NCBI GenBank assembly: GCA_017609985.1
Contig: JAFCCW010000014.1
Location: forward strand, 1 to 54,103
Direction of reading: 5' to 3'
Length of the DNA stretch: 54,103 bases
Origin: Candidatus Iainarchaeum sp.
Lineage (GTDB): Archaea > Iainarchaeota > Iainarchaeia > Iainarchaeales > JAFCCW01
Shown here one piece after another: positions 1 through 54,103 of this stretch. Made by a program: the position numbers and the translations under genes. The number at the start of each line of letters is the position of its first letter. The first letter of the stretch is position 1. The notes below the pieces were generated by a model. That model had not been told where the DNA came from, made no database searches, and was given only the letters and a program-made list of their open reading frames with translations.

Positions 1-21
1 TGTTTGAAATTCTGAATTTAG

Positions 22-57
22 TGGACGCGGGCGGATTCGAACCGCCGATTCCCGCAA
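22..57 (-). pseudogene. Orphan tRNA 3' half (3' anticodon stem, variable loop, T-arm, acceptor strand CGCGTCC-A; Ala-like U70)
   Basis: Minus strand reads T-TGCGG-GAATC-GGCGG-TTCGAAT-CCGCC-CGCGTCC-A; no adjacent 5' half. Confidence 0.75.
29..55. repeat. 27-bp direct repeat, second copy at 1171..1197 inside tRNA-Val(CAC)
   Basis: gggcggattcgaaccgccgattcccgc is identical at both positions. Confidence 0.95.
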
Positions 58-1098
58 TTAATTTGTTTTGAATGGCAGTGATAGTTTGGAGTATTTTTGA
101 TAATACTTAAGGACATCTTTTTTATTTAATAAGTTGCCTTTTAAATATTCCTTATATCTGATAATATGTCTTAAGTTTGAGCTTCCAACACAATCAAAAT
201 ATTTTTTAATCTTTTCAAAACTTCGGGTGCCAGTTTCAGTTTTGCTACTCTTAATTGTAAAAATATCATTCAAAAAAGAATTTTCTTTTAATTGATTTAA
301 CAAAGAAGGATTATGTGAACTAAATCTTATTGATAGGATTCCCCCATCTTTTGAAACACTCCCATCTGTGTCAATAAGTCCTCTCAAACAAGGGAAAAAA
401 TTTTCTTTGGACTCTTTAATTATTGGTGGCATTTTTGTTTTATTTTTAATTTTATTTCCAATTTTAAACTCAAGTTCTTTCTGAAAATAGCCACAGATAT
501 TTTTTGATCTTATTTCTAAATATAACTGGTTTGCAAATGGTTCTATTCTAATATCTGGACTAATATTAAACTTTTTTTGAACTAAACCAGTAAGATATTG
601 AAAATAAGGCAAATCAAATCTTTTGTCTCCGCTTATTCTAATGAAATATCGTGTTAGTGTGCCATCTCCTAAAATTGTTCCAAAAAGTTCTGCTATTTCC
701 CCATCAACTGTTTCTGGAATTGAAACTTTTTTTATGTTTCCTCCCGCAATGTTTGATTTTTTGAAACCCTGAGTTCGCCAATTATTTATAGTTTTAATAT
801 CATATTTCTTGAGCATGCATTTAATTCCTTTTTTTCCTGCAGAACTTTGCCACCAATTTGCAGGAATAATTTTATAATTGTATTTGGAGGTATCTATGTT
901 GCTGTATTCACAAAGAAGTTGAAAAACAGTCATTGGCAAAGTTTTTCTTTCTTGAAAATAATCTTTGAAAGAGGAATAATTCAAATTTATTGTCTGCCCA
1001 TAAGTTTCACAAAATTTTTTTAAACTAAGGTTGTTGGTAGCAGTAGAGATGAAAATTTTTTGTTCTCCTTTCTCAAATTTAACTCTCTTAATAACCAC
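58..1098 (-). CDS. Free-standing LAGLIDADG (DOD-type) homing endonuclease-like protein
   Basis: Two motifs, IAELFGTILGDGTL and CLRGLIDTDGSV; AT-rich. Start uncertain: GTG 1098 lies ~25 nt after a TTATAAA box, GTG 1131 is an alternative. Confidence 0.8.
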   Translation of the reverse strand: MVIKRVKFEKGEQKIFISTATNNLSLKKFCETYGQTINLNYSSFKDYFQERKTLPMTVFQLLCEYSNIDTSKYNYKIIPANWWQSSAGKKGIKCMLKKYDIKTINNWRTQGFKKSNIAGGNIKKVSIPETVDGEIAELFGTILGDGTLTRYFIRISGDKRFDLPYFQYLTGLVQKKFNISPDIRIEPFANQLYLEIRSKNICGYFQKELEFKIGNKIKNKTKMPPIIKESKENFFPCLRGLIDTDGSVSKDGGILSIRFSSHNPSLLNQLKENSFLNDIFTIKSSKTETGTRSFEKIKKYFDCVGSSNLRHIIRYKEYLKGNLLNKKDVLKYYQKYSKLSLPFKTN

Positions 1099-1163
1099 GA
1101 GATTATTTTGTTTTATGAAGTTTATAATCACTTTGAGACAGCAGACTTCCGTTGAATTATGGT

Positions 1164-1236
1164 TGGGAGAGGGCGGATTCGAACCGCCGATTCCCGCCAT
1201 GTGAAGGCGATGTCATAGCCACTAGACCACTCTCCC
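1164..1236 (-). tRNA. tRNA-Val(CAC)
   Basis: Acceptor GGGAGAG/CTCTCCC-A; anticodon arm TCGCC-TTCACAT-GGCGG; T-loop TTCGAAT. Confidence 0.95.
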
Positions 1237-1314
1237 GGAATGAGCATCCGCTAAAAGATTATTTAGTGCGTGCCTTCTTTAAAGCTTTATTTTTAGAAAA
1301 AGAAATTTCTTAAA

Positions 1315-1938
1315 TCAGTTTTTGCTGTTCTTTTTATTGAAAACAGCTCTCTTGCTTGGCCTGAGTTTTTCAGCACCTTTTCCCTTGTTTCTTAATCCTC
1401 TTCCTTTCTTTCCAGCCGAGGTTCTTCCTCTCTCTGCCCTTCCCTTGTGCTTTTCTGTTGAAAGCCATTTAGTTTTTTTGTCGTTTTTGACTGAAGGATG
1501 TGCTGTGTCAATCAGAATTACTTCATAGTACTTGCTTTTTCCATCTTGTCCTACAAGATAGCTGTTTAACACTTCACAATTTGGATACTTTTTTGAGGCT
1601 TTTTGTTCTGCCATGCTTTTAATTGAAATATTTCTTGTAAGCTTTTTTATTCCCATTCTTCTTGGTTTTCTTCCCTTTTTTGGTCTTGTGTGCATTCCAC
1701 TTCCTTTTCTGACGCGAACTCTTACAACAACATATCCCTGTTTTGCTTTGTAGCCAAGCTCTTTTGCTCTTGGAATATTCAATGGTTTTTCAACTCTTGC
1801 CACTGCCAGTGGCTCGCGCCTGAACTCTATCAGTCTTTGCCTGTAAAGGCTTTTGTAGTCGTAGTCTTCTGTTTTTTCGCCAGAAATCTCTTTTTGGAAT
1901 GTTTTCTTTATCGCATTTCCCGCATTCATTTCAATCAT
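1315..1938 (-). CDS. rpl15e: 50S ribosomal protein L15e
   Basis: RAKELGYKAKQGYVVVRVRVRKG, EVLNSYLVGQDGKSKYYEVILID, RGRTSAGKKGRGL. Confidence 0.95.
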   Translation of the reverse strand: MIEMNAGNAIKKTFQKEISGEKTEDYDYKSLYRQRLIEFRREPLAVARVEKPLNIPRAKELGYKAKQGYVVVRVRVRKGSGMHTRPKKGRKPRRMGIKKLTRNISIKSMAEQKASKKYPNCEVLNSYLVGQDGKSKYYEVILIDTAHPSVKNDKKTKWLSTEKHKGRAERGRTSAGKKGRGLRNKGKGAEKLRPSKRAVFNKKNSKN

Positions 1939-2064
1939 CTCAAAATCTCAAAAATTCAAAAAACAAGCGTTAAAAGCATCAAAATTCTTGTTTTAAATTT
2001 TTAAAAGCTCCATCTTTAAAGCTTTAATTATTACAAATTTAGTGAAAGAATGGTTTAAAAGGTT

Positions 2065-3009
2065 TTGGTTGTGCTCTCAAAAAAGTGTGAAAGATGCGAA
2101 AAGCCCGCGATTGTATTTCTTCCCTATGGTTCGCATAGTTTCTGCGCTGAACACTTTGTTTACTTTTTTGAAAAGCGGGTTAAGAAAAATATTAGGGTGA
2201 ATTCTCTTTTAAAACATGCTGAACACATTGCAGTAGCTTATTCTGGGGGAAAGGATTCAACAGCAACTCTTTTCATGCTTAATCAGATTTTTTCAAAGTC
2301 AAATAAGCTTTCAGCAATAATAATTGATGAGGGAATTCCTGGCTACAGAGACAAGGCAGTTAAAATAGCAGTAAAGAATTGCGAGTCCTGGAATATTCCC
2401 TTCAATCTTGTTTCGCTTGAAGAAGAACTAGGCTTTAGAATGATTGATGTAATGAAGAAACTTAAATCCTCTGATGAAACACTGGGGAGCAGTTGTTCTT
2501 ATTGCGGGGTACTGCGTCGTCAGCTCTTGAACAAAAAAGCTCTTGAGATAAAAGCAGACAAGCTTGCAACAGGCCACAATCTTGACGATGAATGCCAGAG
2601 CATTGCAATGAACTTTTTTGACAACAAACTTGATCAGTTTGTAAGGCTTGGCTCTGAAGTAAGGAATGATTCAATCAATTTTGTTCCAAGAATAAAACCA
2701 TTGTATAACACTCCAGAATCTGAAATAAAGCAGTATGTAAAAATTAAGAACATTCCTCACTTTTCCAAAAAAGCTTGTCCTCTTCGTCATGAAGCAAAGC
2801 GTTCTTTTTACAGAAAAATGATTGATAGTGCAGAAGAAGAGTTTCCCGGAACAAAGTATTCTATTCTCCGGTTCTTTCAGCAGTCAAAGCCATTGCTTGA
2901 AAAAGCATTCAAGCAAAAGAAATTAAGAGCTTGTGAAAAGTGTGGATTTCCTTCTTCTCAGAAAATATGCGGTTCTTGTCGTCAAATTTCCAAATTGCAA
3001 TCCCTTTAA
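2065..3009 (+). CDS. tRNA 2-thiolation PP-loop ATPase (TtuA/NcsA, TIGR00269-like)
   Basis: SGGKDS PP-loop, CSYCGVLRR, ATGHNLDDE, PRIKPL, N- and C-terminal zinc fingers. Confidence 0.88.
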   Translation: MVVLSKKCERCEKPAIVFLPYGSHSFCAEHFVYFFEKRVKKNIRVNSLLKHAEHIAVAYSGGKDSTATLFMLNQIFSKSNKLSAIIIDEGIPGYRDKAVKIAVKNCESWNIPFNLVSLEEELGFRMIDVMKKLKSSDETLGSSCSYCGVLRRQLLNKKALEIKADKLATGHNLDDECQSIAMNFFDNKLDQFVRLGSEVRNDSINFVPRIKPLYNTPESEIKQYVKIKNIPHFSKKACPLRHEAKRSFYRKMIDSAEEEFPGTKYSILRFFQQSKPLLEKAFKQKKLRACEKCGFPSSQKICGSCRQISKLQSL

Positions 3010-3037
3010 AAAATTTAACCTGAACAAATTTATTCAA

Positions 3038-3054
3038 GGGCCCGTGGTCTAGCG
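3038..3054 (+). pseudogene. Orphan tRNA 5' fragment upstream of tRNA-Val(GAC)
   Basis: GGGCCCGTGGTCTAGCG resembles GGGCCTGTGGTCTAATG at 3082 (13 of the first 14 nt identical). Confidence 0.55.
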
Positions 3055-3081
3055 TTGTTAGATCTCGGGAAAAATGTATTT

Positions 3082-3153
3082 GGGCCTGTGGTCTAATGGT
3101 TATGATGTATCGTTGACATCGATACGAAGAGAGTTCAATTCTCTCCAGGCCCA
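3082..3153 (+). tRNA. tRNA-Val(GAC)
   Basis: Acceptor GGGCCTG/CAGGCCC-A; anticodon arm TATCG-TTGACAT-CGATA; T-arm GAGAG-TTCAATT-CTCTC. Confidence 0.93.
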
Positions 3154-3182
3154 TTATATTCTCTTCTTCAAAAAAACAGTTT

Positions 3183-4718
3183 CTATTTTTTCTTTCCCTT
3201 TTTCTTCTTTAATTCAATCTTTTCAATCGCTATTCCCATTTCTTCTGCAAATGCTTTTTCAAATGCATCAAGTTCTTCAATCTTTTTGTCAATCTTTGCA
3301 ATCCTTGAATTAACCTGCCCATCCACTTGTTTTGCTTGCTCGTTTACTTTTGAGATTGCTTCGTTGTACTTGCTTACGTTTTGTTCAATTACTTTAATGA
3401 ACTGTTCCTTGAATGCGTCAAGTTCCTCTGTTGCTGTTGAAAGTTTTTCAATATCAATTCCTTTTTCTATCCTTGTTTTTACTGCTTCAAGTCCTGCTTC
3501 TGATTTCTTTATTTCTTTGTCGGTTTTTTTCCTGTAAAGAGTGAATAGTTCTGCTGCGTCTTTTTTTGTTTCTTCCATTTTTTTGCTGATGCTTTGTTCA
3601 ATATACTCTGAAATTCCTGTTTTCATTTCCTCTATTTTGTGAGCATATCTGTTGTCAAGACTTTTTTCAAGCTGTTCCAGTCTTGAAACCAGTTTCCTGA
3701 TTTTTTCTGGTTCTACTTGGTCTTCTATTCCCTTCAATTCAGCTATTGCTGCTCCGACTTTTACTGAAAGCTCTTCGCTTTTTTCAAGAGAAATTTCATC
3801 TATCTTGTCCTGTGCATCTTTTATCAGGCCCTCTGCTATCTTGCTTTCCAGTTCCAGGGTTCTTGAAACACGTGAGTCAATCTCTCCCATTTTCTTTTCT
3901 GCATTGTCTAAAAATTCCTGTGCCTGACTCTTGCTCTTTATTAGCTCGCTGTTCATGTCAGTTACAAGCTCTTGCTTGACAGTGCGAAGCTCTTCAAGTT
4001 TTGATTCAAATTCTGCAACAACTTTTTTTTGCTCTTCTCTTTTTAGTTCCATTTCTGCAATGTTTTCTTTAATTTCTTTGTTTAACTCTTTTAACTCGCT
4101 TACCTTGCTGTCAACTACACTCTCTATTTCTTTTGCCTTGTCTTCTAGCTCGGTTTCAACCTTGCTTGTCAGAAGAGTTTTTTGTGACTCAAACAAAATC
4201 CTTACTTTGTCGGTCTCCAGCGTTATTGCTTCAGAAATTTTTTCTTCAAGCTGGTTGTCAACTTCTTTCTTTATTTTTTTCATTTCTTCAAGTTTCTGGT
4301 CAACAGTTGTAAGAATTCCTTTTTCCCACAGTTTTGAAAGATTTGCGTGAACATGCACGTCCTCTTTTGATTGTGCTGATGAAATAAGGGGTGTGAGTGA
4401 AGGAATTTTTTTTTCCTCTTTGTTTGCTTCAATCAAATCTGTTTTGCTCTGGTCTTTGTTTATCTCAGTTAATTGGTCTTTGGGAACAGCAGTTGTTGCA
4501 AGTGTCTCAGCCACGTCCCTCATAACCTTTCCGCTGTCTGCTTTTTGTTTTATTTCTTTTTCTGCAATAGGCTTCTTTTTTGCCTCTGCAAGAAGTTGTT
4601 TTGCTTCCTCTGATTCAATTCCCACGTCTCGCAGGTTTAGGATTATTTCTCTGTCGGAAACATTGAGGGCAATCAGTTTCTTGATTGACTCCAGTATTAT
4701 TTCTTTTTTTCTGGACAT
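3183..4718 (-). CDS. Long coiled-coil protein with small N-terminal helical domain
   Basis: ~510-aa E/K-rich heptad sequence with basic tail; no ATPase motifs. Confidence 0.8.
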   Translation of the reverse strand: MSRKKEIILESIKKLIALNVSDREIILNLRDVGIESEEAKQLLAEAKKKPIAEKEIKQKADSGKVMRDVAETLATTAVPKDQLTEINKDQSKTDLIEANKEEKKIPSLTPLISSAQSKEDVHVHANLSKLWEKGILTTVDQKLEEMKKIKKEVDNQLEEKISEAITLETDKVRILFESQKTLLTSKVETELEDKAKEIESVVDSKVSELKELNKEIKENIAEMELKREEQKKVVAEFESKLEELRTVKQELVTDMNSELIKSKSQAQEFLDNAEKKMGEIDSRVSRTLELESKIAEGLIKDAQDKIDEISLEKSEELSVKVGAAIAELKGIEDQVEPEKIRKLVSRLEQLEKSLDNRYAHKIEEMKTGISEYIEQSISKKMEETKKDAAELFTLYRKKTDKEIKKSEAGLEAVKTRIEKGIDIEKLSTATEELDAFKEQFIKVIEQNVSKYNEAISKVNEQAKQVDGQVNSRIAKIDKKIEELDAFEKAFAEEMGIAIEKIELKKKKGKKK

Positions 4719-4764
4719 CAAGAATAAAGTAGTTCTTTTAGTATAAAAAATTAGTGTTTGCGTT

Positions 4765-5367
4765 TTACTTCAAACTTTTCAGGAATGGCACAACACGGTC
4801 TTGTGCATTGCAGTTGAAAGCTCGTCTTTTCAAATAGCCAACGTCTAGCGGAGTGTTTTTGCAGATTGAAAGAATGTCGTCAATATCGTGCTTTCCGTCT
4901 TCTTGTCCGCGTTGGGTAATTGACTTCAGTATCACGATGTCTTCCGGGCTCAAAACCTTTATCTTGGTTGAATCAATTTCTCTGTCCTTTACTCTCTTGA
5001 ATAACTGGAATGAAGGATGGAATGAATATGTTCTGCCGTTGATATCAAAGATTGCGTTTGAAATAAATTCTACGGTTACGCCTTCAATCTTAAAATAGAT
5101 GTTCCAGACACTGCCATATTTTTTTTCTTCCTTTGCAGGCCCTCTTTTTAGTTGCTCTTTGAAGGCTTCAACAATTCGGTCAGAATCTCTTTTAACAAAA
5201 AAGATGTCAATATCGTGTACTTCTCGGTCACTGCCATAAGCCTTTGCTGCTAGCCCGCCTGTAACCCCATAGTCTACTCCAATCTCTTTCAACTTTGAGG
5301 AAATAGTCTCAAGTGCTTTCTGCATGTTTCCCTGTTCTTCTTTGGTTTCAGCGACTTCTTCACTCAT
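4765..5367 (-). CDS. Nucleotidyltransferase-fold protein
   Basis: GGLAAKAYGSDREVHDIDI, SPEDIVILK, KHDIDDI. Confidence 0.75.
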   Translation of the reverse strand: MSEEVAETKEEQGNMQKALETISSKLKEIGVDYGVTGGLAAKAYGSDREVHDIDIFFVKRDSDRIVEAFKEQLKRGPAKEEKKYGSVWNIYFKIEGVTVEFISNAIFDINGRTYSFHPSFQLFKRVKDREIDSTKIKVLSPEDIVILKSITQRGQEDGKHDIDDILSICKNTPLDVGYLKRRAFNCNAQDRVVPFLKSLK

Positions 5368-5453
5368 ATTAATGATTCCCGAGAAAAAGGTTATAAAGCT
5401 AATAGATTTGCTTGTTTTTTTCTATCTGCTTTTTTTCGCTAGTTAAAACTGTT

Positions 5454-5525
5454 TGGACTCGGGGGGAATCGAACCCCCAGTCTCATCCATGCCAAGGATG
5501 TGTGTTACCACTCCACCACGAGCCC
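5454..5525 (-). tRNA. tRNA-Ala(GGC)
   Basis: Acceptor GGGCTCG/CGAGTCC-A with G3:U70; anticodon arm CATCC-TTGGCAT-GGATG. Confidence 0.95.
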
Positions 5526-5572
5526 ATTAACTATCTTTTTCTAAAGAATGCTTTTAAAAGTAGGGTTCTGAA

Positions 5573-5791
5573 TTAAAGTGAAATATACAGCACATTGTCG
5601 CCACGAATCATGAGTTTTCCATATTTTTTCTTCATTGTACCGTTTTCCAGCTCTTCTGCATTTTCAAGGGCAAGATTCATGTGAACATCAAATGCTTTCA
5701 ATGTTCCCCTTATGTTTACGTTGTCTTTTAGTACAACAAGTACTTCCTGGCCTATTGCGCTGTTCAAAAAATCAAATGGTCTGCTTGTCAT
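5573..5791 (-). CDS. Sm-like (Lsm/SmAP) RNA-binding protein
   Basis: RPFDFL, GTLKAFDVHMNLAL (Sm1), IRGDNVLYIS (Sm2). Confidence 0.95.
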   Translation of the reverse strand: MTSRPFDFLNSAIGQEVLVVLKDNVNIRGTLKAFDVHMNLALENAEELENGTMKKKYGKLMIRGDNVLYISL

Positions 5792-5792
5792 T

Positions 5793-6608
5793 CTATTCCT
5801 CCTTTTTTCTACTGAAAATTGATGTAATTCTCTGAAAGATTCCTTTCACTGCTGATTTTTTTTTGACAGTTAAAGGAACCTTTTTTCCCGTAATCTTCAT
5901 TGCAACTCTTTTGAATTCTACTACTGAGATTGCGTTTGGTGTTCTAAGAATTGTTGGCTGAACTTTTTCCTGCATAAAAGAGCGTCTTACTTCTGGGTCG
6001 TATGGGACTTTTCCATAAACCGGGAGTTCAAGCATTTTCATTATGTCTTCTGAATCAATTTCTCCTTTTTCTCCTCTGACACAATTTATTATTGTTCCGA
6101 TTGGATTGCTGTTTAGTCTCTCAGACACAATCTTTGTCTTGAGCACGTCTGCAACACTTGGTGAATCAGGAGTTGTTATTAAGATTGTTTCATCTGATGC
6201 AGTAAATGCTGCTTTAACATTTTTTTCAATTCCTGCTGCTGCATCAATCAGTACATAGTCATAGTTTGGGGCAATTTCTTTTACAATGGATTCAAGTCTT
6301 TCGCTGTCAACTCTTTTGTAGGACTCAAGTGAGAGGCCGCTCGGAATAAAGTTTATTCCCTCTGGTCCGTCGTATATTGCGTCCTGAGCATTTGCTTCTC
6401 CCAACAACACGTCATGAAGTGTTATTGGAGAGCTTTGCATTCCAAGAAGAAGGGAGAGGTTTGCCATTGCGACATCTCCGTCTATAAGTAGAATTTTCTG
6501 CCCCTGTTGGGCGAGAGCAATCCCTAAGTTTGCAGTGATTGTGGTTTTTCCAACCCCGCCTTTTCCCGATGCAAGTGTAATAATTCTTGTCATCTTTTTT
6601 TCCACCAT
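5793..6608 (-). CDS. minD: Archaeal MinD-family ATPase
   Basis: Deviant Walker A SGKGGVGKTT, IDGDVAMANL, YDYVLIDAAAG, C-terminal amphipathic helix GIFQRITSIFS. Confidence 0.9.
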   Translation of the reverse strand: MVEKKMTRIITLASGKGGVGKTTITANLGIALAQQGQKILLIDGDVAMANLSLLLGMQSSPITLHDVLLGEANAQDAIYDGPEGINFIPSGLSLESYKRVDSERLESIVKEIAPNYDYVLIDAAAGIEKNVKAAFTASDETILITTPDSPSVADVLKTKIVSERLNSNPIGTIINCVRGEKGEIDSEDIMKMLELPVYGKVPYDPEVRRSFMQEKVQPTILRTPNAISVVEFKRVAMKITGKKVPLTVKKKSAVKGIFQRITSIFSRKKEE

Positions 6609-6652
6609 CTAAGTATAAAGTGTAAGTATGTTTCGTTTAAAAGAGTATTGCA

Positions 6653-7117
6653 TTAGTCTGCCTTTTTTAAGTGCTGCTCTATCTCCTTTGCAAGAGCTCG
6701 TAATTCAAGATGTTCAAGATTTGAAGTTGCTTTTACAATGTAAATCTTTTTTTCGTGCGGGATAATCATCATCCAGCCGTCTTTTCCTTTTACCAGAATA
6801 CTTTTTGATTCTGGTAATTCACTTTTCACATAGTTCAACATTGCAGCTCCAGTTATTGCTTCGTGAAATCCATTTCCTTCACTTGACACAATCATTGAAC
6901 CATCTTCTCTAGTAATCGTAACTGATTCAATTAAGTGTTTTCTTTTCATGAATGTAAGCAAGTCTCCCAGATCCTGGCTTTCTTTGAATGAAATCTTGTG
7001 CTTTGTCATTAAGTCATTCAAGGTATTTATTTGGTCTACTGGAACAGCAGTATCATCAAATGCCAGAAGCTTTGAAGCAATACTTTTTGCTGCTTGAGAA
7101 ATTTGCGAAAAAACCAT
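6653..7117 (-). CDS. Roadblock/LC7 (MglB/profilin-like) fold protein
   Basis: ESVTITREDGSMIVSS, AITGAAMLNYVKSEL, then beta strands and a final helix; pattern only. Confidence 0.5.
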   Translation of the reverse strand: MVFSQISQAAKSIASKLLAFDDTAVPVDQINTLNDLMTKHKISFKESQDLGDLLTFMKRKHLIESVTITREDGSMIVSSEGNGFHEAITGAAMLNYVKSELPESKSILVKGKDGWMMIIPHEKKIYIVKATSNLEHLELRALAKEIEQHLKKAD

Positions 7118-7153
7118 ACAATCAATCCAACACTATTTGTGCATCAAAAGCTT

Positions 7154-7651
7154 TTAATAGCTTTTATCAAAACCAGTTAGCCCTGCTCGCTTAAAAACAC
7201 TGTGCATTGACTCTTGTTTTTCAAGAGTTTTTCCAAGAGTCTGCTTTGCATAAGCTTCTGTATACTTTTTTGGTATCAGTCTTCGCAGGTCTTTTTCGCT
7301 TATTTCTCTTTCAAGAATTGCTTTTTCATTAAAAGTTGTTATAAGCTCAAGCTGTTGCTTGCTTAACTCGCAGACATCTCCCACAGCATATTTTGCAGAG
7401 AGTGCATTGAAGAATTGTTTTGCTGCTGAGTCTCCAAAAACACTTGTTCCAAATTTGGAGTATTCAAAGCTTGCTCCCACAAGCTGGCCATTGCTCAAGA
7501 ATAGCACTCCCTCTTCTATTCCGCTGTATCCCTCAATGGTTAACACAACATATCCTGTAAAACTGGTTTTCATTAACTCTGCTATTGTTTCAACAAAGTC
7601 TTCTTTTCCTTTGTCAATTTTTCTTGTTGTTTTTCCAGCAGGTAGGTTCAT
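7154..7651 (-). CDS. DUF2226-like protein
   Basis: FTGYVVLTIEGYSGIEEGVLFLSNGQLVGA, LELITTFNEKA; next to minD. Confidence 0.7.
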   Translation of the reverse strand: MNLPAGKTTRKIDKGKEDFVETIAELMKTSFTGYVVLTIEGYSGIEEGVLFLSNGQLVGASFEYSKFGTSVFGDSAAKQFFNALSAKYAVGDVCELSKQQLELITTFNEKAILEREISEKDLRRLIPKKYTEAYAKQTLGKTLEKQESMHSVFKRAGLTGFDKSY

Positions 7652-7656
7652 TCAAA

Positions 7657-8127
7657 TCACTTCTTCAGGTATACTACTGCGTCAGCAGTGTTCTTGAGTG
7701 CAGCTGCAGCAGCTTCTTCTATTAGCACCGCAATTGCTTCTTTTCCATGATGTTTTGCTTTCACTAACGCAGGCAAAAAATCTGAGTCTCTTGTCACAAA
7801 AGCAATTCCTTGCACTGATGGATTGAACACAGCTTCTGTTGCTTCAACAGCCATTGCCACATCCACATCACCGACAGTAATTACTGCTTCGAATCCTTCG
7901 TTGACTACTGCTTCCACTAGCTTGTTGGATGCAAACTGGTTAAGGAAAACTTTTGCAATCTTTATTTCTCCAAAGTCTGTTAGCGCATCCTTTATCTCGC
8001 TGAGGTCAATGTCAAATTCTTTTCTGAGAATATTCGGACCGTCAACAAAAACAGCAAGCTTGTTTTTTTTTCCAGCAGGCTTTTTGCTTACTGCTTTTTG
8101 CAGTTTTGTTTTCACATCTTCAAACAT
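7657..8127 (-). CDS. NYN-domain protein (TIGR00288-like)
   Basis: VFVDGPNILRKEF, DVDVAMAVEA, TRDSDFLP. Confidence 0.88.
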   Translation of the reverse strand: MFEDVKTKLQKAVSKKPAGKKNKLAVFVDGPNILRKEFDIDLSEIKDALTDFGEIKIAKVFLNQFASNKLVEAVVNEGFEAVITVGDVDVAMAVEATEAVFNPSVQGIAFVTRDSDFLPALVKAKHHGKEAIAVLIEEAAAAALKNTADAVVYLKK

Positions 8128-8207
8128 AGATATACCCTGTTCACTATAATCTTTGCAAAAGCTATTTAAAAAGTATTCCTCTCTAATCTTTTTAGAGGTT
8201 TTTGTTT

Positions 8208-8615
8208 ATGGCTGATATGGAGAAAAAATTTACCAAAATTGGAGCCCTAAAAAAGGGCGGATTTGTCTTAATTGATGAGGAACCCTGTCAAATCAGGGGA
8301 ATTGAAAAATCAAAGCCTGGAAAGCATGGTTCTACTAAAGCAAGGATTTCTGCATTCAATATTTTTACTGAACAGAAAAAAGGTCTTTTGAAGCCAACAT
8401 CTGCTGAAGCAGAGGTTCCAATCATTGAAAAGGGTTCAGCGCAGGTTGTTGCAATACTTGGGGATGTTGTTCAAATCATGGATTTGGAAAGCTATGAAAT
8501 GCTTGACACAAAAAAACCAAAAGATGTTGCTGGAATTGAGGGCGGAAAAGGAATTGAAGTTGAATACATTCGCTATGGAAAGGATGTAAAAATAATGAGA
8601 AAAAAGGGAAGCTAG
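8208..8615 (+). CDS. eif5a: Translation factor aIF5A
   Basis: Hypusine-site motif SKPGKHGSTKAR; QIMDLESYE. Confidence 0.93.
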   Translation: MADMEKKFTKIGALKKGGFVLIDEEPCQIRGIEKSKPGKHGSTKARISAFNIFTEQKKGLLKPTSAEAEVPIIEKGSAQVVAILGDVVQIMDLESYEMLDTKKPKDVAGIEGGKGIEVEYIRYGKDVKIMRKKGS

Positions 8616-8655
8616 CGTTTTCCTATTTTAATCTTTTTCTAATACTATTTTTTCT

Positions 8656-9423
8656 ATGATTTTAGTAAAAGTTCCAAGCGAGCAGGGTTCTCTGGAAAAA
8701 AACATTGGCTGTGCAAAAGCACCCGAGTCATTGCTTTCGTCTCTCTCCATTAATCCAGAGCAGGTTGATGAAGTCAGGGTTGAAAAGTCGGACATTGAGG
8801 AAACCGACAAAGCAATTTTTGAAAAAACAAGCAAGCTTCTCAAATCAGAGAGCAGACTCTTTCTTTTGGGAGGGGACCATTCAATTACTTATTCTTCTTT
8901 CTCTGCTTTTTCTTCTCATTTTTCTCCAGAGCAATCCTCTCTCTTGATTTTTGATGCTCACGCTGACTCTTACCAGTCTTTCAAGCCTGTGTCTCACGAG
9001 GACATGAACCGAGTTCTTGTCGAAGAAAAAAGCCTATTGCCTTCCAATCTCATGATTGTTGGTGTCAGAAGCATTTATCCTCCTGAGCAGGAATTTATCG
9101 AAAAGCATTCAATTCAGACAATTTCTTCCGAGCAAGTTTCGCTTGAACCTTTTCATTCTCTTCAGCAAGTTGAAGGATTTGTTGCAAAAGCAAAAAACCT
9201 CTATGTAAGCATTGACATTGATGCTTTTGATCCAAGCATTGCTCCTGCCACTGGATATGTTGAAGAGAATGGCTTGCTTTGGAAACAGTTCTCGGCATTG
9301 CTTTCTCCTGCTCTTAAATCTGGAAAGCTTTGGGCTGGTGACTTGGTTGAATTCAATCCATTGATGAGAGGAGCAGAAAAAACCCAGATTCTTTGCGAGA
9401 ATATCATTAAAAAGTTTTTATGA
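8656..9423 (+). CDS. Arginase/agmatinase family ureohydrolase
   Basis: GGDHSIT, FDAHAD, SIDIDAFDPSIAPATG, DLVEFNP. Confidence 0.88.
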   Translation: MILVKVPSEQGSLEKNIGCAKAPESLLSSLSINPEQVDEVRVEKSDIEETDKAIFEKTSKLLKSESRLFLLGGDHSITYSSFSAFSSHFSPEQSSLLIFDAHADSYQSFKPVSHEDMNRVLVEEKSLLPSNLMIVGVRSIYPPEQEFIEKHSIQTISSEQVSLEPFHSLQQVEGFVAKAKNLYVSIDIDAFDPSIAPATGYVEENGLLWKQFSALLSPALKSGKLWAGDLVEFNPLMRGAEKTQILCENIIKKFL

Positions 9424-9445
9424 ACTAATATTGATGGGAAGTTGC

Positions 9446-10747
9446 ATGTCAATTGTAATGAAGTTTGGAGGCTCGTCTGTTGGGAGTCCTGAGCGAATAA
9501 AGGCTGTTGGAGAAATTGTCAGGTCTCGCCTTGAAAAAAAACCAATTGTTGTTGTCAGCGCAATGAAGGGAGTAACTGATCTTCTTCTTGAATCTGGCAA
9601 AAAAAACAATTTTGAAGAAATCAAGAAAAAGCATTTGGATGTGATGGAAGAATTTGGAATTCCTGAAGAAAGCCTTGCTCCTGTTTTCAAAGAGCTTGAA
9701 AAAGTTCTTTCTTCAGTTTCTCAGGAACTGTCTTCTAAGGAAAAAGACCTTGTTTCAAGTTTTGGAGAGCGTCTTTCAGCAAGACAGTTTGCTGCCTATT
9801 TGCAAACCCAAAAAATGGATTCAACTGCTTTTGATGCTTTTGATATTGGCTTGACAACTGATTCAAATTTTCTTTCTGCGAATGTTGTTGAAGAAAGTTT
9901 TGAAAAAATAAATGCTGCTCTCAGACCTGTTGAAGATATTCCTGTGGTAACAGGTTTTATTGCAAAGGATTCTGCTGGAAACATTACTACTTTGGGCAGG
10001 GGTGGAAGTGACTACACTGCTGCTTTGTTGGGCAAGGCAGTCAAAGCTGAAGCAATTGAAATATGGACTGATGTTAATGGAATAATGAGCACTGATCCGC
10101 GCATTGTTTCAGAGGCAAAGACTCTTCCGATTGTTTCATTCAATGAGGCGGCAGAACTTGCTTTTTTTGGAGCAAAAGTTCTTCACCCTAAAACAATAGA
10201 ACCTGCTGTTGAGCTAAATATTCCTGTCAAAGTTCTTAATTCTTTTGAACCTGAGAATCGGGGAACAACTATCTTGAAAGAAAGCGAGCAGTCTGAAAAT
10301 ACTATTAAGGCAATTGCGCTTAAACAGGGAGTGACTCACTTAACTATTCATTCAACCAGAATGCTTGATGCTCCGGGTTTTATGGCTCGCGTTTTTAATG
10401 TCTTTGAAAAATACTGTCTGGACATTGACATGATTGCAACAAGCGAGGTTAGTCTTTCTCTGACACTTAACAATCCTGACAAGAGTCTGGTTGGAAAGGC
10501 AGTAAAAGAACTTAATAGTTTTTCAAGCACAACTGTGTCTGATGGAAAAAGCATGGTGTGCGCTGTTGGAGAGGGTTTACGGGAGACACCAGGTCTTGCA
10601 GGCAGAATGTTTTCTGCTCTTGGCTCTGCCGGGATAAATGTCACAATGATTTCTTCTGGTGGTTCAGCAATCAATAGTGCCTGTGTTGTTGACGAAAAAG
10701 ACTCTGAACAGGCAGTAAAGGTTTTGCACAAGGAATTTGTCTGCTGA
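9446..10747 (+). CDS. lysC: Aspartate kinase with ACT domains
   Basis: VMKFGGSSV, SFGERLS, TTLGRGGSDYTA, IWTDVNG, GAKVLHP. Confidence 0.93.
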   Translation: MSIVMKFGGSSVGSPERIKAVGEIVRSRLEKKPIVVVSAMKGVTDLLLESGKKNNFEEIKKKHLDVMEEFGIPEESLAPVFKELEKVLSSVSQELSSKEKDLVSSFGERLSARQFAAYLQTQKMDSTAFDAFDIGLTTDSNFLSANVVEESFEKINAALRPVEDIPVVTGFIAKDSAGNITTLGRGGSDYTAALLGKAVKAEAIEIWTDVNGIMSTDPRIVSEAKTLPIVSFNEAAELAFFGAKVLHPKTIEPAVELNIPVKVLNSFEPENRGTTILKESEQSENTIKAIALKQGVTHLTIHSTRMLDAPGFMARVFNVFEKYCLDIDMIATSEVSLSLTLNNPDKSLVGKAVKELNSFSSTTVSDGKSMVCAVGEGLRETPGLAGRMFSALGSAGINVTMISSGGSAINSACVVDEKDSEQAVKVLHKEFVC

Positions 10748-10800
10748 AGAACCAGCTTTTTAAACTCTTTTTAACGCATTTTTTATGTTCCATTTGTTTT

Positions 10801-10883
10801 GCCGGTGTGGGAGAGTGGTTTAATCCGCCTGTCTCGAAAACAGGTGTCCTCTGGACTCGCAGGTTCGAATCCTGTCGCCGGCG
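10801..10883 (+). tRNA. tRNA-Ser(CGA)
   Basis: Acceptor GCCGGTG/CGCCGGC-G; anticodon arm CCTGT-CTCGAAA-ACAGG; long variable arm. Confidence 0.93.
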
Positions 10884-10953
10884 TTTAAGGGATTTAGCCC
10901 AGCGAATAGTTCAAATATTAAATTGTTTCATTCTTATTATTTGTGGTGATTTA

Positions 10954-11400
10954 ATGTCTGAAAACGCTTCTGAAAAAGTTTCTGAAAATAATGGCTGTAT
11001 TTTTTGCAAAATTGTTGCAGGGGAAATCCCAGCAGCTGTTCTGTTTGATGGAGAAAATGTTCTTTCTTTTCTTGACATAATGCCTGCTGCGTCAGGCCAT
11101 GCTTTGGTTGTTTCCAAAGAACATTTTGCAACTCTTCTTGACGTGCCTCATGATGTGCTAAAAGACCTTGCTTTAACAATTCAGAAAGTTTCAGCCGCGG
11201 TTGTAAAGCATACTGGTGCTTCTGGCTTCAATGTTTTGCAGTCAAATCATGAGTCTGCGGGGCAGGTTATTCCTCATGTTCACTTTCATATAATCCCAAG
11301 ATTTGAAAATGATGACTTGAACTTTAACTGGGTGCAAAAGACACAGGATACTGCTGAACTAAATGCTTATGCAAATGAAATAAAGGAAAGTCTCAAGTAG
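10954..11400 (+). CDS. HIT family nucleotide hydrolase
   Basis: CIFCKIVAGEIP, GHALVV, AGQVIPHVHFHIIPR. Confidence 0.93.
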   Translation: MSENASEKVSENNGCIFCKIVAGEIPAAVLFDGENVLSFLDIMPAASGHALVVSKEHFATLLDVPHDVLKDLALTIQKVSAAVVKHTGASGFNVLQSNHESAGQVIPHVHFHIIPRFENDDLNFNWVQKTQDTAELNAYANEIKESLK

Positions 11401-12844
11401 TGTGCACTAGCATTTTTTCTTCAAATCCATTTTCTCTTATGTGTGACAGTAATGCAAGGAGACTCCATGCCTGATAGTTTGTTTTGCTTTTGAGCGTCAC
11501 TGTTGTTGTCTGGTTTTTTGGGTCGTAACTCTTTTCAATAACTTCAATGTCGAGAAATTTTTGTTTAATAAATTTTGAATCATCAACTTCTTGGAACCAG
11601 TGCACTTTGAATCTTTTCACAAGGGGCACGACTTCTTTTTTCATTGCATAGAGATATGTCTCAGGTTTTAGTTTTTGCACCAACCTGTTTTGAAGTTCAA
11701 TTGGTCTGAATGATTTGTCTGCATCAATTATCGCGTAAGCTAGCCAGCCCTCTCTTTCAAATTCTTTTACTGTTCCAAATTCCTCTATTGTTTTCAAAAC
11801 TTCTTTGCTTTCTGAATTGTCTGGAATTCCGTAAATGAATATTCCCTGGTTCTGCCCCTCAATGTTCAATCCATAAGAAAAGTCCATCAAAAGTCCAAAG
11901 GAAAGATTTGCAGTGAAAATTAAAATTATTGCAAGACCTGCGTTTCCCCAGTTAATCTCTAACTTTTTTTGCTGAAATATTCTCACAAAATAGTATGCTA
12001 GGGACAAAAACATTGCCAGTGAAAGAGGATATGTTCCGCTGTATGATCTAAAGCCTGTGGAAATCATTAACATTGCAAAAAATCCTGTGCCAAGGCAGGG
12101 AATTAAATAATCTATTTTTGTTTTATTGGTTTTTTTTTCAACCCACCAGACAAGAAAGAAAAATGCAACAAATGGAATTCCATTCTCAAGCACCCCTCCG
12201 TCAATAATTCTTATAAATATTCCAAGTAGTCCTGCAGAGAACGCAACAAATCCTAGTGTGCTTGTGTTTTCAATTTCTTTTGTAAGAAGTAATATTCCTG
12301 AAATCAGCAATAACGCAAGAACAACTATGAATGCCAGAGACCATGCTTCGGGAAACTGAACCAGCTCGTAGAAGGGTCCGCCGTCATCAAATTTTCCTCC
12401 AAAATCAAGTCCGGATGTTTTTTCAATAAACTTGAGTGTTATTTTTGGAAAATGATTGTGGCTGTATCCGGAGGCTTCCCAGTTCTTGTAGTTTTCTGAA
12501 TCAATCATTGCTCCATGGGATTCAATAAATGAATCAAACTGGTTTGTGAATATTAATAATTGAATAAATCCGAGAGCAAAGCCTGCTATTACAATCGCTG
12601 AAAAAATCTTTTCCAAATTCTGTGCATTTATTTTTTCTTGAATTCTGGTTTTTCTTACTCCAATGACAAGAAATGGAATCAATGCAAACCAAGCGCTTGC
12701 AAATAAAAGTTTTCCAAAAGAGTTTCCTCCGAAAAATGCTTGCATTGCACCTCTTAACAGAAATGCAAATTCAGGAATAAGCAGGTATAATGCTGTCAGG
12801 ACTGCTGTTCCAGCTCCTAAAATCACAAGTTTTTTGTTTTCCAT
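11393..12844 (-). CDS. Multi-pass membrane protein, unknown function
   Basis: About 9-10 hydrophobic segments plus a soluble C-terminal domain. Confidence 0.7.
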   Translation of the reverse strand: MENKKLVILGAGTAVLTALYLLIPEFAFLLRGAMQAFFGGNSFGKLLFASAWFALIPFLVIGVRKTRIQEKINAQNLEKIFSAIVIAGFALGFIQLLIFTNQFDSFIESHGAMIDSENYKNWEASGYSHNHFPKITLKFIEKTSGLDFGGKFDDGGPFYELVQFPEAWSLAFIVVLALLLISGILLLTKEIENTSTLGFVAFSAGLLGIFIRIIDGGVLENGIPFVAFFFLVWWVEKKTNKTKIDYLIPCLGTGFFAMLMISTGFRSYSGTYPLSLAMFLSLAYYFVRIFQQKKLEINWGNAGLAIILIFTANLSFGLLMDFSYGLNIEGQNQGIFIYGIPDNSESKEVLKTIEEFGTVKEFEREGWLAYAIIDADKSFRPIELQNRLVQKLKPETYLYAMKKEVVPLVKRFKVHWFQEVDDSKFIKQKFLDIEVIEKSYDPKNQTTTVTLKSKTNYQAWSLLALLSHIRENGFEEKMLVHTT

Positions 12845-12881
12845 ATTAGTAGAAACCCGCAATTTCTTTTTAAATACCTTT

Positions 12882-15188
12882 ATGGACTATGTTATCATTG
12901 TGGTCAAAGTGAAGAATTTCCTGAAAATCTTTGCATTGTTGTTTGTTCTTTTTTCTTCTGTTTTTCTTGTTTCTTCAGTTTGGCATATTTTTGCTCCGCC
13001 AGAACAGAATTCTTTTTATTTAAATTCTTTTGACACGGTTTCATATTCTGATGCTTGTTTTGAACTAGGCTGTCTCGGACCCTGCGATTCTCAAAGCAAT
13101 GTTCTTGCAACAGTGTCCGGAAGAGAAGTTGTCTCTGATTCAATCTCAGGCAATGCTGTGAAAGAGTTTTGTTTTCCAATTTCCTCTATTTCTGCAGGTC
13201 AGAACAAGTTGCTGGTTTCTGCTGGAGACCAAACCCTGTTTTATCATTTTTTGGTTTCTGAAAAAGATATTTCCAGCAAAAAAATTCCTTCTGCTTATTT
13301 CGATGTTATTGGAAACAATCTTGTCAAGTTCTATGTTTCTGGTTTTCCTGAAGGCAGACATTCTCCTGTTTCAATTGTTGTCAACGGAAATCTTGACCAT
13401 TCAGTTTATCCCCCGTCCGGGGATAGCTTTTTTTCTGAACGCGTGTTTTTTGGCCAGGGAGAGAATTCTGTTTCATTGTTTTTTGAGGGAAAAGAAATTG
13501 CAAGCTCTTCAAAGCAGTTGTCTGTCACAATTCCTAAATCAATTCCTCTTGTCGGATTATTGTTTTTGACTTTTTCAGTTTCTATTCTTTTTGTTGCCTT
13601 TTCTGACCGCGGACTGCTTTTTGCATCTGCTTTCTCTTTTGTTTCCTATTTTCTGATTACAGTAATTCTTTCATTTGTGCTTTCTCTTTTCTCCGTGTTC
13701 ACAGAAGTTGTTTTTGTTATTCTCTTTCTCGCAGTAATTGTTTCAATTGCTTTTGCAAAGAGGTCAAACTTTTCAAAAATTCCTGATTTTGATTTCAAAA
13801 AATATGGTTTCTTTCTTGCTGCTCTTGCAATTGTTGTTCTCTTTATTCTTTTTGTTCCGCACTTGTTTACTCAGTCCCATCATACTTTTTTCAATACTTT
13901 TTATGAACGTGGCTCTGCTATGTTTGTTGATTCAAGTTCTCTTCCTTTGAGGGATTCTTTCAGTTATCTTGGGCGTGATTTTTCTTTTGTTCCTGGCTAC
14001 TTCTTTATTGAAAGCGCAACATCTTACTTGACTGGTTTTTCCGGAAAGCCATTGTTTGCAACAATGCTTTTGTTGTCCATGCTTTCCCTTGTTTCCTGTT
14101 CTTCTTTATTTTTCAGGTCTCTGCTGTCGAGAAAAAACTTTTTGATTGCTCCCCTTCTTCTTCTTTCAAGCAGTTTTATTTTTACTGCTGTTACTGTTAC
14201 TCCGCGTCATGGCATTGCAATCGCATTGCTTTTCGCAGGACTTTACTCTGTTTTCAGACTCAGAATTTTTTCTTCAGCTTTGATTCTTGGAATTGCTTCT
14301 TTTGTTCAACTTCCTATTCTTGCAGGCTTTGCTTTTGTTTATCCTTTCCTGCAAAAAAAGCCAGACTATAAAAAACTCTTGAAAGTTTTTGCTCTTGCAT
14401 TCTCTTTCTTTGTTGTATTGTTTTCTCCGATTCTTCTAGCAATTGGTATTCCCTATCAGACAACTCCTTTTGACTGGGGCTATCTGATAAAACTTCCCTT
14501 GGAGTATCTTCTTGTTGATCAGGGAATCTTGTTTATGGTTTCCTTGTTTGCTCTTGGCCTCTCTTTGTTTTCAAGAAGGCCTGGTTTGCCTGTTTTTTCA
14601 GGCTATTCAAAAAAGCTTTTTGCAGGAATCTTAATCGCATTTTTGTTGAATGTTTTTGTGAGCTCTAGAATGAATCTCTTTGTTTCAATTATTCTGGTTG
14701 GCTTTGTTGCTTCGCTTTTTGAAGCACTTCCAAAAATTCAGCAAAAACAATTTAAGACAGTTTTTGCTTTTGTTCTTTTGTTTTCTCTTTTTTCTTCCCC
14801 TGCGATTGTTTCAGTTACAACTCTTGATTCTGAAACAATTGCTGGTTTGAAGTATGTTCAACACAATGCTTCGACTAATGCAAATATTCTTGCTGACCCA
14901 GTGTATGGTCATGCTGTTGCTTTTATTTCCGAGCGCAAGGTTCTTGCTGATTTGATGGTGGAATATGCAAGTGAGTTCAAGCTAAATGATGCTTACAAGT
15001 TTTTGCTTGAAGAAGATTATTCTATTCTTTCCAAGTACTCTATTTCTTTTGTCTTGAACAAGCCCGACAAGATTAACAGGAATGCCTGGCAACTTTATGA
15101 AATCGATGGAAGAAAAAAAATAGAGTTTGAAGAACTGAACAAGGTTTTTTCAAACAACTCGCTTTTTGTTCACTTTGTTCCGAAGTGA
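12882..15188 (+). CDS. Large multi-pass membrane protein, putative GT-C-type glycosyltransferase
   Basis: N-terminal beta-rich domain, many TM helices, C-terminal ILADPVYGHAVAFISERKVLAD resembling the STT3/AglB WWDYG region. Confidence 0.55.
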   Translation: MDYVIIVVKVKNFLKIFALLFVLFSSVFLVSSVWHIFAPPEQNSFYLNSFDTVSYSDACFELGCLGPCDSQSNVLATVSGREVVSDSISGNAVKEFCFPISSISAGQNKLLVSAGDQTLFYHFLVSEKDISSKKIPSAYFDVIGNNLVKFYVSGFPEGRHSPVSIVVNGNLDHSVYPPSGDSFFSERVFFGQGENSVSLFFEGKEIASSSKQLSVTIPKSIPLVGLLFLTFSVSILFVAFSDRGLLFASAFSFVSYFLITVILSFVLSLFSVFTEVVFVILFLAVIVSIAFAKRSNFSKIPDFDFKKYGFFLAALAIVVLFILFVPHLFTQSHHTFFNTFYERGSAMFVDSSSLPLRDSFSYLGRDFSFVPGYFFIESATSYLTGFSGKPLFATMLLLSMLSLVSCSSLFFRSLLSRKNFLIAPLLLLSSSFIFTAVTVTPRHGIAIALLFAGLYSVFRLRIFSSALILGIASFVQLPILAGFAFVYPFLQKKPDYKKLLKVFALAFSFFVVLFSPILLAIGIPYQTTPFDWGYLIKLPLEYLLVDQGILFMVSLFALGLSLFSRRPGLPVFSGYSKKLFAGILIAFLLNVFVSSRMNLFVSIILVGFVASLFEALPKIQQKQFKTVFAFVLLFSLFSSPAIVSVTTLDSETIAGLKYVQHNASTNANILADPVYGHAVAFISERKVLADLMVEYASEFKLNDAYKFLLEEDYSILSKYSISFVLNKPDKINRNAWQLYEIDGRKKIEFEELNKVFSNNSLFVHFVPK

Positions 15189-15201
15189 ATTCTGTTATCC
15201 A

Positions 15202-17621
15202 TTACCTCAAAAATGCGCTTGCAGTAACACCAGCATCCCATGAAAGCCTTGGCCTGATTTTTATCATCCAAATTTTTTCTGTGTTGTCATCTATTACTAG
15301 CGCGAATCCTTTTGCTCTTGGCATCTGCGCATAGTACTTGTCAAAATCTTGGTTCATGTAGCTTGGGCGTAGTGCAGCAACAGCTTCAATATCTGGCTTT
15401 GAAGTCATCCTGTGGCTAATGAATAAATCGCATTGGGATATTGCATCTGGGTGAAGCTTGTTTGGTCTCTGGGTTGCGAGAAGAAGGCTTAATCCTGGTT
15501 GTCTTCCAACTCTAACCCATTCCAAGAGAACCTGTAGTGCAATGCTTGGTCTGTCGTTTGGCATGAACATGTGTGCTTCGTCTATTAGCATCCAGATTAT
15601 TGGCATAGAACTTTCTTTCTTTTGTCCTTTGACAAGTTTCATTTCCTCTTCTTTTCTGTAAAGCATTCTTTCTTCAAAAAGCCTTTTGCCCAACATTGCG
15701 ACAATTATGTCTCTTGTTCCTTCCATTCCAATTGACTGTCTGTACGAGCTTACATCAATGACAGTTATTTTTCCTGGCTTTGCAATATCCATTATTTTTG
15801 TTCCTTTTTTTTCAATAAGCCCCCAGGTCTTTGCCATTTTCATTCTGCTGACCAAAGCCTGTCTGGTCAACTTTTCTGATTCAGTGTCCTGATTTATTAC
15901 TGAGATGATGTCGTCTATTCCATAGTATGTTCCCATTTTTTCTCTGACTGTTTCAATTACTCTTGAAATCAGAACTCCTTCTGCATCTTTCCAAGTGAGT
16001 GTAAATAGAGTCATCCATTCAACTGCGTCAAGCTCGCTTGCTTTGAGAGTGAATGAGCCATCTATTGGAACTTCTTTTTCTCTGTAAAATTCTTCTTTTC
16101 CTTTTGGAACAAGAACTCGTATGTCGGTAGCCTCTGGGTGCAGGCCCCATTCGGAGAGAATTTCTTCATTTTCCTTGTTTGGGATTTTGAGACTCCAAAA
16201 AATTCCAACAGTGTCAATTGTGATAACTGAAATTCTCTGCCTTACTTCTACTGGCAGACGGGCAAACTCTTCGAGAAAGACAGACATTGTGTAACTGTTG
16301 TGGATTATGATGTCGTTAGCAACAAAATTGTGTCCTTCCGGAACAGAAATATCAAATACTTTTGTTTTTTTGTTTATTTCTTCAATGCTTTTGATTTCAT
16401 CCCAATAAATATCTGACTCAGCAAGCAATTGGACAAGCTCGTTTTCATCAGCAATAGCTATTTGCAATAGCTTGTTTCTGCTTGGAGAATATTTTGTGCT
16501 TTCCCTTAATGCTTTTGGGTGTTTGTAGCCTATTTTTCTTCCAATTTTTGCCCAGTTTTCAGGAGTATATTGGTTCCAAAGTTCTTTTGGTATTGTATCG
16601 TAGTTCGGGTTAAATTTTCTTTCTGCAAAATCTCTTTGTGCGATTTTTTGAATTTTTTCTTTTTCTCCAAAGAATCCGATTTTGTCTAAAAATTCTTTAC
16701 AGAAAAATCCTTCAATTGTGATTTCAAATGATTCAAATTTCTTGCCTTCTAAAAAGATTGTTTTTTTTCTTAGTGTAGATATGATTCCAAATTTTAGGAG
16801 AAGATGCTGGACTTGTTTTATCAATTTTTCAGAGCTTGAACAATATCCTATTCTGGTTCTATTTCCTTCCCTCCGGATTGTTCCATCGCAAGAAAACAAG
16901 CGGTTTAAGAACAATGCAGTTTTTTGTTCAGTTAGGGAAAAAACTTTTACGGGAATTGTTTTTTCGATTGCTTTAAAACCGTATGCTCCAACTGAAATAA
17001 GCCATTCTCTTAAATAGTTCTTTTTTTCCATCTGAATTCCTTTTGCGAATTTTCCATTGCCTCTGGATTCCGCAATTATTTTTGTTTTTTTATTTGGATT
17101 GATTACTCTGAATTGTCCTTCTTGATTTTTCATTTTCTTAACTTCAAGTCTCTTGTCAAAATCTTCTACTGATTTGCGAAAATCTTTTTGGATTTTTTCA
17201 TCAAAATTTGTGAACAAAACTGCTCTGGAAATAGTGTGTCCTTCAGCAATGAGAAATGCTAGAAGTTTTACTTGGCTCTCACTCATAAATTCATTTCCAA
17301 AAAAACCAATCTTTCTTGGCGTTGCAATTCTCGAGCCGGTTTGTAGTTCACTTGCTGGTTTCCATCCTTCAATTGTGAGCAAAGGGTGTTCAGGAGTAAG
17401 TTTTATTTCTTTTCCAGTTCTTGTAGTTAGTTTTAGTATCTTGTTAACTTCTCGTGTAAAGAATTCTTGTTTTTTTGTAGAACTTAATTTGAAGTCTTCG
17501 CCGAGGGAAATTATCTTTTTTGAATTGTTTTAAAGCCGGTTCCCTTGTCTCCGTGCTTTTCTATATCGTGCAATGATCTTCCAATTATTGCTTTCTTTTC
17601 ACTAAAATCCATGTCTGGCAT
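15202..17621 (-). pseudogene. HerA/DUF87-family ATPase with intein, disrupted by internal deletion and frameshift near 17530
   Basis: C-extein has IWMLIDEAH and LATQRP. Main frame is open 15202..17529; the putative N-terminus (MPDMDFSEKKAIIGRS, 17511..17621) is in another frame; Walker A absent. Confidence 0.75.
16297..17529 (-). mobile_element. Intein with LAGLIDADG endonuclease domain; N-terminal splice junction missing
   Basis: Block B KLTPEHP, LLAFLIAEG and FLNRLFSCDG, blocks F/G VFDISVPEGHNFVANDIIIHN followed by Ser. Confidence 0.9.
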
Positions 17622-17718
17622 GCGTATCCATAATGCTGTTTTTGTTTTTATATCTTTTCTTGAAAAATAGTTTTCTGATTGGGGGTGGTGGTTATGGTTT
17701 GTTGTAGTTTGATTGCAA

Positions 17719-17792
17719 GGCAAAGGAGGGGGGAGGGTTTATGGCAGGAAACTGAAACGGCAAAGGAGGTGGGGGTTGGGAGCAAAAGGAGG
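17719..17792 (+). repeat. Three GCAAA(A)GGAGG motifs in a G-rich intergenic tract
   Basis: Copies at 17719, 17759 and 17782, with flanking G-runs. Confidence 0.75.
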
Positions 17793-17800
17793 TAATCCTT

Positions 17801-18253
17801 TTAGTTCTTTGCCAAGTATACAACTTTCCTGCCTGCCCTGATTTTTTTCAGGTGCCCTCCCTCGTAAAGTCTATTTAAGCGCTGTGATGCTGCATTCTTG
17901 TTCTTGTATCCCAGCAATTGTTTTATGTCTTTTGCTTCAACCTGCCCTTGTTCTTTAACCTGGTGCATTATCATCTGGTCTGCTTCTGACAAAACCTGGT
18001 TTTGTGGTTTGTCACCAGCTATGTTTTTCAGGATTTTTTCATATTTTGAGTTTATTTCTTTCAAGAGCTTGTTGGTTTCTTCTCTCTCTTTGACAAGCTT
18101 GTACAGCAATGCTGAAACAAATCCCGGGTTTTTGCTCATTTTAAAGATTTCTTGAATATCAAGAGTTAATTCACTGAATTCTGGTGAAATCTTTGAAATA
18201 ATTTCTTCCTCGCTTACAGCGCCTGTCTTGTCAGTAGAGTCATGAGATATCAT
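17801..18253 (-). CDS. Coiled-coil plus winged-helix DNA-binding protein, putative regulator
   Basis: C-terminal wHTH pattern LSEADQMIM, AASQRLNRLYEGGHLKKIRAGRKVVY. Confidence 0.75.
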   Translation of the reverse strand: MISHDSTDKTGAVSEEEIISKISPEFSELTLDIQEIFKMSKNPGFVSALLYKLVKEREETNKLLKEINSKYEKILKNIAGDKPQNQVLSEADQMIMHQVKEQGQVEAKDIKQLLGYKNKNAASQRLNRLYEGGHLKKIRAGRKVVYLAKN

Positions 18254-18288
18254 GTTGTATCATGATAGTGTCATGATATATATAAACT
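18240..18288 (-). promoter_or_regulatory. TATA box plus four phased TCATGA boxes (putative operator)
   Basis: TCATG(A/T) at 18240, 18250, 18260 and 18271; TTTATATA on the minus strand just upstream. Confidence 0.6.
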
Positions 18289-18375
18289 TTTCGCTTTAGT
18301 TTTTTTCCACTGAACTAGAATCAGCTATTTATTTTTCCTTTAAACAAAAAAGTAAATAAAAAGGGGGTTTAGCCC

Positions 18376-18648
18376 CTATTTTGAGAGTTTTATTTCAATC
18401 GAGGACACTTTTAATGGTGTTCCCTCTGCAGAAGTTACTTCTTCTGTTGAAATATTTATGTCTGCTAGTTTTAGGTCCTGCACGAACTTATTTCTGACTA
18501 TTTCAGCAACATCTACTGCTTTGCTGATTGTTTTTCCTCTTGCTTTGATGTTTACTTCTTTTGCGCCTTGATTTACTTGTGTTACTACTGCAAGAACATA
18601 GCTCATTGTTCCTTTTTTTCCTATGAATACTGAGTTTTCCTCTGCCAT
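18376..18648 (-). CDS. albA: DNA/RNA-binding protein Alba
   Basis: [40 protein letters not shown]. Confidence 0.95.
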
Positions 18649-18732
18649 TGTTGCACCTCCAAACTAAATAGCTGTATGGTTATAATTGAATTTGTAAAAA
18701 TATTTAAATATTGCTTATTTGAATAGAATCAG

Positions 18733-19602
18733 CTAGTTTCCAGTGCTGAGATAGTTCAGAGTGTTTCTGAGGATTTTCGGAGTTTTGTGTGGTTCGTAGT
18801 TGAAGTATATTACTTTTCCAATTATTCCGCCGAATACTCCTTTCTTTTCAACTATTCCTGTGATATAGTCTCCGGTTGTTGTTTCAATGTAGGCTATTTC
18901 ATTTCCAACAGGGGTTACGTCAAAGACCTCTAGATTGTATGGTGGAACTTCATGGGTTGCTGGAGCGAATTCTATTCCCTTCATTATTTCATTGTCCCAG
19001 TCTTGTCTGAAGATAACTCCTCTAACATTTCTTGGGGTTACGCAACTCTGAATATTTGTTGCTTCTGGAGTGCATTGAACAGGAACAACATCTCCAAAGA
19101 TTGCTTCCCATCCAACTGCGTCTGGGGCAAGACCCTGATTTGTTTTAATGTAAATTCCACTATTTTTAATAATCACAAATTTTCCACCGCTTTTAACATA
19201 GTTTTGCATTTCTTCTGCAAACTCTTGCGGTACGCTCTTGTCATTGTCCATGGTTTGGTCCAGCCAGACTGCATCATATTGCGCTAGAATTTCTGCAGGA
19301 TTTCTCTGCATAGTGCTTGGCTTTACAATCCTGTATCTTACAATATCTGAGTATTCTTCAAGATATGCAACAAGCTCTCCTCTTGGGGAACCAACAATCA
19401 ATAATTTCATTGGGTCGTCTCCGCCGAGAATATCGCTTAGAACAGGAATATACCAGAAATCAAATCTGGCTCCGATTGCAATAATTATAATGACAACGAG
19501 AACAAGTGGAATCAAACCCTCTAGTCTAATGTTCATCTTGTTTCCAAATCCTCCGCCCATTGGTTCTGGGGGTAATGCGGCTCCTGGGTCATCTGGGTAC
19601 AA
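18733..19602 (-). CDS. Membrane-anchored protein with class I glutamine amidotransferase-like fold
   Basis: N-terminal TM helix; LAQYDAVWL, NYVKSGGKFVII, GKVIYF. Confidence 0.55.
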   Translation of the reverse strand: MYPDDPGAALPPEPMGGGFGNKMNIRLEGLIPLVLVVIIIIAIGARFDFWYIPVLSDILGGDDPMKLLIVGSPRGELVAYLEEYSDIVRYRIVKPSTMQRNPAEILAQYDAVWLDQTMDNDKSVPQEFAEEMQNYVKSGGKFVIIKNSGIYIKTNQGLAPDAVGWEAIFGDVVPVQCTPEATNIQSCVTPRNVRGVIFRQDWDNEIMKGIEFAPATHEVPPYNLEVFDVTPVGNEIAYIETTTGDYITGIVEKKGVFGGIIGKVIYFNYEPHKTPKILRNTLNYLSTGN

Positions 19603-19743
19603 AACAAAACACCTTTTCCTTTTCTTAATCCATTCCGATTAATTTGTTAAATCCAATAATATTTTGGTTTCATTCTTTAAATAACTATCGTCAATTCAAC
19701 TTATTCTAATATGTTCCCATTCTTTAAAAACCTTTCTCCTTTC

Positions 19744-20697
19744 TTAACCGTAAACCATGCCAGTGTACATTTTTCCAATCAGTGTCAGGTACTTGTTTTC
19801 CTGTTCCAGCTTCGGGTTTGCATAGTACTCTGGTGGCAAAGCATAGTATGCTACGCGTTCTCCAAAACCTGATTGCACTATCAATGGAGAGCCTGAGCCA
19901 TATTCGTTTCCCGCGTCATCAAACAGGTTTGCCTGATAGTCTATGTCAAGCACTGCTGTTGACACTCCTCCTGAAACACGTTCCACGATTGCAAAGTCTT
20001 CTTCTTCAAAAACATTTAACACGAGGTTTGTTGACAGTCCCCTTATAAGAGGATTTTTTCTTGTTGTCTCTGGCACGAGAAGACCTGCTCTTGTTTCAAG
20101 TGAATTCGAACAGGGTTTCACATCACAAAAGTTTGCAATGTATCTGACTGAAATAAGCTGGTCAAAGTTTATTATTTCGTTTCCTGACTTTCTTGTCCAA
20201 GCATTTATTGGAATGTGTTCTCCGCCATCCTTTGTTTCATCTTCGTACAATAACTCGTCTTCGTGCAATGGCTCTACTCCAGCATCTCCTGTCCAGACAA
20301 GATAGCCGCCTCCGTTGACGTATTCAATAAACATCTTGAGTTGTTCTGAACTCATCTGCCTTGCTTTCTCCACAACAACCATGTTGTATTCTTTCAGGTT
20401 TCCGCTGTTAACATGGCTTATGTGAACAAGCCTTGGTCTAATGCTTGTAACATTTGGGTCTGACAAAATTTCTTCAAGAAGTTCTGGATTACCCAGCCCG
20501 GAGTTGCCATAGACAATCAGCACATCCGGCTTTCCTCCGTCTGCAAGATTTGTTATGCCATAGTAGATTCCGCACCAGCCAGGTACTGCTCTGCATTTGA
20601 GAAATCCTGTCCAAGTAAGTGCAAACAATAGCGCAAAAATCAGTGCTAGAAGTAGAGCAATCCTTGCTCCATCTGATGCTAGTTGTCGTGAATCCAT
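19744..20697 (-). CDS. Membrane-anchored protein, probable paralog of 18733..19602
   Basis: N-terminal TM helix; LKEYNMVVV, EYVNGGGYLVW, RVAYYA. Confidence 0.55.
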   Translation of the reverse strand: MDSRQLASDGARIALLLALIFALLFALTWTGFLKCRAVPGWCGIYYGITNLADGGKPDVLIVYGNSGLGNPELLEEILSDPNVTSIRPRLVHISHVNSGNLKEYNMVVVEKARQMSSEQLKMFIEYVNGGGYLVWTGDAGVEPLHEDELLYEDETKDGGEHIPINAWTRKSGNEIINFDQLISVRYIANFCDVKPCSNSLETRAGLLVPETTRKNPLIRGLSTNLVLNVFEEEDFAIVERVSGGVSTAVLDIDYQANLFDDAGNEYGSGSPLIVQSGFGERVAYYALPPEYYANPKLEQENKYLTLIGKMYTGMVYG

Positions 20698-20782
20698 TTC
20701 AGCGCCTTAGTTAAGCTTTTTATTGCTTTCTTTATCCTATTTATTTAGTTCTGGATGTATATATTTGTTTAGGTGAGATGAA

Positions 20783-20950
20783 ATGGTAAAACTAAAAAAA
20801 GGAGCCCCGTCAGCAGGACCAAGTTCTTCAATTGGAATAATGCGTTTTTTTGATGCAGACACTTCAGGGCCAAAGATTGCTCCGGAAGCAATTATTGTGG
20901 TTTCAGGAATTTTCATTGCAGCAGTTTTAGTAATAAAACTTCTTGGATAG
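20783..20950 (+). CDS. Preprotein translocase subunit Sec61beta (55 aa, below ORF-track cutoff)
   Basis: MVKLKKGAPSAGPSSSIGIMRFFDADTSGPKIAPEAIIVVSGIFIAAVLVIKLLG; GGTGA RBS upstream. Confidence 0.85.
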   Translation: MVKLKKGAPSAGPSSSIGIMRFFDADTSGPKIAPEAIIVVSGIFIAAVLVIKLLG

Positions 20951-20983
20951 AAAAGCCGGATAGCAAGTCAAGCAATTTCAAAA

Positions 20984-21184
20984 TCAAATTTTTCTTGTGC
21001 CCATGCAGTTAGGATACATTATGCAGCCCCAGAAACTTCCAAATTTTCCTTTTCTAATACTCATTGATTTTCCGCAGACTGGGCAGTTCTGCATTTTCAC
21101 ATCTTTTGGATTGCATCTGGAGCACAGAGTTGTTCCGTTTTCAAGTTCTTTGGTGGCTTGGCCCCCACAAACAGCGCATTTCAT
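20984..21184 (-). CDS. Small zinc-ribbon protein (topoisomerase C4 zinc-finger-like)
   Basis: CPVCGKSMSIRKGKFGSFWGCIMYPNC plus an N-terminal CxxC...CxxC. Confidence 0.8.
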   Translation of the reverse strand: MKCAVCGGQATKELENGTTLCSRCNPKDVKMQNCPVCGKSMSIRKGKFGSFWGCIMYPNCMGTRKI

Positions 21185-21226
21185 TTAATCAGGAACAGAG
21201 AAAGAGCATAATGCTTTTTAACCTGT

Positions 21227-24103
21227 CTATGATTTTTTTGATTTTTTGATGTTGATGAAAAATTCTCTTTCAAGCAGTCGCTCCATTTCAGTGCTTTCCT
21301 TTCCTGCCACAATCTTTGAATTAGTTTCCTGTTCAATTGTCTTGCTGTATGCTTTTAAAAATTCAGTATCACTGCATGCAATTTCCAGAACTGCTTTTTC
21401 ATCTGGTTTCAACCCAGCTTTTTTTCTTGCGTCCTGCACGCGCCTTACAAGTTCTCTTAGTTCCCATTCCTGTTTTAATTTTTCATCAGCTTCTGTGCAG
21501 AGGAATATTTCAATTTCTGGCAGCTCTGATTTTTTCTCTGCATAGCCTCCTTTTGGTTTTTGCTTTGTTTCAGAAACCTTTTTTACATTTGCTGATTTTG
21601 CAACAATTTTCTTAACTTTTGAAATTTCCTTTCCTGACTTGCTTTTAACAACAAGTTCTTTAAGCGGCCATCTCAATCTCAGCTTTTCTTGTTCTCTTAA
21701 AGCAAGGGACTCCTGCACAATCTTCATTCCCTTTTCCATTTCTTGTTCAAGCTTTTCGTCAACAAGTTTTTTGTCTGATTTCTCAATTTCAAGAAGATGG
21801 ATGGATTCTGGCGCTTTCCCTGTTCTCATGTCTTGATAAAAATGCTCTGCAAGATGCGGAGTTATTGGTGAAACAAGTTTTAACAGGTTCAGGAAACAAT
21901 ACTCTAAAACTTTCTTTACTTTTTTTCCCTCTTCTCCTGTTCGTCCCCTGACAAGTTTTATATATGTTCTGCTCAAATCCTCTATTACAAATTCTTCTAT
22001 TGTTCCTGCAATCTTGTAAAACTCGTAACTATTGTAGTGGTTCACAATCTTTTCTGAAACCTGATTTAATCTGCTGACAATCCATTTGTCTTCCGGTTCA
22101 AGTTTGGATGGCAGACTTGCTTTTCCATTTGTTTCCAATCCAAGATACATTTTTGTGAATCTGTAAGAATTCCAAAGAATATTAAAGAATCTGTTAATGT
22201 CAGTAAAGTAATCCCAGCTAAAACTAAAGTCTTCTCCTCTTGACTCTTTTACTAAAAACCAGCGGAGATAGTCTCTGTTGTATTTTTCAATTACTTCTTC
22301 TGGCTGAACAACGTTGCCCAGGCTTTTTGACATTTTTTTCTTTTCGACATCAAGAACCATGCCGTGAACTGCAATGGATTCAAATGGTTTTTTGTCAAAA
22401 CAAATAATGCTTGTTATAAGCTGTGAATTCCACCAGCCCCTGACCTGGTCTGTTCCCTCTATGTTCAGGTTAGCTGGCCAGTATTTTTTGAACTTGCTTT
22501 TGTCTGACGGATGGCCCAGTGCAGCCCAACTGCTTACTCCTGAATCAAACCACACATCAAGTACATCTTTAACTCTCTTGAACTTGCCTCCACACCTGCA
22601 ATCCCATTCAACACTGTCAATGAATGGCTTGTGCAAGTCAAGCTCTTTTGGCAGGCTTGCTTTTTTTGACAGCTCTTTGACTGAACCAATTACTTCTTTT
22701 TCTCCGCAGTCGTCGCAAATCCATATTGGAAGCGGTGTTCCCCAGTATCTTTTTCTTGAAACAGGCCAGTCTCCAAGACTTTCAATCCAGTTTCCCATTC
22801 TGTCCTTCATCCACTTAGGAGTCCATTCAACTTTCTTGTTTTCTGAAGCAAGTTTTTTTTGAATTTTGCTGATTCTAAAAAACCATTGGGGTGTAGCAAT
22901 CATTAACAAAGGGGATTTGCATCTCCAACAAACAGGGTAATCGTGAGTGTAAGGGTGTTTGAACACAAGCTTGTTTTCTGAGTCAAGGTCTTGTACGATT
23001 TCTTCATCCACTACTCTTGCCTTGCCGCCAGAATATTTTCCTGCTTTTTTTGTAAGCTGTCCATTTATTGCAACAGGGCTCAGGATTGGCAAGCCTGCTT
23101 TGCTTCCTACTTCAAAGTCTTCTTTACCGTGTCCTGGTGCAGTGTGAACAAGACCTGTTCCCTCGTCAAGATTTACATATCTGTCGTTTGTAATTATTCT
23201 GTAACCGTTTTCAATATCTTTCTTTTCAAAAGCAAGATTTTTTTCCAATGGATTCTTGTAAGCAATTCCTTCGAGTTCTTTTCCGCTTACTTCTTTTTCA
23301 ATAGTGTAACCTGCTTCAATTGCATCCATTAATTTTTGCACAAGTTCTGATGCAATAATCCATGTTTCTCCATTGCCCATTGTTACAAAAGAATACTTGT
23401 ATTTTGGATGCACCATTATTCCTGAGTTTGCTGGAAGAGTCCAGGGAGTAGTTGTCCAGATTATGAAAAAATGTTTTTTCATATTCTTGTCTGCAAAAGG
23501 AAACTTGACATAAACTGCATTGTCTGTTTGCTTTACGTATTCTATTTCATTGTAGGCAACAGCTGTTTCACATCTTGGGCAGACATGCACTGAATATTTT
23601 CCCTTGTAAAGAAGTTCTTTTTCATCTGCTTTTTTGAAAGTCCACCAGATTGCTTCAATGTATTCGTTTGAAAGCGTCAAGTAAGGGTTTTCAAAACCCA
23701 TCCAGACTCCGAGATTTTCAAATTCATTGTTCATTGAATCAATGTGTTGTGTTGCAAACTCTCTGCATTTTTTTGTGAACTTTTTCACACCATATTCTTC
23801 AATGTCGTTCTTTTTTTCAAAACCGAGTTCTTTTTCAACAGCATTTTCAATTGGCAGTCCATGAGTATCATAGCCTGCTCTGTCAAACACTTCAAAGCCC
23901 TGCATTCTCTTTGATCTGATTGCCACGTCTTTGAGAATTTTGTTCAAAGCAGTGCCCATGTGAATACTGCCTGTTGCGTATGGTGGACCGTCCATTAAAT
24001 AGAATCTTTCTTTTTCCTTCTTTCCTCTAACTTTTTCAGGGATTTTTTTGGAGATCCAAAACTTCCTGATTTCTTCTTCTGTTTTTTTTGAAAACTGTTC
24101 CAT
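21227..24103 (-). CDS. ileS: Isoleucine--tRNA ligase
   Basis: DGPPYATGSIHMG, WTTTPWTLP, GTGLVHTAPGHG, KMSKSLGN. Confidence 0.97.
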   Translation of the reverse strand: MEQFSKKTEEEIRKFWISKKIPEKVRGKKEKERFYLMDGPPYATGSIHMGTALNKILKDVAIRSKRMQGFEVFDRAGYDTHGLPIENAVEKELGFEKKNDIEEYGVKKFTKKCREFATQHIDSMNNEFENLGVWMGFENPYLTLSNEYIEAIWWTFKKADEKELLYKGKYSVHVCPRCETAVAYNEIEYVKQTDNAVYVKFPFADKNMKKHFFIIWTTTPWTLPANSGIMVHPKYKYSFVTMGNGETWIIASELVQKLMDAIEAGYTIEKEVSGKELEGIAYKNPLEKNLAFEKKDIENGYRIITNDRYVNLDEGTGLVHTAPGHGKEDFEVGSKAGLPILSPVAINGQLTKKAGKYSGGKARVVDEEIVQDLDSENKLVFKHPYTHDYPVCWRCKSPLLMIATPQWFFRISKIQKKLASENKKVEWTPKWMKDRMGNWIESLGDWPVSRKRYWGTPLPIWICDDCGEKEVIGSVKELSKKASLPKELDLHKPFIDSVEWDCRCGGKFKRVKDVLDVWFDSGVSSWAALGHPSDKSKFKKYWPANLNIEGTDQVRGWWNSQLITSIICFDKKPFESIAVHGMVLDVEKKKMSKSLGNVVQPEEVIEKYNRDYLRWFLVKESRGEDFSFSWDYFTDINRFFNILWNSYRFTKMYLGLETNGKASLPSKLEPEDKWIVSRLNQVSEKIVNHYNSYEFYKIAGTIEEFVIEDLSRTYIKLVRGRTGEEGKKVKKVLEYCFLNLLKLVSPITPHLAEHFYQDMRTGKAPESIHLLEIEKSDKKLVDEKLEQEMEKGMKIVQESLALREQEKLRLRWPLKELVVKSKSGKEISKVKKIVAKSANVKKVSETKQKPKGGYAEKKSELPEIEIFLCTEADEKLKQEWELRELVRRVQDARKKAGLKPDEKAVLEIACSDTEFLKAYSKTIEQETNSKIVAGKESTEMERLLEREFFINIKKSKKS

Positions 24104-24214
24104 CCTGCTCACTTTAGCCTAAATTCATTAATAAAATTTATGTTGCCTTTTTTGTAAAACCCTGCTCGAGCTTTGCTCGAATAGGCATATCCTGTTTGCG
24201 GAATATTGAGGCAA

Positions 24215-24288
24215 TGGGCACGGGCGGATTTGAACCGCCGACCCTTGGTGTATAAGACCAATGCTCCGCCAGACTAAGCTACGCGCCC
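24215..24288 (-). tRNA. tRNA-Ile(TAT)
   Basis: Acceptor GGGCGCG/CGTGCCC-A; anticodon arm TTGGT-CTTATAC-ACCAA; T-loop TTCAAAT. Confidence 0.9.
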
Positions 24289-24295
24289 AAAAAAA

Positions 24296-24643
24296 TCATG
24301 AAAGTTCTTTTTCACTCATGTTGTTTTCTGTATTTACTTCTTCAATCTCTTCTTTGGATTCTTCAAATTTTCCAAAGCGACCTATGCTGAGGCGCAGTGA
24401 ATTTTTGAAGAATTGAGTGTAGCCATTTTCAATCTTGTAAACTTTTCCAATTTCCGCCTTATCAATTGCTTCGTCCCAGAGAGTCAGAAGGATTGCTCCT
24501 GTTTCGTCTCCGACCAATGCTTCGGTTACTCTGTGTCTGCTGTCATCAAGTTTTGAAACAACTTCTCTTACTTCATTCTTTTCAACTGTTTTTACAATCA
24601 CGTCAATTTTTTTCTGGTATGGCTTCAATTCTTCAATCTTCAT
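24296..24643 (-). CDS. Single-OB-fold single-stranded DNA-binding protein
   Basis: VTEALVGDETGAILLTLWDE, IENGY, LSIGRFG; GGAGG RBS. Confidence 0.88.
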   Translation of the reverse strand: MKIEELKPYQKKIDVIVKTVEKNEVREVVSKLDDSRHRVTEALVGDETGAILLTLWDEAIDKAEIGKVYKIENGYTQFFKNSLRLSIGRFGKFEESKEEIEEVNTENNMSEKELS

Positions 24644-24776
24644 CTTGTTTCCTCCTTTTAGATATTTCACTTAAAAAGGATATTTAAAGTTATTCTATTT
24701 CTTTTTTTTCCTGCCTAATGGCTGTTGTGTGTTAAAAAAATAAAAAAAAGAGAAAAAAATGAAGCTTTGTTTAGCT

Positions 24777-25472
24777 TCATTTCAGCCCTTTTTTCAGAGT
24801 TTGCCCGATTCCGAGCAATTCCTTTTTGTAGGCCAATCCTATGCCAACTCCAATTACGATTGCCAAAACCCATGCGAACGCAGTAATGAATGGTCCAACG
24901 AAGATTTTGATTAGCTCTATTAGAGTCTCAACATTGTATTGGTCTACTACAAACGACAGGCCCATTATTCCAAAGAAGACAACTATTATTATTTCTAGTC
25001 CAATTCCGACTGTCTTCTTTAGCTTGTGCTGTGTTGCTTCGATTATGTTTCTTACCCATCTTCCTGCAAGCAGGCCCGCAACAATCACAATGATTGCTTT
25101 AAGCGCACTTGGGATAAGCCACACAATTGTTCCAAGCAATTGGTCCAGCACCTCTAATTCTATTAGGTTTGCCGCTTGTTGCAGGAATACGAAAATGATC
25201 CACCATTTTACTAAACTTCCTGCAATAGCTGATATTTCCTGGCCTCCAATAGCTGCTGACAAATTCTGCTCATCAACCCATTGGTCGACGGGAGTGCTTT
25301 GAAGAATCTTTATTATGAGTTTCTTCAAGAGTACGCCCACCCAATAACCAATGGCTGCGAGAATTATAACCAGAGCCAATGACGGCAGGATGTTGACTAG
25401 GGCATTGACCAGACTTTCGCCTGCTGCAACAATACCTAGTACTTCCAAAATTTTAATTGCCGTATCTATCAT
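24777..25472 (-). CDS. Mechanosensitive-channel-associated TM helix repeat membrane protein
   Basis: LPSLALVIILAAIGYWVG, IPSALKAIIVIVAGL, LAIVIGVGIG. Confidence 0.65.
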   Translation of the reverse strand: MIDTAIKILEVLGIVAAGESLVNALVNILPSLALVIILAAIGYWVGVLLKKLIIKILQSTPVDQWVDEQNLSAAIGGQEISAIAGSLVKWWIIFVFLQQAANLIELEVLDQLLGTIVWLIPSALKAIIVIVAGLLAGRWVRNIIEATQHKLKKTVGIGLEIIIVVFFGIMGLSFVVDQYNVETLIELIKIFVGPFITAFAWVLAIVIGVGIGLAYKKELLGIGQTLKKGLK

Positions 25473-25497
25473 AGTGAAATCACCACTATCAACAACA

Positions 25498-26034
25498 TCA
25501 ACCTGCTTTATAAAACTTATCCATGACTTCGTCAATCTGATTCTCTAAATCGCGTATTGTCGAATTATTTGTGATAGTGTGTTCTGCGAGACTGGTTGCC
25601 TTTTCCAATCCTTTTTTCTTTAAATCAAGTCTGTCTCTGCCAAAGAATTCATCTCGCTTCTCAGGGTCTTGTTCGTCTCGCCTTTCAAATCTTTTGTCCT
25701 TTCCTGCTACTACTTCAATAACAAGCACTTTGCCAGCCTTCTCTTTTAGGAACTCAATTTCTTCTGGAGACCTTGCTGCTGAGGCAACAATCTTGTCGTG
25801 CTTTCTTGCCTCTTCCCAGAGCAGTTCTGCTGGGGCGTGCATCCCGATTTCCTTTCTTAAGATGTCGCCCATCTTTGCAAGATTCATCTTGCTTGGCTCA
25901 AGCCCTCTCTTCACTGCTTCCCTTGCGATGAAATCGGAAAACACTAGTTTCCTGAAGCCGTACTTTTCTGCAATATAGTCTGCAACAGTGTCTTTGCCAG
26001 ACCTTGCTCTGCCGGTTAAGATGATTAGCTGCAT
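25498..26034 (-). CDS. P-loop kinase (dephospho-CoA/nucleoside monophosphate kinase-like)
   Basis: LTGRARSGKDT, RSPEEIEF, ITNNST. Confidence 0.75.
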   Translation of the reverse strand: MQLIILTGRARSGKDTVADYIAEKYGFRKLVFSDFIAREAVKRGLEPSKMNLAKMGDILRKEIGMHAPAELLWEEARKHDKIVASAARSPEEIEFLKEKAGKVLVIEVVAGKDKRFERRDEQDPEKRDEFFGRDRLDLKKKGLEKATSLAEHTITNNSTIRDLENQIDEVMDKFYKAG

Positions 26035-26178
26035 GATAGTATTATTCTCTTTATTTATTATATAAATTCCGCTCTCTGGATTAACCTATCTGGGACATTT
26101 GTCCCAAACTACTGTCTCGCAAAACCAAGACTATTTAGAAAAAAATCAAAAAAAGAAATCAAAAAAGAAATAGAAAAA

Positions 26179-26205
26179 GGAAGATGCGGTTAACCACATC
26201 TTTCC
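26179..26205 (-). terminator. Hairpin followed by a T-rich tract downstream of the thermosome gene
   Basis: ggaagatgcggttaaccacatctttcc next to A-runs on the plus strand. Confidence 0.45.
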
Positions 26206-26215
26206 TCTAATTGGT

Positions 26216-26322
26216 TTACATCATTCCTGGCTGCCGTTACGCCCGGCAGGTGCGGAGCCCATACTCCTTTCAGTCGTATGGGCTGTGTTTGTCTTTGGGA
26301 CTCGCACTACATCATTCCCGGC
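26216..26322. repeat. Duplicated thermosome 3' end flanking a 75-bp GC-rich hairpin element
   Basis: ttacatcattcctggc (26216) vs ctacatcattcccggc (26307); hairpins ctgccg/cggcag and agcccatac/gtatgggct between them. Confidence 0.75.
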
Positions 26323-27956
26323 ATTCCGCCGCCCATGCCTTCCATTCCGCCTGGCGGCATTGGGGGTCCCTTGTCCTTTGAGCTTCCTGCGATGATGTCG
26401 TCTATTCTCAGAATCATTTCTGAAACCTCTGTTCCTGAAGTGATTGCCTGTGTCTTGACTGACAATGGCTCTATTACGTTTGCTTTTGCCATGTCAACAA
26501 GCTCTGACTTGTGCACGTCAATTCCAATGTTTTTTCCCTCTTTTTCTTGGTGCTTGCTTTTGAGGCTGACCAGTGTGTCCAAGGGATCCATTCCTGCTGT
26601 TTCTGCAAGAGTTCTTGGAATTTCTTCAAGGGTTTCCGCAAATGCTTCGATTGCTATCTGCTCTCTGCCCCCGATTGTTTTTGCATAGTCTCTCAAGCCG
26701 AGTGACATTTCTATTTCAATGCTTCCTCCGCCTGATACGATTTTGCCGTCCTTGAGTGCGGTTGCTGTTGCCATTAGTGCATCGTGGATTGCTCTTTCTG
26801 CTTCATCCACTACATGCTCGCTTCCGCCTCTTACAAGAATTGAGATGCTTTTTGGGTTCTCGCAGCCTTCTACAAACACCATGTCGTCTCCGGAGATTTT
26901 TTTCTCTGCTACTGTTTTGGCGCTTCCAAGGTCTGCTTCGCTGATGTCTTCGAGCCTTGTGACAATCTTTCCTCCTGTTGCCCTTGCCAGTGCTTTCATG
27001 TCACTTTCCTTGGCTCTCCTGACTGCTGAGATCCCTTCTTTTGCAAGGAAATGTTGTGCAAGGTCGTCTATTCCCTTCTGGCACACTACAAAGTTTGCGC
27101 CTGAATCAACTATTTTTTGAACCATGTCTTTCAGCATTTTTTCTTCCTGGTCAAGGAATGCCTGCAGCTGGTCTGGAGAAGTAATTTCAATTTTTGCATC
27201 TGTTTCTGTTTCCTTCATTTCAAGCGCTGAGTCAATCAGTGCAATTTTTGCGTTCTCAACCTTTTTTGGCATTCCAGAGTGCACGATTTCCTTGTCCAGC
27301 ACTATTCCTTCAACAAGCTCTGTGTTGTCAAGGCTTCCTCCTTCTTTTTTTTCAACTTTTACGTTGTCAATGTCAATAATGGTTTTTCCGTTTTCTTCCT
27401 CTGAAACTGCAGTGACTGCTTTCACTACAAGGTCAGAAAGTTCCTTGCTTGCTTCTGCGCTCTTTCCAGTCATTGAAGTCATTGCAATATTTCTCAATGT
27501 TTCCTTGTCGTCTTTTTTTATTTCGATTGCTTCTGCTTTTGCAACTTCTTTTGCTTTTTTTGCAGCCATTCTGTATCCTTTGATTATGATGCTTGGGTGA
27601 ATTTCGTCGTCAAGCATATTCTCTGCTCTCTTCAAGAGTCCGCCTGCTAGAACAACTGCGGTTGTTGTTCCGTCCCCCACTTCATCATCCTGTGTTTTTG
27701 CAACTTCCACAAGCATTTTTCCGACTGGGTGGTCAATGCTCATTTCGTCAAGGATTGTTGCTCCGTCGTTTGAAATTGTTACGTCTCCAAGATCGTCGAC
27801 AATCATCTTGTCCATTCCTCTTGGTCCAAGAGTGCTCTTAACTGCGTTTGCTACTGCCTTTGCTATAAGGATGTTTATTCTCTGGGCATCCCTTCCTCTT
27901 GTTCTTTTAGTGCCTTCTGTCATAAAGACAACAGGCTGCTGATTTGGTTCAGCCAT
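26307..27956 (-). CDS. Thermosome (group II chaperonin) subunit
   Basis: [32 protein letters not shown]-rich tail. Confidence 0.97.
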
Positions 27957-28055
27957 TTATATCAACCTCCGTTAAAAAATATATATACTTTCATATCCAT
28001 CAAAAATAGATTATAAACATTGCTGGATATAAATGTTTAAAAAGCTTGGCTTTGA

Positions 28056-28670
28056 TTATCTCAGTCTCTTTCTAATTGTTGTCTTTGGACATTTTCTCTG
28101 ATGAACTGATAGGCGGGCAAGTGCTGAGCCAAGTCTTCTTTGAGGTCTGTCAGGGAAAAAAGTTGGAAAAATTCTTGATATTGTTGGTCTCTTAAAATCA
28201 GGTGCTTCTTTAGGCCATTGGGCTCTAAGAGAATTTTCAAATTTTTCTTGTTCGTGTTTATCTTGATGTGTATAACCCAGGTGCATAAAGAATGCAAGAG
28301 AACGTGCAATTCCCTTAGTTATTTTCACTTCTTTAAAACCCATGTCTGCGAGCTTTTTTTCAATTAGTTTAATCATATTTATTGGTGTTTGGGGATGGGC
28401 ATATTCTCCTTTAAATTGATGAAATCCAATTTCCCCAATATTTGGGTTTTCTTTTGATCTCCATACATCTATCCTATTCGGCTTTTTTGCGTCCTGGTGC
28501 TTGAAGAAAAACCTTATTACTTGCCTTGGAGTTTTTCCATCTCCTGCTCTGGACGTTGTTTCAAATGGTTTTCCAATAGCAATTTCTTTTCCTGCCACTC
28601 GCATAATGCTTTCTGTTTCAATTTCTTTTCCACTATGCATTATCTTAAGCTGGTCTTTTGTTGGACTCAT
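28056..28670 (-). CDS. Hypothetical basic protein
   Basis: 204-aa ORF with a TATA-like element upstream; no clear motif. Confidence 0.55.
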   Translation of the reverse strand: MSPTKDQLKIMHSGKEIETESIMRVAGKEIAIGKPFETTSRAGDGKTPRQVIRFFFKHQDAKKPNRIDVWRSKENPNIGEIGFHQFKGEYAHPQTPINMIKLIEKKLADMGFKEVKITKGIARSLAFFMHLGYTHQDKHEQEKFENSLRAQWPKEAPDFKRPTISRIFPTFFPDRPQRRLGSALARLSVHQRKCPKTTIRKRLR

Positions 28671-28721
28671 AATAGAATTGAATACGTTAGGGAAATATAA
28701 ATTTATTGCAGTAGAAGATTA

Positions 28722-29045
28722 TTGCTAATTTCAGGGAGCTGTTTTTTTATTACTAAGAAATCCGATATTATCCGACTTGAGCATGTTTCCAAAGTCTACG
28801 ATTTGGGTGAGATAAAGATAAAAGCGCTTGATGATGTCAGTCTTTCAGTCTGCAGGGGAGACTTTATTTCAATCATGGGCCCGTCTGGTTCTGGAAAAAC
28901 TACTCTTCTTGATGTTGCAATTTTAACTCCTGAGCTTGCATTGTTTGCCCTTGCTTTCTCAATGTTTGTTGGCATGGCTTCAGGCTATTATCCTGCAAGG
29001 CGTGCTGCGTCTCTTGACCCAATAGTTGCTTTGAGGTATGAGTGA
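28722..29045 (+). pseudogene. Collapsed MacB/LolD-type ABC transporter remnant (ATPase N-terminus fused to permease C-terminus)
   Basis: [10 protein letters not shown]...[12 protein letters not shown] runs directly into [29 protein letters not shown]. Confidence 0.85.
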
Positions 29046-29611
29046 TTGTGTGTCTTAAAAAATTTATTTCAAAGCATGGCTTGAAAAAAGGCAAGCGAAT
29101 TGCAAAAGGCTGGTCTTCTTTCATTTACGAGTGCACTGATTCAAAGGGAAAAAAGTTTGCTTTGAAAGTTGAACATGGCAAATGTCCCAGAAAGGGCATG
29201 GCAAAGCGCGAAGCAGAATTTCTTAAACTTGCAAACTCTTTCTCCATCGGTCCAAAACTAGTTGACTTTGATAGCGAAGCAGAAGCAATTCTAATGGAGT
29301 TCATTGACGGCGTTCCTTTTTCTGAGTGGCTTTTTGAACACAATCCTTCAAGGAAACAGCTTGAGAAATTTATTGACTTGTTGTTCAAGCAAGCTCGTGC
29401 TCTGGACAAAGCTGGTCTTGATCATGGTCAGCTTGCTGGCAGGGGAACAAATATTCTTGTTCGCAATCGTGGCAACAAGCCGGTAATCATTGACTTTGAA
29501 AAAGCCTCAACTAATCGCAAATGTCACAATGAAAAAGTGATTGAATCTTTTCTTTTCAAGAGCCCTTACTCTGCTTTTGTAAAAAAAATAAGGGAAACAG
29601 TAAAGGAGTAA
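29042..29611 (+). CDS. Archaeal Ser/Thr protein kinase-like protein (RIO/Bud32-related)
   Basis: [39 protein letters not shown]. Confidence 0.8.
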
Positions 29612-30079
29612 CTACTCCTTTTCTGCTTTTTTTGCTGCTTCTAGGAAGCCGTAAGCTGTTCCTTTTCTCAGGACAAACTGTCTGTCAACTTCTGTTATCA
29701 ATACATCACATTCGCTTTTGATGCTTTCCAGCTGTTTGACAATTCTTTCTTTTTCCATTTCTATTTCCTGAACTTTTTCATAGGGTTCGATTGCTTCTCT
29801 GAACATGCTTCCGTCAACGTATGTGTATGGGTATGAATCCATTTTTTGTGCAATTCTTTCCACAATTTTTCCAAGCCAGATATTCATTTCTCTTTTTACC
29901 TGTCCCTTGATTTGTTTGCCTGGGGACAGATGGTCTCTGACCATGTTAACAATAGTTGCTTTTGGAAAAGGCAGTCCAATTTCCTCTATTTCGTCATCTT
30001 TCTCTTCTTCTATTTCTTCTTTTACAAGAGCTTCTGCCTGCTCTTCCTTTTCTTTTTCTTGCTTTTTTACTTCTGCCAT
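29612..30079 (-). CDS. Histone-fold protein with acidic N-terminal tail and C-terminal coiled coil
   Basis: LPFPKATIVNMVRDHL, QIKGQVKREM, YTYVDGSMFREAI. Confidence 0.65.
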   Translation of the reverse strand: MAEVKKQEKEKEEQAEALVKEEIEEEKDDEIEEIGLPFPKATIVNMVRDHLSPGKQIKGQVKREMNIWLGKIVERIAQKMDSYPYTYVDGSMFREAIEPYEKVQEIEMEKERIVKQLESIKSECDVLITEVDRQFVLRKGTAYGFLEAAKKAEKE

Positions 30080-30278
30080 ATTATCCACCTCTTAAATTTC
30101 AAACAATAAGCCTTGTTTTACTACGTTTAAATTTGTGAACATAAGGAATTTTAAACCCTATATTTTGTCTAAACACCTCTTTTATATAATATAACAAATG
30201 AATAATAATATGTGTCCTGCCCTCTTCTTCCCTCTAGCTTTTTTTTAAAAAAATAAAAAATAGGAAATATGCTTTTTT

Positions 30279-30758
30279 TTATTCAGCACATTTCTGCACG
30301 CATGCGTCTAGACAATCAAGGTCTGGTGAAAGCATTTCCGGAACACATCCGCTAATGCAGTCTGCCATTACCAGTCCTTCGCATTCTGCCTGTTCTCTTG
30401 TGCATCCTTCTTCGCAGGCAAGATTGCTTGCTCCGCTTAATGCACAGCTTTCAAAGCACAGCTCTTCTGTTTCTGCTGAACATGCTTCTGGCACATTCTG
30501 TGTGCAGGATTCATTGCATTTTATTTCTGATTCTATTCTGCACTCATCATTGCATGCGTTGACACATTCTTCGTCCAGTTCTATGAATGGTTCTTCTGGA
30601 ACAATATTGTTCTGTCCGCTTGTTCCTTGTTCCCCTGTTTCTGGTTGATTTTCTTGGTTTCCTGTTTGCTCTTGTGGTGTTGTATCATCATTCTTTGTAA
30701 CACAGCCTGCAAAAAGCAGTGCAAAAAGCAACAATAAAATTGCAATCTTTCCTTTCAT
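30279..30758 (-). CDS. Cys-rich lipoprotein
   Basis: Lipobox LLFAGC, Q/E/T linker, 16 periodic Cys. Confidence 0.8.
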   Translation of the reverse strand: MKGKIAILLLLFALLFAGCVTKNDDTTPQEQTGNQENQPETGEQGTSGQNNIVPEEPFIELDEECVNACNDECRIESEIKCNESCTQNVPEACSAETEELCFESCALSGASNLACEEGCTREQAECEGLVMADCISGCVPEMLSPDLDCLDACVQKCAE

Positions 30759-30894
30759 ATAATCCCTCCTATTAATTGATACTATATTACCTTATCTTAT
30801 TTATAAATTTTTTTGATTTGTTTTTTCTGTTCTTTTAATGAAAGATTTTTAAATTATTAAATAGTACTGATTATGATTGTTAATTTGGTGGTAA

Positions 30895-31011
30895 ATGTTT
30901 TTAAAAAAAGGGCAAGGAACAACAGAGTATTTAGTGATTCTTGCATTAATTGTTGTAATCGTGCTTATAGTCTTTGGAGTTATGGGTTGGTTCCCTGGTT
31001 TGTCTTCATGA
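30895..31011 (+). CDS. Class III signal peptide (pilin-like) 38-aa ORF, probably truncated
   Basis: MFLKKGQGTTEYLVILALIVVIVLIVFGVMGWFPGLSS*; GGTGG RBS. Confidence 0.7.
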   Translation: MFLKKGQGTTEYLVILALIVVIVLIVFGVMGWFPGLSS

Positions 31012-31129
31012 AAACCAATTCTAGTTTTTATGCACAATTTTAAGTTTCAGGCTTTCAAGTGCTATTCCATTATACTGTTTTTTGCTTATTTCTTTGTCTT
31101 CACTAAGCATCATCACTTTTACCCATTAG

Positions 31130-31290
31130 CCCACCGCCTGTTTCGTCTGGCGGTACCGGTGTGCCGCCTTCACTTCGTTCAACGACACTGGCTCGCTTTC
31201 GTTCGCAGTAAATATAATGCCATCAGTCAATCCGCACGGCGTTCGCTTCGCTCAGCCGAGCATTCTTAAAATAGTAAAGCCATCAGTCCG
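31130..31290. repeat. GC-rich cluster of REP-like hairpins
   Basis: accgcc/ggcggt, actg-gctcgctttcgttcg-cagt, cggc-gttcgcttcgctca-gccg; gccatcagtc at 31219 and 31279. Confidence 0.6.
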
Positions 31291-31495
31291 CCCATCTATC
31301 ATCATTCCAGAAGGTCAGAGTCATCGTCAGTTCATCATCTGGCACTAGTTTATGGCTTGGAAACAGATTTAAATGATTCTAGTTTTTTTCCACTTGAAAA
31401 CCCTGTTTTTTGTGCTTTTTCCTGCAAAGCTTTAAATATCTTTATTTCGCTTATTTATCTAATTGCTTTTAACATAGCAAATGGAGGTAGATAAT

Positions 31496-31669
31496 ATGGC
31501 AAATTTAGTTGTTGGTTCAAAAGTAAAAGATGCAATTAAGGCAGCTGGCTGCAATACAGGCGGAGACGTAATGGATGGTCTTGATTCTGAAGTCAATTCT
31601 ATGGTTTCCAAAGCAGCAGAAAGAGCAAAAGCAAACGGAAGAAAAACAGTCCGAGCAAGCGATCTTTAA
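31496..31669 (+). CDS. Small histone-fold protein (DUF1931 / face-to-face histone type)
   Basis: LVVGSKVKDAIK, AAERAKANGRKTVRASDL; GGAGG RBS. Confidence 0.85.
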   Translation: MANLVVGSKVKDAIKAAGCNTGGDVMDGLDSEVNSMVSKAAERAKANGRKTVRASDL

Positions 31670-31749
31670 TTGTTTTTTGGATGGGGGCCTCTGCTCCCAA
31701 TATCCAACTTTTTTTTCTCGATTTAATCAGTTTTTTAATTCTTTAAATT

Positions 31750-32265
31750 TTATGGAGTAATCCTTTCACTTTGGTAATAGTTTATTTCATCTTCTGAATC
31801 AACCACTGCTATCAGCAGTTTTGCTCTGATGTTCTGGCTTAACCTGACCATTCTTGAATAAGGAATCATTCCTGTTCTCTCGTCTTGGGTAAACACTTTT
31901 ACAACCCACTGGGTGTGTGCTTCACCCATTTTCTTTCCGCGCGGATAAACTCTGAAATCGAATCCAAATTTGAATCCTGTTTTGGCACAGTATCCCCTTT
32001 CTCTCAAGTTCTTGTAAACAACATACTTTGAATAAAATCTTGCTTCTCTTCCCTGGGCATATTCTAGCAACTTTCTTGGAGAAATCTTTTTTCCTTTTTC
32101 ATTAACCAGCTCTATTTTTTTGCCTTCAAGCAAATAAAGACCTTCTCTTAGGTCTAGGACGAGCTGTTTTCCTTTTCTTTCTCCGTAGCCCTTGCTTGTC
32201 AGCTGGTCAGCTGTTTTTTTTCCTTCAACAATTACTTTGTTTTGCACTAGCAATGATTTAGCCAT
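31750..32265 (-). CDS. endA: tRNA-splicing endonuclease
   Basis: VYKNLRERGYCAKTGFKFGFDFRVY, HTQW, AVVDSEDEINYY. Confidence 0.92.
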   Translation of the reverse strand: MAKSLLVQNKVIVEGKKTADQLTSKGYGERKGKQLVLDLREGLYLLEGKKIELVNEKGKKISPRKLLEYAQGREARFYSKYVVYKNLRERGYCAKTGFKFGFDFRVYPRGKKMGEAHTQWVVKVFTQDERTGMIPYSRMVRLSQNIRAKLLIAVVDSEDEINYYQSERITP

Positions 32266-32386
32266 TTTAATCAATCTCTCTTTTCTGAATTGTTTTTGTC
32301 TAATCCTTTTTTCTTATTTTAATCAATTATATTCTTTTGCGGTTATCTTTTAATACATTCCAGTAATTAATGTTTCCGGTGTTTTA

Positions 32387-33469
32387 ATGTCTCTTAATCC
32401 TTGGTCTTCAGATGCGGTAACTGATTATGACTATGTTTTCAAGGAATTTGGTCTCTCCAAGTTTTCTGAAAAAATTTCAAAGGAGCTGGATCACCTGCTG
32501 TTCAGGCGCGGAATTGTAATTGCTCATCGCGACTTTCAGCGCGTGTTCGATCGCATTGCTCTGAAAAAGCCTTTCATTAATATTACTGGAATTGCTTCTT
32601 CTGGTCACTATCATTTTGGTCACAAGGTAGATCTTGACTTGTTTATTTTCTTCAAGAAGTGCGGTGCAAGAAATTATTTTTCAATTTCAGATATTGATGC
32701 TTACACTTCCCGTCCTGACGACAAGGTTTCTTCTCTTGACGATTCCAAACAGTTTGCAGTGGACAATGTTGCTGATGCTCTTGCTCTTGGTCTTTCTCCA
32801 AAGGATATGTATGTTCAGAGCAACAAGGAAACACGTTTTTACGAATTTGCTTTCGAGCTTTCAAAGAAAATAACTCACAGTACTTTCAAGGCTATCTATG
32901 GTCACATTGACCTTGGAAAAGTTTCTGCTAATCTTTTGCAGTATGCTGACATAATGCATGGTCAGCTGAAGGAATACGAGGGATCAATGCCTTCAATAAC
33001 TGGTATTGGTCTTGACCAGGATCCTCATGCCCGAGCTACTCGGGATGTTGCAAGACGTCTTCCATATAACCTGGAATTGCCTTCTTTTATTTATTTCAGG
33101 CACCAGTCTGGTTTGCAGGAGGGAAGCAAGATGTCTGCTTCTCAGCCAAACACTGCAATCTTTTTGTCTGATTCTCCTAAGGCTGCTTCAAAAAAGATAA
33201 TGGGTTGTTTTACTGGCGGCAGGGAAACTGCTGAAAAGCAAAAGAAGCTTGGGGGCAGGCCTGAAATCTGCAAAAAGTACGAGCTTGACTTGTTCCACCT
33301 GGAAGACGATAAGAAGCTTAAGGACATTCACGACAAGTGCAAGGCAGGCGAGAGGTTGTGCGGACAATGCAAGCAGTTAACCTGTGAGTATGTCTGCAAG
33401 TTTCTTGAGTCTCATCAAAAGAAGAAAAAGAAAAACATGAAAAAAGCCGAGAAAGTTGTTTTTGGCTAA
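32387..33469 (+). CDS. trpS: Tryptophan--tRNA ligase
   Basis: RRGIVIAHRDF, HFGH, GLDQDPH, KMSAS, FTGGR, CGQCK. Confidence 0.93.
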   Translation: MSLNPWSSDAVTDYDYVFKEFGLSKFSEKISKELDHLLFRRGIVIAHRDFQRVFDRIALKKPFINITGIASSGHYHFGHKVDLDLFIFFKKCGARNYFSISDIDAYTSRPDDKVSSLDDSKQFAVDNVADALALGLSPKDMYVQSNKETRFYEFAFELSKKITHSTFKAIYGHIDLGKVSANLLQYADIMHGQLKEYEGSMPSITGIGLDQDPHARATRDVARRLPYNLELPSFIYFRHQSGLQEGSKMSASQPNTAIFLSDSPKAASKKIMGCFTGGRETAEKQKKLGGRPEICKKYELDLFHLEDDKKLKDIHDKCKAGERLCGQCKQLTCEYVCKFLESHQKKKKKNMKKAEKVVFG

Positions 33470-33723
33470 ATTTTTTTGTGAATGTTTTTTCTGTGTCCTA
33501 CTCTTAAAACAATCAGTGTTTTTGTTGACAGAACTCTTTGAACTATTATTCTGTAATTTCCTATCCTTATTTTGTGGTATTGCTGGTTTTTTATTTTTTC
33601 AAGAAACAGATTATCTGATTCTGACGCAGAATAGACTTTGTTGATTATTCTTTCACAAACTACTTTTTCAATATTCTTTAGGTCTTTTTTTGCTCTTTCA
33701 GTCCAAATTATTTCAAATCTCAT
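33466..33723 (-). CDS. RelE/ParE family toxin
   Basis: IIWTERAKKDLK, KIRIGNYRII, VGHRKNIHK. Confidence 0.9.
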   Translation of the reverse strand: MRFEIIWTERAKKDLKNIEKVVCERIINKVYSASESDNLFLEKIKNQQYHKIRIGNYRIIVQRVLSTKTLIVLRVGHRKNIHKKI

Positions 33724-33968
33724 TTCAAGCCCAGCTCTTTTTTCAATTGCTTTGTTGTGTAGAGCCTGCTCTTTTTAATGTCATCTTTAGCTTCTTCAAT
33801 TCCTTTAAGTGTTTCTTTGTTCAATTCAAGCATTGATTCTTCATTTTGTTTCATGTTTTCTAAAAGTCTTCTTATAACATCTGCATATGTTTCTCTGGAA
33901 TATTCCTTGAATGATTCAAGCTCTTTTTTAAGATTTGTTGGCATTTGAATTGTTGTTGTATCAACCAT
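33720..33968 (-). CDS. Antitoxin for the RelE toxin
   Basis: TTIQMPTNLKKEL, ETYADVIRRLL, LKKELGL; ATGA overlap with the toxin gene. Confidence 0.85.
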   Translation of the reverse strand: MVDTTTIQMPTNLKKELESFKEYSRETYADVIRRLLENMKQNEESMLELNKETLKGIEEAKDDIKKSRLYTTKQLKKELGLK

Positions 33969-34096
33969 TATAATCACTTATATTGTTCTATAGCGAAATA
34001 TATTAAAGGCTTTTGCCTTGCTCCTGGAAATAAAGGATAAAATAATGGAAAAGAAAAACAGAACTTAAAAAATAGAATTCAAGGAAGCTGAATCAA

Positions 34097-35743
34097 TCAG
34101 CTTCCCTTGTTTATTTCTGCTTCAATCATTTCTGGAGTCACTGCTTTGTGGTCTCTGAGCTTTACGAGAACAAAGTTGTATGCCTTTACTGTGTCTTCAA
34201 GGCTTAGCTTTCTTTTGAATCCAATTCTTGCAACTTCGCTGAAGTAGGTGTTCACGATGTTGTGAGCCAGCTGTTCTCTTGGCAATCCCTCGCCTGCAGG
34301 CATTTCTTCAATCTTTTCGTTGAGGCTCCTGATTTCTCTCTTGAGCTGTTCCAACTCGCTGATTGTTTCCTGCTCTGCTTCTTCAACTTCTTTCTCAAGC
34401 TCTTCTGTTTTCATTTTTTCAAGATCTGAATCGCCTGATTCAATCTCCACTGAAGTGATGCTATTTCTGATTGCATCCATTTCTTTGGAGAAGTCTTCCT
34501 TGATTTTTTGAACTTCTTTGGCCAGCTCTTCTCTGTATTCTGTTGGGCTTGCAGTTTTTGCTATTTCAATTTCTGCACCCATCTTGAGCATTTTTTCGTT
34601 AAGGTTTCCCTTTAGGTCTTCAACAAGTCCTTTTATTTCGTTCATTCTTTTGTCAAGTTTCTCGTCCACAAGCTCTTCAATGTTTTCTGGTCTTGCAACC
34701 TGGTTAACTATGTTGCCAAGTTCTGCTGTCTCAGTTCTTGTCTGTTTAACTATTTCGCTGAGCTTGTTCATTTCTCCAAGAGCTTTTGTGGTTTTTTCAG
34801 TGCTTGTTTTTATTACATTCATGCTGTTTCCAATCGCGCCGATTTTGCTTGAAATTTCATTCAGTCTCTTTCCATATTCCTGCTCTGTCTGTTTCTGCAT
34901 TTTGTCGTGGTCTTCAAGTTTTTTTACAGCAGTTGTAACTGCTTTGTCAAAGCTTGAGAGTTGTTTTTCAAGCAGTTCTGATTTTTTGACTCCTGTTTCT
35001 ACTCCTGTCTTCATGCTGTTCACACTTCTCTGGATTGTGGAGAGCTTTGAGGAAACAGAGTTTACTTTGCCTGTATTGTTGTTAATCATTTTTCTAAGAG
35101 CGTCTGCTCTTCCTGTTTCTCCTTTCAAGCTTTTCTCCATTGCATTAACTGTTTTCTCAAGTGAAGAAACAGACTTGTCAATTCCGCTGATTTTTGTTAC
35201 CTGTGTTCTAAGCGGGGTTGCAAGATTTATGTAAGCAACTTTTTTGCTTTCAACTTTTTTCTTAACTGCTTTTTTAGCAGGGTTTTTCTTCTTAACTGCT
35301 TTTGCAACAGTTTTCTTTTTGATTGGGCTTGCCTTTTTCACAGCTGATTTTTTCTTTGCTGGTTTTTTTGCAACAGCCTTTTTCACTGCTTTTTTTGCAG
35401 TTCCTGCTCCGCTCACGTTCACATTAACTTCAACCTTGCTAACGCCTGCTTTCTTCACTGCTGGCGTTTTATTAACTGCGGCTTTTTTGGCAGTTGTTTT
35501 CTTTTTCCCAGCTGGTTTTTTTGCAACAGCCTTCTTTTTAATTGGGGCTTTTTTAGAAACAGTTTTCTTCACAACAGTTTTCTTTACTGCTGGCTTTTTC
35601 TTAACAGCCTTTTTCACAGCAGACTTTTTGCCTGATTCCTTTTTTGATTTATCATTGATCGTAACATTTACTTTCTTTCCGCCCTTTACAGTGATTGTTT
35701 CATTCCCACTTTTAACAGTAACAACATCTTTTGCTTTTGCCAT
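34097..35743 (-). CDS. Protein with histone H1-like Lys/Ala/Val repeats, long coiled coil and small C-terminal domain
   Basis: KKAVAKKPA-type repeats over ~135 aa, then heptads. Confidence 0.8.
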   Translation of the reverse strand: MAKAKDVVTVKSGNETITVKGGKKVNVTINDKSKKESGKKSAVKKAVKKKPAVKKTVVKKTVSKKAPIKKKAVAKKPAGKKKTTAKKAAVNKTPAVKKAGVSKVEVNVNVSGAGTAKKAVKKAVAKKPAKKKSAVKKASPIKKKTVAKAVKKKNPAKKAVKKKVESKKVAYINLATPLRTQVTKISGIDKSVSSLEKTVNAMEKSLKGETGRADALRKMINNNTGKVNSVSSKLSTIQRSVNSMKTGVETGVKKSELLEKQLSSFDKAVTTAVKKLEDHDKMQKQTEQEYGKRLNEISSKIGAIGNSMNVIKTSTEKTTKALGEMNKLSEIVKQTRTETAELGNIVNQVARPENIEELVDEKLDKRMNEIKGLVEDLKGNLNEKMLKMGAEIEIAKTASPTEYREELAKEVQKIKEDFSKEMDAIRNSITSVEIESGDSDLEKMKTEELEKEVEEAEQETISELEQLKREIRSLNEKIEEMPAGEGLPREQLAHNIVNTYFSEVARIGFKRKLSLEDTVKAYNFVLVKLRDHKAVTPEMIEAEINKGS

Positions 35744-35824
35744 AAAAAACCCCCTAACTGCGCATTGCACTTTATATACTTGCACTCAAACTAATATTTA
35801 AACCTTTTCACTGTGTTTAGTTAA

Positions 35825-36226
35825 TTAGTTTTCTGGGGTTTTTGCCTCAATTTCCTCTATTTCTTTCTCTTTTCCAAGGTCTTTTCTGAGTTCTTTTACT
35901 AGTTCCTTGTAGTACTGATTTTCCTGCTTTTTTAGTACTATCTTATCTACTTCCCCTAGCACTGCATGTGCTTTTATCTTGTCTGCTGTTCTACCCCATT
36001 CCAAAATTTCCTTGCAGGCTTTTCTCTTTTGTCCACAGTACTGTCTTATTTTTTCCATTGCTTTGTTTTCTGCGCTTATTTCTCCGGCTGCTGCGCCTGT
36101 TCCCCCTGCCATTGCCTCGCTGTCAACAACTGCCAGCACAATAGTTTCTTTTGCTCCTTTCAGCGCTTTGTCTAAGAATTCGCTTCTGCTTTCTTTCTTT
36201 GTGAGAATCGGCAGTAAAACCTTCAT
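35825..36226 (-). CDS. Universal stress protein-like protein
   Basis: MKVLLP, IVLAVVD, LEWGRTADKI, VDKIVL. Confidence 0.6.
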   Translation of the reverse strand: MKVLLPILTKKESRSEFLDKALKGAKETIVLAVVDSEAMAGGTGAAAGEISAENKAMEKIRQYCGQKRKACKEILEWGRTADKIKAHAVLGEVDKIVLKKQENQYYKELVKELRKDLGKEKEIEEIEAKTPEN

Positions 36227-36237
36227 AGTCAATAACA

Positions 36238-36960
36238 TTAGGCTACTAACTTGAATAAATCCTTTTTCTTTTCGATTGCAAGGCCTTCTTCCTTCAAAAA
36301 CTCGATTACGCACCGTGCAAGCTCTCTGTTTATTCCAAGAAAAGCAGATATGTCCTCTGTTCTTAATTCTCCTGCTTCTTCCAATAGTTTCTCTACTGCT
36401 GGCCTGTATTTTTCATAAACCTCTGAAGTAATAATATTGTAGTAACCGTCAAATCCCTTTACTCCCATTACCTTTCCTGATTCAATTTCTTCCTTGATTT
36501 CTTGGCAGAGCTTCTTCACTAACAGCTCGTTTTTTAACTGCATAAATCCGTGCTCTTCCAGCCCTGCTGCTGTGCCAGTGAATTTTCTTCCGCTCTCGCC
36601 GCCCTCTTCTTTTTCTGCTATTTTGTAAACTGCTTTCTTGTAGCTTGGATTCAGTTTGAATTTGATTACTTGTCCCTGTTCCACCAGCTTTTCAAGAGCT
36701 TTTTGCTCTTCTTCTTTTAGCCCTGTTTCAAATCTTCCCTCTACTCTTTCACTCAGTGACTTGTTTGCAATCATTTCAATAACTCGTGCTTCTGCTTCCC
36801 CAAGCTCTTCTTTTTCTATTTTCTTTTCCTTTAGCACCCAGGTGCCCTGCCCAGCTTTCTCCAGCTCAAGCTCTTTCGATGAATCAAGCCCTGCCTTGTT
36901 GTACTCGTGTTCGCTCAAGACCAGCATCTTTTTTCCGTCAACCTCTTCAATGCGCGCCAT
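36238..36960 (-). CDS. Hypothetical protein with probable winged-helix domains
   Basis: C-terminal LRTEDISAFLGINRELARCVIEFLKEEG. Confidence 0.6.
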   Translation of the reverse strand: MARIEEVDGKKMLVLSEHEYNKAGLDSSKELELEKAGQGTWVLKEKKIEKEELGEAEARVIEMIANKSLSERVEGRFETGLKEEEQKALEKLVEQGQVIKFKLNPSYKKAVYKIAEKEEGGESGRKFTGTAAGLEEHGFMQLKNELLVKKLCQEIKEEIESGKVMGVKGFDGYYNIITSEVYEKYRPAVEKLLEEAGELRTEDISAFLGINRELARCVIEFLKEEGLAIEKKKDLFKLVA

Positions 36961-37103
36961 CTCTCCCACTGCTCAATTTGACTCTTATTATATACAGAGA
37001 ATAAATAAAAGAATTATTAAAATGCTCTTTAACTGATTGTGCCTGAGTTTCCGCTTTAAAAACAAGAAAACATTTATATATAACCTCGCAATTATTTATC
37101 CTT

Positions 37104-37766
37104 ATGAGGGGAAAGATTGTCATTGCCTTGCTTTTCATTCTAGTCATTTTCTCAGGCTGCGTTGGAGACTCTTCTGAGTCTGCACAAACAAGTCTCTTGG
37201 CAGTCTGGACTTCCAATGGAATTGACATTTCTGAAACTTCCCTTGCTGCAATTGACATTGCATTGCTTGACTCTGAAACAATCTCTTCTCTCAAGGCAGG
37301 AATTTCTTCAGTTGATGTTTCAGGCACAGACAAGTGCACAAAATCTTTGAAAACACTTTTTATCCAGTACGTTGACTATCTTTCCTATAAGCAGGAGCTT
37401 GCCAGCAATTCAGCAGAGCTTGATGCAATCACTCCTGACAACTATTGCTCTGATGGACTAACTATTGGAGAGAACGCAGTTTTCAAGATTGAATCCTTAA
37501 AGGCTTCCGCAGAGGTTTTATCTTCTTCCATTGCAAGCTTTTCTTCTTCTTGCCCGGAACAGGCTACTGCCTTAAACATATCTTCTGATGTTCCAGCTGT
37601 CGCCTTGTTGGAGGAAAGCCTTTCAACAGCACAGGAAGGACTGCAGGAAATGAAGGACTTGTGCTCCGAGCCAGTCAGCCCAGAGTTTGATATTGAAGAG
37701 CCTGAGGAAATCGAACCATTTGAAACAGTTACTGATACTGAAGAACCTGTAGAGGTTGATGAGTGA
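37104..37766 (+). CDS. Lipoprotein, helical
   Basis: Lipobox IFSGC; acidic tail. Confidence 0.75.
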   Translation: MRGKIVIALLFILVIFSGCVGDSSESAQTSLLAVWTSNGIDISETSLAAIDIALLDSETISSLKAGISSVDVSGTDKCTKSLKTLFIQYVDYLSYKQELASNSAELDAITPDNYCSDGLTIGENAVFKIESLKASAEVLSSSIASFSSSCPEQATALNISSDVPAVALLEESLSTAQEGLQEMKDLCSEPVSPEFDIEEPEEIEPFETVTDTEEPVEVDE

Positions 37767-37775
37767 GGTGTTTTT

Positions 37776-39107
37776 ATGAAAAAAATATTTTTTATTTTTG
37801 GTTTGCTTCTAATTTCCCAGATAGCTTTTTCTTTAAGCGATCCAAATACTATTCTTGAAAAATACAATGATGACTCTGATTTCAAGGAATGGGTTCTTCT
37901 GGAAAAATTCCCAAAGAAGGAATCAGGAACTGTGTCAATAGTAAAGAAAGATGGTTCAAGGACGTGGAACAGAGAAACCTTCAACTTTAAATTTAATGAT
38001 CCGGATAATCCTGGCAACTATTATTATTTATGGACAACTTTTTCTGTGTTGGATTATTCTACTAATGATAACTACCAGCAAGTCAAGTTTGGTGTTAAAT
38101 ATGGGGTTAATGAGGCTAAATCTCTTGGTAGAACAGGAGATACTATTGTGCCTTGGACGCCTTCTGCAAAAAACAGGTTTTATGGAATCACTAAAGGACC
38201 AGAGACAGTTTCTGGATTCCAGGGCCCATATGTTCTCAAACATAGTTCTTTAGTTGATGACTTTCCCAATTTAATGTTTTACATTTATTTGCTTCCGAAA
38301 GAGTTTAGTGTTAACTCAAGCGATGCAGATAATTCTACTCACAAGTTTCCTTTTGAAGCTTGGATTTATGCAGCAAAACTTAAACCCAGAGAAGATTATC
38401 GTAAGTTTGATCAGGAAATTTACACTTTGAAACAGGGTCTTCCATACACTATTAACCTTACTAACACATACAAAGGCGGTCACAACACTGTTGATGTTGA
38501 CGCAAAGCTGGTGTTTTCTGAAATAGTGGCTGACTTAACTCCTAAGATTTCAGCAACCCTGATTAAGGATTCTGTAATAATAACGAGCACAAATTCAGTT
38601 CCGATTCCAATGCACACAAGACACTATTATGATTTCAAAGAGCTTAACAAATTTTATCAGCTGTCAATAAAACCTCTTAAAGATACCCTAAGGGAAAGAT
38701 ATGGCTGCACATATCTTGATGTTTCTGTTAGTGGAGCATATCATGGAGGGGGTTTGCTTAAAATAAGTGATGCTATTGGTCAGTCCACTGGACAAGGTCA
38801 ATCCTACAGTTCTTATCCTGTTTGGTTTGATTTAGCTGGAAAGCCATGCGAGGAGATAACTGGAATCGAACCCTATTATCTGCAGGGATCCACTTGGAAA
38901 GCTGGCGGTTATTCAATAACAAAAGAGAGTATTTCCGATGGCTGCAGGCTTACTTCGAGCAAAAATCTCTCAAATGCTAATAATCATAAGTGGAAAATAA
39001 TTTGTGATGATCGAAACAGAATTTGGGAGTTTAAAATAAGCTCCGATGGGTCAAGCTTTACAAAAGATAAGTGTGACTGGACTTCTGATGGCTTATGTCC
39101 CAGGTAA
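37776..39107 (+). CDS. Secreted beta-rich hypothetical protein
   Basis: Signal peptide MKKIFFIFGLLLISQIAFS; C-terminal Cys; GAGGTG RBS. Confidence 0.75.
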   Translation: MKKIFFIFGLLLISQIAFSLSDPNTILEKYNDDSDFKEWVLLEKFPKKESGTVSIVKKDGSRTWNRETFNFKFNDPDNPGNYYYLWTTFSVLDYSTNDNYQQVKFGVKYGVNEAKSLGRTGDTIVPWTPSAKNRFYGITKGPETVSGFQGPYVLKHSSLVDDFPNLMFYIYLLPKEFSVNSSDADNSTHKFPFEAWIYAAKLKPREDYRKFDQEIYTLKQGLPYTINLTNTYKGGHNTVDVDAKLVFSEIVADLTPKISATLIKDSVIITSTNSVPIPMHTRHYYDFKELNKFYQLSIKPLKDTLRERYGCTYLDVSVSGAYHGGGLLKISDAIGQSTGQGQSYSSYPVWFDLAGKPCEEITGIEPYYLQGSTWKAGGYSITKESISDGCRLTSSKNLSNANNHKWKIICDDRNRIWEFKISSDGSSFTKDKCDWTSDGLCPR

Positions 39108-39123
39108 CGGGGAGGAATAATCT

Positions 39124-42100
39124 TTGAATAAAAAACCTTGCGCTCTTAAAGTACTTGCTCTAATTTTTATATTTTATATCTTATTTTTCTCTTTTCCCTC
39201 TGCTTTTGCACCAGGCAGTGGTGCTCATGCGGGTCTTGGCAGTGGTGCTCATGCGGGTCTTGGTGGTGGCGCTCCTGCAGGAGGGGGAACTAGCACAACT
39301 GTTACTCCTTCTACAACAGCCACTCCTCCAACTACGACTGTTTCTCCATCCAGCGGAGGCGATTGCTATACGTCTACAGCCCCAAGAAAAACAACAGGCG
39401 CGCGAAGAACTTCAAGAACTACTTACGGTGGTGCCTGTGCTTACATTCCAAACTTTTCTTTTGACATCTCTCTTTCCTGCGAGCAGGTTTCCGGAAAGCA
39501 GGCTGTTTCCGCTAAAGCAACTGTTTCCAACATAAAGGACTCAAGGGCTTTGAACTCTGCAAAAATGTGGCTTTGGGAAGGAACTAAATCTGTTAACACA
39601 AAGTATGTTGCAGAGCAGGCTGGAGAAATTGATGGTTTTTCTTATTCAAAAATAAAGTCTTTTGTTGAGTTCAGGGGAGACAATTCTCAAAGACGCCTTG
39701 TCTGGATTTCTTATTACAACGCGGATGAGTCTTCTGCAAAGCGTTATCTGATTGACGGTGGAAACCTTGAAGACACTCCTGGCGACTACACACATGATGG
39801 TCCGCTTTACTATGTTCTTGACGGCGGTAAGAAACAAATTTCAAACACTTCCTTGAAGACAACTCTTGACGCAGACTATCTTGCAACAAGAAACTCGGAG
39901 AAAACAGAGGAAGACATTGCCTGTGTCTGCGTTTCAGGAGACAACTATGATGCTGTGAAGCAAGGCACTGTTTTCTTTGGCGGAACAGTCAAGGACAATT
40001 CTTTTGGTTCAACTGCTTCTTTCAATGAATGGAAAGTTTTTGATGTCAAGCCTGCGGCAAATCCTTCAGATATTTTCCTTTCAGAGGGCGAGCACTGCCT
40101 GTGCGCTCGATTGTTAAGTTCTAAATCTTCTGCAGTCAAGAAAAACATTGCTTCTGCTATCTGCACTGTTGGAAAAGCAGAGTCTGTTGATTCGCCTCCT
40201 GCAAGATGTGTTGATTGCACTCCTGATGACAAGGGCAATGTTCCGGCAGAATGCACTGAAGAAGACAAAAAACCAGATATGACTGGTGACGAAACTGGCA
40301 CAGAGGCCTGCAAACCAGATGGCTCTGGTTTGGTTCCTGCAACATGCGCCGATCCTGACCTTTTTGGAACTGGAATCTGTGTTAATGTAAGTCCTGTTTC
40401 TCTTGCAAGAGAAATCTTGCTTTCAGACCCTTACACTTCAAGCGTTACAATTCCACTGCCTTTTGCAGTCATTGACGTTGGGTCTTATCAAGAAGTTTCT
40501 GACAAAACACCAGATGAATACGCTGAACTGATTAAGGAAAAGAATTCTGATTTAGCCAAATTTGTTGATTTCAAGGTTGAGGAAAATCCTGAAACAAATT
40601 ATTCTCTTGAATTAACAATTTCTCTCAAAGAGGATGTTGACTGGTCTCTGATTTCAAGCGCAGTGAAAAAGTTTGAAGGAGAACTATTAATTGAATACGG
40701 TGCTTTCGGCGGAGACCTTTACGTTGAAGAAAACGAAGAAGGAATTCTTTCTCCAAGGGAATCAATTCCAATAAAGATTTACAATGAAAAAGGAGTTCTT
40801 GTCGTCTGGAAGGATTCTGCTATTTCCGGGAAAGTAATTGCTCTTGCAGGCAAGTCAGACGGCTGGGATTCACTTGTTGTAAATCACAGTGAAGAAAGAG
40901 GCTCTGAAGCTCGCTCTATTGAGCTTTACTCTGCTTTAGCAGAAAAGTGGGATGAAAGTCCGTTTTCTTATGTTGCGCTTGTTTATTCTCCTGAAGAACA
41001 GGCGGAAAAATTTCCTTTTTCTCGTTCAAACAACTCTTCTCTTGATGTTTTCCTAAGCCAGGCAAGCAATGGAGAAATAGGAATAGCTGTTTCACGCCTT
41101 CCAGTCTCATCTGAAGACGAGCTTGAAAGATTGTTCACAGATCACAATCAGAAAAGAAAAAATAAGGATCTTCTTTTTACTGTGGGAGTTACTAACAAGT
41201 TTTCCACAAAATACGAATTTTATAATTCCATCAGTAAAAAGGTTTCAGAGAAAGATTGGAGTGATGCAGAAGAAATATCAGGCTATGAGGAGAAACAGGT
41301 TTTGTCAAAAAAGTTTGATGAAATAGTTGCCAATTCTGAGCTTGAAGCAGTTAAGGGCATCAAGTCTCTTGTTGAAGAAGGCAAGTCTCCAGCGGGAATG
41401 GATTATGTTCTTGTAAGAGCCGGTACTTATTCAGGAGATTCAAATAATTATCTGACTTATTATTCTGTTGAAGATTATTCCAATGCAAGCTTTGAGCAGT
41501 CTGAGCGATATCTTCTTTCAGGAGAAAAGATTACAAAGCAGTTGGCTGACTTCGAGGGTTTAATAAAAAGAGATGCTGTGTCCACAGCACAGTATTCTAA
41601 AAATGAGAAGTTTAAGAACATGTTTAACATTAGTTTGCTTTATCCTGATTCAACCGGAGTAATGGCTGACTTTGCTTCACAAGGAATAAAGCTTTCAGAC
41701 GGAGATTACTACACAAAAGATGATATTCCTGATAATAATGTGGATGAAGATATTGAAGCAATTTCTTTAGAATTCAAATTTGGTCTTCCAGCCAGACCAA
41801 TCATTGTCCTTGACGCCTGCCCGCAGGACAATGCTCTTCCGCAAGCATTTGTGGAAAGAGGCGCAAGTGCTGTAATAGCCTATTACAATTCTGATGAATT
41901 TGTTCCAAGAGAAGATAATTTTCTTGACGTTGATGAAGTCTCTGTTGGTTACTCAGTCATTGAATACAACAGAAATGCTGGTGACTCTGAAGACAAGCTT
42001 GTTATCTATGGCTTTCCTGATGTTCTCTGGGAAGGTGGCAGAGATACGGGTTATGTTTCGGAAAGTGGTTCTGAAACATCATCTGGAGATATGAGTTCGA

Positions 42101-43017
42101 AGGCTGACGAGCCAGAGAAAGCTCCTGAAGACTATGAAACACAGTTTGATTTGGTTGATGCAGGTCCTGGCTATGTGACTCTTGGAAGCGCAGAGCTTGA
42201 TAATAAAAAAGATTGGGTTGAAGCTAGCGGTTCTGTTTCGCTGCCGAAAACTGGTGAAGACCCTGGAAAGATTACTCCTGATTTGTTTGCTGCTTATCTT
42301 CTTGATGAAGCTGGAACTAGACAGCCGGTGGATGCAAAAATTGTTGTTGAAAAAGATGAGGGGAATGAAAATGAGTTTAAGTTTACTTTAAGTGTTCCAA
42401 GTTTCAGTGGATTGTCTGAATCTATTTCTGCTGCACTAAAGCGCTTGAGAGCCGGCGACAAAGCAGCTACTCCTGAGCTTGTTGTTGAAGTTGAAACAGA
42501 GCAGGGAACTCTTTCAGCAAAGAGAGTCATTGTTGCAAACACTCAGGAAGTTTTTAAGGGAATAAAAAGTCTTACCAATAATTTCAGTGAAATCCTTGCG
42601 GGAATTGTTTTCAAGCCAGAGGCAGAGCAGTTCCTCAACCCTGATGAACTGATTCAGCAGGTTGGAACCTCTTATCAGGTTTTGAAGAATCCAAAAGCTG
42701 GCGACAAATTCAATGCTTTTGAAACAGTTATTAAGGGCAGGAAAATCACTGCAATGGTTCAGTCTGTTACTGGAAACGGAACAATCACTCTTGCACTCCA
42801 GCTTGGTAATGACCAAAAGCTTGCTGTTCTTGCTCCTTCAAACAATCGCACAAGAGTTGATTTTGGAATGCAGGGAAACAATGCTGTGAGAGCAAGTCCA
42901 AAATGTTATGGTGGTGTATCCTTCAGGCTTGAGGGAAACGATCTCAAAGCAATATATATAAAGCCTTTAACCAGCTGGACAAAGAAGTGTGCTACTTTTG
43001 AAGCAATGCAGGAATAG
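39124..43017 (+). CDS. Large secreted protein with degenerate peptidase C25-like domain
   Basis: Signal peptide, G/T linker, AVSRLPV, IVLDACPQ, GASAVIAY, IYGFPD. Confidence 0.7.
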   Translation: MNKKPCALKVLALIFIFYILFFSFPSAFAPGSGAHAGLGSGAHAGLGGGAPAGGGTSTTVTPSTTATPPTTTVSPSSGGDCYTSTAPRKTTGARRTSRTTYGGACAYIPNFSFDISLSCEQVSGKQAVSAKATVSNIKDSRALNSAKMWLWEGTKSVNTKYVAEQAGEIDGFSYSKIKSFVEFRGDNSQRRLVWISYYNADESSAKRYLIDGGNLEDTPGDYTHDGPLYYVLDGGKKQISNTSLKTTLDADYLATRNSEKTEEDIACVCVSGDNYDAVKQGTVFFGGTVKDNSFGSTASFNEWKVFDVKPAANPSDIFLSEGEHCLCARLLSSKSSAVKKNIASAICTVGKAESVDSPPARCVDCTPDDKGNVPAECTEEDKKPDMTGDETGTEACKPDGSGLVPATCADPDLFGTGICVNVSPVSLAREILLSDPYTSSVTIPLPFAVIDVGSYQEVSDKTPDEYAELIKEKNSDLAKFVDFKVEENPETNYSLELTISLKEDVDWSLISSAVKKFEGELLIEYGAFGGDLYVEENEEGILSPRESIPIKIYNEKGVLVVWKDSAISGKVIALAGKSDGWDSLVVNHSEERGSEARSIELYSALAEKWDESPFSYVALVYSPEEQAEKFPFSRSNNSSLDVFLSQASNGEIGIAVSRLPVSSEDELERLFTDHNQKRKNKDLLFTVGVTNKFSTKYEFYNSISKKVSEKDWSDAEEISGYEEKQVLSKKFDEIVANSELEAVKGIKSLVEEGKSPAGMDYVLVRAGTYSGDSNNYLTYYSVEDYSNASFEQSERYLLSGEKITKQLADFEGLIKRDAVSTAQYSKNEKFKNMFNISLLYPDSTGVMADFASQGIKLSDGDYYTKDDIPDNNVDEDIEAISLEFKFGLPARPIIVLDACPQDNALPQAFVERGASAVIAYYNSDEFVPREDNFLDVDEVSVGYSVIEYNRNAGDSEDKLVIYGFPDVLWEGGRDTGYVSESGSETSSGDMSSKADEPEKAPEDYETQFDLVDAGPGYVTLGSAELDNKKDWVEASGSVSLPKTGEDPGKITPDLFAAYLLDEAGTRQPVDAKIVVEKDEGNENEFKFTLSVPSFSGLSESISAALKRLRAGDKAATPELVVEVETEQGTLSAKRVIVANTQEVFKGIKSLTNNFSEILAGIVFKPEAEQFLNPDELIQQVGTSYQVLKNPKAGDKFNAFETVIKGRKITAMVQSVTGNGTITLALQLGNDQKLAVLAPSNNRTRVDFGMQGNNAVRASPKCYGGVSFRLEGNDLKAIYIKPLTSWTKKCATFEAMQE
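39214..39261 (+). repeat. 24-bp tandem repeat, 2 copies (GSGAHAGL)
   Basis: ggcagtggtgctcatgcgggtctt x2. Confidence 0.9.
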
Positions 43018-43095
43018 CTTTTTTGAAAACCTGTTGGCTTCATCGGCAATCTGCTGTCTGAAAGCGTTTTTTAATTCTGAATCCTTTTTTATGTA

Positions 43096-43512
43096 ATGCG
43101 TTTTTATGTTGATTCTTGTGTCTGGCTCGATTTTGCTTTTGAAAGAGGCAACAAACTAAATCCTTTGCACGAGTTTGCGTTTCAGTTTTTTAGAAAAGTA
43201 ATTGTGGAAAAACACAAAATTGTTTTTTCAAAACTTCTTGTTTCTGAGCTCAAACAATTTCTTTCAGAACACAAAATAAACAATCTTCTTCTAAGCCAGT
43301 TTAATAATCTTGGTTTGGCAGAGTACGTCAAAATTTCAAGCAATCAGTTAAAAGAAGCGCGTGCTCTTGCTTTTTCCAGAAAAATTCCAAAAGGAGATGC
43401 ATTGCATGCAATTTTAGCCCGAGACAATAAAACGTTATTGGTTTCCAATGATAAACATTTTGACTGCTTGCAGGATATTGTTGAAGTAAGGACTCCACAA
43501 GAAATTATTTAA
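43096..43512 (+). CDS. PIN-domain (VapC-like) nuclease
   Basis: FYVDSCVWL, ELKQ, GDALHAILA, LVSNDKHF. Confidence 0.9.
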   Translation: MRFYVDSCVWLDFAFERGNKLNPLHEFAFQFFRKVIVEKHKIVFSKLLVSELKQFLSEHKINNLLLSQFNNLGLAEYVKISSNQLKEARALAFSRKIPKGDALHAILARDNKTLLVSNDKHFDCLQDIVEVRTPQEII

Positions 43513-43762
43513 TGCTTGCTTCAATTTCTTTGAATGCTTTTTCTCTTGTGGTTTCCCATTCTTTTTTGGAAATATTTTTTCCTTTTGCAAATCCTTTTAT
43601 TTTTGCAAGTTTTCTGACTGCGAGCTTTGTTTCGTATTCTTCAACAAGTTCTCTTATGGCTTGTCTTATGAATTCTGTTCTGCTTTCAAAAGAAAACTGG
43701 TTTACGATTCCATCAACTCGCCTAATGTTTGTTTTATCCATTTTGAAAGTAACAAGTTTCAT
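43505..43762 (-). CDS. Ribbon-helix-helix (CopG-like) protein, putative antitoxin
   Basis: LVTFKMDK, SRTEFIRQAIRE. Confidence 0.8.
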   Translation of the reverse strand: MKLVTFKMDKTNIRRVDGIVNQFSFESRTEFIRQAIRELVEEYETKLAVRKLAKIKGFAKGKNISKKEWETTREKAFKEIEASIK

Positions 43763-43861
43763 AAAACTATGTATATACAACGTATATATTAATTTATCTT
43801 CTTGTTCACCGGAATCCCGCTCTCTTAACTCTTTTTAACTAATTCCTTCTTTTTCTCTTCA

Positions 43862-45760
43862 ATGACAAAGAAAGATATTCTTTTTCGTTTTGACAAGCCC
43901 CGTGACCAGCAAAAACAGCTTTTGGAGGATGTTTTTGAATGTGTTTCAACTGGCAAGAATCTAATAGCTCATGCTCCAACTGGTCTTGGAAAAAGCGATG
44001 CTTCAATTAGCCCTGCTCTTTCTCATACTCTTTCAACTGACAAAAAGATTTTTTTTCTTACTCCAAAGATTTCCCAGCACGAGATTGCAGTAGAGGTTGT
44101 TCATGGTCTTAACGAAAAGCATTCTCTTTCCATCAAAGCTGCTGACTTGGTTGGCAGGAAGTATATGTGCGTTGACCCAATCCTTTCTGATGCTGACTTC
44201 TCTGGTTTTTATGAAATTTGTGCAAGGAGAAGGAAGAGGGAAGAATGCCATTACTACAACAATGCGCGCGGAAACACAAAGCAGGAGAAAGAGCGTGCAA
44301 AAATTCACTCGGAACAAATTCTTTCTTCCCTGCCTGATTCCTGTTCTCACCACGAGCTCCGTGACGCCTGCCTTTCCTATGAGTCTGGTGGAAAGGAGCG
44401 CATTCCCTGTGCTTACGAGCTCTCTCTTGAACTTGCAAAGGAAGCTGACATTATTATTGCTGACTATTTTCACTTAATGAATCCTCATATTCGCAAGATA
44501 ATGCTTTCAAGGCTGAAGCTCAAGCCAGAAGACCTTGTCTTAATTGTGGACGAGGCTCACAATGTTCCAGAGCGTGTTCGCTCCATGCTTGGTTCTACTC
44601 TATCCCTTTACTCTATTGAGCAATCAATCAACGAGCTTGAAAAGATTGCAAGACCTGACTTAATCAAGAAGCTCAGGCTTGTCAGAAAACAGCTTGCTTC
44701 TCTTGCAAAGAAAAAACTTTCTTTGAAGCTTCGTGAGTCTCTTGTTGCTCCGTCAGAATTTTTAGTTGATGAAATTGACGAGCTTGCTGAAGAACTTTAT
44801 GAGTCTGCAGTCAACTATATTGAGTCTTCCGGCAAGGGGCGGAGCTTTCAAATGCAGGTTTCTAACTTCTTGAAAAAATGGATTAATCCTGAAAAGGATT
44901 CTGTTCGCATTATTCATTCAAAGCATTCTAAAAATATTTCTTTAATGGTCAAGGCTCTTGACCCAGGAATTGCAACAAAACCATTGTTTGGAGAAGCTTA
45001 TTCTTCTATTCTGATGTCTGGCACTCTCTTGCCGACAAAGATGTATGCTGACTTGCTTGGATTTGATGATTCAAGAACTGTTCACAGAGAATTCTCTTCC
45101 CCGTTTCCCAGCGACAGAAGACTGAATCTTGTTGCTACAAATGCTACAACAAAGTATGGTGAGCGTTCCGAACAAGAGTATGAAACAATTGCTTCCACTA
45201 TTCAGTCAATTGTTTCCGGCGTTCCGGGAAACACTGCTGTTTTTTTTCCAAGCTTTGCCTTGCTTAACTCTGTTCAGGCTTTTCTTGACGAAAATCTGTC
45301 TCGCCCAATTCTTGCTCAGACTGGAAACATGAATTCAAGGCAAACCTCTGCCTTGCTCAAGAAATTCAGGGCTGCTGGCAATGGCTTTGGTTCTGTTCTT
45401 CTTGCTGTTTCTCAGGGAAGTTTTGCAGAGGGAATTGATTACGTGGGAGAACAGCTTTTGTGCTCCATCATTGTTGGCATTCCATTGCAGGAAATGAATC
45501 TTGAACTCAAGTGCCTTATTGACCATTATCAGGAAAAGTTTGCGCGTGGCTGGCATTATGCTTACCTCTACCCGGCTATTTCTCGCGCTATTCAGGCTTC
45601 TGGCAGAGTAATTAGAAAAGAGTCTGATGAGGGTGTTGCTGTGTTTCTTGACAAGCGATACACCTGGAGCAATTACCGCAACTGCTTTCCAAAGGATTTT
45701 AGAGCTGTTACAACTGACGAGCCTGGTCGCTATACTAAGCTTTTTTTTGACCAGTCCTAA
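43862..45760 (+). CDS. XPD/Rad3/DinG family Fe-S DNA helicase
   Basis: HAPTGLGKS, four-Cys Fe-S region, IVDEAHN, MSGTL, EGIDY, QASGRVIR. Confidence 0.92.
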   Translation: MTKKDILFRFDKPRDQQKQLLEDVFECVSTGKNLIAHAPTGLGKSDASISPALSHTLSTDKKIFFLTPKISQHEIAVEVVHGLNEKHSLSIKAADLVGRKYMCVDPILSDADFSGFYEICARRRKREECHYYNNARGNTKQEKERAKIHSEQILSSLPDSCSHHELRDACLSYESGGKERIPCAYELSLELAKEADIIIADYFHLMNPHIRKIMLSRLKLKPEDLVLIVDEAHNVPERVRSMLGSTLSLYSIEQSINELEKIARPDLIKKLRLVRKQLASLAKKKLSLKLRESLVAPSEFLVDEIDELAEELYESAVNYIESSGKGRSFQMQVSNFLKKWINPEKDSVRIIHSKHSKNISLMVKALDPGIATKPLFGEAYSSILMSGTLLPTKMYADLLGFDDSRTVHREFSSPFPSDRRLNLVATNATTKYGERSEQEYETIASTIQSIVSGVPGNTAVFFPSFALLNSVQAFLDENLSRPILAQTGNMNSRQTSALLKKFRAAGNGFGSVLLAVSQGSFAEGIDYVGEQLLCSIIVGIPLQEMNLELKCLIDHYQEKFARGWHYAYLYPAISRAIQASGRVIRKESDEGVAVFLDKRYTWSNYRNCFPKDFRAVTTDEPGRYTKLFFDQS

Positions 45761-46664
45761 TATAGTCGTATGCTGAGAGTGCTGCAACGCAACCACTTCC
45801 AGCTGCTACTACAACCTGTGCTGTTCCCCCATTCAAATCTCCAGCTGCAAACAATCCAGGAACACTGGACATCATTCCACTATCAACTTTCATGTATCCT
45901 TTTTCATCAAGCTCTGCTCCAGTCTGCTGTGCCAGTTCTGCACGCGGAGTCAATCCAATGTAAACAAATACTCCGTCTGCTTTAATTTCTTGTTCTTTCC
46001 CTGTTTTTCTTTCCTTTATCTTAACGGCTTCAAGCTTTCCTTCGCCAACAATCTCTGTAACCTCTGAGTTCAAGTGCATTGGAATTCCTGCTTCCTTTAC
46101 TCTGCTCATTATTACTTCGTCTGCTTTTGATTTTTCTAAGAATTCAACTATTTCCACGCTCTCCGCAATCTCTTGGATGTAGAGTGCTGCGTTTGCTCCA
46201 GAGTTTCCTGCTCCCACTACAACAACTTTTTTTCCCTTGAAGAACAAAGCGTCGCAAGTTGCACAATAGCTTACTCCCATTCCATTGAATTCTTCTTCTC
46301 CCTTTACTCCAAGCTTTTTTTTCTCTGAGCCTGTTGCAAGCACAACAGCTTTTGCTTTTACTTCTCCTGACTTCTTTGTTTTCAGAACAAACTCGTTTCC
46401 CTCTTTTCTGATTTCCTCTACTCTGTTTCCCTGTTCCACGCTAATCCCATAGTCTTTCAGGTGTTCTCTCATTCTTTCGGTGAGTTCTTCTCCCTTTATC
46501 TTCTTGTCTCCTGGCCAGTTCTCTACCCAGATAGCTTCTGCTGCCTGTCCCCCTATTCCCTCACTTTCAAAAACACGCACTTTCAGGTTCTTTCTTGCAG
46601 CATAAATTCCAGCAGTTATTCCTGCTGGACCACTGCCAACAATCGCAAGCTCTGTTTTCTCCAT
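45735..46664 (-). CDS. trxB: Thioredoxin reductase
   Basis: GSGPAG, GVSYCATCD, GAGNSG, GLFAAGD. Confidence 0.92.
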   Translation of the reverse strand: MEKTELAIVGSGPAGITAGIYAARKNLKVRVFESEGIGGQAAEAIWVENWPGDKKIKGEELTERMREHLKDYGISVEQGNRVEEIRKEGNEFVLKTKKSGEVKAKAVVLATGSEKKKLGVKGEEEFNGMGVSYCATCDALFFKGKKVVVVGAGNSGANAALYIQEIAESVEIVEFLEKSKADEVIMSRVKEAGIPMHLNSEVTEIVGEGKLEAVKIKERKTGKEQEIKADGVFVYIGLTPRAELAQQTGAELDEKGYMKVDSGMMSSVPGLFAAGDLNGGTAQVVVAAGSGCVAALSAYDYIRTGQKKA

Positions 46665-46800
46665 TAAACCACCTTTACCTAATAGCACTAAAAAGGTTTT
46701 AAATCAAACCAATTCTGAGGAAGCAAACGATTATAAATAATGAAATAATAAGTCTTAATGAAATTAGTTAAACAATTAAACAAGGTTAAAAGGTGATAAA

Positions 46801-47607
46801 ATGCCCCCTGCAAGAAAGCCAGGACAACCCAAAAAAAGAAAATCTCTTCCACAGTATTCAATTCCCGCAACTTATCGTGCTCCTGGTGTGGAAAAACTCG
46901 CACAGGAAGAAACAGCAAGAATGAATGATTATCTTAAAAAAGTAAAACAAAGTAATCGAAAGAGTGAACTTAGAAAGCTTTGGTCTCAGCCATGGTTTCA
47001 TCAACTTCCTGTAACTCATGAAAGAAGGGATTTTTGGGCAAAAGAGGTTTCAGCAGGAAGGGCAAAAGTTGTCAAAAGGTCTGATGGGCATTTTACTATT
47101 GTAAGAACAGCTACTGCGGGGAAGGAATTGCACAAAAGCCCTGAATCAGGCTCAACAAAGAAAAAAACTTCTGCAAAAAAAACAACCAAAAAATCAAGTT
47201 CTTCGACTTCAAAAAATACTAATTCAAGAACTTCACCAGCCAGCAGAAGTTCCACAAAAAACTCTGTTGCCGAACCAGTTTCTCCAAGCTCAGCAGTTGT
47301 TGATATGTCTGGAGCAAGAATAGGCTCTGCTACTTCAACAGGAGTAAATGTTGACCAAGGCCATATTGGAACAGGAAACATATCCAACAGGGCTGAGGGC
47401 GGTGTTGGCGGAACCGCAAATGTTTACATGAGTGATCGTGCTTTTGAACAGAGAAGGGAAGAGCAAGCAAGAGATGCGCGAGCTCGTGAAGAACCTGAAG
47501 AACGCGATTGGGAAGAGGAACCTGAAGTCCAGGAACAGCCAGAGCAGAGAAGGGACACTGGCAGACGATGGTATAATCCGTTAACTTGGTTCAGAAGGCG
47601 AAGATAG
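46801..47607 (+). CDS. Basic low-complexity hypothetical protein with 45-aa Gly/Asn motif
   Basis: 268-aa ORF after an AT-rich promoter region; motif shared with the next gene. Confidence 0.75.
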   Translation: MPPARKPGQPKKRKSLPQYSIPATYRAPGVEKLAQEETARMNDYLKKVKQSNRKSELRKLWSQPWFHQLPVTHERRDFWAKEVSAGRAKVVKRSDGHFTIVRTATAGKELHKSPESGSTKKKTSAKKTTKKSSSSTSKNTNSRTSPASRSSTKNSVAEPVSPSSAVVDMSGARIGSATSTGVNVDQGHIGTGNISNRAEGGVGGTANVYMSDRAFEQRREEQARDARAREEPEERDWEEEPEVQEQPEQRRDTGRRWYNPLTWFRRRR

Positions 47608-47619
47608 TAAGGTGATTAA

Positions 47620-48528
47620 ATGCCGGCACCCAAGAGACCAACTCGCAGGGCTGCTTCGACTGCAAGAAGAACTGCCCGTAGTAATGCTTCTGGAAACACA
47701 AATCCAACACATTCTGGCGCAAGCGTTAACATGTCCAACGCCGAGATTGGCAGGGCAAGTGCTACTGGTGTCAATGTTAGAAACGGTCATATTGGAACAG
47801 GCGACATAAGCAATGTTGCTCACGGTGGCGCAGGTGGAAATGCAAATGTTCACATAAGCGGAATACAAGGAACTGCTGGTCGAGACGGAAGAGATGGTTC
47901 TCCTGGCAGGGAAGGTCCTGCTGGTAGAGATGGCACTCCTGGAGAACGTGGTGTTCCTGGCGAGAAGGGAGATCCTGGTGAGAGAGGAGAACCTGGCACT
48001 CCTGGTGAGAGAGGCGAGCCTGGCACTCCTGGTGAGAGAGGAGAACCTGGCGAGCGCGGTGAAACAGGTCCTGCTGGAGCTGTCACACGAGTTGAACCGG
48101 AAATGTCTGACTGGTATAATACCCAGTCTTCTTCTTTGAGAATGGCTAGGGACAGATCTAGACAGCGCGTTAGATACTTTGAATCCAGAGCTGCAACTGG
48201 TTCAAACAGGCTTGGTCGCTGGTGGGCGAACAGAAAGGCTGTTCAAGAGAGAAGAAGATATGATTCGATTAACTTTCGTTTAAGAGAATTAAGAACTGCT
48301 CAGTCTGGTGGAATGCCACGCGATTACATGAGACGTGAAAGAAGCAGATGGTGGAATCTCTGGCGCGGAGACTATGGAACTTTCAGGCAGAGGCAGATTT
48401 CCAGGCGACTTTATGGTTCGTCTTCACGAGACTTTTCAACTGGGGCAAGAAGATACAGGCGTCCTGAAGCTTCAGGTTTTTCTTCAACTGCTTCAAGACA
48501 GCGGGAACCAGCTGAGCAGGAAGCATAA
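47620..48528 (+). CDS. Collagen triple-helix repeat protein with 45-aa Gly/Asn motif and Arg-rich C-terminus
   Basis: 25 uninterrupted Gly-X-Y triplets at 47860..48084; GGTGA RBS. Confidence 0.85.
47974..48054 (+). repeat. 27-bp tandem repeat, 3 copies, within the collagen region
   Basis: cctggtgagagagg(a/c)ga(a/g)cctggcact; third copy ends in gag. Confidence 0.9.
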
Positions 48529-48579
48529 CTATCTTTATATATTAGAAAGTTAATTATTTATTAAACATAGGTTGGTTAT

Positions 48580-51531
48580 ATGAAAATTGGCATGGATTCT
48601 GTTCTCAAATATGCAACTGCCTTGTTTTTTATAGGAGTTATTCTTGTTGCTCTTGGAGTAATAAAACTTCCTGGTGAAGACAAGTTTCAGGGAGTTCCAG
48701 TTCCTCCTCCGGAACAAGCTGCTCAGGATTTTCAACAGTCTTCTGAAAACATTGCAAACATTGTAAATTTGTGCAAGGGTTATTCTCCCTCTGAATTCCA
48801 ACAGCTTGTTTCTGAACGCCTTCTTAATATTGCAAAAAAGCAGTTTGATGAAACAGGCCAAATCCCTTATTTTTCAATTGAGGACATTGATCAGATTGTA
48901 ATTGAATTGTGCGGTGTTCCATTAACTGATAAGCAGAAAGAAGAGCTAAAGTTTAACCTTGAAAAGCTCAATCTTGATATCAGAAACCTGATTCTTTCCA
49001 ATGCTGTGGAGTGCACTAGTGACGAAGACTGTAAAGAAGGAGAAGTTTGTAAAGAATTCAAATGTGTTTCCAGCGAGCAAGAAATTCAGCCGCCAGTAGT
49101 AATTCCTGAAATTGAAACAACTTTAATCAAGCCATTGGTTTTCTCCGATCCAAAAAAATCTTTTGCAGAGCTTACTCTCCCATGGGCTGTTATTCCAGTT
49201 GACAAATCAAAACTTGAAGAGCCTGAAAAATATTCTGTTGAAAACTTTAGTTTTTCTTTGATAAATAATTCAGGTTATGAAATAGGTTTTGATAATTTTT
49301 TCATTGCTGAAATTCCTGAAAGCGAAAAAGTCATTGAAGATGGAAAGCTTGTTGAAAGACCAAAGCTGAGGCTGAAGCTGAACATTGAAGACAAGTCAAT
49401 GTGGCGAACTTTTGCTTCTGGCGGACCTAGAATTGATGCAGAGATTGTTGTTAAATACAATCCAGAGCTTTTTTCTGAAGCCCAGCCATATCTTGACAAA
49501 CTTGTTAAAGACTTTTCAATCCCTGTTACAATTTACAACGAGTACGGTGTCATTGTCTTTGCAAAAAAGTTAAGAGAAACCAAGACAGGAACTGTTTCAG
49601 AGATTGAAACAATAACTGAACGCTCTGAAGCTTGGGATTATCTTGAAGTGGAAGACCCTGCTGATATTCAGACTCTCAAATATTATCTTGATCAAATTTA
49701 CACTATTGACAACACAAGTCTTGAAAATATTCCGACAAGCAGAGAATCCGGCCATATGTTTTCTTACCTTGTTCTTGTCTATAACGAGTCTGTTCCCGAC
49801 ACAGTTTTTCCAACTAAGCTAAGCAACTGGGAGCCAGAACAGGCTTCTGGTTATATGCTTGCTAACTTCAAGGGAACTGATGATGTGCTTAGCAGGATAG
49901 GTTCTTCAAGCAATGATGTTTCAACAAATGTTGCTGTTTCCCGTCTGCCGGTAAAGAAGTTGAACGATGTTGCAGAAGCGTTCTATGGGAAGACACAAGA
50001 CAGTGATGGCAAGACAGCTATTTTTTCTTCACAGGTTTACGAGTCAATGGGTGGAGTAGAAAAGCTTGCTGATGTTTACGGCTTGCTTTCTCCTGAAGCT
50101 GTTTCCTATGACACTGCGAGGATGACTGAAGCTGCAGTGGAAGAGTATGCTCCTTTCAAAGCGTTTATGATTGCAGGAAATTGTGATTCAAAAGGAATTG
50201 CTTTTGAAGACTCAAAGGGCACTCTTAATTATTATTCTGCAGAAGATGTTCCTGACCTGTCTGAAAAACAGTCTTCAAAATCGGAAGAGATTGATGTTAC
50301 TGAATGTTTTAATTCTGGAGATGAATTGTTTTTAAGAATTTCAAATCCTGTGATTAGTGGCTGGTCAAAAGAATCTGACGGCACAAAAAGCATGCCTGGC
50401 GGAGAACTTCCTTCAGTTATTTTTGCTCCTGACAGAAAGGTTTTCTTTGAACAGGGTTCTGCTGTACTATGGTGTGGTAAAGGCCCTGTTAAGATTTTGC
50501 CAAAAATTCGTGCTCTGAATTTTTACAAGCTTGTTCCAGAAAAGCTTGTTAGTTCTGGAGACGAATTGATTTACAAGTTCAGCAAGCCAGAGACTCTTGA
50601 AGCTGAAAAAATTGTTGTTAATGCAGAGCATATTGCAGATTCTTTTTCTCCGATTGTTTTGCTTGACGCCTGCCCGCAATCAGCGGGTATCGCGAAACAG
50701 TTTTCTATCAACGGTGCTGCTTCAGTTATTCAGTTTTCTGACAAAAACAAGTTTGCTCCAAGAACATCTGGTTATCTTTCTTCAAAGGAATTAAGCGTTG
50801 GTCACTCTGTAATTGAATTCAATGCAAGAAACACAACCGAGTTTTTGACGCTCTATGGCTTTCCAGATACTTGGTGGAGTGCTCTTGGCAGTTCAGACAA
50901 GCCTGCTGAAGCAAGTGTTTATGTAAACTATGAACAACAGCAGGCTGAAAACCCATATTATGCTGTCCTGAGTGTTGTTCCAGTTAAGGATGGAGAAGAG
51001 CTTGATTATGATGACTATCTTCCTGTCTCAGAACTTGATGAGAGTGTTGGTGTTATCTCTCAAAAAGCTTATGATAGTGCTCTTTCTTTGAGAATGAGTG
51101 CAAGAATCATGAAAAAGATTGAAGGCGGGGAAGATGTTGATGTCACTGGTAAAGTAAAAGACATAAAGTGGAGATGGTATTTTGCTTCATGGAAGTCAGA
51201 GAATGCAGAGCCAGAAGTATTGATTCAAAAACTTTCAGAATACGGTGCCTCAGTAGGAAGGGAATGGCATCTGTCAGTAACCGCGGACTTCAAGGATGAA
51301 AAAGGAGTTGCTTCTGCTCAGGACACTGAATCTTATTGCCTGCTTTCATGCGGCCCAGATCCAACAGTTTATCTGCGGATTTTTCAGAAGCCAGCTGGGA
51401 ATCCAGTGCTGATTGAAGACAAGGATGTTACTCTGTCAATGTGGGTAAAACTCTTTGACAGAAAAGATGGAAACTCAAACATGGCTTGGGAAAACAATTC
51501 CTCACTGCACTATAGATGTAAAAACTCTTGA
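48580..51531 (+). CDS. Large membrane-anchored protein with degenerate C25-like domain, paralog of 39124..43017
   Basis: N-terminal TM helix, CTSDEDCKEGEVCKEFKC, AVSRLPV, VLLDACPQ, GAASVIQF, LYGFPD. Confidence 0.7.
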   Translation: MKIGMDSVLKYATALFFIGVILVALGVIKLPGEDKFQGVPVPPPEQAAQDFQQSSENIANIVNLCKGYSPSEFQQLVSERLLNIAKKQFDETGQIPYFSIEDIDQIVIELCGVPLTDKQKEELKFNLEKLNLDIRNLILSNAVECTSDEDCKEGEVCKEFKCVSSEQEIQPPVVIPEIETTLIKPLVFSDPKKSFAELTLPWAVIPVDKSKLEEPEKYSVENFSFSLINNSGYEIGFDNFFIAEIPESEKVIEDGKLVERPKLRLKLNIEDKSMWRTFASGGPRIDAEIVVKYNPELFSEAQPYLDKLVKDFSIPVTIYNEYGVIVFAKKLRETKTGTVSEIETITERSEAWDYLEVEDPADIQTLKYYLDQIYTIDNTSLENIPTSRESGHMFSYLVLVYNESVPDTVFPTKLSNWEPEQASGYMLANFKGTDDVLSRIGSSSNDVSTNVAVSRLPVKKLNDVAEAFYGKTQDSDGKTAIFSSQVYESMGGVEKLADVYGLLSPEAVSYDTARMTEAAVEEYAPFKAFMIAGNCDSKGIAFEDSKGTLNYYSAEDVPDLSEKQSSKSEEIDVTECFNSGDELFLRISNPVISGWSKESDGTKSMPGGELPSVIFAPDRKVFFEQGSAVLWCGKGPVKILPKIRALNFYKLVPEKLVSSGDELIYKFSKPETLEAEKIVVNAEHIADSFSPIVLLDACPQSAGIAKQFSINGAASVIQFSDKNKFAPRTSGYLSSKELSVGHSVIEFNARNTTEFLTLYGFPDTWWSALGSSDKPAEASVYVNYEQQQAENPYYAVLSVVPVKDGEELDYDDYLPVSELDESVGVISQKAYDSALSLRMSARIMKKIEGGEDVDVTGKVKDIKWRWYFASWKSENAEPEVLIQKLSEYGASVGREWHLSVTADFKDEKGVASAQDTESYCLLSCGPDPTVYLRIFQKPAGNPVLIEDKDVTLSMWVKLFDRKDGNSNMAWENNSSLHYRCKNS

Positions 51532-52114
51532 AGAGTATTATCTCATGGATGAAGATGTTGCCTGGACAATCTATTCTTATCTTGCCTACGAGGGCACAAG
51601 CAAGGTTGCCTACAAAAGGCTCTGTAATGAGTCCTGCGGAGAATACGGCGACTATTTTTACACTTATGACTTAAAGGTCAACGAAACAGATTATCCTGAA
51701 GAAGAAGCAATAGTTCTCTCTAACGAAGGCAAGCTTGAAATAGAACCGGAGATTTTGGGAATGACTGATTCTGAAACAGACGGAGAAGACATCAAAGAGT
51801 TTGAGCTTGAAAAACTGCCAACTCCAATTAGGTGGTATTTCTATATTGATGGATTGCCTTACTTTGAGAAAGCTGTTGTGCAGGGAAGAAAAATTCCTTC
51901 TGGTTGCACTGCTGAGGTTGACAAAAAAGGAAACTTCACTGGCAATGGTGTTCCAATCTGTTCCTTTGAAGTCAGCGACCTGATTAACAAGCATAAGATG
52001 AAGGAAGGCAAGAAGTACAGGTTAAGGTCTTACGCAATCTTTGAGACAGTTGGACTCTCTTATCAGACAACGCTCTGCCTTGACCACTGTCCTGGTGAAA
52101 ACACGGAAGAATAA
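51455..52114 (+). CDS. Hypothetical protein, possibly frameshifted C-terminal continuation of 48580..51531
   Basis: 77-nt overlap, no signal peptide, repeats the RWYF...CLxxC pattern of the upstream C-terminus. Confidence 0.55.
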   Translation: MTEKMETQTWLGKTIPHCTIDVKTLEEYYLMDEDVAWTIYSYLAYEGTSKVAYKRLCNESCGEYGDYFYTYDLKVNETDYPEEEAIVLSNEGKLEIEPEILGMTDSETDGEDIKEFELEKLPTPIRWYFYIDGLPYFEKAVVQGRKIPSGCTAEVDKKGNFTGNGVPICSFEVSDLINKHKMKEGKKYRLRSYAIFETVGLSYQTTLCLDHCPGENTEE

Positions 52115-52171
52115 CACCGCTACTTTTTTATATAAGAAACACTTATATTAATCCACTTTAAAGTGATGTGC

Positions 52172-52786
52172 ATGAACTGGAAAGCAATACTTGGCATTAT
52201 CATTATTCTTGCTTTAGCTGTTTCCGCAGTCTTGTTTTTTTCTTCTGAAGAAAAGCCTTTTTCTGACGGAGTTGTTGACTTGGAAATGGCGGTTTCTTCT
52301 GCTGGAATAAATCTTTCAGCTGAAAATGCGTTTGATTCAATTGATTATGCTTCTGTTAACACTGATTTGCTTGAATCAAACCTTGTTTCTTTCAAGGCTT
52401 CTGTCGGAGGCTATGAAAACTCGCCTGTTCTTTCTGCTGCAACTGATGTGTATCTTGCATTTGCAGAGCTTGTTTCTTACAATAAGCAGATTTCTGAAGA
52501 TTTTGCACAATCTCCTGCTGAATCTGTTGATAACTGTGGAGAAGAGGTTTTAGCCTATATGAAGGGGCTTGAAACAGCTTCAAATCAGCAGTTCCAAAAA
52601 TATTCTTTGCTAGCTCAAAAGATTGATTCATTCAATGAATCTCACTCTGAAAATAGTTCATCATTCAATTTTAACAATATTTATCCAGACCTGCAGTTCT
52701 TGCAGGAAAAAAATTCAGAAGTTTCCGATTCAGTTGCGTTATGGGAAAGTTTTTGCGCTCTTACTCCAGAGAGTGTTGGAGAGTAA
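52172..52786 (+). CDS. Membrane-anchored helical protein, probable paralog of 37104..37766
   Basis: N-terminal TM helix; shared GIx(I/L)S, SY, DN(Y)C, IxSF and terminal Cys pattern. Confidence 0.7.
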   Translation: MNWKAILGIIIILALAVSAVLFFSSEEKPFSDGVVDLEMAVSSAGINLSAENAFDSIDYASVNTDLLESNLVSFKASVGGYENSPVLSAATDVYLAFAELVSYNKQISEDFAQSPAESVDNCGEEVLAYMKGLETASNQQFQKYSLLAQKIDSFNESHSENSSSFNFNNIYPDLQFLQEKNSEVSDSVALWESFCALTPESVGE

Positions 52787-52829
52787 ACTTAAATACAAGT
52801 TAACCCAATAATTTTAACAAGGTGTTTTA

Positions 52830-54103
52830 TTGATTTCAAGAAAAGCTTTTTTTGTTCTTTTTCTGATTTTTATAGCAGGAATTGGTTTTGCAGCAGATGC
52901 TCCTGCTTCAACAGTCGGCTCTGATAGAATGGAATTTTCCCAGACTGCTCAATATGAAATTGACAATCTGAGATTTTGCTCTGGTTCAACAGCTCTCTGT
53001 GACTGTTCTGCAGTTTACTGCAATGGATATCAAGCAACAGCATATTTGATGGCTCAGCTGATTGACAGAAGCTATAACAACATAAAGCAGGGAAGCGACA
53101 CAATGCTTGTTTATGGCTCTTGGCCTGCAATTGTAAAACTTCCAGATTATTCTTCGTATTATCGCGTTGTAAACCCTTATTCCATCAAGCCATTTAATTC
53201 AGAAGAATTTAAGAATTCTGCAAGTGTTCCCTATTCTTACTGGTTTGGAAGAAAGCCATTATCTGGAAAAGAAAACGACAGAACCTATATTGACATGCTT
53301 CAAAAGATTGATACAAAAGAATCACTTATTGCTGGAAGCAAGAGAAGAACACAGTTTGTTTTTGTTCCAATCAAGCAAAAAACAATTGGCAGGGATACTG
53401 TCTGGGAAAATTTCAATGCAATGCAGGGAATTTATGAATTAAAGGGAGACTGGGCTTTTGCTGACAAAGGACAGTCAAGGCTTGCGAAAGCTGTTTACTG
53501 GCTTGACAGTGGTGACAAGGCAGATTCTCTTCTCGCGAACTCTTCTGCTGTTACCAAGTTTTACAGAGCGTGCCTTGATTCTTTGAATGGTTATGTGGGC
53601 AATTCATCTGATAAAAGCAATTACTGTAAAAATGCAATTGGTTCTCCTGTTGGGGATGCTGATTCATTAATGCAGGCTGCATTAAGACCTCCTGTTGCTC
53701 AGCCAGCTCAGCCGTCTACTGGAACAGGTTCTTCTTCTGGCACAGGTTCTTCTGGTTCTAGCACGGGAGCAGGTTCTCCAGTCTCGCCTTCGACCGGAAC
53801 ACCAACTGGTTCTTTTGAAACAGCTGATGTTACAATTCTTGCTTATAATTTCAATGGCCAGCTTCCAACAGTTGAAGCCTTTTACGGCGGAAACATGGAT
53901 GGCTCTGGCTCATGGACTAACAAGTCTGGCTATACTCCACAGTATCAGAACAAGGCAGATGGCAGTTACTATGTGTTTTCAACAAAAATGACTATTGGCG
54001 TGCCATACTATGTCAAGGTAACTTATTCTGACGGAACCTTTGTTTACTGGATTGTAAAGCCCACAAGCAAGACCTCTGCAGAGGAATGGAAGGATGCCGG
54101 CAC
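52830..54103 (+). CDS. Secreted hypothetical protein, incomplete at window end (absent from ORF track)
   Basis: TTG start, signal peptide ISRKAFFVLFLIFIAGIGFA, open frame with S/G/T linker running off the edge. Confidence 0.75.
   Translation, partial: MISRKAFFVLFLIFIAGIGFAADAPASTVGSDRMEFSQTAQYEIDNLRFCSGSTALCDCSAVYCNGYQATAYLMAQLIDRSYNNIKQGSDTMLVYGSWPAIVKLPDYSSYYRVVNPYSIKPFNSEEFKNSASVPYSYWFGRKPLSGKENDRTYIDMLQKIDTKESLIAGSKRRTQFVFVPIKQKTIGRDTVWENFNAMQGIYELKGDWAFADKGQSRLAKAVYWLDSGDKADSLLANSSAVTKFYRACLDSLNGYVGNSSDKSNYCKNAIGSPVGDADSLMQAALRPPVAQPAQPSTGTGSSSGTGSSGSSTGAGSPVSPSTGTPTGSFETADVTILAYNFNGQLPTVEAFYGGNMDGSGSWTNKSGYTPQYQNKADGSYYVFSTKMTIGVPYYVKVTYSDGTFVYWIVKPTSKTSAEEWKDAG

Follow-up and report, generated by a model that had tools for sequence, protein, structure and literature searches.

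SegB, a free-standing GIY-YIG homing endonuclease of the phage T4 tRNA gene cluster, is an example of intron-less homing, and the mobile endonuclease ORFs of fungal mitochondria bring a replacement gene end with them and leave the old end behind. The locus that we describe here, from the archaeon Candidatus Iainarchaeum sp., has features of both. Like SegB, it is a stand-alone nuclease gene by a tRNA gene, presumed to move when a break is repaired and the flanking sequence is co-converted; unlike SegB (a phage GIY-YIG enzyme), it belongs to the LAGLIDADG type, occurs in cellular genomes with subfamilies for particular tRNA species, and leaves tRNA stumps. As with the fungal mitochondrial ORFs, the nuclease would invade an essential gene, a duplicated segment would keep the gene's function and a remnant would remain; the fungal targets are organelle protein-coding genes, whereas here they would be tRNA genes of DPANN and CPR genomes.

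A tRNA-linked LAGLIDADG family is apparently undescribed: in the literature we found no description of one, the closest report being that of Sugahara et al. (2012; PMC3293823) on the tRNA-Thr(GGU) locus of Caldiarchaeum subterraneum. There, a 5′ tRNA fragment is followed by a 1.87-kb insert, with an 813-bp ORF before a complete same-strand tRNA; the insertion is heterogeneous in the population, and paralogous ORFs are found elsewhere, one of them beside tRNA-Thr(CGU) (PMC3293823). In the parts of that paper drawn on here, which treat a single locus and give no LAGLIDADG or homing reading, the ORF is termed a putative DNA recombinase and the insert is ascribed to a pNOB8-type plasmid. Going by the same account, the order of parts differs: Caldiarchaeum has a 5′ fragment, and a complete tRNA after the ORF, while our locus has an intact tRNA upstream and a tRNA 3′ half downstream. 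We think it probable that our locus is a free-standing, tRNA-linked LAGLIDADG gene inserted 3′ of its resident tRNA-Val(CAC), the far boundary of the insert being marked by a dead tRNA-Val stump.

Layout of the locus and its nuclease gene

The window, by which we mean the whole stretch of 54,103 nt analysed, is an entire contig (C27), whose first 93 nt are the last 93 nt of contig C9. Its features are as follows.

1276-1296, minus strand: TATA-like A/T-rich stretch, about 40-60 nt upstream of tRNA-Val(CAC), recognised by eye
1164-1236, minus strand: intact tRNA-Val(CAC), from ARAGORN and Rfam tRNA (61.7 bits)
1142-1156, minus strand: degenerate TTCACCGGAAATC motif, past the tRNA 3′ end and before the ORF begins, from the sequence
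58-1131, minus strand: free-standing LAGLIDADG gene of 357 aa, GTG start at 1131, stop codon TAA at 58-60
658-693, minus strand: LAGLIDADG motif 1 (AELFGTILGDGT), from the sequence and homologue alignments
358-390, minus strand: LAGLIDADG motif 2 (CLRGLIDTDGS), from the sequence and homologue alignments
22-57, minus strand: orphan tRNA 3′ half (the stump), tRNA positions 38-73, from alignment to tRNA-Val(CAC)
29-55, minus strand: 27-nt exact direct repeat of 1171-1197 (tRNA positions 40-66)
1-93, no strand: 93-nt identity with the end of contig C9, which joins C27 to C9

The three parts on which the original prediction was built, an intact tRNA-Val(CAC), a two-motif LAGLIDADG ORF and a tRNA 3′ half, are thus all present by ARAGORN, Rfam, Pfam and alignment. 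Through the 93-nt overlap the stump is joined both to the end of the ORF and to a convergent, Cys-rich ORF of 44 aa on C9, the stop codon of which falls at window 13-15. The tRNA-Val(CAC) is the sole CAC isoacceptor found in the genome (44 tRNA matches in 1.16 Mb by Rfam tRNA search) and has an unusual acceptor stem, GGGAGAG/CTCTCCC; the TATA-like stretch before it is a putative tRNA promoter, perhaps that of a tRNA-nuclease co-transcript.

Could the layout be a chimeric join, made through the shared tRNA T arm at the contig end? The stump does lie 21 nt from the contig start, the overlap is of 93 nt where other contig overlaps are of 114 nt, and a contig from sequencing run X2 is identical over 150-255 and then diverges. 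(Only two sequencing runs contain a 0.05 share of the words, and their contigs leave 523-1131 and 1-87 uncovered.) However, the ORF lies between the two copies of the repeat, an arrangement that a repeat-mediated join cannot yield; the stump, with the last 36 nt of the ORF beside it, is on C9 as well as on C27; and assemblies made independently have the same layout (L055, and L135 and L136 from two metagenomes). We therefore find an artefact scarcely credible, and the worry that the 27-bp repeat was a misassembly junction can be laid aside, as the overlap spans the stump and the independent assemblies are alike.

The reading frame is open over 58-1200(-), with a likely GTG start at 1131 and an alternative GTG at 1098, judged from the N-termini of homologues. 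The protein matches Pfam LAGLIDADG_3 over residues 249-320 only (31 bits against a cut-off of 22.5), and in NCBIfam gives only a weak match, to the intein region of a V-ATPase model. In its predicted structure (pLDDT 92.5) the first 125 aa or so form a helical domain, which precedes a double LAGLIDADG core with the double alpha-beta-beta-alpha-beta-beta-alpha fold. Foldseek matches this model to the endonuclease domains of TliVMA and PI-PfuI, and to I-Tsp061I and I-DmoI, at E values of 1e-8 to 1e-5 (TliVMA, E 1.2e-8; I-Tsp061I, TM(target) 0.69; I-DmoI, 0.56-0.64), and also to bI3 maturase and WhiA; by sequence, the best solved chain is PI-PfuI, at a marginal E of 0.0015. The modelled fold is thus that of an I-DmoI/I-Tsp061I-type nuclease. 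D156 of motif 1 is kept in at least 90% of 50 homologues and D256 of motif 2 is invariant across the 50, and the GC content of the ORF is 28.1% against 38.9% for the window. From sequence and model together, this is a free-standing LAGLIDADG homing endonuclease gene that is probably still active.

With I-DmoI, I-Tsp061I, PI-PfuI and TliVMA it shares the monomeric double-motif LAGLIDADG fold, as predicted, and conserved catalytic aspartates; those nucleases target highly conserved genes, as, judging from gene context, the tRNA-linked family presumably does. It is unlike them in lying outside any intron or intein, beside a tRNA gene rather than within an rRNA or protein-coding gene, and in its extra N-terminal domain. 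Over 1-1400 no intron family was found in Rfam at E values up to 10, and no host protein surrounds the ORF, which is not embedded in-frame in one. With a complete tRNA upstream, and no 5′ exon, BHB motif or host protein found, the gene does not belong to the intron- or intein-encoded class, which agrees with the free-standing state first proposed for it: Rfam, the search for a BHB fold and the ORF context were all negative.

The orphan tRNA 3′ half

The stump comprises the 3′ strand of the anticodon stem, the variable loop, a complete T arm, the 3′ strand of the acceptor stem and a discriminator A (at 22), and carries no anticodon. Base 57, directly after the stop codon, aligns with position 38 of the neighbouring tRNA-Val. 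Over positions 38-73 the two are identical at 32 of 36 positions, the next best tRNA of the genome being Leu(CAG) at 28/36. The 27-nt identity that had been claimed is exact (29-55 equals 1171-1197), but 20-21 nt of it, the T arm and one base, are common to at least six other tRNAs of the genome, and as the T arm is so widespread only about nine further bases of the repeat are specific. The repeat ends before the acceptor strand, where both copies diverge; there, in line with the original prediction, three of seven positions differ, and the stump would need a 5′ strand that is absent from the intact tRNA-Val(CAC). Because its acceptor strand does not pair with the intact 5′ strand, the stump cannot be just a half displaced from the tRNA now present. 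Rfam gives only a local T-arm match on the stump (30-47, 12.5 bits), and the 3′ half is, on its sequence, most likely a non-functional tRNA-Val stump.

The 3′ half might instead be a working exon, belonging either to a trans-spliced (split) tRNA or to one whose very long intron contains the nuclease gene. Such a role would fit its perfect T arm and its start at position 38, the canonical archaeal site for introns and splits, which is shared by the stump of the closest homologue (L135/L136); moreover this genome (86.6% complete) yielded no Trp, Tyr, Arg(CCU) or Arg(CCG) tRNA, and non-canonical tRNA introns are common among its relatives. Yet what stands upstream of the ORF is a complete and different tRNA, and the tRNA most like the stump, Val(CAC), is itself intact. 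A 5′ half with a complementary leader or BHB motif, which the original prediction proposed to look for, was not found in the 86.6% complete genome. A regex scan for a complementary acceptor and anticodon-stem strand gave 30 matches, none of them with a D arm; the A/T-rich leader of the 3′ half has no complement beside tRNA-like sequence elsewhere in the genome; and the fold of 1-140(-) holds the T-arm hairpin only, with no helix or BHB motif (z = -0.82).

Among the sequences turned up by these scans, two 5′-half candidates (C8:766 and C26:10033) are exact complements, but were rejected as having no D arm and no Rfam tRNA signal, and leader matches of 13-17 nt elsewhere are coding or intergenic and have no tRNA features.

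The start at position 38, although it was aligned as predicted, is weak evidence of an intron site, because the stumps of other relatives begin later, at about positions 51-57 by alignment to a tRNA; relatives' stumps are also cut to 17-23 nt, too short for working halves. Nor does the specific suggestion of a tRNA-Ala 3′ exon hold: all three tRNA-Ala genes are intact and match the stump at 23-25 of 36 positions, no 5′ half was found, and U70 fits an A3-U70 pair seen in related tRNA-Val(CAC) genes. (The Val(GAC) and Val(UAC) tRNAs of the genome are intact too.) All told, a working exon seems to us very improbable.

The direct repeat of a tRNA 3′ part, 27 nt exact and 32/36 overall, also recalls the attL/attR duplications of integrase-type elements, of which the locus could be a remnant, with the nuclease as cargo. 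Elements of the SSV1/pNOB8 type leave the tRNA gene whole, with its 3′ part directly repeated at the far end of the insert (PMC3293823); as far as that description goes, the window is alike, having an intact tRNA and a 3′-part repeat to mark the far end. It is unlike them in that the insert is a single 1.1-kb nuclease gene with no integrase. As the original prediction had it, no integrase was found in the window's first 4 kb, nor in the last 1.6 kb of C9, the three integrase matches of the genome being all on other contigs. With neither an integrase gene nor a piece of one in or near the interval between the repeats, the same one-ORF layout in dozens of genomes, and a repeat that stops short of the acceptor strand, we hold an origin of this kind to be highly improbable.

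Returning to the dead stump of our preferred reading, this could be either the displaced 3′ part of the invaded tRNA gene or a remnant of the tRNA of an ancestral cassette. In every member of the window's clade (the window, L135/L136, L055, L056 and L057) the tRNA-Val(CAC) lies upstream of the ORF; sister clades have the usual layout, in which the nuclease gene runs into a complete tRNA-Val(CAC). Downstream stumps measure 36 nt in the window, about 36 in L135/L136, 36 (at +230) in L056, 23 in L055 and 17 in L210; besides the window, four relatives have stumps of 17-36 nt and one has none. The clade's stumps share a T stem, GGCGG/CCGCC, and those of the window and L135 both start with TGCGG; the intact local tRNAs of L055 and L135 are different. 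This favours a stump inherited with the cassette. A 35-nt stump query at up to three mismatches matched only its own genome among 196 genomes of the order. The window's stump is nonetheless closest to its own neighbouring tRNA-Val(CAC).

tRNA linkage and mobility of the family

Homologues were gathered by alignment-based scanning of genome contigs (a single-protein scan gave no relatives), with counts of 482 and at least 549 relatives. In genomes of the same order a tRNA abuts an ORF end at 30 of 32 loci. A further 160 loci come from DPANN archaea and CPR bacteria, 149 of them non-identical and 137 evaluable: at 112 of the 137 a same-strand tRNA starts within -45 to +35 nt of the stop codon, and at three the tRNA at the stop is on the opposite strand. 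There are 16 loci with no ARAGORN call, and 12 of these have a downstream T arm with a matching 5′ acceptor strand. Chance adjacency to a tRNA would be about 0.2%, by arithmetic from 44 tRNAs in 1.16 Mb. Homologues with no tRNA association would have spoken against the original prediction; the opposite was found. In the tree, subfamilies follow tRNA identity (Val, Gln, Ser), and the gene-tRNA junction is strongly conserved, the stop codon lying within the tRNA 5′ end and the end of the ORF often overlapping the tRNA. This is a large family of DPANN archaea and CPR bacteria, with each subfamily at one tRNA gene. At one locus (L009) ARAGORN calls a 1186-nt intron that contains the ORF; some 60 nt past the ORF there is a distinct tRNA-like 5′ end.

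Partial tRNA duplicates, which the original prediction expected beside relatives, do recur. A strict count gives nine hits in 87 loci, with upstream fragments at 4/87 and downstream fragments at 5/87, against 0 and 0 in a reversed-tRNA control. A complete tRNA followed by a 3′ fragment is seen at L080, L089, L090, L094, L084, L063 and L077, and duplicated tRNA 5′ ends at L059 and L099; at L063 the upstream and downstream fragments pair at 6/7 positions of the acceptor stem. Since stumps are found at a minority of the family's loci, most insertions would be old or traceless.

Filled and empty forms of the same site, the comparison that had been suggested for relatives, were found within one genus: directly 3′ of tRNA-Val(CAC), G039 is filled and G013 is empty. 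In G039 the nuclease gene occupies precisely the space from the 3′ end of the resident tRNA-Val(CAC) to the neighbouring gene. As the two genomes have identical tRNA-Val(CAC) 5′ exons, the resident tRNA was kept at that site. Similarly, a tRNA-Thr(CGT) site is filled in G029 and empty in G192, and in G008 the nuclease gene precedes tRNA-Val(GAC) in a region syntenic with window 1315-4721, a stretch from which it is absent in the window. G008 has no tRNA-Val(CAC) downstream of its L15e gene, and with synteny unconserved there it offers no empty site. A 46-nt stretch of the tRNA-Val(CAC) gene had no exact match in metagenome contigs. One contig from sequencing run X1 covers 1163-1609 and continues for 414 nt unlike the window, the only hint obtained of a nuclease-free allele at the window's own site. 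Across the order, 42 of 61 genomes have matches and 19 have none, at 0-6 per genome.

The conserved, tight gene-tRNA junction could also reflect a host function. The LAGLIDADG protein might have been domesticated as an immobile host factor co-expressed with tRNA genes, for instance as a regulator that binds DNA or as an RNA chaperone akin to a maturase or WhiA, with the stump as incidental decay. Besides the placing of the stop codon inside the tRNA 5′ end, the span of the family over two domains of life, the extra N-terminal helical domain and the Foldseek matches to bI3 maturase and WhiA would suit a host factor, as would the motif in front of the gene. About 12 Iainarchaeum-type homologue loci have TTCACCGGAAATC in their 5′ regions; the motif also lies upstream of MCM and of a PD-(D/E)XK nuclease gene in the window's genome, and is shared with promoters of replication and repair genes. 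(An earlier thought, that this pre-ORF motif was a decayed T arm, was dropped because strong copies precede unrelated genes.) We nevertheless regard domestication as unlikely: congeneric genomes differ in the presence of the gene at the same site, its copy number ranges from none to six, it has low GC, both catalytic aspartates are retained, and tRNA stumps lie at the flanks.

A proposed route of spread and its implications

We propose that the enzyme cuts the DNA of a nuclease-free tRNA-Val gene, probably in or near the anticodon arm, and that a nuclease-bearing copy would be the template for repair of the break, homology being provided on the left by the intact tRNA and on the right by the stump or flank. 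The host would retain one working tRNA, and the insertion would thus be tolerated. No promoter of its own is evident for the nuclease gene; its transcription would probably begin at the tRNA promoter, with processing of the tRNA 3′ end setting the nuclease transcript free.

The stump may, beyond this, be a working part of the selfish element, serving both as its right homology arm and as a device against its loss, with the TTCACCGGAAATC-like motif timing expression; we consider this combination, taken as a whole, an unlikely one. The stump would then be kept tRNA-like as the right-hand arm used when the element homes to naive tRNA-Val genes. Were the 27-nt repeats to recombine, the nuclease gene would be deleted and the tRNA fused to a mismatching acceptor strand (at three of seven pairs); the fusion tRNA would be dead and the sole tRNA-Val(CAC) lost, and loss of the nuclease gene would so be penalised. 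The motif, shared with the MCM and nuclease promoters, would make nuclease expression coincide with replication or repair, at which point a template for repair is available.

As regards annotation, orphan tRNA halves beside such nuclease genes, when they have no partner, should not be read as split tRNAs. If tRNA genes are indeed cut, the family would be a large natural set of LAGLIDADG enzymes with targets readable from context, one tRNA species per subfamily, useful for specificity studies and for nuclease engineering. Such cutting would also bear on the long debate over the origin of split and disrupted tRNA genes, in which a mobile element has been proposed for one disrupted tRNA locus (Sugahara et al. 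2012, PMC3293823, in the parts drawn on here). Again if tRNA genes are cut, homing by a tRNA-linked nuclease would give a concrete mechanism for the duplication, fragmentation and replacement of tRNA genes in small-genome archaea and bacteria.

Layout and coding content of the locus

The window comprises all of contig C27 of a small archaeal genome (1.16 Mb, 37 contigs, 86.6% complete), and the coordinates in the original prediction all proved correct.

Features of the nuclease locus in the window
5' of tRNA-Val(CAC), minus strand: A/T-rich promoter-like stretch
1236-1164, minus strand: tRNA-Val(CAC)
32 nt, minus strand: spacer between tRNA-Val(CAC) and the open frame
TAA stop at 60-58, minus strand: LAGLIDADG open frame
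57-22, minus strand: 36-nt tRNA 3' half (the stump), directly after the TAA

Since the first 93 nt of the window's contig (C27) are also the last 93 nt of contig C9, the two are contiguous, and in the joined sequence a convergent 44-aa ORF has its stop 6 nt beyond the stump. The odd length of this overlap, where the stump lies, is a hint that the population may contain variants of the nuclease ORF's 3' end. Exact end overlaps also join seven other contig pairs (by 114 nt), so the assembly could be scaffolded. A contig from sequencing run X2 is identical to window 150-255 and has 57 differing letters before position 150; the nuclease gene of this other sample has a 3' end that differs.

The ORF (28% GC, against 39% for the window) starts at an uncertain position (GTG at 1131 or 1098; there is no ATG). 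It matches Pfam LAGLIDADG_3 and carries two LAGLIDADG motifs whose aspartates are conserved across 50 homologues. Solved chains have only marginal sequence similarity to its product, for which a confident structure was predicted (pLDDT 92.5); with this model, Foldseek matched the intein and intron LAGLIDADG nucleases TliVMA, PI-PfuI, I-Tsp061I and I-DmoI, and the approximately 125 N-terminal residues are predicted to form an extra helical domain.

A degenerate copy of the motif TTCACCGGAAATC precedes the ORF (window 1142-1156, minus strand), and about 12 Iainarchaeum-type homologue loci have clear copies in their 5' regions. Four strong copies elsewhere in the genome (C29:28666(-), C23:40594(+), C18:38436(+) and C18:11386(-)) lie just ahead of TATA-like boxes; the ATG of the gene that follows (for MCM, a PD-(D/E)XK nuclease and two unnamed proteins) is 57-201 nt downstream. 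The motif, which may resemble origin recognition boxes, could be the site through which a replication/repair regulon is controlled.

Identity of the stump

The 27-nt exact repeat originally noted between stump and tRNA-Val is real (29-55 = 1171-1197). Its T-arm part (20-21 nt), however, also occurs in six or more further tRNAs of this genome. The specific signal comes from the stump as a whole, which tRNA-Val(CAC) matches at 32 of 36 positions and the runner-up among the genome's tRNAs at 28 of 36. Because its acceptor strand is unable to pair with the 5' strand of the intact tRNA-Val(CAC), the stump is not just a matching half of the tRNA gene as it now stands.

The window's ORF groups with those of L135/L136 (58% identity), L055, L056 and L057 (the last being the same locus as in genome G039). 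Throughout this clade tRNA-Val(CAC) lies upstream of the ORF, and a complete tRNA is absent downstream. In sister branches the arrangement is the usual one, the ORF ending in a complete tRNA-Val(CAC), and L141 has both (Val(CAC) upstream, Val(GAC) downstream).

Stumps downstream of the nuclease ORF
Window: 36 nt, abutting the stop codon
L135/L136: about 36 nt, 19-20 nt past the stop, same five starting bases as the window
L056: 36 nt, at +230
L055: 23 nt
L210 (partial ORF): 17 nt
L149 and L082: only 13-15 nt, weak
L057: none

Clade stumps always retain the extreme 3' end and are shortened to varying degrees on the 5' side. They are alike in the T stem and starting bases, unlike the intact tRNAs at L055 and L135, which favours inheritance of the stump together with the cassette. 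Against this trend, the window stump is closest to its own neighbouring tRNA, perhaps through gene conversion or because this T arm is common in the genome.

Might the stump instead be a functional 3' half of a split tRNA? Searches of the genome found no matching 5' half, complementary leader or BHB motif, its relatives' stumps are too short for function, and all three tRNA-Val and all three tRNA-Ala genes are intact; together these points argue against a split tRNA. Nor is the alternative of a tRNA-Ala 3' exon supported: the stump's U70 is consistent with related tRNA-Val(CAC) genes, which have an A3-U70 pair. Elsewhere in the window (24214-24289, minus strand) is a tRNA-Ile whose anticodon is UAU, in addition to tRNA-Ile(GAU) on contig C35; only two CAU tRNAs were found in the genome.

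A nuclease family linked to tRNA genes

Homologues occur in 42 of 61 genomes of the order, and the predicted association with tRNAs was borne out there: a tRNA abuts an ORF end in 30 of 32 examined loci (none at L012 and L026). Scanning with an alignment recovered 482 relatives from species-representative genomes and at least 549 from metagenomes. From each set the best 80 were examined, and 137 loci remained once 11 whose ORFs were identical and 12 that lacked a stop codon or had <100 nt downstream were removed. A same-strand tRNA starts within -45 to +35 nt of the stop at 112 of these, usually with a 9-15-nt overlap that places the stop codon within the D loop; an opposite-strand tRNA is present at three. 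ARAGORN detected no tRNA at 16 of the 137, 12 of which have a downstream T arm and matching 5' acceptor strand and are probably intron-containing tRNAs missed by the program. Relatives' tRNA-Val genes at L003, L005, L002/L057, L059 and L220 (genome G013) have introns of 30-40 nt around the D loop, near the point at which the nuclease ORF ends in the usual layout; such genes are missed or miscalled by ARAGORN.

Fragments adjoin complete tRNAs elsewhere in the family. A second 3' part immediately follows a complete tRNA-Val(GAC) at seven loci, starting, as read from the sequences, at about position 26 (L080), 28 (L089), 27 (L090), 38 (L094) or 33 (L084), or comprising the T arm and acceptor strand only (L063, L077). 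At L059 and L099 the ORF is preceded by a repeat of the tRNA's first 13-15 nt. At L063 the upstream 5' and downstream 3' fragments pair at 6 of 7 acceptor-stem positions; the resident tRNA was apparently split by a cassette of nuclease gene plus complete tRNA. When fragments were counted strictly (12 nt or longer, 92% or more identical to the adjacent tRNA), 87 loci yielded four upstream and five downstream fragments, and the reversed-tRNA control none. The partial duplications anticipated by the original prediction are thus real, in a minority of loci. L109 has three successive tRNA 3'-end fragments about 90-300 nt past the ORF stop, as if from repeated rounds of insertion.

Filled and empty sites, and known insertions

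An empty site was found in a relative, directly 3' of tRNA-Val(CAC). In G013 the following gene has its ATG 3 nt past the tRNA; in G039, of the same genus, about 1.15 kb (5' region plus ORF) separates the same tRNA end from that ATG. The tRNA 5' exon is identical in both, and so the resident tRNA was retained in G039. This insert fits exactly between tRNA end and start codon, the nuclease stop overlapping the ATG (L057 3050-3065, ATGCGTAA). Similarly, a tRNA-Thr(CGT) site is filled in G029 and empty in G192, and in G008 a homologue lies between a PP-loop ATPase gene and tRNA-Val(GAC), at a locus to which window 1315-4721 is syntenic, with just 71 nt in place of the homologue. An 861-nt contig from run X1 covers window 1163-1609 with 15 differences, all outside the tRNA; its remaining 414 nt are not alignable to the window, a hint of mobility at the window's own site.

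As originally stated, no integrase was found near the nuclease and stump. On contig C37 a tyrosine integrase gene (35558-36052) lies ~460 nt downstream of tRNA-Asn (35021-35094); this may be a classical integrative element, unrelated to the nuclease locus.

Our full-text literature search found no description of this tRNA-linked family. The closest paper found (Sugahara et al. 2012, PMC3293823) describes a single locus of Caldiarchaeum that comprises a 5' fragment of tRNA-Thr, an insert of 1.87 kb whose ORF is named a putative recombinase, and a complete tRNA; in the window the fragment is a 3' half and lies downstream, and the intact tRNA lies upstream. The archaeal group I introns carrying LAGLIDADG ORFs that Nawrocki et al. 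2018 (PMC6125680) report all lie in rRNA genes.

We conclude that the stump is most probably the remnant of a tRNA-Val gene at the far end of a homing-endonuclease insertion; we infer cleavage by the nuclease, its target, a homology-arm role and co-transcription with the tRNA. By its topology, a FastTree of 113 proteins groups the family by tRNA (Ser in CPR bacteria; Gln; Val in DPANN archaea). CPR-bacterial members lie directly 5' of tRNA-Ser genes, mostly GCU, at L096, L097, L100, L107, L108, L112, L113, L121, L123-L125, L127 and L131. This nuclease family crosses the boundary between archaea and bacteria.
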